Virus record (IMG/VR): IMGVR_UViG_3300048998_000137
Location: 1-25,676 of that record
Source: a virus
Taxonomy: Duplodnaviria > Caudoviricetes
DNA: 25,676 bases
Reading direction: 5' to 3' (one strand)
The notes under the pieces are model-generated. The model made no database searches. It was given only the letters and a program-made list of their open reading frames with translations, and was not told the DNA's origin. The position numbers were made by a program, and so were the translations under genes. Shown one piece after another: positions 1-25,676 of the stretch (the stretch's first letter is position 1; each line of letters starts with the position of its first letter).

Positions 1-100
1 CACGGTGGGGTTCGGCGCCGACCGGATCGTGGTCGTCCCCACGGACGCCGCACCGCTCACCGAGTCCGGTTCGACCCTGCACCTACCCCCACCCGGTTAA
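1..100 (+). CDS. 3' end of a truncated hypothetical protein (...TVGFGADRIVVVPTDAAPLTESGSTLHLPPPG*)
   Basis: Frame starting at base 2 is open to TAA at 98-100, with GC-rich third codon positions and the same strand as the downstream operon. Confidence 0.5.
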   Translation, partial: TVGFGADRIVVVPTDAAPLTESGSTLHLPPPG

Positions 101-108
101 CGCGTTCC

Positions 109-131
109 GGGGTCAAAATCGTTTTGACCCC
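109..131. promoter_or_regulatory. 23-bp palindromic operator-like site, copy 1
   Basis: GGGGTCAAAA-TCG-TTTTGACCCC with perfect 10-bp arms; intergenic; matches copies at 151-173 and 2833-2855. Confidence 0.75.
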
Positions 132-150
132 GCCTGACCTGCGAAAACGT

Positions 151-173
151 GGGGTCAAGATCAACTTGACCCC
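151..173. promoter_or_regulatory. 23-bp palindromic operator-like site, copy 2
   Basis: GGGGTCAAG-ATCAA-CTTGACCCC, 28 bp upstream of the ATG at 202; centre lies 42 bp from the centre of copy 1. Confidence 0.75.
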
Positions 174-201
174 TACCGCGCCAGCGAGAGGAAGTGGCAG
201 C

Positions 202-714
202 ATGACTCAGCCCAGACACGCGGCCGAGCCCGAGGGGATCGGTGAACGGTTCGTCTCGACGTTCCCCCGCAAGGTGGCCAAGCACGTCACCGAGGACGAT
301 GAGTTCGTCGCCGGCCTGCAGCGGTGGATCCGCGCGCTTGAGGCCCGCGCCATCGACAACCCGGAGACCCTCGTGCACGTCAAGGTGTTGCAGGACCGCC
401 TCGCCGAGGTGACCGACGTGGTGATCGCGGTCAACGCCGAGCGCCACGCGATGAACCCCATGATGGGGATCTCGATGGCCGAGTGCGGCCGGATCCTCGG
501 CTGGAAGTCGAAGCAGGTTGCCAGCTATCACCGGGCTAAGGGCGTCGCCGTCATCGCCGAACGGCTCAAGGCAGCCGGCGCGGTGCCGCTCAACCGCAAG
601 GGCACCGGCCCGATCTACTCCTCCGAGGCCCGCCGCGAGCGCGATGCCCGGGAGGCCGCAACCGCCCAGGCTACTGACGACCTGGCGGCATGGCGCGCCC
701 GGAAGTCGGCGTGA
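202..714 (+). CDS. Putative helix-turn-helix DNA-binding protein
   Basis: ATG at 202 with SD GAGAGGA (preferred over TTG at 124, which lies inside the palindrome). ISMAECGRILGWKSKQVASYH resembles an HTH (S-x-A-E-x-G-x-x-L-G-x-x-S-K-Q) preceded by a helical region. Confidence 0.65.
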   Translation: MTQPRHAAEPEGIGERFVSTFPRKVAKHVTEDDEFVAGLQRWIRALEARAIDNPETLVHVKVLQDRLAEVTDVVIAVNAERHAMNPMMGISMAECGRILGWKSKQVASYHRAKGVAVIAERLKAAGAVPLNRKGTGPIYSSEARRERDAREAATAQATDDLAAWRARKSA

Positions 715-1091
715 CGCTCTCGGCCCCTCACCGAGAGCGCGACGCGCGACTGATCGCGATGCCCGACAACTTCCTCGACTGCCGTCAGGATCGTCATGCT
801 CTGCTCGGGCAGAGTGATGTGCAGCGGTGGCGCTACCGCGACGCCGACGTCATCGAGCGTCGCGTCGCGTGCGCCCGCTGCGGGTCGGTGCAGATCCGTC
901 AGGTAGTGGAGTCCTCGCGCCAGTTCGAAGCGGGCAGTCTCTACAAGCCGACCACCTATGAGTACGTGACCGGCTACCTCAACCCGATGCCGGGCACCGG
1001 GCGGATCCCGAACAACGCGGTCCGCTTGGAAGCCGCGCGTCGGTTCCTCGACCGCAACCCTCTGCCCATCCGACGACGGGAGTTGTCATGA
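711..1091 (+). CDS. Hypothetical phage protein with probable Zn-binding motif
   Basis: GTGA start/stop overlap with the upstream gene; CRQDRH...CARCG motif; ATGA overlap with the next gene. Confidence 0.7.
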   Translation: MTLSAPHRERDARLIAMPDNFLDCRQDRHALLGQSDVQRWRYRDADVIERRVACARCGSVQIRQVVESSRQFEAGSLYKPTTYEYVTGYLNPMPGTGRIPNNAVRLEAARRFLDRNPLPIRRRELS

Positions 1092-1279
1092 CCGCGGCCC
1101 GCCCGTACCCGGTGACGGTACCGGCGGCCGCGGTGGTCGCCCCGGGATCGCACGTGGTCGTGATGTGTGGCGCCCCGGGGTGCGTGACCAAGATCGTCGT
1201 GGGGTCCGGGGCCGGCCTGCAATACATCGTCGACACGATGACCGCCCACTACTCACGACACCATCCGGAGCCGACATGA
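1088..1279 (+). CDS. Small hypothetical protein with C2H2-like motif
   Basis: ATGA overlaps at both ends; CGAPGC...HYSRHH. Confidence 0.65.
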   Translation: MTAARPYPVTVPAAAVVAPGSHVVVMCGAPGCVTKIVVGSGAGLQYIVDTMTAHYSRHHPEPT

Positions 1280-1662
1280 CCCGCACCACCAAGATCGTCG
1301 CGCTCGCCGTCGGTGCGCTGTTGGCGCTGACCGCGTGCACGAGTGACGCCGACGTCGTGTCGTCGAACCTGTCCAAGGATGCCGACAACTTCAAGATCGT
1401 GCGCCGGGTGATCTTCTACAACGGGGTCACCGGCGACTACATCCTGACCATCGAGGGCCGGTGCTCGGTCGACACGACGGACACGAACAAGCTGGCGGTC
1501 ACCTGCAAGACGGGCGACGACGCCTACAAGAAGCATTTCCTCGGGCTGTCGGACAACGTGACGTGGTTCGCCGAGCAGATCGACGGGGCGAACGTGAGCG
1601 CCAACCACTACAAGGTGGTGTTCAAACCGTCGACGATCATCCCGGACCCCGAGGTTCGGTAA
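1276..1662 (+). CDS. Phage lipoprotein (resembles the widespread mycobacteriophage L5/D29 gp64-like family)
   Basis: SD GGAG plus ATGA overlap; signal peptide MTRTTK-hydrophobic-LTAC lipobox; recognisable family motifs SDADVVSSNLSKDADNF, RRVIFYNGVT, IEGRCS, YKKHFLGLSDNVTWFAEQ. Confidence 0.85.
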   Translation: MTRTTKIVALAVGALLALTACTSDADVVSSNLSKDADNFKIVRRVIFYNGVTGDYILTIEGRCSVDTTDTNKLAVTCKTGDDAYKKHFLGLSDNVTWFAEQIDGANVSANHYKVVFKPSTIIPDPEVR

Positions 1663-1681
1663 GCCTGTCCTAACGCGAAAG

Positions 1682-1720
1682 AACGCCCCCGCGTCCCAGG
1701 GAAGAGGGCGCGGGGGCGTT
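1682..1720. terminator. Probable bidirectional intrinsic terminator between convergent genes
   Basis: AACGCCCCCGCG...CGCGGGGGCGTT stem between the stops at 1662 (+) and 1735 (-); U-rich tail on the minus strand. Confidence 0.8.
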
Positions 1721-1734
1721 TGCGTGCACGGTGG

Positions 1735-2100
1735 TCAGTCGTCGGCGCCGACGCCAACGGACACGTCACCGGTACCGGACGGGTCGACCGAGGTGGCCGG
1801 CGCGATGAACACGCCGAGTGCGCCGATGGCCACGATCACGAGCGTGGTCACGTCGGTCTGGGTGAAGTCGCCCAGTGCGATGGTGGCCAGCGCCTGCAGC
1901 ACGGCGAGCAGAACGGCGACCGCGGTCTTTACCCACTTGTACTGGGCCGTGATCGGGACCAGCCAGACACCGACAGCGGTGGCTACGGCAATGCCGATCT
2001 GCACCCACTCGGAATCGCTGACGTGGTTGTCGCCACCCAGCGCCGCGCGTAGTGCAATGACCGCCGCGTAGACGACGGCGACGATAGCCTTTCCGTACAT
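1735..2100 (-). CDS. Putative holin (4 TM, internally duplicated)
   Basis: Four hydrophobic segments in two similar halves (KAIVAVV...SEWVQIGIAVATAVGVWLVP and KTAVAVL...TDVTTLVIVAIGALGVFIAP); SD GGGGTGA; at the distal end of the lysis region. Confidence 0.7.
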   Translation of the reverse strand: MYGKAIVAVVYAAVIALRAALGGDNHVSDSEWVQIGIAVATAVGVWLVPITAQYKWVKTAVAVLLAVLQALATIALGDFTQTDVTTLVIVAIGALGVFIAPATSVDPSGTGDVSVGVGADD

Positions 2101-2151
2101 GACTCACCCCGTTCAGTTGACAGATGATTTGTTCACGAGAGGAAATCCACG

Positions 2152-2502
2152 GTGGCAACACAGGTGACCACGACGGTGATCGACGATCTCGACGGTTCGG
2201 AGGCGGCGGAGATCGTGCGGTTCGCTTTCGACGGCGTTGACTACACGATCGACCTGTCGGAGAGGAACACGACCAAGATGCGCAAGGCACTCGACCCGTT
2301 CATCACCGCGGCGATGCGCACCAATGCCGGCGGGCGGGCCACTCGCAAGGTCACGCAGGTGCCGATGTCCGCCGACGGGGCGGCCGAGCGCGCGGCGATC
2401 CGCGGCTGGGCGCGTAAGTCGAAACGGTTCCCGACCTTGACGGCCCGGGGCAAGATCCCTGCCGAGGTCGTCGAGGCGTACCGCGCAGCGCACGGGGAGT
2501 AG
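2152..2502 (+). CDS. lsr2: Lsr2 family nucleoid-associated protein / xenogeneic silencer
   Basis: N-terminal oligomerisation motif IDDLDGSEA..VRFAFDGVDYTIDLS..N; C-terminal AIRGWAR...RGKIPAEVVEAY DNA-binding domain; SD GAGAGGA before GTG. Confidence 0.95.
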   Translation: MATQVTTTVIDDLDGSEAAEIVRFAFDGVDYTIDLSERNTTKMRKALDPFITAAMRTNAGGRATRKVTQVPMSADGAAERAAIRGWARKSKRFPTLTARGKIPAEVVEAYRAAHGE

Positions 2503-2508
2503 GACATG

Positions 2509-2548
2509 ACACGGCCCCGCCTGGATGGACGATAAGGCGGGGCCGTGT
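2509..2548. terminator. Hairpin/terminator between convergent lsr2 and DUF397 genes
   Basis: Perfect 14-bp inverted repeat ACACGGCCCCGCCT / AGGCGGGGCCGTGT with a 12-nt loop. Confidence 0.75.
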
Positions 2549-2559
2549 GTACGCGCAGC

Positions 2560-2808
2560 CTACTCGATGACGGTCAGCGCTTCGGGGTCGAACTCGCCGG
2601 CGCGGGCGCCGTTCAGGAACGCCGCCCACTCATCGCCGGTGAAGATCAACCAGCCGGTGCGGTCGGTGTCGCCGGCGCGGCGGATCGCGAACAGGCCGTA
2701 GCCCATCCGGGCGACCTCGACGCAGGCGCCGCCGGAACAGAACGTCGAGCGCTTCCAGACCGGTGAGCCCGGCGAGGGCTCGATGCGGATGCGAGGGTCC
2801 AGGTACAT
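2560..2808 (-). CDS. DUF397 domain protein (solo)
   Basis: WKRSTFCSGGACVEVA...LIFTGDEWAAFLNGARAGEFD matches the DUF397 signature. ATG at 2808 is well spaced from GGAAGG; GTG at 2817 is an alternative start. Confidence 0.9.
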   Translation of the reverse strand: MYLDPRIRIEPSPGSPVWKRSTFCSGGACVEVARMGYGLFAIRRAGDTDRTGWLIFTGDEWAAFLNGARAGEFDPEALTVIE

Positions 2809-2832
2809 GGGCGACACCTTCCCGTGCGAGCA

Positions 2833-2855
2833 GGGGTCAAGATCATCTTGACCCC
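2833..2855. promoter_or_regulatory. 23-bp palindromic operator-like site, copy 3
   Basis: GGGGTCAAGAT-C-ATCTTGACCCC, a perfect palindrome in the short gap directly upstream of the DUF397 gene. Confidence 0.75.
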
Positions 2856-2868
2856 TTACCTCAGGGTC

Positions 2869-3219
2869 TCATCCGCAGGTCTCCGACGGCGGCGCCGGGA
2901 CCGGATTGCGGGCGCGTTGCGCGTCGGCCTCGCCCCGGCTCACGTTGTACGCACGGATCGCCGGGATGGCATCCTGCGGGCGGTCGGCGATCGCGCCGAG
3001 CAGCCGATCGAGCGCAAGCCGGTCGACGGCGGCGGCTTCGGCCCGAGCGCGCTGGCTGATGTTGGACGCCTCGTTGTAGTGCGCCTGACAGGTGGTCATC
3101 TCGTACTGGCGGGCACCGATCAGGACCGAGGCGACCAGGGCGAGAAACGCCATCGTCTTCCAGATCACATCCGCGGCGCGACTGTCCAGCCATGCGACGG
3201 CGCGGGCGTAGATGGTCAT
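2869..3219 (-). CDS. Lysis-cassette membrane protein (1 TM plus helical extracytoplasmic domain bracketed by two Cys)
   Basis: TM segment TMAFLALVASVLIGA, then CQAHYN...RARNPVPAPPSETC; SD GAGAGG; downstream of the endolysin. Confidence 0.75.
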   Translation of the reverse strand: MTIYARAVAWLDSRAADVIWKTMAFLALVASVLIGARQYEMTTCQAHYNEASNISQRARAEAAAVDRLALDRLLGAIADRPQDAIPAIRAYNVSRGEADAQRARNPVPAPPSETCG

Positions 3220-3335
3220 CGCCGGTTGTCCTCTCGGTGACGGAACAGGTAGTTGACAGCGGCACCAATGCCACTCCAGACCACGAGCGACGCGGCGGCC
3301 GTGACGAAGTAGAGATCACTGCCGGTCAATTTCAT
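3216..3335 (-). CDS. Small single-TM protein (39 aa)
   Basis: MKLTGSDLYFVTAAASLVVWSGIGAAVNYLFRHREDNRR; stop overlaps the next start (ATGA) and the ORF fills a gap; SD spacing is poor. Confidence 0.45.
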   Translation of the reverse strand: MKLTGSDLYFVTAAASLVVWSGIGAAVNYLFRHREDNRR

Positions 3336-3516
3336 CCTCTCGACGTTGGCGCTCCCGGCGCCCGGTCCCCGGTGGGGACAGCGCCAGGACCAGCCCGGCC
3401 GGGATGCCGAGCATGATCGCGTCGGGCAGTTCATGACTGGCGAGGCGGACGACCACAACGGCGAGCCACCCGCCGAGACCGACGATCATGACCAAGTTCT
3501 TGAGCCACTGCGGCAT
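3316..3516 (-). CDS. Small 2-TM membrane protein (holin/antiholin-like)
   Basis: MPQWLKNLVMIVGLGGWLAVVVV...IMLGIPAGLVLAL followed by a charged tail; first gene after the endolysin. Confidence 0.7.
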   Translation of the reverse strand: MPQWLKNLVMIVGLGGWLAVVVVRLASHELPDAIMLGIPAGLVLALSPPGTGRRERQRREDEIDRQ

Positions 3517-3581
3517 CGAGAGCCCCCGGTTTTCTGCGTGCAAGGGTCGATGATCCGGAGGGCAGAGCGGCGGCACCGGGC

Positions 3582-4298
3582 TTACGGGGTACGGCCGGCG
3601 AGGCCGTCACGCACGCCGGCGGCGACGGCCGCCTGAATCTCCGCGGCGGTCAGTGGTGGCCCTGACTTGAGCGTGGCGACCAACGCCGCCTCACGGACCG
3701 CGGCGGCCGTACCGACGGCGCCGATCAGCGCGGCGCGCGCGGCGGCGATCACCTTGGCGAGACCGCTCTTGGGGTTGGACAGGTCGGCGTACAGCTTGTT
3801 CGCGACGCCCTGGGCGATCTCATCGACGGTCGGCATGTTGACTTCGTCCAATCGGTAATCGAAAGTCGTGTTGCTGTCGGCGGCCTGTGACCACGCGCCC
3901 TCGAAATGGATGTGCTCGGTGTGCGGACTCGACCCGGTGTAGGTGACCGGGGCGAACCCGTTGCGCATGTGGTAGATCAGGTGGTTGTAGATCATGAAAC
4001 GCAGCACCCCGGACAAGCCGGGCAGCGCGCGGACGTGGTCGACCACCTGCTGCGCGGTGGCGCCGGCCTCACCCAGGTCGGAATCCATGTCCCACGCCCG
4101 AACCTCGGGCTGCGCGTCGGGGTCACCGTTCCAGGTGGCCTTGGACCCGGGGGTGTCATCCGGGTTGTGGCCGGACACCCGGGCCTGATGCGCGACGTCG
4201 CCGATGGTGCCGTCGCTGGTGCGATCCCGGTTCGGGAAGCGGGCGTCCACCTGGGTACGCAGGTTGGCGAGCCCCGCGGTGAGGATCCAGGCGGCCAT
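3582..4298 (-). CDS. Endolysin, putative Zn peptidase (M15-like)
   Basis: TGATG overlap with the upstream gene gives the start MAAWILTAG. Motifs SDGTIGD.AH...SGHNPD, VRAWDMD and YTGSSPHTEHIHF (HxH) are typical of actinophage lysins; position follows the tail genes. Confidence 0.8.
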   Translation of the reverse strand: MAAWILTAGLANLRTQVDARFPNRDRTSDGTIGDVAHQARVSGHNPDDTPGSKATWNGDPDAQPEVRAWDMDSDLGEAGATAQQVVDHVRALPGLSGVLRFMIYNHLIYHMRNGFAPVTYTGSSPHTEHIHFEGAWSQAADSNTTFDYRLDEVNMPTVDEIAQGVANKLYADLSNPKSGLAKVIAAARAALIGAVGTAAAVREAALVATLKSGPPLTAAEIQAAVAAGVRDGLAGRTP

Positions 4299-4804
4299 CA
4301 CGCCACCCGGCGCAGCGACATGAACGAATCGAACAGCATCGACGTACCGGAGGCGTTGGAGACCCCCTGGGCCCACTGCAGTTTGAACACGCCCGCGGTG
4401 GCGGCCATGGTGACGAGACCTTCGATGATGGCCGGGGAGGTGGTGCCGCCGAGGCCGCCGTACGTCACGGTGGAGCCGATGCCGAACGTGCCTACCAGGT
4501 CGTCGGAGAACGAGGCGCCCGCGGTGACGATGCCGTTGGTGACGTAGTTGAACGAACAGCCGGCCGGGCCGACGAACGACGTGGCGACGTCGACGGTGGT
4601 CTGACTGGCCATCCGCAGCAGGATCGTCGCGTGGTAGGTGGCGTTGGCCGGCAGGGTCAGCTTGAGGTCGGCGTCATCATGCAACGACGTCGAGGACGAG
4701 ATGTTCTCGGTGATCGCCTTGCGGGCGAACATGGTATTGACGAACCAGGTGTTGACCTCGTCCGCGGTCGGGACGTCGCCGGTGGAATAGACCGGGATGG
4801 CCAC
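4298..4804 (-). CDS. Minor tail protein / compact receptor-binding candidate
   Basis: N-terminal YSTGDVPTADEVN anchor-like motif followed by a beta-rich domain (FKLQWAQ); last tail gene; SD GAGGAG. Confidence 0.65.
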   Translation of the reverse strand: MAIPVYSTGDVPTADEVNTWFVNTMFARKAITENISSSTSLHDDADLKLTLPANATYHATILLRMASQTTVDVATSFVGPAGCSFNYVTNGIVTAGASFSDDLVGTFGIGSTVTYGGLGGTTSPAIIEGLVTMAATAGVFKLQWAQGVSNASGTSMLFDSFMSLRRVA

Positions 4805-4816
4805 GGGGGTCTCCTC

Positions 4817-6100
4817 TCAGAAGGACAGCGCGTTGAGACCGACACGGCCGAGGACCGGATCGCCGATCGTGAAGAACGCGTACTTTTCGGCGGCCTGCAA
4901 CTGGAACGTGGTGGTGAATCTCTCGCCGTCGCTGGCGTACTCGATGCCGCGCACGAAACAGTCCTGCTCGATGGGGTCGCCCCCGCCGACCGGACGCCGG
5001 ATCACCGTGACGCGGTCGCCGAGTTCGCGATCGAGCAGTTGCGGCCACGCGATGTCGGCGGCGTCCGGTCGGGGCACCACGAACGACACCGATTGGAACC
5101 GCAGCTCCGGGTCTTTGTTCTGGTAGAGAATCGCCTTGGCGTAGTCGAGGGCCTCGGCGTCGGTACGCAGCAACAGGTCGGTCCGGTTGTACGTCTTGGT
5201 CAGGTACCGCGATACCGAGGTCGCATCGACCGCGGTCTGCGGGATGCCGCCGACGTTGCCGATGGTCACCGTGTTGGCCTGCGCGGTGTCATCCATGTCG
5301 ACCGGGGCGGCCGCGTACGGTGTCTCCCCGTTGGCGATACCGGCGTCGCCGAACGTGGCCTGCGATGTCGTCGAGCGGGTCCGCTCCAGCACCGCGTGCC
5401 GGTTGCGGAACACGACGTCACCGTGCACGTCGACGTACAGCTCACCCATCTCGGAGTCCTGCACAAGCTGCAGCTCGGACAGCACGTTGCCTTCGAGGGT
5501 GGTGGCCTGCAGCCGGGAGTCGCCGGTGTTGAACGTGCGGTCGCCGTTGGGCCAGCCGGCCGAGTCGAGCACCCGCAGGAACCGCGCCGACGACAGTTCG
5601 TTGAGCCCCTGCGACACCGAGGCGACCCGGTCGATCGAGGCGAACACCTTGAATGCGTCGGTCGCGGTGAGCGTCACGGTCGACCACGTGGGGCTGTTGT
5701 TGTCCGGCACCCACCGGTCGGCGAACCCGGTGATCAGGTGGTGAGCGTCGTTCCAGATTCCCGTGATTCGTACCCGGACCATCGGGGTCAACTGGGTCAC
5801 GCCGCCCGCCGTGTACGGACCGACCAGGTTGGTCGGGTCGAACCGCCGGTCGCTGTTGTTGAGCTCGATCGACATGGTGCCGGCCTCGTAGCGCAGGCCG
5901 AGGCCCGCCCGGGACACCCCGCGGCGCAGCGACCAGGACCGGACCCACTGGGTGATGTCGTCCCAGATGTCATCCGAGCCGATCGCCGCGGTGCCGAGCA
6001 TCCCCCGGTCCGGGTCGCCGATCACCCAGTACGGCGGCTCCACCGACGGCCCGGTGAGGCCGATCTCGATGCGCATCTGCGGCAGTGCGGTCAGCGACAT
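4817..6100 (-). CDS. Minor tail protein (tail tip / hub)
   Basis: Immediately downstream of the tape measure gene (TGATG overlap); WDDITQWVRS..LRRG, LNNSDRRFDP, GELYVDVHGDVVFRNR and ELGDRVTV are siphophage tail-tip motifs. Confidence 0.8.
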   Translation of the reverse strand: MSLTALPQMRIEIGLTGPSVEPPYWVIGDPDRGMLGTAAIGSDDIWDDITQWVRSWSLRRGVSRAGLGLRYEAGTMSIELNNSDRRFDPTNLVGPYTAGGVTQLTPMVRVRITGIWNDAHHLITGFADRWVPDNNSPTWSTVTLTATDAFKVFASIDRVASVSQGLNELSSARFLRVLDSAGWPNGDRTFNTGDSRLQATTLEGNVLSELQLVQDSEMGELYVDVHGDVVFRNRHAVLERTRSTTSQATFGDAGIANGETPYAAAPVDMDDTAQANTVTIGNVGGIPQTAVDATSVSRYLTKTYNRTDLLLRTDAEALDYAKAILYQNKDPELRFQSVSFVVPRPDAADIAWPQLLDRELGDRVTVIRRPVGGGDPIEQDCFVRGIEYASDGERFTTTFQLQAAEKYAFFTIGDPVLGRVGLNALSF

Positions 6101-9100
6101 CAGGACCGCCAGGACTTGCCGCTACCGCGCTCGTACGCCTGCACCACGGCGACGACCTGGCGGCCGACCTCCGCCGGGTTAGCGGTGGCCGGTACGGCGA
6201 TCGTGTAGTGATTCACGATCGTGGTCGACCCGCCTCCGCCGCTGCCCCCGCGCTGCACGACGCCCGGGACTACGGTCTCGGGGCCGTTCTCGGCGAATGT
6301 GTACTGCCGGCCGGACGCCCCGACCCCGACGACGGGCTCGTCGATGACCCCGCCCGTGGCGTACCCGCGGGGCGCGAGCCCGGCGTTGGCCTGCTGGACG
6401 TTGAAGATCGAGCCGTACCGCGACTGGATGTAGCGGATACCGGCGACGATGTTCGCGATCGGGTTGGTGATCCCGCCCAGCCCGGGCAGGGCGTAGGCGT
6501 TGAACGTGCTGGGGATCGTCTGCATCAGACCCTGCGAGGGGTGGCCCGCCTGGGCGTTGGAGTCCCAGAGGTTGATGGCGTTGGGGTTGCCGCCGGACTC
6601 GCGCATGATCAGGACCCGTAGCGGGGTGGCCCAGTTGGAGGGCGCCCCCGCGAGTTGCATCCCTCGGGTGATCCAGCCCGCCAGCGCGCCGCCACCGGCG
6701 TAGCTTCCGCCCATGCCCGCGAAGGGATCGACCAGGGCGAGGGCGTCAGCCTTCGACATGATCGACGTGTTGCGGGTGCTGGTGTCCACCGGGTAGACGA
6801 ACCCGCCGCCAGCGTATTTGGGAAGCTGGCCCGCGGTGTTGATGTAGTTCAGGACAGTCGGGCCGAGCTTGCTCGCCGAGGCGGCCTTGACCACGAACTC
6901 ACCGTGCGACAGCATCGCCGGGATCGAATCGGACGTGCCCGTACCCGGGCCCCGAACGTGGCCGCCGGTCGCGAACATGCGCGCCTTCTCCCGGCGGTCG
7001 TCGCTGACTTCGCTAGAGCTGGCGCTTGGGTGTGACAGCTTGTACTGCGCCGTCATCAGATCGAGTAGCTGCGCCTTGACGTCGCCGTAACCCTTGGCCG
7101 AGAGGTGCGCGACCCAGTTGCCGTCGACACCCTTGAGCTTGTCCCAGAGGGTTTGCACCTTCTCCGTGACGTCCTTAAGGGTCGGAGCGGTGATCCGGGT
7201 GGTGACGTCCTTGGGCATCTTGGCGTAGGAGCCGAGCAGCTTGTCGACCCCTGCCTTGTTCACGCCTGCCGCGATCAGTGTCTTGCGCAACTGTCCGAGG
7301 TAATCGTCGTAGACCGCGTTGGCCTTACTGACCGAACCGGTCTCCCGGTACTTGACGGTCGCCGCGTGGGCGGCCGCCTCGGCCGCCTCATTCACGGCCG
7401 CCCGGTTCTTGCGCGCCGCTGCCGAGTTACCCTCGATCGCCCGGCCGTTCTCGGCGAAACTCGTCTTTACCACGGCAACCGCCTCGGACAGGCCGAGGAA
7501 AGCCCCGGTGCCCTCGCGCGCCGCCCGCATGGCAGCCCCGATAGCCGGGCTCATCTTGCCGTCGAATTCTTCGCTAACGTCGCCCGCCGCCCGGCCCACG
7601 TCGTGAAGATCCTTCGCAGCAGCCTTAGCACCCGGCGCCGAGACGTCCAGGGCGTAGGCGCCGTCATACTTGTCAGCGTCCACTTTGGCCTGACGCAGTT
7701 GCTGGGAGACGGCCTCGATCTGTCCCTTGCTCGCACCCGCCGCTTTCATGGCCGTGACCAGAGCGGGGCTCATCTTGCCGTCGAGACTGATCGCCGCACC
7801 GGACGCCGCACCCTGCAACGCGATGGACGCCTCGGCCAGTTTCCCCGTGGCTTCTTTCACGGCGTCACTGTTGGGCTTGTTATGTTTCAACGCGTCGTTG
7901 TAGTCCGACTGCGCCTTACGCATCGCGGCCTGCGCCGAGATCAGTTTGTACGCGGGGTCGGTCTGCCCCTTGAGTTCGGCAGCCAATTCGCTGATCGCGT
8001 CGGCCTCGCCCCGGGCGGCGGCAGCCGCGCGGTCCGCATCGGTCGCATACTTCGCCTGGCCCGCAGCGCCACGTGCCAGCGCACTGGTGAGATCGCCGGT
8101 ACCGCCGGCCGCACTGCCCGCCGCACCACCCAGCGCATCGATCTTGGCGCGGGCCTTATCGGCGTTCGGGCCCACCCACTGCAGGCCGTCGGACAGCTTG
8201 ACTGTCTGGGATCGGGCAACCTCCACTGCGGCCCCGTACTGCGGGAACATCGCCTTGAATTCGTCCATGCTGACGCCGTTGACCGCGAGCACCTTAGCCA
8301 GGCGGGTGAACGCGTCCGCCGCGCCCTGGGTGTTCCCGCTCTGCACCATCGACGTCAGTGCCGCGTCGACCGCGCCGATCTGAGTCTTGGTGTTGGTCAA
8401 CGACGACGACGTATCCCGCAGCGCCGGGGTGACCGCCTCTAGAGCGGTCTGGAAGTTCTTGACCGCCTGCCGGCGCCCGTCGTCCTTGTCGGCGAGGAAC
8501 TGGAACCCGTTGGACAGGTACTCCAGGTTCTTGCCGAGCACGGCGGCGGCGTTGCCCGAGAGGTCAGCGCCCGCCCCGAATTTCTGTAGGCCGAGCGCCA
8601 TCGCCTCGGTGTTCGCCGGGATCTTATTCATCAGCGCATCGGCGGTGATCATGGCGGTCTGCCAGATCACGAACACGCCGGTGGCCACGCCCAGCGCCGT
8701 CGACAGTTTGCCCACGGCGCCGGCGGCGCGCTCGCCGAACGGGCCGATCGAGGAGAGTTCGGTCTTGACGTCGGCGACGGCCTTGCGGTACTTGACCCAC
8801 GCCACTGCGCCGAGCAGGATGACCCCGCCGGCGGCGGATATCAGCGTGAGTCCCTGCTGCGCTGCCCCGGGCAACGCGCTGAATGAGTTGACCGCGTCGT
8901 TAGCGGCCTGCGCCAGCTTGCGCAGGCCGCCGGTCGCGCCCCCGCCGGACTGGATCGCGACGGTTTCGAGGGAGCCCTTGAGCCGCTCAAGGTCGCCGGC
9001 GAGGTTGTTGGTGAGCCGGGCCGCGGTGTCGGCGGCGTAGCCCGCCTCATCGACCTTGCCGCGCCAGTCCTTAACCCCCTCGGCGCCGTCCTTGTAGAGG

Positions 9101-10008
9101 ATGCTCGCCGCGCGGATCGCGTCGTTGCCGAAGATCTGCCCGAATGCCTGGTTGCGCTGCTCCTCGGTGAGGTCCTTCAGCCGGGTCTGCAACATCTGAG
9201 CCGCGCCCGAGACGCCGATGAACTTGCCCTGGGCGTCGTAGAAACTGATACCGAGGCTGGCCATGAGCCCAGCCGTGACCTTGCTGGGGTTCGCGATCGA
9301 GAGCAACATCGTCTTGAATGAGGTACCCGCGTCCGACCCGGTGAGCCCGGCGTGCGCGAACTCGGCCAGCGTCCCTACGGTGTCCTCAATGGACAGACCG
9401 AACTGAGACGCCACGAGACCCGACTGATTCAACGCCATACCCATGTCGTGCACGGAACCCTGGGCCTTGCCCGCACCGGCGGCGAGCAGGTCGGCCACGT
9501 GCGGGACCTGGGCACCCTTGAGCTTGAATTGGGTCAACGCGGACGCGGCGGTCTCGGCGGCCTCGCCGACCGACAGTTCACCGGCGGCGGCCAGATCGAG
9601 GGCACCCCGGAGTCCGCCGTGCAAAATGTCGGCGGTCGACACGCCGGCCTTGGCCAGTTCGGTGACACCCTTCGCCGCCTCGGTGGCGGAGAACTGGGTA
9701 TCCTGCCCAGCCTTGATCGCGGACCGACGCAACTGTTCCAGCTCGCCGGCCGGGGCGTGGGTCGCCGCCGACACCTGCGACATGGCTTTCTCGAAATCCA
9801 TCGCCATCTTGACAGACCCGGCGGCCACGCCGAGCAGACCGATGCCCATGCCGGTCATGACGTGCGAGACCTTGTCCAGCTTGCCGGCGTCGGCGGCCTT
9901 ACCCAGGTTGCTGGTGAGTTCCTTGGTGCCCTCGCCAGCCTTCTTCATGCCGGCCATGAACCCCGACACGTTGGCCTCAAGCCGGACGCCGACGGTACGT
10001 AGCGCCAT
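6100..10008 (-). CDS. Tape measure protein with C-terminal lytic transglycosylase (SLT-like) domain
   Basis: 1302 aa, Ala-rich; TP901-type core (DFEKAMSQV...TQFSATEAAKG..ELAKAG; GSDAGTSFK); SLT motifs MRESGGNPNAINLWDSN, GLMQTIPSTF and ANIVAGIRYI. Confidence 0.95.
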   Translation of the reverse strand: MALRTVGVRLEANVSGFMAGMKKAGEGTKELTSNLGKAADAGKLDKVSHVMTGMGIGLLGVAAGSVKMAMDFEKAMSQVSAATHAPAGELEQLRRSAIKAGQDTQFSATEAAKGVTELAKAGVSTADILHGGLRGALDLAAAGELSVGEAAETAASALTQFKLKGAQVPHVADLLAAGAGKAQGSVHDMGMALNQSGLVASQFGLSIEDTVGTLAEFAHAGLTGSDAGTSFKTMLLSIANPSKVTAGLMASLGISFYDAQGKFIGVSGAAQMLQTRLKDLTEEQRNQAFGQIFGNDAIRAASILYKDGAEGVKDWRGKVDEAGYAADTAARLTNNLAGDLERLKGSLETVAIQSGGGATGGLRKLAQAANDAVNSFSALPGAAQQGLTLISAAGGVILLGAVAWVKYRKAVADVKTELSSIGPFGERAAGAVGKLSTALGVATGVFVIWQTAMITADALMNKIPANTEAMALGLQKFGAGADLSGNAAAVLGKNLEYLSNGFQFLADKDDGRRQAVKNFQTALEAVTPALRDTSSSLTNTKTQIGAVDAALTSMVQSGNTQGAADAFTRLAKVLAVNGVSMDEFKAMFPQYGAAVEVARSQTVKLSDGLQWVGPNADKARAKIDALGGAAGSAAGGTGDLTSALARGAAGQAKYATDADRAAAAARGEADAISELAAELKGQTDPAYKLISAQAAMRKAQSDYNDALKHNKPNSDAVKEATGKLAEASIALQGAASGAAISLDGKMSPALVTAMKAAGASKGQIEAVSQQLRQAKVDADKYDGAYALDVSAPGAKAAAKDLHDVGRAAGDVSEEFDGKMSPAIGAAMRAAREGTGAFLGLSEAVAVVKTSFAENGRAIEGNSAAARKNRAAVNEAAEAAAHAATVKYRETGSVSKANAVYDDYLGQLRKTLIAAGVNKAGVDKLLGSYAKMPKDVTTRITAPTLKDVTEKVQTLWDKLKGVDGNWVAHLSAKGYGDVKAQLLDLMTAQYKLSHPSASSSEVSDDRREKARMFATGGHVRGPGTGTSDSIPAMLSHGEFVVKAASASKLGPTVLNYINTAGQLPKYAGGGFVYPVDTSTRNTSIMSKADALALVDPFAGMGGSYAGGGALAGWITRGMQLAGAPSNWATPLRVLIMRESGGNPNAINLWDSNAQAGHPSQGLMQTIPSTFNAYALPGLGGITNPIANIVAGIRYIQSRYGSIFNVQQANAGLAPRGYATGGVIDEPVVGVGASGRQYTFAENGPETVVPGVVQRGGSGGGGSTTIVNHYTIAVPATANPAEVGRQVVAVVQAYERGSGKSWRS

Positions 10009-10015
10009 GGCCTGA

Positions 10016-10441
10016 TCACCGCCGTTTCTGGATAGTCCATAGCCGGGCTCGGGCGTTCGGGTTGGGGCGGTCGTCCGGATCGGCGGCGCGCTGCGCCTCG
10101 ATCAGGGCCAAGGTCGCTCGGCACGCCGTGTGCGAGACGGCGAAAGCCGGGCCGCTCTCCTCGTGCGAGAGGGTGTGTTCGGCGAGGAACCCGCACCCGT
10201 CCGGGCACAGCCAGGACCGGTAGAGCGCCAGGGCGAGCAGCTCGCCGCGGTCCTGCTCGGTCCACTCGCGCTCGTGGGTGGTGACCGCGCGAGTGAGGCG
10301 GCCGGCGTCGTCGTACTCGTACTCAGTGACCGAGGTGACCTCACGGCCGTCGAGGCGCGACGGCGCGACGCCGAGGCGTTCCGCGACCTCTACTCGCCGT
10401 CGGTAGCTCTCCTCGACCGAGAGGCGGCGTGCGAGAAAGGG
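10016..10441 (-). CDS. Tail assembly chaperone, -1 frameshift extension (gpGT-like C-terminal part)
   Basis: Open -1 frame overlapping the 3' end of the chaperone ORF, entered at CCCTTTC; no convincing independent start; ends just before the tape measure ATG. Confidence 0.8.
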   Translation of the reverse strand, partial: PFLARRLSVEESYRRRVEVAERLGVAPSRLDGREVTSVTEYEYDDAGRLTRAVTTHEREWTEQDRGELLALALYRSWLCPDGCGFLAEHTLSHEESGPAFAVSHTACRATLALIEAQRAADPDDRPNPNARARLWTIQKRR

Positions 10442-10944
10442 ACGTCGACAGTCCCCCGGTTCACGGCCCACGCGGCGTCCGCGAGGTCGCCGATCTGTCG
10501 GTCGGTGAGTTTGGTGTCGAGTAGCTCGGTCCAGCCGGCCGAGTCAAGAACCGGGTCGATGACGCAGGCGCGCACGACGTCGTCGTAGAACGTCTCCTGG
10601 TTGAACCCGACGCGCACGTCTCCGGCGTCAGGGTCTCCGGTGACCGGGTCGACGCGGGGTCCGTGCTCGGCGACGAACTTGCGCCACGCCGGTTTGGGCA
10701 GGGCCCGCACGACGAACGTGTACGAGTGGTCGCGCATGGCGGCCTCAAGCGCGAGGATCTGCTCGGCGAGTTCGCCGGTGCCGTTGCCTTCCAGGGAGTC
10801 GACCGGGCGGCGCTGGGCGTCTTCGAGCTTGCGCTCTAGTTCCTCATGCGCCGCGGTGAGATCGCCTCGTAGGCAGATCGGCACGGTGCGCTCAGGCAGG
10901 CGTGCGTCGGCCATCATGGTGAGGAAATCCTTGGGTTCTGCCAT
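10390..10944 (-). CDS. Tail assembly chaperone (gpG-like)
   Basis: Between the tail tube and tape measure genes; ATG at 10944 with SD AGGAG; ends ...VDVPFS... across the slippery site. Confidence 0.85.
   Translation of the reverse strand: MAEPKDFLTMMADARLPERTVPICLRGDLTAAHEELERKLEDAQRRPVDSLEGNGTGELAEQILALEAAMRDHSYTFVVRALPKPAWRKFVAEHGPRVDPVTGDPDAGDVRVGFNQETFYDDVVRACVIDPVLDSAGWTELLDTKLTDRQIGDLADAAWAVNRGTVDVPFSHAASRSRRATDGE
10435..10441 (-). other. Programmed -1 ribosomal frameshift slippery site CCCTTTC
   Basis: Minus strand reads GTC CCT TTC (V-P-F) in frame 0 and CCC TTT CTC (P-F-L) in the -1 frame; an X XXY YYZ heptamer in the correct phase. Confidence 0.8.
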
Positions 10945-10971
10945 CGTGGTTCTCCTGGCGGTTGGGGGCGC

Positions 10972-11006
10972 CCGGGTCTCGGAACCGCCAGGAATCCGAG
11001 ACCCGG
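10972..11006 (-). promoter_or_regulatory. RNA hairpin whose loop is complementary to the chaperone RBS
   Basis: 12-bp stem CCGGGTCTCGGA/TCCGAGACCCGG; 10983-10993 (AACCGCCAGGA on +) is the exact reverse complement of 10953-10963 (TCCTGGCGGTT on +). Confidence 0.65.
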
Positions 11007-11010
11007 ACAC

Positions 11011-11042
11011 GAAAAAGCCTCGCGACCCTGGCGGTCCGAGGC
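11011..11042 (-). terminator. Intrinsic terminator after the tail tube gene
   Basis: Minus strand GCCTCGGACC-GCCAG-GGTCGCGAGGC followed by TTTTTC. Confidence 0.75.
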
Positions 11043-11058
11043 GGTGGGGTGGGGGTGG

Positions 11059-11544
11059 TTACGCGATGGTGGAACGCAGCGCCGGCGCGCTGGTGATCTT
11101 GATCGGGATCTCGTAGCGCTCGACGGTGTTGGGCGCCGGGTCCATCCGAGCGACCTCGCCGCACAGTGCCGGGTACACCTCGACGGACTGCCCGGTCGCG
11201 TACGCGGTGGCGGCCGCCACCGACCGACGGATCACGACGAACCCGGCCGCATCGCGGACCAAGGTCGTGAAGATCGTGTCAGTGCCGGACTGCCGCTTGA
11301 CCCGCAACGCCGTGTTGGAGAACGACGTGCGGCCGTTGACCATCGTGTTGAACGTCGAGTCGAGCGAGGACGTGTCGACGTCGGCGGTGGCCGGCTGGAA
11401 CCCGTTCAGGCCGTCGGCGGTCAGCGTCGAGTGCAGGCTCAGACCGGCGTTGAGTTCCGTGGTCGTCGGGGCCTGGATGTTGGCGATGGTCGTGACCCAG
11501 TAGACCCGGGTCCGGCCATCGCTGGTGATGTCGTTGGCACCCAT
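11059..11544 (-). CDS. Major tail (tube) protein
   Basis: DGRTRVYWVTTIANIQAPTTTELNAG, GFVVIRR and VEVYP are actinophage tail-tube motifs; strong SD AAAGGAG; upstream of the chaperone. Confidence 0.88.
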   Translation of the reverse strand: MGANDITSDGRTRVYWVTTIANIQAPTTTELNAGLSLHSTLTADGLNGFQPATADVDTSSLDSTFNTMVNGRTSFSNTALRVKRQSGTDTIFTTLVRDAAGFVVIRRSVAAATAYATGQSVEVYPALCGEVARMDPAPNTVERYEIPIKITSAPALRSTIA

Positions 11545-11547
11545 GCG

Positions 11548-11868
11548 TTACTCCTTTGTGTCGCCGCTGGCGATCGGTGCCGCGGACTTCCGGGGGGTGG
11601 GTTCGGCCGGGGCGTCCTCGCCCGGCTCGACGTAGCTCTCGGGGCCGGACGGCACCCAGCCGAGACCGCGGTGCAGCTCGGCGGCCGTGTGGTTCATGAC
11701 GCCCTTACCGCCGTGGGCGAGGTTCATGACCCACTGGAATTCGAGAGCCTCGGGCTCGGTCGTCTCGGACCAGCCGTGCACCTTGACCCACTCGTCACGC
11801 GCGTCGGCACCGACGACCTTGGCCTTGACGCCGTTCACGTCGGCGATCCAGTACGTTTGCTTTGCCAT
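11548..11868 (-). CDS. Hypothetical protein (tail region)
   Basis: SD AGGAG; tightly packed in the operon; Pro/Ala-rich C terminus. Confidence 0.7.
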   Translation of the reverse strand: MAKQTYWIADVNGVKAKVVGADARDEWVKVHGWSETTEPEALEFQWVMNLAHGGKGVMNHTAAELHRGLGWVPSGPESYVEPGEDAPAEPTPRKSAAPIASGDTKE

Positions 11869-11880
11869 GCGGAATCGCTC

Positions 11881-12216
11881 CTAGCGGATCAGCTTGTAAG
11901 TGACGGAGGTCGTGGTGCTGAGCGTCAACGTGGCGACGCCCGTAGAGTCCACGTTGGACGGCATCACCCGGAACCACGCGTCCGTCGCGTTGGCGATCGT
12001 CTGAGCCGGTTCGTTTGGCGGGTTGCCCAGGCCGGTGAAGCTGGGGTCCTCGACGGTCACGGTCATCGACCCGCCGCTGCCGTTGATGATGTTCACGAGG
12101 ACGCCGTACGGACCGATGTCACCGGATGCGATGGTGATCGGGGCGCTGCCAACGGATGCGGCCGTGACGACGACCTTGCCGTTGTTGGGCACGGATGTTG
12201 CGGCGAGCACGCCCAC
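11881..12216 (-). CDS. Hypothetical virion protein, beta-rich (possible tail decoration)
   Basis: SD GAGGGGGG plus GTG; LVNIINGSGGSMTVTV motif; between the tail terminator and tail tube genes. Confidence 0.7.
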   Translation of the reverse strand: MGVLAATSVPNNGKVVVTAASVGSAPITIASGDIGPYGVLVNIINGSGGSMTVTVEDPSFTGLGNPPNEPAQTIANATDAWFRVMPSNVDSTGVATLTLSTTTSVTYKLIR

Positions 12217-12245
12217 GGCGCACCCCCCTCTCTACTCGGAGATGA

Positions 12246-12662
12246 TCAGCCGGGGATGGACAGGAACCCGTACACGTCGGTGAGTTCCTGCACGAGCGGG
12301 CCGCTCAGCTCGTCACGCGTCGGTGGCGAACTGTCGCGATGCCGGATCGGGAAGCACGAGCGGCCGGCCACCGTGGGGGTCACGTTCAACAGCCGGTCCT
12401 CGACGCGGCCCGCGACCGCTCGCACGGCGGCCGCGTCGCCGCCGACGCAGTGCGCATAGACCCAGAAGTCGACGGCCGTCGCGGTGAACGTAAGGTCGGT
12501 CTTATCCGGGGCGGCCACGCCGTCCTGGGTCACCCGGTACATGTCAACCACGACGTAGTGATCGGGGGCGCCGGTCGGCACCGCGCCGTCGTAAACGGTC
12601 AGCACGGCGTCGGCGCGTAACAGCGCGAGCACCGCGTTGGCGTGCGCCTGAACGGTGCTCAC
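12246..12662 (-). CDS. Tail terminator / tail completion protein
   Basis: LTVYDGAVP...YVVV motif, 138 aa, syntenic after the gp10-like gene; GTGA overlap. Confidence 0.78.
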   Translation of the reverse strand: MSTVQAHANAVLALLRADAVLTVYDGAVPTGAPDHYVVVDMYRVTQDGVAAPDKTDLTFTATAVDFWVYAHCVGGDAAAVRAVAGRVEDRLLNVTPTVAGRSCFPIRHRDSSPPTRDELSGPLVQELTDVYGFLSIPG

Positions 12663-13075
12663 CGCTCGATCGCCTTAACGGCGAGTGCTTCCATGGCCGT
12701 GACGAACCGAGGCAGTTCCTCCTCGGCAGCGGGCAGCATGTGCGGGTGCGGCGAGTTCTTGCTCGTACCGAATTCCAGGATCGCGCCTAGGTTGCCGGGG
12801 GTGCGGTAAGGCCCACCCCCGACGGTCTTCTGCTTGTCCGGGCCGATGTCGGCCGACGGGCCTGACGGCCGATCCTGCGTGTCGTAGGTGATCGATCGTG
12901 GGTAGTTCGGCGCGTGGGCGAGGCCCGTGACCCGGCGCTGCGCGCCGGTCTTGATGTTCAGTGCGCCTTTGGCGACGACCTTGCGGGCCTCGTCACGCGC
13001 GATCGGGCCGGCACTGTTCAGGGTGACGATCAGGTCGTTGACCTCGGACGTATCGAATCGCAGGCGATCGCTCAT
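12659..13075 (-). CDS. HK97 gp10-like neck/tail-completion protein
   Basis: SITYD...ADIGP...GNLGAILEFGTSKNSPHPHMLPA motif; ATGA overlap. Confidence 0.8.
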   Translation of the reverse strand: MSDRLRFDTSEVNDLIVTLNSAGPIARDEARKVVAKGALNIKTGAQRRVTGLAHAPNYPRSITYDTQDRPSGPSADIGPDKQKTVGGGPYRTPGNLGAILEFGTSKNSPHPHMLPAAEEELPRFVTAMEALAVKAIER

Positions 13076-13470
13076 ACCGAGGTCCTCTCGATCACGCCGA
13101 CCCGGCGCGCGGTGGCGTCGGTCTTGTGGAACAGGTCGCGGATCAGGAAGACCCGGCCGGGTAGGTCGGGGTCGGATGCCGAGGCGGTGAAGGTGACCTC
13201 GTCATCGACCCGCAGATCGGTGACGCTCATGGGCAACTGCAGGATCGAGCGCACGAGCAGGACCAGGTCTTGTCCGACGTTGCGCTGATCGGCCTGGGCG
13301 ATGTTCTGCTGCAGGCGGCACTTGCCGGTGTACGGGGTGGCCCGGGTCTCCACCCGATCGCCGGTGTCCTGGTCGGTGGTCGAGCCCGTGACGCGGGTGA
13401 TGGTGCAGGTGTCGACCATGCCCGCCTCGGCGGCGGTCCGGCCGCGGGCGAGCACTGAGTCTCTGGACAC
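13072..13470 (-). CDS. Head-closure (stopper) protein, DUF6093-like
   Basis: GRTAAEAGMVDTCTITR...YTGKCRLQ...LQLP...TARR; SD AGGAG. Confidence 0.8.
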   Translation of the reverse strand: MSRDSVLARGRTAAEAGMVDTCTITRVTGSTTDQDTGDRVETRATPYTGKCRLQQNIAQADQRNVGQDLVLLVRSILQLPMSVTDLRVDDEVTFTASASDPDLPGRVFLIRDLFHKTDATARRVGVIERTSV

Positions 13471-13479
13471 GGTGGCTCC

Positions 13480-15186
13480 TCACGGGCGGTAGACGATCCC
13501 GGTGGAGGGCCGGGAGGCGACCCCGGTGGAGGGCCGGGAGGCGACCCCGGTGGAGGGCCGGTGCACGGTGGGGTCCGCGACGCTGACAGCGCCAACCGCG
13601 GTCAGCGCGCCGGTGCCGGCCAGGGTGGCCACGGCCGCCCGGGTCACTACGGCGGTCGCGATCAGCGCGCCAGTGCCGGGCAAGACAGCGGTGCCCGGGG
13701 GGCTGACGATGGCGGCCGTCGCCGTGAGAGCGCCGATGCCGGCCAGGGTGGCGGGCGCCGACCGGGTCGCCGCAGCCGTCGCGGCGAGAGCGCCGGTGCC
13801 GACGAGGTCGCCGGTGGCCACGGTTCCGGTGACCGTGGCCACCACGGTCAGGGCGCCGGTGCCGGCCAGGGTGGCGGTTGCCGGGTGGGTGGCCGCGCCG
13901 GTCGTGGTGAGCTGACCCGTTCCCGCGAGAGAGGTGGTGGCATCGCGGGTGACGGTCGCCGTGGCCGTGAGCGCGCCGGCGCCGTTGACCGTGGCCGTCG
14001 TGGTGGCCGTGTTGTTCCCGGCCGCGGTCAGCGCGCCCGTGCCCGCGAGCGAGGTGGTGGTGTCGCGGGTGACGGCGGCCGTGGCCGTGAGCGCGCCGGA
14101 ACCGGTGAGCGTGGCCGCCGAAGAGGTGGACGCCAGTGCCGCAGCGGTCAGCGCGCCGGTGCCCACGAGCGAGGTGGTGGCGGACTGCGTGAAGGAGCCC
14201 GTGCCGATGATCGCGCCGGCGCCCACGAGTGGGGCGGTGGCGTCGCGGGTGGCGTCGGCCGTAGCCGTGAGGGCGCCGGAACCGGTGAGCGTGGCCGCAG
14301 CGTCGCGAGTGGCGGCGTCAGTACCCGCCAGAGCGCCAGAGCCCGCGAGGGAGGTGGTGGCGTCACGGGTGACGGTCGCCGTGGCCGTGAGCGCGCCAGT
14401 GCCCGTGAGTGCGGCAGTGGCATCGCGGGTGACGGCGGCCGTGGCCGTGAGGGCGCCAGTGCCAGCCAGCGTGGCCGCCGGGGGCGCGGCCGGAGCCGAC
14501 CTGGTGACCGAGATGACCGGGTAGCCGTAACCCAGGTTCGGGACGCTCGCGGTCGCCACCGAGGTAGCGGCGATCGCGTTCTGGTTGGCTTTGAAGCCGG
14601 TCACGTCGGGTACAGCTTGCGAGATGTCCGACTGATCGAGGACCCAGAGCGACCGGGGCTGAGCCAACGATGTCCAGGCGCTCAGGTCGTAGGGCATTTG
14701 CTCTAGTTTGGTGTCACCGAGCCCGGCGTTGTATGTGGCCGCAGCGGCGATGTCGCCCAGGAACGGCCACGATCCCGTGACCCGGTCGCCGAGCCGGACA
14801 CCGGTCAAGACGGACGTCGAACCGGCCGTAGTGGTCGATGCGCTGGTGTGTTTCCAGACCCCGGTGCCGTAGGTGTACTGATGAATCCGGGGAACCACTA
14901 TCCCGGACACTTTGGTAACCGCGAGGAGAATCCACCCGTCCGACGAGTTCATGATGAACGGGGTCGCCGGGAAATACCCGTTGCCTTCGATGCTGCACAG
15001 CACTCCCGACGACGTTCCGAGGCTGGTGATCCCCGATTGTCCGGCCGCGCTGGTAATAGAGAAAAGGTCACAAGCTGTAGTGACGTTAGAAAAGCGACAC
15101 ACCACTACCCACGTGAATGTGTCGGTAGTTGGTACGGCGCCGACTGCAAACGAGATGCTGTCGGAGCCCGAGAAAGTTCTCGCCAC
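13480..15186 (-). CDS. Putative fibre protein: N-terminal LamG/ConA-like domain, 15 x 20-aa repeats, short C-terminal repeat
   Basis: N-terminal ~230 aa with TFTWVVV, GWILLAVT and VRLG...FLGDIAAAATYN pattern; central xLxGxGALTAT repeats; terminal RPSTGVAS repeats. Confidence 0.8.
   Translation of the reverse strand: MARTFSGSDSISFAVGAVPTTDTFTWVVVCRFSNVTTACDLFSITSAAGQSGITSLGTSSGVLCSIEGNGYFPATPFIMNSSDGWILLAVTKVSGIVVPRIHQYTYGTGVWKHTSASTTTAGSTSVLTGVRLGDRVTGSWPFLGDIAAAATYNAGLGDTKLEQMPYDLSAWTSLAQPRSLWVLDQSDISQAVPDVTGFKANQNAIAATSVATASVPNLGYGYPVISVTRSAPAAPPAATLAGTGALTATAAVTRDATAALTGTGALTATATVTRDATTSLAGSGALAGTDAATRDAAATLTGSGALTATADATRDATAPLVGAGAIIGTGSFTQSATTSLVGTGALTAAALASTSSAATLTGSGALTATAAVTRDTTTSLAGTGALTAAGNNTATTTATVNGAGALTATATVTRDATTSLAGTGQLTTTGAATHPATATLAGTGALTVVATVTGTVATGDLVGTGALAATAAATRSAPATLAGIGALTATAAIVSPPGTAVLPGTGALIATAVVTRAAVATLAGTGALTAVGAVSVADPTVHRPSTGVASRPSTGVASRPSTGIVYRP
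13498..13561. repeat. 24-bp perfect tandem repeat, about 2.7 copies (encodes RPSTGVAS)
   Basis: CCCGGTGGAGGGCCGGGAGGCGAC at 13498 and 13522, partial copy at 13546. Confidence 0.95.
13576..14472. repeat. Degenerate 60-bp coding tandem repeat, 15 units
   Basis: Protein unit approximately TLAGTGALTATAAVTRDATA; the 60-nt period is visible as column alignment in the 60-nt lines; two units are 21 aa. Confidence 0.92.
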
Positions 15187-15207
15187 GACGGGCCGCCCCC
15201 GTCTCGG

Positions 15208-15732
15208 CTAGGTGGTCGTGTAGGTGAATGCCGCGACGAGAAACTCGGCGTCGCCGGCGGCCGTGTCCGACCCGCTTGCGCCGTCACGGCTGAGCCGGAA
15301 CACGACGAAGTCCCCGGCGGCCAAAGAGTCCACACTGGTCAATGTGACGGTGGCCTCGGCCATATACCCGGGAGTCGCCGGAACGGTGCTGGTCGCCGAG
15401 TTGGCCGAGTCGAATACGGCGGTGTCGACGTCTTTGGCGTCGCCGGGGGTGGTGGCGGAAATCCGGCCGACCCAAACGACCGCGCCGGTCGTGGCCGCCA
15501 ACATCTTGTATTGAATTTTGACGACGGGCGCCGAGGCGTAATCGTCAGGCATCCGGAACTGCCAGGTGACGATCTCTTCCTGAGCGGCGTCGAACGCGAG
15601 CTGCAGGAAGTAGTCGACGAAGTTGCCCGAGCCGGCGCTCTTGACCCGCTGCAGGGCGGGCACTTTGTTGAACGTGGTGTCGTCTGGGATGACGACCGAT
15701 CCGGGGGTGAGGATGATGGTTCCGGTGGCCAT
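15208..15732 (-). CDS. Hypothetical beta-sandwich virion protein in the fibre cassette
   Basis: ATG at 15732; beta-rich (LAFDAAQEE...WQFRMPDDY...FVVFRLSRD...DTAAGDA); between the 125-aa gene and the repeat fibre gene. Confidence 0.7.
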   Translation of the reverse strand: MATGTIILTPGSVVIPDDTTFNKVPALQRVKSAGSGNFVDYFLQLAFDAAQEEIVTWQFRMPDDYASAPVVKIQYKMLAATTGAVVWVGRISATTPGDAKDVDTAVFDSANSATSTVPATPGYMAEATVTLTSVDSLAAGDFVVFRLSRDGASGSDTAAGDAEFLVAAFTYTTT

Positions 15733-15757
15733 TGCCCACCCCAATCTGTGAGAGCGA

Positions 15758-16135
15758 TCAGGCGGCGAGAGTGCCCTGGGTCGCGGTCACGGTGACGTTC
15801 AACGTGTCGCCGTTGGTCACCGGCTTGGACGCGGCCAGGACGCCCGAGGCGAGGAAGTTGCCCGCGGTCGCGGCGTCCCAGAGGGATACGTGCGAGATCG
15901 TCTCGGACCCGGCCACCCACGGCGTCCAGGTGACCGCGGTAGCCACGGACGATCCAGCCGAGGGGGCGGCGAACGTGACGGCCTTACGGGTGGTCTCGGC
16001 CGAGGCGTTGGCCGTGCCGGCGGCGCCGGGGTCACCGGTGTGCACCTTGAGGTACGGGGTCACGCCGGTGTAGGTGGTGCCACGGAAGACGTTCAGGATC
16101 GCGCTGGCGTGCGCGGTGGACAGGCCGACAGTCAT
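15758..16135 (-). CDS. Small fibre subunit (neck-fibre Gp80-like)
   Basis: YLKVHTGDPGAAGT...RKAVTF...ISHVSLWDAATAGNFL...GDTL motif set; SD GGAG; ATGA overlap. Confidence 0.7.
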   Translation of the reverse strand: MTVGLSTAHASAILNVFRGTTYTGVTPYLKVHTGDPGAAGTANASAETTRKAVTFAAPSAGSSVATAVTWTPWVAGSETISHVSLWDAATAGNFLASGVLAASKPVTNGDTLNVTVTATQGTLAA

Positions 16136-16266
16136 CGGGACTCCGCATCATCGGGTTCGGGGGTGCCGGGGATGACCTCGGCTTCAGCGGTGATCTGCAG
16201 GAATCCGGCCAGGCCCTCGGCCGGCGGGACCAGCTCGGGCTCAGGTGCCGGAACGGGTTCGGTCAT
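16132..16266 (-). CDS. 44-aa hypothetical protein (absent from the ORF track)
   Basis: MTEPVPAPEPELVPPAEGLAGFLQITAEAEVIPGTPEPDDAESR*; ATGA overlaps with both neighbours and exactly fills the gap. Confidence 0.7.
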   Translation of the reverse strand: MTEPVPAPEPELVPPAEGLAGFLQITAEAEVIPGTPEPDDAESR

Positions 16267-16880
16267 CCGTGCCCCCGGGCGGTCAGTTGCACGGAACGGC
16301 GCGGTCGCCCGTACTGGCGGCGCAACGCGATGGTCATGCCGGCGGTCGCCTCAAGCTGGCCCGCGGCGGCCGCATATTGCACGTCGTAGTCGTCGATACG
16401 TTCACGCAGGACGGCGCCCGAGGCCGGGTTGGAGTAGCCGGCAGCGGCGAGCTGCAGGACGCACGAGCGGGCCAACTGCAGGCGTTGGTCATTCGCCGCC
16501 AGGCCGTGCGTGTAGACGAACGTGGCGGTCGATGGCTGGCTCGGGTAGTGGATCAGGACCGAACGCCAGCCGTAGGCCCGCCAGAGGCGGCCGCGGGACA
16601 ACTGCACGACGTAGTCGACGCCGGCGTTGAGCAGCGTGGTCCCGATCGTGGCCGACGTGACGGCGGTGACCGGCCACTGCGGCAGGATCACGTACTGCCC
16701 GCCGTCCAGTTCGTCGAGGTCCATGACCACCGTGTCGTTGACGACCTGCACGATGCGCTGGCCGGCTGCGGCCTGCACCGCGGCGGTAGACGCCTCGATG
16801 AGCAAAGTCGCGGTAGCCCGGTCAAGGTCGTGCTGCAGCAGCGACGCAAGATCCTCTGGGGTGGCCAGTTGGTCGGCCAT
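16263..16880 (-). CDS. Head-tail adaptor (connector) protein
   Basis: TAATG overlap gives the start MADQLATPEDLASLL; LPQWPVTAVTS, FVYTHG and YSNP...ERIDDY are typical adaptor motifs. Confidence 0.85.
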   Translation of the reverse strand: MADQLATPEDLASLLQHDLDRATATLLIEASTAAVQAAAGQRIVQVVNDTVVMDLDELDGGQYVILPQWPVTAVTSATIGTTLLNAGVDYVVQLSRGRLWRAYGWRSVLIHYPSQPSTATFVYTHGLAANDQRLQLARSCVLQLAAAGYSNPASGAVLRERIDDYDVQYAAAAGQLEATAGMTIALRRQYGRPRRSVQLTARGHG

Positions 16881-18883
16881 TACGGCGCGACCTCGAAGAT
16901 CTCGTACGCCACGACTGAGGTATCGGTCGCCGACGCCGAGGTGATGGTGAACGATGTCCCGACGACGCGGGCGGTCACCGCGAGGGCCTGCGGGCTGGTG
17001 ACGGTGCCGAGCGACTGCGCCGTCAACTGGATCCGTGAGGTCGCCGTGACCGAGGTGTTCGCCACGGTGACGGTGCCGGCGGCCATCGTGGCGACGCCCT
17101 GCTTGGCGTTGCCGCCCTCGCCGACCGCGATGCCCTTGGACGTGCCGGATCCGCCGATGTTGAGACCGCCGAGGAACTGCGGCACCCAGGCGGTACGCGG
17201 CCACCATTCGACGCTGCGGGTCACGTCGTTCTGGCAGATGACCAGGGCGTGCGACTTCTGGTTGTACGAGGTCGACGCCATCCGCAGGAACGCGGAGGTG
17301 TTGGTCGTACCGATGGCCCGCAGGTCCCACGAGTCGGAGTTGACGTTGACGACCGGGCCGGCCGTGGTCGGAGTCGTCGCTGAGCCGACGTTGTAGATGA
17401 GGCTGTCCATGCGTAGCGTTTCCGCGCCGCGTTCGACCAGCGACATCAGGATGCCGACTTCGTACTCGTTGCCGGCCTGGCCGAGGGTGCCGTAGATGGA
17501 GCCGCCCATCCAGCACGACTTGCTGGACATCAGCACATTGGCCAGGAAGGCGCCCTCGGAGTGGCAACCGGTGGAGAAGATCGGCACGTCGTTGAACGGG
17601 GTGACCAGCATCTTGCAGGACAGGCCGATGTGGTTGCGGCCCCAGATGTGAGCCTGGCTCTGCACGAGGCCGGACTCACCCTTCTGGATCCGGTTGACCA
17701 GGACCCCGTGCGAGGGCTTGATGATGCCGACGTTGGTGACCGTGACCCCGACCGCGCGGCCGCCTGACGCGGTGCAGCCGGTGAACGTGGTCACCGCGCC
17801 GGCCGTGCTGGCGCCGGTGTACGTGACGACGATGAACGGGGCGCCGTTGGCGTCGGTCGGGACGATGAACCAACCGCCGGACTCCGGGAACAGCGACGTA
17901 CTGGCCGCCTGGGTCGTGGCGAAGGTGAACGTGCCGGACCCGGGGGTGATGTTGGTCGACCCGTTGATCGGGGTCGCGCCGTACGTGGCGTGATACGGCC
18001 GGATCGTCGAGTCGAGTGTGGCCACCACGTAGTTCGCCAAGATGCTGTCGTGGGGGCCGTTCCAGTCGAGGCCGATGGAGCCGCCGGCGACGCCGCCGTA
18101 GTTGAAGATCTTGAAGTTGCGCCAAAGCGCTTCCATGTGGTCGTTACCAGGGCCGCCGTTGGGTGCCCACTCGGAGGTGACGCCGATGGTGTGACCGTTG
18201 ATGAACCAGACGTCGTCGACGGTGTGGTTCCAGCCGTACGAGGCGTAGCACCGTGACTGCGAGGTCTGCTGGGTCCGGTTCGCGTCCAGGGTGATGTGAC
18301 GCAGGCCGTGGCCGCGGGCGCCGACGTTGCCGTTGCCGATGCCGTTGGTGCCGGTCAGCAGGTCGAACTGATACGTCTTGAGCAGGTCGTTGTTCGTGCC
18401 GGCCTTCAGCTTGACCACGGACACCTGCGGGCTGTCGCCCTGCCACACGACGCCGGCGTGAATGGTCTGGGTGCCGGTCATGTAGGTGCCGGCCGGGAAG
18501 TACAGGGTGCCGCCGCCCGCGTCGAACAGCGCGTTCTCGGCGGCGGTGATGGCCGCGGTGTCGTCGGTGACGCCGTCGCCGGTCGCGCCGTAGGAGGCGA
18601 CCGACACGGTTCGCCGGGTCGGCTGGTTGACCGAGCCGCCGGTGATGGTGACGTTGGCCTGCCCGCCGGTCCACTTGACCGTGTAGACGCCCGGGTCGGC
18701 GTAGAACGTCAGCAGCCGGGCTTCGTTCAGGTAGACCACCGGCCCGACGGTCTTGCCCTTGGACACATCTGAGTAGAGAGTCGCGTCGTTGCCGGACGAG
18801 TCGGTGACCCGTAACGGCGCCTCGATCGGTGCGCCAGAGATTCCGGCGGGACCGAACTTGCCCGCGAACTGGTAAGTCGGCAC
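16880..18883 (-). CDS. Pectate-lyase-3/GH28-like right-handed beta-helix protein (depolymerase/spike candidate)
   Basis: GTG at 18883 with SD GAGGAG; VSVASYGATGDGVTDDTAAITAA...GGGTLYFPAGTY signature; Asn/Gly-rich body; distinct N- and C-terminal beta domains. Confidence 0.82.
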   Translation of the reverse strand: MPTYQFAGKFGPAGISGAPIEAPLRVTDSSGNDATLYSDVSKGKTVGPVVYLNEARLLTFYADPGVYTVKWTGGQANVTITGGSVNQPTRRTVSVASYGATGDGVTDDTAAITAAENALFDAGGGTLYFPAGTYMTGTQTIHAGVVWQGDSPQVSVVKLKAGTNNDLLKTYQFDLLTGTNGIGNGNVGARGHGLRHITLDANRTQQTSQSRCYASYGWNHTVDDVWFINGHTIGVTSEWAPNGGPGNDHMEALWRNFKIFNYGGVAGGSIGLDWNGPHDSILANYVVATLDSTIRPYHATYGATPINGSTNITPGSGTFTFATTQAASTSLFPESGGWFIVPTDANGAPFIVVTYTGASTAGAVTTFTGCTASGGRAVGVTVTNVGIIKPSHGVLVNRIQKGESGLVQSQAHIWGRNHIGLSCKMLVTPFNDVPIFSTGCHSEGAFLANVLMSSKSCWMGGSIYGTLGQAGNEYEVGILMSLVERGAETLRMDSLIYNVGSATTPTTAGPVVNVNSDSWDLRAIGTTNTSAFLRMASTSYNQKSHALVICQNDVTRSVEWWPRTAWVPQFLGGLNIGGSGTSKGIAVGEGGNAKQGVATMAAGTVTVANTSVTATSRIQLTAQSLGTVTSPQALAVTARVVGTSFTITSASATDTSVVAYEIFEVAP

Positions 18884-18940
18884 GGCGGAACTCCTCAAAC
18901 TGGGGCGGTGATCAGGGGCCGTAGTGGTCAGGGGTGGGAG

Positions 18941-18985
18941 ACGCAGAAGCCCCGCCGGAGTTCAATCCGTGCGGGGCTTCTGCGT
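18941..18985 (-). terminator. Strong hairpin / probable terminator after the capsid genes
   Basis: 15-bp arms ACGCAGAAGCCCCGC / GCGGGGCTTCTGCGT, 9 bp after the stop at 18995. Confidence 0.75.
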
Positions 18986-18994
18986 TCGGGTCGA

Positions 18995-19222
18995 TCAGCG
19001 TTCGGCTACGCCGTTGGCCTTACGTTCGGCGTCCTTGGCGTCCAGGCGGACGTGCTCGGCCTGTTCCGGGTCGGTCTCGGGGGTTGGCGCCCCGTCGGCC
19101 TGGCCCTGCAGCGTGTACGCCTGGTTCGGCGTGCTGTCGACCTCGACGCCCCGGAAGCCCTGGGCGGTCTCCTGGTCGACCACCTGCTGCGGGTCGACGG
19201 CCGGTGTCTTGTCCTTGGTCAT
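18995..19222 (-). CDS. Hypothetical head-region protein (75 aa)
   Basis: SD GGGAG; GFRGVEVDSTPNQAYT core; in the capsid operon. Confidence 0.72.
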   Translation of the reverse strand: MTKDKTPAVDPQQVVDQETAQGFRGVEVDSTPNQAYTLQGQADGAPTPETDPEQAEHVRLDAKDAERKANGVAER

Positions 19223-19234
19223 GTCGGGGTCTCC

Positions 19235-19642
19235 CTACGCGTAGCGGGGCGAGATGGACACGGTCGCGAGACCGCCGGGGTCGGCCTGGCCGGTACCGAT
19301 GGCATTCGACGCCCAGACGAGGACGTCGCCGGCCGCGACGACCAGGTTGGCCGGGGTGCCGGACAGCGTGACCGCCTTGGAAACGAGCGCGACCGCGTCG
19401 GTGGCGAGGTTGAACTGCAGGGTCGCGACGACCGTGGTACCGGCGCCGTTAGACCCCTTGTTGATCAACTGAATCTGTCGGGTGTTCGTGTTGGCGCCGG
19501 TGATCGCCGCGACCGGAACGAAGGTCACGGACGATACGACGCCGTCGTACGGGGCGATCCGGACAACCGTCACGGAACTGCTTCCCGCGGTCGCCACGGG
19601 CTGAATGAACCGGGCGGCGCCTGAGCTGAAAGGAGCGGTCAT
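19235..19642 (-). CDS. Putative capsid decoration/cement protein
   Basis: 135 aa, beta-rich (APYDGVVSSV...VAAGDVL), directly after the major capsid gene; SD GGAG. Confidence 0.68.
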   Translation of the reverse strand: MTAPFSSGAARFIQPVATAGSSSVTVVRIAPYDGVVSSVTFVPVAAITGANTNTRQIQLINKGSNGAGTTVVATLQFNLATDAVALVSKAVTLSGTPANLVVAAGDVLVWASNAIGTGQADPGGLATVSISPRYA

Positions 19643-19656
19643 GTCAGGTTCTCCGA

Positions 19657-20619
19657 TCAGGGGATCAGGATGCGGGCGACCGGGTACCGGTTCGCCTCAA
19701 CGGACTGGTCGAAATTGATGATGTTCGACACCTGCCACCCGATGCGGAACGTCAGGCGAATGGCCGTCATATCCTGCTGCGGGAGGTTGTAGATGATCGC
19801 GCCGGACGCGTCGGTGATGACCGCCTGATCGAGGATCTTCATGGTGATGTCCTGGCGGACACCGATCACGAACTGCGACCAGTCGCCCGCCAGCGAATAG
19901 ACGCCGCCGGATCCGGACGGCCACAGACCGCGCATCGGGTAGGTGATGGGCAGACCGTCGACAGTCTTGAGGTCACCCGTGATGCGGGTCGGGTCGATCT
20001 TCTGGCCGAGGGAGTCCCGAGCCGCCCGCAGGCGGGCCCGCCAGGCGGTCGCCGCAGCGAAACCGGAAGCGTCGAAACCGTCGGCGTCAAGCAGCGCGTA
20101 CGCGGCGTCGATGTCACCGAGACCCCCACCGGCGGTGGCCGCAGCGTTGCCGGTGACCGAGTTGCCCGCGGCCGCAGCGGCCGCGCTGATGTTGGTCGGC
20201 CAGGTGGCCGGGGCGTTGACGCCGAAGAACACGGCCGCGTCCAGGGTCCGGGCGACCGCCTCGACGAGGTACGGCATCGACTGGTCCCAGACATTGGCGT
20301 CCATGTCGGCCACCACATTGTCGGGCACCGGCATGATCGTCGCGATTTCCTCGACGTTCAGGTACTTGTTCGTCCAGTTGACCTCGGTGGTCTGCTTGAT
20401 ACCGGTGTCGCCATTCACGAAATAGGCGACGGGCAGGGCAGACAGCACCGGGAATCGCAACTGCCCCCGGGAAACGGGCACCCGGCGGAACATCTGCAGA
20501 ACCGCCGAATCGCTCGTAGCGCGGGCGAGCATGTCCTTCGAGACTTCCTCGGGGATCAGTGCTGCGGCGTCGGTGCGACTCGTTAAGTTGTTGTACGCGA
20601 TGGGACTCACCTTCTCCAT
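19657..20619 (-). CDS. Major capsid protein (HK97 fold); start position uncertain
   Basis: ALIPEEVS, PVAYFV.G, EEIATIMPV, LDAAVFFG, GDWSQFVIGVRQDIT and NLPQQDMTAIR motifs; follows the scaffold gene. Confidence 0.93.
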   Translation of the reverse strand: MEKVSPIAYNNLTSRTDAAALIPEEVSKDMLARATSDSAVLQMFRRVPVSRGQLRFPVLSALPVAYFVNGDTGIKQTTEVNWTNKYLNVEEIATIMPVPDNVVADMDANVWDQSMPYLVEAVARTLDAAVFFGVNAPATWPTNISAAAAAAGNSVTGNAAATAGGGLGDIDAAYALLDADGFDASGFAAATAWRARLRAARDSLGQKIDPTRITGDLKTVDGLPITYPMRGLWPSGSGGVYSLAGDWSQFVIGVRQDITMKILDQAVITDASGAIIYNLPQQDMTAIRLTFRIGWQVSNIINFDQSVEANRYPVARILIP

Positions 20620-20654
20620 TCAGGTAGGCCCCATCGGGGAACCTACTCAGGTTC

Positions 20655-21167
20655 TCAGGCCAGGCCCGCGGCCTGCCTGATACGCGCGTTCATGTCGATA
20701 GGCCCGGACGTTTTCGTCCGGGCGCCGCCGTCGAAATCGGCGGCCTTGCCGCCCCCGAGGCGCTTGATTCGGGCCTCGATCGCCTTGAGGTCGGGTTCGC
20801 CGTCGTCGCCGACGAATCGGGACAGGTCGACGTCTTCGAGGTAGGCGTTGAGCGTCTCGGCGTCGACCGTGCCGGCGGCGGCCGCGCGGAACTCGGCGCG
20901 GACCAGTCGGGCGCCAGCCTTGCCGGCGGCGGCCTGCGCGCCGCGAGCCTCGGCGTCGGCCACAGCGCGTTCCTGCTCGGACATCGCGGCCGCAGCCTTT
21001 TTCTTGAGGTCGCCGTAATCGGCGAACTTCGCCCGCTCGCGAGTGACCCGGTCGGTGACGATGCGGTCGACGTCGGCCTGTGTGAACGCCTTACCCGCGT
21101 CGGCTGCGGGGGGCCCGGCCGGGGGTGTGGCGGTGTCGTCCGTGTCGGTACTGGCGGTGTCGGTCAT
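20655..21167 (-). CDS. Capsid scaffolding protein
   Basis: ATG at 21167 with SD GGAGG; FTQADVDRIV.DR..RER.KFADY.DLK.KA motif; C-terminal MNARIR. Confidence 0.88.
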   Translation of the reverse strand: MTDTASTDTDDTATPPAGPPAADAGKAFTQADVDRIVTDRVTRERAKFADYGDLKKKAAAAMSEQERAVADAEARGAQAAAGKAGARLVRAEFRAAAAGTVDAETLNAYLEDVDLSRFVGDDGEPDLKAIEARIKRLGGGKAADFDGGARTKTSGPIDMNARIRQAAGLA

Positions 21168-21252
21168 GTGTTCCTCCGTGAGCCCGTCGGCGTGGTGCAC
21201 CGGCCTTGAGCGCGGCCGTAGCGCGTACCCGCCGGGGAAGCCCCGGCGGTGG

Positions 21253-22155
21253 TCAGATGAGGAAGCCGTGCAGGCGCAACAGCCGCAGCGCCTCGGCGCG
21301 GTTGTTGCCGGCCTGGGCGTAGATGCCCTCGGGCATAAGCCGCGGGCGCCGCCCGGCGGCCTCGTGGGTGAACAGTTGGCCGTCGTACGCCGTGTAGAGC
21401 CGGTTGGCCCGGCGCGCGTTGACGACCTTGGACAGGTCGGCGCCGTCGCGGATCGCTTGCGCGCCGGCCTTGCCGAACACCCGGTCCTGCTCGGCGGCGT
21501 CCATCGCGCCGAACGCCGCCCGGGGGTTGGTGGTCAGCGCGCCGGCGACGTCCTCGGACGCGGGGATGTGCCGGCAGTCGCAGCGAGGATGGCGCTGGAA
21601 CCCGGTGTTCCACCGGTAGTGCCGCCCGGCCAGCGCGATGCACCGCGAGCAGGACGGCGCCGAGAGCATCCGGACGTAGCCGGTCACGGTCGGGCGCGCC
21701 GCGATGGCCACCCCGTCGGCGGTGCGGCCGGCGTCGGCGACCTGGGTGCGCACGATCATGTCCAGCTCGGCGAGCCCCGCCGTGATGGCCCGGCCGGGGG
21801 TGCGGCCGAGTTTCAGTTCGGTGAACGCCCGCGGGACCGGCTGATACAGCAGCCCGGCGAGGTTGCGGCCGTCGGACGCGACGCCGGCCAACTGCGCCAC
21901 GTTGACCCGGCCGGCGGCGGCCGCGATGATGCCTTGCGCTTCAAGGGCGTCATCGACGTACACCCCGGCGGACGCCGCTGCGATGCCTTGGGCTGAGGCG
22001 AGCACGCTGACCGCCTGCGGCAGCAGTGCCCGCCAGGACCCGGACAGGTTGCCCCGGTCGACCTGGCGCCACAGTGTCGCGATCCGGTCGGCGGTCCGCC
22101 GGGCCAACGTGACCTGGCGCCGGTAGTGCGCCTGTGCCACGGTCTCGACGGACAC
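21253..22155 (-). CDS. MuF-like minor head / capsid maturation protein
   Basis: GYVRML...CSRC.ALAG...FQRHPRCDC motif; between the portal and scaffold genes. Confidence 0.82.
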   Translation of the reverse strand: MSVETVAQAHYRRQVTLARRTADRIATLWRQVDRGNLSGSWRALLPQAVSVLASAQGIAAASAGVYVDDALEAQGIIAAAAGRVNVAQLAGVASDGRNLAGLLYQPVPRAFTELKLGRTPGRAITAGLAELDMIVRTQVADAGRTADGVAIAARPTVTGYVRMLSAPSCSRCIALAGRHYRWNTGFQRHPRCDCRHIPASEDVAGALTTNPRAAFGAMDAAEQDRVFGKAGAQAIRDGADLSKVVNARRANRLYTAYDGQLFTHEAAGRRPRLMPEGIYAQAGNNRAEALRLLRLHGFLI

Positions 22156-22158
22156 GCG

Positions 22159-23598
22159 TCACGTCGCCGGTATGGGTGGTCCGGCGTCGGTCGCCGGCGG
22201 GGCGGCCTGACCCTGGGCGCGGGTAAGCGCCCCGAGCGGGTCGAGGGCGGCCTGTGCCTCGGCCATGTCCTGCCAGCGCCGGATCTCGACCTGTGAGGCG
22301 CCCCAGCGTTCCCAGAGGGCCTCGTTCGGCACGCCGATCGTGGACATCTTGACCAGCGCGTCGACGAGTTCGCCCTCGGTGCGGAACTCGGGGTTGCGCC
22401 AGATCGTCTCGATGGTCTCGTCGGGGGAGCCGACGCCCTGAGCGCGCCGGGCGAGACCGATGACCTGCTCGAAACCCTCGCCGTACGAGCGGGCGCGCTG
22501 GCGGACCTTGCTCACGAGGCCGGACTCGGCCGCCTTGAGGGTCTGGCCGTTGACGTTGGACATCTCGCCGAGCAGGTATTGAGCCGGCGTGCGGGTGCGC
22601 GACGCGATGTCCTTGACGTCCTCGCGCTTGGCCGCGCTGTAGGGGTCCAGGGCGGCCGCGTCCCACTGTCCGAATCGGGTTTCGGCCATGTCGGAGGTGA
22701 TCATGCGGTCGCGGCCGACGTCGATGCGGGGGTTGGCGTTGCCATCGGCGTCGGTCTCGGGGTAGCCGGTCGCCCACTTCTGCGGGAACGCCCCGAAGTC
22801 CTGGGTCATCATCCGGTCGGCGAGGGTCTTGCAGATCCGGTCCTGCACGGCCACGACGTCGGCGATTTCCGAGGTGCCGCCAGTCAGCAACCGGGGGTTG
22901 TTGGCCAGCTCGATCAGCGGGACGACGGCCAGGGGGTTCGGGGCGGGCCACGGCTCACCGCGCACCGCGCGGGGGGTCCAATCCGGTTTGACCCCAGCGG
23001 TCGAGAACTGCGGCCGGGGCGCCTGGAACTTGTAGACCGCGTCGGGGAGGTACAGCGTCGCGTTCCACAGGTCCGCCCAGTCGTCGGCCCACACCTTGAG
23101 CCCGGCGGCGCGCTGGCGCCGGCCGGTGCCGGGGACGTACGCGACGATCGCCTGCGAGGGGTGCTCGGCGAACAACTGCGGCAGGCCGCCGTCGCGGCCG
23201 GGGGCGACCAGGACGTACGACTGCCCGGTGATCAGGGCCTCAAGGATCGCCTGATCAGAGTCGTTATCGAAGTTGCTGGCCTGCCACATGTCCCATGTCG
23301 GTTCGTCGGCGTCGGGGGCGCCGCCGATCCGGAAGCCCTCGACGGCGAGCCGCTCGGCGGTCGCGTCGATCACGAGACCCATGTAGTTGCTCTTGGTCAG
23401 CATCAGCAGCCGTTGGAACTCCGCACGGGCCTGCTCGGCGAGCCACGGCAGGCGCGATGGGCGACCCTGGTAGTACGCGTCGAGTTCCTCAATGGACAGC
23501 CGGTTTGCGTCGCTGGTCATGCGCCGGTAACTGAGTTCGCGGTACAGCCGATCGACCCACCACAACGGGGACAGCACAGGGTGCACCGAGTCGGCCAC
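22159..23598 (-). CDS. Portal protein (SPP1 gp6-like)
   Basis: 479 aa after the terminase; YYQG, NYMGLVIDATAERL, NPLAVVPLIELAN, AFPQKWATG and ETIWRNP motifs. Confidence 0.93.
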   Translation of the reverse strand: MADSVHPVLSPLWWVDRLYRELSYRRMTSDANRLSIEELDAYYQGRPSRLPWLAEQARAEFQRLLMLTKSNYMGLVIDATAERLAVEGFRIGGAPDADEPTWDMWQASNFDNDSDQAILEALITGQSYVLVAPGRDGGLPQLFAEHPSQAIVAYVPGTGRRQRAAGLKVWADDWADLWNATLYLPDAVYKFQAPRPQFSTAGVKPDWTPRAVRGEPWPAPNPLAVVPLIELANNPRLLTGGTSEIADVVAVQDRICKTLADRMMTQDFGAFPQKWATGYPETDADGNANPRIDVGRDRMITSDMAETRFGQWDAAALDPYSAAKREDVKDIASRTRTPAQYLLGEMSNVNGQTLKAAESGLVSKVRQRARSYGEGFEQVIGLARRAQGVGSPDETIETIWRNPEFRTEGELVDALVKMSTIGVPNEALWERWGASQVEIRRWQDMAEAQAALDPLGALTRAQGQAAPPATDAGPPIPAT

Positions 23599-23612
23599 GG
23601 TGCCCCCTGTCT

Positions 23613-25202
23613 CTAGTAGCCGCGGACGCGGCCGGTCACCCGGGTCAAGCTCTTGCGGTTGAGGCCGGCCTCGATGGCGTCGGCGCGGGCCTCGTACGCC
23701 AGGGCGGCGCCGACCACACAGTCGATCTTTCGGGGGGACTGGTCGTGCTCTTTGCGCACAAGGCGGTGACCGCCCTTACGGCGCACGAACGCGTTGCCGA
23801 AGTGCTCGGTCAGGACCGGGTCACCGGAGTGCCACAGTTGCCCGGTCATCAGGTCGGTACGCAGACGGTCGAGGGCTGCGGCCATCGCGATGTCGCGTCG
23901 GGTCTCCCACGAGATGACCCGCTCGGCGCCCAACCGCTCGGCGAGGGTGTCGATGTCGGAGCGCCACTCGTGCGGGTCGGCGTAGAGCCGGGCCACCCGG
24001 TAGCGGCTGAACGCCTCGCGGACCGCGGCGAGCACGTCCGAGCGGGGGACCTCCCACCAATTGCCCTCGGGGCCGGTGGGCTTAGCCCAGATGCCGACCG
24101 GGAAGACGAACCCGTCGGAGATCCGCGAGCCGATCAGCACCGTGGCATCGTCGCGCAGCGACCCGTCGAACCCGAGAGCGATCTCGGTGCCGGGTGCGAC
24201 GACCTCGGCGCGGGCCTGGCGCTCGACCACGTCCAGCGCGATCCAGGCGTCCTTGGTCGAGATCGCGCGGTTGAGGTAGTAGCGGGCCGCGGTCGCGTCG
24301 TCGGGGCAGATCCGGGGGTCGCGCATGTTGCGGTAGATCCGGTCGAGGTCCATCCAAGCGGCACCCTCGCCGTACACCTGGCGCAGTTGCGCCTTGGTGT
24401 GCTCGGCGTCGTCCAGGTCGATGCGGCCGCGGGCCTCGCGGTGGTCGACCAGCACGGACGTACTCAGCTCGCCCTTACGCCAGGCGGTGAGGGTGTCCTC
24501 GGCGACGGACTGCTCGCCGGGACGGTACGCGGTGGTCGTCTGCAGGAGCCACGGCTGGTCGCGCTTGCCCAGGTTGCGGCTGATCGTGCCGTACATGCTC
24601 TTGAGTTCGCGCAGCACGTAGAGATGGGTCTCGTCGGCCACGACGAACGTCTCTTTGCCGCCGTCCTTGGACGCCGAACCCGAGGTGCACGCCCGGATCT
24701 CGCCGCCCTGCGGTAGGTAGAGCGCGGTCGCCGACTGGTAGTTGCGGGCGCCGGTGACGCGGCCGTAGACCTCGGGGTGGACGTCCTTGCCCCACTCGCC
24801 GCAGATGTAGGCGATGTTCTCGAACGTGTTGCCGGCCTGGCTTTCTTCCGTCGCCAGGGCCTTGATCAGCGGCGTTTTCACGGGGCGCCCGACCGGTTGG
24901 CCGTTGGCGTCCCAGCCGTCGAACCGGACCGGCCCGAGGGCCTCGGCGACGCCGACAAGGCCGGCGAGTTCCGACTTGGCGCGGCCTTTAGGACGGGAGA
25001 GGACCGCCTCGTCGTATACTCGCCGGCCGCTCACGGGGTCGATCCGGTAGCTCTCGACCAGGAACCGCAACCACTCGCGGTCGAGGTCCAGGGGGTCGCC
25101 GGCGATGTCGCCGGGGCCGTGGCAGCAGAACTCGGTGATCCAATCGGCGACCTCGTAACCGAGGCTCGGGACGTGGCCGTCGAACTGCGGCTCAAACGGC
25201 AC
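23613..25202 (-). CDS. Terminase large subunit
   Basis: Walker A-like SRPKGRAKS, Walker B FVVADETH, TTTA coupling motif, nuclease LGFDGS..DD and KIDC; GTG at 25202 follows the small subunit stop (alternative start 25262). Confidence 0.95.
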   Translation of the reverse strand: MPFEPQFDGHVPSLGYEVADWITEFCCHGPGDIAGDPLDLDREWLRFLVESYRIDPVSGRRVYDEAVLSRPKGRAKSELAGLVGVAEALGPVRFDGWDANGQPVGRPVKTPLIKALATEESQAGNTFENIAYICGEWGKDVHPEVYGRVTGARNYQSATALYLPQGGEIRACTSGSASKDGGKETFVVADETHLYVLRELKSMYGTISRNLGKRDQPWLLQTTTAYRPGEQSVAEDTLTAWRKGELSTSVLVDHREARGRIDLDDAEHTKAQLRQVYGEGAAWMDLDRIYRNMRDPRICPDDATAARYYLNRAISTKDAWIALDVVERQARAEVVAPGTEIALGFDGSLRDDATVLIGSRISDGFVFPVGIWAKPTGPEGNWWEVPRSDVLAAVREAFSRYRVARLYADPHEWRSDIDTLAERLGAERVISWETRRDIAMAAALDRLRTDLMTGQLWHSGDPVLTEHFGNAFVRRKGGHRLVRKEHDQSPRKIDCVVGAALAYEARADAIEAGLNRKSLTRVTGRVRGY

Positions 25203-25218
25203 TGGCGCCCCCGTCCGG

Positions 25219-25617
25219 TCAACCCGCCTGGCGCAGCTTGTCGATCGCGGTGACGCCGCCACCGGACTTGTAGACGCCCCGGGCGGGGCGGGCCTGCGGC
25301 CGCTTGCCCGTCTTGACGTCGGGCAGCCGGCACGCGGCGAGGAGCTGTTTCATCTGGTTCGCGGTGGCGTTGGCCTGGGTCAGCGCGCCGTCGATGCGCA
25401 GGTCGTAGACGTCGTCGCGGGCGTGGTGCACGAGCCGCGCCCACGTCGAGATCTCGCCGCGCAGCAGCCGGTCGAGTTGATCGAGGCGGTCCTTGGACCG
25501 GCACGCCTCAAGCAGTTGCACGCGTTGGGGTTCGTCGATGTCCGGGGCATCCGCGAGCACCGCGTCCCAGAGGGCGCGGCCGCCGGCCTCAAGGCCATCG
25601 GGCGTTTTCGATGTCAC
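25219..25617 (-). CDS. Terminase small subunit
   Basis: PDGLEAGGRALW...LLEACRSKDRLDQL...LRLPD-like C terminus; immediately upstream of the large subunit. Confidence 0.82.
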   Translation of the reverse strand: MTSKTPDGLEAGGRALWDAVLADAPDIDEPQRVQLLEACRSKDRLDQLDRLLRGEISTWARLVHHARDDVYDLRIDGALTQANATANQMKQLLAACRLPDVKTGKRPQARPARGVYKSGGGVTAIDKLRQAG

Positions 25618-25676
25618 TGGCGGTCACCCACAGTTAGTTGACGGATCAAGTTTCGGGCTTCGCACTGCGAGCCACC

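What the first reader, a model, noticed from the sequence alone, without database searches (positions are those of the whole stretch)
10945..11058. Three-way complementary RNA element between the tail tube and chaperone genes: candidate pseudoknot / kissing-loop switch
Seen, in mRNA order: (1) a terminator hairpin whose apex contains ACCGCCAGG (11035-11027); (2) a 12-bp hairpin whose loop region reads UCCUGGCGGUU (10993-10983); (3) the chaperone RBS AACCGCCAGGAG (10963-10952). Loop 2 is perfectly complementary to the RBS over 11 nt and to the terminator apex over 9 nt. Three copies of one 9-mer in 114 bp are unlikely by chance. Inference: alternative pairings (an SD-occluding H-type pseudoknot versus a loop-loop contact with the upstream hairpin) tune chaperone and tape measure output relative to tail tube protein.
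Basis: partly seen in the sequence, partly recalled or inferred. Interest (0 to 1): 0.72.

Follow-up and report, generated by a model that had tools for sequence, protein, structure and literature searches.

The report
Loop-and-ladder pseudoknot on chaperone ribosome site
Right after the tail-tube gene, this phage and many other phages of actinobacteria (including the laboratory phages L5, D29 and TM4) carry an RNA hairpin whose loop matches one to three short sites leading up to the next gene's ribosome-binding site, and it likely folds back onto them to limit how much tail-assembly chaperone is made.

Summary
One of its two pairings is conserved and the other is not.

Conserved: a hairpin whose loop is complementary to the chaperone ribosome-binding region. 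In 91 of 100 related loci, with the hairpin picked blind to complementarity, the loop matches its own downstream RNA over 7 nt or more. Unrelated loop/locus pairs do so in 61 of 6602 cases. Loop sequences vary widely and the targets follow them. The geometry fits an H-type pseudoknot, G·U bias marks it as RNA on the mRNA strand, and 82 of 100 loci carry two or more tandem targets. It also occurs in cultured Arthrobacter, Brevibacterium, Microbacterium, Corynebacterium and Mycobacterium phages.

Not conserved: the terminator-apex copy. Only the window has it, 1 of 56 terminator-preceded loci. Only 5 of its 9 bases are unpaired, and most of it matches the terminator family's usual apex.

Best reading: a translational attenuator of the chaperone cistron; function is untested. 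There was no Rfam match and nothing in the papers searched. This scan noted a similar element before in a Streptomyces prophage (e1-9781045); its copies before the tail gene were not seen here.

The parts
11059..11544 (-). Major tail (tail tube) protein gene, 161 aa
   Evidence: PHROG 2491 E 6.5e-21; Pfam PF25595 Phage_TTP_16, 158 bits against a cutoff of 27
11012..11042 (-). Intrinsic-terminator-like hairpin (10 bp, bulged G, 5-nt loop GCCAG) plus U5
   Evidence: Fold -19.1 kcal/mol; a separate U-tract precedes the main hairpin in 56 of 100 loci; termination is inferred
11027..11035 (-). Third 9-mer copy across the terminator apex; not conserved, 4 of 9 nt paired
10968..11010 (-). Main hairpin (pseudoknot stem 1), 16 bp including G·U pairs
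   Evidence: equivalent 10-16 bp stems in 100 of 112 loci
10984..10994 (-). 11-nt loop UUCCUGGCGGU, 5' strand of predicted stem 2
10953..10963 (-). Single downstream target AACCGCCAGGA, 3' strand of predicted stem 2, covering AGGA of the Shine-Dalgarno AGGAG (10956-10952)
   Evidence: Duplex -14.2 (8 bp) to -19.4 (10 bp) kcal/mol without pseudoknot penalty
10390..10944 (-). Tail assembly chaperone G, 184 aa
   Evidence: tblastn matches (29-33% identity) to annotated tail assembly chaperones in 36 Arthrobacter phage records; PHROG 19248
10435..10441 (-). Slippery heptamer C CCT TTC; the -1 frame stays open to 10016 (predicted G-T fusion)
   Evidence: Sequence and ORF list; P-F-S invariant in 65 homologues; the frameshift itself is inferred
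6100..10008 (-). Tape measure protein gene
   Evidence: PHROG 1533 E 1.6e-92

Best explanation
The stretch holds a terminator-like hairpin followed by a conserved RNA hairpin whose loop is complementary to the ribosome-binding region of the next gene, and the loop likely pairs there as an H-type pseudoknot that lowers translation of the chaperone cistron relative to the tail tube. Shown: the hairpin, the complementarity, its covariation, the strand bias, and its position at the first RBS after the tube gene. Inferred: that the pseudoknot forms, that it hinders 30S loading, and that tandem targets (82 of 100 loci) let the loop move between iso-energetic positions on and off the RBS, so that number and position of copies tune output. 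In this window there is one target, on the SD itself, so opening would rely on fraying or ribosome/S1-driven unfolding (inferred).
For:: 100 of 112 loci have a strong hairpin chosen without regard to complementarity. Loop versus own downstream is 7 nt or more in 91 of 100, versus equal-length upstream 3 of 100, versus unrelated loops 61 of 6602. There are 41 different 6-nt loop cores, and the loop-plus-terminator classes need 49 changes on a quick chaperone tree of 98 rows. Pairing runs to the 3' end of the loop (loop 2 = 0) in 73 of 99 and loop 1 is 0-3 nt in 88 of 99, the coaxial H-type arrangement. A target overlaps the SD in 56 of 95, or the last target ends within 2 nt of it in 27 of 95. 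G·T 98 versus A·C 18 in stems under a symmetric rule. When genes are inserted before the chaperone, the element stays at the RBS of the first inserted ORF. In Arthrobacter phages polarity is reversed (purine loop, pyrimidine targets), yet a copy still abuts the SD or sits between SD and AUG, so the targets are not simply SD repeats. Loci lacking it often have overlapping or very close stop and start codons.
Against: No expression or probing data. In 12 of 95 loci the last target ends 3 nt or more upstream of the SD; Auxilium's targets stop well short of it; in L5 and D29 only a 5-nt match touches the AUG. Extra upstream targets would weaken pure repression, and neither first nor last target is consistently stronger (35 first, 27 equal, 20 last of 82). 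The linker to the first target is only 2-5 nt in 52 of 99, so the base of the stem must fray. Many targets are purine-rich, which inflates the SD-overlap count. No pseudoknot energy was computed. Loci are related and modules recombine, so counts are not independent events.
Confidence: 0.55

Rival explanations
1. The pseudoknot is a protein-binding translational operator: a tail protein (chaperone G/GT or free tube protein) would bind it and repress or release translation, as T4 gp32 and E. coli S15 do on their mRNAs.
For: A strong SD kept together with an occluding structure suggests regulation rather than a fixed low level (inference). Shape is conserved: 12-15 bp stem in 87 of 100, loop 2 = 0 in 73 of 99. 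Precedent: PMC3014915 (passages).
Against: No invariant loop or target bases across families. The element flanks unrelated tube and chaperone families (PHROG 2491 versus 476) and controls unrelated inserted ORFs. No RNA-binding activity of these proteins was found or tested.
Confidence: 0.15
2. The structure acts on the RNA rather than the ribosome: a nuclease barrier, or a pause/weak terminator, that sets the ratio of tube mRNA to downstream mRNA.
For: In 44 of 100 loci the hairpin is the only one and starts a median 8.5 nt after the tube stop codon, where other phages have a plain terminator (LeBron, Rey, Sephiroth, Corndog, HK97; PMC4351075 passages). Some targets do not reach the SD.
Against: 56 of 100 loci already have a separate U-tract terminator just upstream. 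The 8 nt after the stem hold on average only 2.2-2.4 U. Targets track the start codon rather than a U-tract.
Confidence: 0.12
3. The loop also acts in trans: tube mRNAs that end just after the hairpin expose a free loop and pair with spare tandem targets on read-through mRNAs, so that chaperone translation responds to tube mRNA level.
For: 82 of 100 loci have more targets than loops. Single targets are rarer where no terminator precedes the hairpin (3 of 44 versus 14 of 55 with a target; Fisher p 0.017). A 3-4 nt linker is short for crossing a 14-16 bp stem in cis.
Against: That p value ignores relatedness, and the class labels contain errors (L058 and L041 were scored as lacking a terminator although they have one). 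41 of 56 terminator-preceded loci also have multiple targets although their terminated RNAs would lack the loop. A cis target should outcompete a trans one.
Confidence: 0.1
4. One reading: the loop alternates between the RBS and the terminator apex.
For: The 9-nt match is real and rare under shuffling (19 of 20000). Two other loci with the same loop have CCGCCA in the apex (L005, L022), while those with other loops have CCCCCA or unrelated apices. The window has no downstream second target that could serve as the alternative.
Against: 1 of 56 terminator-class loci reaches 9 nt. The window's loop matches the other 55 upstream spacers over at most 6 nt. Single-target loci have no more upstream complementarity than multi-target ones (p 0.83). 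Among 15 hairpin-bearing matches of this loop in viral contigs none exceeds 6 nt upstream. Four of nine bases are in the terminator stem (cost 8.8 kcal/mol; free 5-nt loop duplex -8.8). A 6-nt linker is too short for coaxial kissing of 10- and 16-bp stems (geometric inference).
Confidence: 0.06
5. The repeats are DNA-level sites (protein-binding inverted repeats) or duplicated SD sequences with no pairing role.
For: Many targets contain GGGAG or AGGAG. Short tandem duplications arise easily.
Against: G·T 98 versus A·C 18 on the mRNA strand. There is no shared sequence across families. Pyrimidine-rich targets occur in Arthrobacter phages, L5 and D29. One copy always lies, inverted, in the hairpin loop.
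Confidence: 0.03

Closest known systems
E. coli rpsO (S15) translational operator pseudoknot
   Same: Pseudoknot in a translation initiation region that the 30S must unfold; S1 melts it and S15 hinders melting (PMC3858243: abstract and section headings seen)
   Different: One fixed pairing and a known protein ligand in a host gene. Here the sequence is free, there are up to three alternative targets and no ligand is known.
T4/T2/RB69 gene 32 pseudoknot operator
   Same: Phage mRNA H-type pseudoknot with coaxial stems controlling initiation (PMC3014915 passages; that 2010 review says it may be the only viral pseudoknot used in translational autoregulation)
   Different: It lies 67 nt upstream of the start and nucleates gp32 binding over an unstructured A+U-rich RBS. 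Here stem 2 itself lies on or beside the SD.
Intercistronic terminators after major tail genes (Corndog, HK97, LeBron, Rey, Sephiroth)
   Same: Same position; GC-rich hairpin
   Different: Their loops have no downstream complement. Here the element is either added after a terminator or replaces it.
Start Associated Sequences (SAS/ESAS) of Cluster K mycobacteriophages
   Same: Short repeats at translation starts in actinobacteriophages, proposed to act in initiation (PMC3203893 passages)
   Different: SAS is one fixed 13-bp sequence at many genes. This element occurs at one site per genome examined, varies freely and is defined by pairing. The passages seen do not mention the TM4 tail spacer.
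-1 frameshift signals of lambda-type G/GT chaperones
   Same: Same gene; also sets chaperone amounts (PMC3296357 passages)
   Different: Acts about 500 nt downstream on elongating ribosomes. It is a separate feature.

Membership tests
Any Rfam 15 family | Covariance-model score at the gathering threshold | tested here: not met
   0 matches in the window; 16 related loci gave only two sub-threshold miRNA hits at E about 0.35
H-type pseudoknot | Loop bases complementary to a strand 3' of the stem, with covariation | tested here: met
   91 of 100 against 61 of 6602; 41 loop cores
H-type pseudoknot | Short loop 2 and short loop 1 allowing coaxial stacking | tested here: met
   Loop 2 = 0 in 73 of 99; loop 1 of 0-3 nt in 88 of 99
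H-type pseudoknot | Loop 3 long enough to cross stem 1 | tested here: inconclusive
   2-5 nt to the first target in 52 of 99; needs fraying of basal pairs (6.4 kcal/mol for four pairs in the window) or use of a distal target
H-type pseudoknot | Both helices formed at once in solution | not testable with these tools
   Needs probing or a structure
SD-sequestering translational control element | Paired strand overlaps or abuts the SD | tested here: met
   Window: covers AGGA. Overlap in 56 of 95 and abutting in 27 of 95; 12 of 95 do neither
SD-sequestering translational control element | Pairing lowers initiation | not testable with these tools
   Needs a reporter or toeprint
Autogenous protein-binding operator (gp32/S15 type) | Bound by a product of the operon | not testable with these tools
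   No binding data; no invariant bases seen
Kissing-loop switch | Conserved, covarying complementarity between two hairpin loops | tested here: not met
   1 of 56; no covariation with loop class; at most 6 nt in 15 same-loop hairpins
SAS/ESAS | Fixed 13-bp consensus repeated at many gene starts | tested here: not met
   The window's 9-mer has 4 exact copies, one at a gene start; the sequence differs from the consensus in PMC3203893
Intrinsic terminator (upstream hairpin) | GC-rich stem followed directly by a U-tract | tested here: met
   10-bp stem plus U5; RNA 3' ends not tested

The most novel reading that the evidence does not exclude
A sequence-free, one-loop/many-target RNA rheostat used across unrelated actinobacteriophage tail modules. 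The loop steps along a ladder of two or three equivalent sites that ends on the ribosome-binding site, or spare sites catch loops from terminated tube mRNAs in trans. The number and position of rungs would then set chaperone and tape-measure output. It would be an undescribed control sitting in L5, D29 and TM4.
Probability: 0.25. Interest if true: 0.85.

Novelty: new variant of a known kind. Interest (0 to 1): 0.66.

Why it matters
How a single late transcript yields many tube subunits but fewer chaperones and one tape measure per tail is an old question, and in lambda the chaperone ratio affects phage yield (PMC3296357, passages). This element gives a concrete, mutable candidate for the tube-to-chaperone step in actinobacteriophages. 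It is present in cultured phages with harmless laboratory hosts (M. smegmatis, Arthrobacter globiformis), so loop and compensatory mutations can be tested at once. It is invisible to sequence searches because only the pairing is conserved. One loop with tandem equivalent targets is also an unusual design for tuning translation in GC-rich RNA.

Tried and rejected
Terminator-apex kissing as a conserved state: rejected.

Loop-complementary copies before the tube gene, a lead from earlier finding e1-9781045: not found in 73 loci of this tube family; no 26-nt bin from -400 to +480 exceeded 3 of about 70. Other tube families were not tested for this.

Rfam: nothing. Nucleotide BLAST of two element types against cultured phages gave only chance hits at E 2-8. 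Single-protein locus searches found 2 and 1 loci; the alignment query worked. A MAFFT alignment of 35 elements put loops and targets out of register and was not used for pair counts; no covariance model or R-scape-type test was run. No RNA holder was listed. The Bxb1 stretch fetched ended before the spacer and was not analysed. The careful tree did not finish; the quick tree was used.

Literature: five searches aimed at this element and two broader ones listed no paper describing it. The supplement of PMC5737381 could not be read. For PMC10690425 (over ten thousand candidate viral RNAs), three tables and a document held no tail terms, but its alignment archives and PDFs could not be read, so an anonymous model of this element may exist there. 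Subscription papers on L5, D29 and TM4 are not in the library.

Full report
Setting. The window is a 25,676-base virus record with a siphophage structural operon on the minus strand. The 114-nt spacer lies between a tail tube gene (11544-11059; PHROG 2491, Pfam PF25595) and a tail assembly chaperone (10944-10390; tblastn matches to annotated chaperones in 36 Arthrobacter phage records). The chaperone has a C CCT TTC heptamer and an open -1 frame, followed by the tape measure gene. The closest named chaperone homologues are from Micromonospora, so an actinomycete host is likely (inference).

Observation. The three copies are present as described. In mRNA order: a 10-bp terminator-like hairpin with loop GCCAG and U5; a 16-bp hairpin (11010-10968) with loop UUCCUGGCGGU; a 4-nt linker; and AACCGCCAGGA, which covers AGGA of the SD. 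The region folds with z = -4.18. In the apex copy only five bases are unpaired. Among 39 strong hairpins on both strands of the window, this one has the longest loop complement within 45 nt downstream (10 nt); its own mirror image has 9 and the rest 7 or fewer.

Relatives. An alignment of 65 of the 120 listed homologues fetched 160 loci. With three earlier loci and the window, 117 of 164 remained after dropping duplicates, partial matches and loci with under 150 nt upstream. In 112 the tube stop codon was located. In 100 of these a strong hairpin (stem of 10 bp or more, loop of 6 nt or more) was chosen without looking at complementarity. Its loop matches the RNA between stem and start codon over 6 nt or more in 97 of 100 and 7 nt or more in 91 of 100. 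The equal-length upstream RNA reaches 7 nt in 3 of 100, and unrelated loops tested against other loci do so in 61 of 6602. There are 41 distinct 6-nt loop cores. Loop-plus-terminator classes need 49 changes on a quick tree of 98 chaperones; sister pairs such as L058/L071 and L050/L062 carry different loops, each with its own matching target. Module exchange may contribute to these changes. Of the 12 loci without a call, three show the element in looser runs (L084; L101 and L154), six have spacers of -1 to 32 nt, and three lack it.

Anatomy. Stems are 12-15 bp in 87 of 100. Pairing reaches the 3' end of the loop in 73 of 99 and leaves 0-3 nt at its 5' side in 88 of 99, as expected for coaxial H-type pseudoknots (established knowledge). 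Under a rule allowing G·T and A·C equally, stems hold 98 G·T and 18 A·C oppositions. The regions were centred on hairpins first found with G·U allowed, so some bias remains, but this favours RNA on the mRNA strand. Two or more targets occur in 82 of 100 loci, with a period of 8-10 nt in 50 of 90 intervals. A target overlaps the SD in 56 of 95 loci, the last one abuts it in 27, and it ends 3 nt or more upstream in 12. A separate terminator precedes the hairpin in 56 loci; in 44 the hairpin starts a median 8.5 nt after the stop codon (at least two loci are mislabelled). Where genes are inserted before the chaperone, the element usually stays just after the tube gene and sits at the RBS of the first inserted ORF, which often overlaps the chaperone start by 4 nt.

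Breadth. In 401 genomes sampled from the class of G001, 17 prophage loci matched the chaperone profile. Eight have the element (one repeats L001); of the nine without, seven show by eye overlapping or very close stop and start codons. Overlap is the arrangement that supports termination-reinitiation coupling (PMC10666635, abstract), so the element and direct coupling look like alternative solutions (inference). A pattern scan for the window's loop returned 119 loci; 15 of 110 distinct matches had a stem of 9 bp or more, 13 of them in what read as tail modules, including a different tube family (PHROG 476) with different chaperones.

Cultured phages (hand-picked, not a sample). Of 17 examined, 11 have two or three targets of 6 nt or more: Arthrobacter Eileen, Seahorse, Isolde, Persistence and Hestia; Brevibacterium AGM1; Microbacterium Footloose; Corynebacterium Colleen and PSonyx; Mycobacterium TM4 and L5. 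Two have one (Auxilium, Kumao) and four have none (LeBron, Rey, Sephiroth, phiC31). D29 has it; Corndog, lambda and HK97 do not. In TM4 the third target covers the SD. In Seahorse and Hestia the third lies between SD and AUG. In L5 and D29 only a 5-nt third match reaches the AUG, and in Auxilium none does. Several of these have purine-rich loops and pyrimidine-rich targets, so the targets are not merely repeated SD sequences.

The third copy. Of 56 terminator-preceded loci only the window has a 9-nt upstream match; one has 7 and nine have 6. The window's loop matches the other 55 upstream spacers over at most 6 nt, and single-target loci are not enriched for upstream matches. Twelve loci share this terminator type, and most have an apex of the form ACC-NCCAN-GG with unrelated downstream loops, so only about two positions had to change to give the match. 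Against this dismissal: base shuffles reach 9 nt in only 19 of 20000 trials, two other loci with the same loop have CCGCCA in the apex, and the window lacks a second downstream target. A lineage-specific contact is therefore not excluded, but freeing all nine bases costs 8.8 kcal/mol and the linker is short. I give it about 0.06.

Mechanism. Shown: structure, covariation, strand, position. Inferred: read-through transcripts fold the hairpin, the loop pairs with a target, and the helix on or beside the SD hinders 30S loading. For the window an 8-10 bp helix is -14.2 to -19.4 kcal/mol before pseudoknot penalties, against -7.4 for the SD paired with a recalled anti-SD motif; after a typical penalty of several kcal/mol (recalled) the two are of similar size. 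The nested alternative that breaks the stem is 8.6 kcal/mol worse than the hairpin, so a true pseudoknot is more likely than refolding. Tandem targets of similar strength (35 first stronger, 27 equal, 20 last stronger) would let the loop leave the SD at little cost. Rivals are a protein-bound operator, an RNA-stability or termination element, and pairing in trans.

Comparison and novelty. It works like SD-sequestering pseudoknot operators such as rpsO (PMC3858243, abstract and headings) and resembles the T4 gene 32 pseudoknot in fold (PMC3014915, passages), but no ligand is known and the sequence is free. It is not an Rfam family and not SAS (PMC3203893, passages). Searches listed no description. 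Of PMC5737381, PMC10690425, PMC4351075, PMC5712189 and PMC3296357 I saw matched passages only; unread supplements of the first two may hold a model of it. This scan's earlier report e1-9781045 describes what appears to be the same design in a Streptomyces prophage. Its extra claim of copies before the tail gene was tested on 73 loci of this tube family and not found. Interest 0.66.

Noticed in passing
window 6105-6113: Fourth exact copy of the 9-mer, in the loop's sense, within the last codons (Ser-Trp-Arg) of the tape measure gene; probably codon-driven.
   Followed up: no
window 10435-10441 (-): C CCT TTC slippery heptamer; the same D/S-V-P-F-S stretch with CCCTTTT is seen in Auxilium, Eileen and AGM1.
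   Followed up: partly
L003, L005, L011, L022, L061, L065, L107, L153 (terminator before the element): A recurring terminator type with a bulged G and a conserved CCA-containing apex; why the apex is conserved is unexplained.
   Followed up: partly
L005, L012, L016, L018, L026, L037, L052, L070, L080, L083 and others: Small unrelated genes are often inserted between the element and the chaperone, taking over its RBS and overlapping or nearly abutting the chaperone start; an insertion hot spot.
   Followed up: partly
L318:1872-1990 (L5) and L321:2080-2198 (D29): A sequence matching the stoperator consensus given in PMC5712189 lies just upstream of the hairpin and forms its own small stem.
   Followed up: no
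L257 and L260, near position 200-300: Hairpin with the same loop and one downstream target outside any evident tail module.
   Followed up: partly
window 2152-2502 (+): 116-aa ORF that looks like an Lsr2-type nucleoid protein (recalled resemblance, not tested).
   Followed up: no
window 18941-18985, 2509-2548, 1682-1720: Other strong hairpins, likely terminators; none has a loop complement downstream.
   Followed up: partly
window 13480-15186 (-): Long Ala/Thr/Gly-rich repeat protein among the head genes, ending in three near-copies of an 8-residue repeat.
   Followed up: no
L167:1338-1437 (Bifidobacterium phage Bbif-1) and L292:1195-1305 (gut phage): By eye the same design: imperfect targets in Bbif-1, three tandem targets ending at the SD in the gut phage.
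   Followed up: partly
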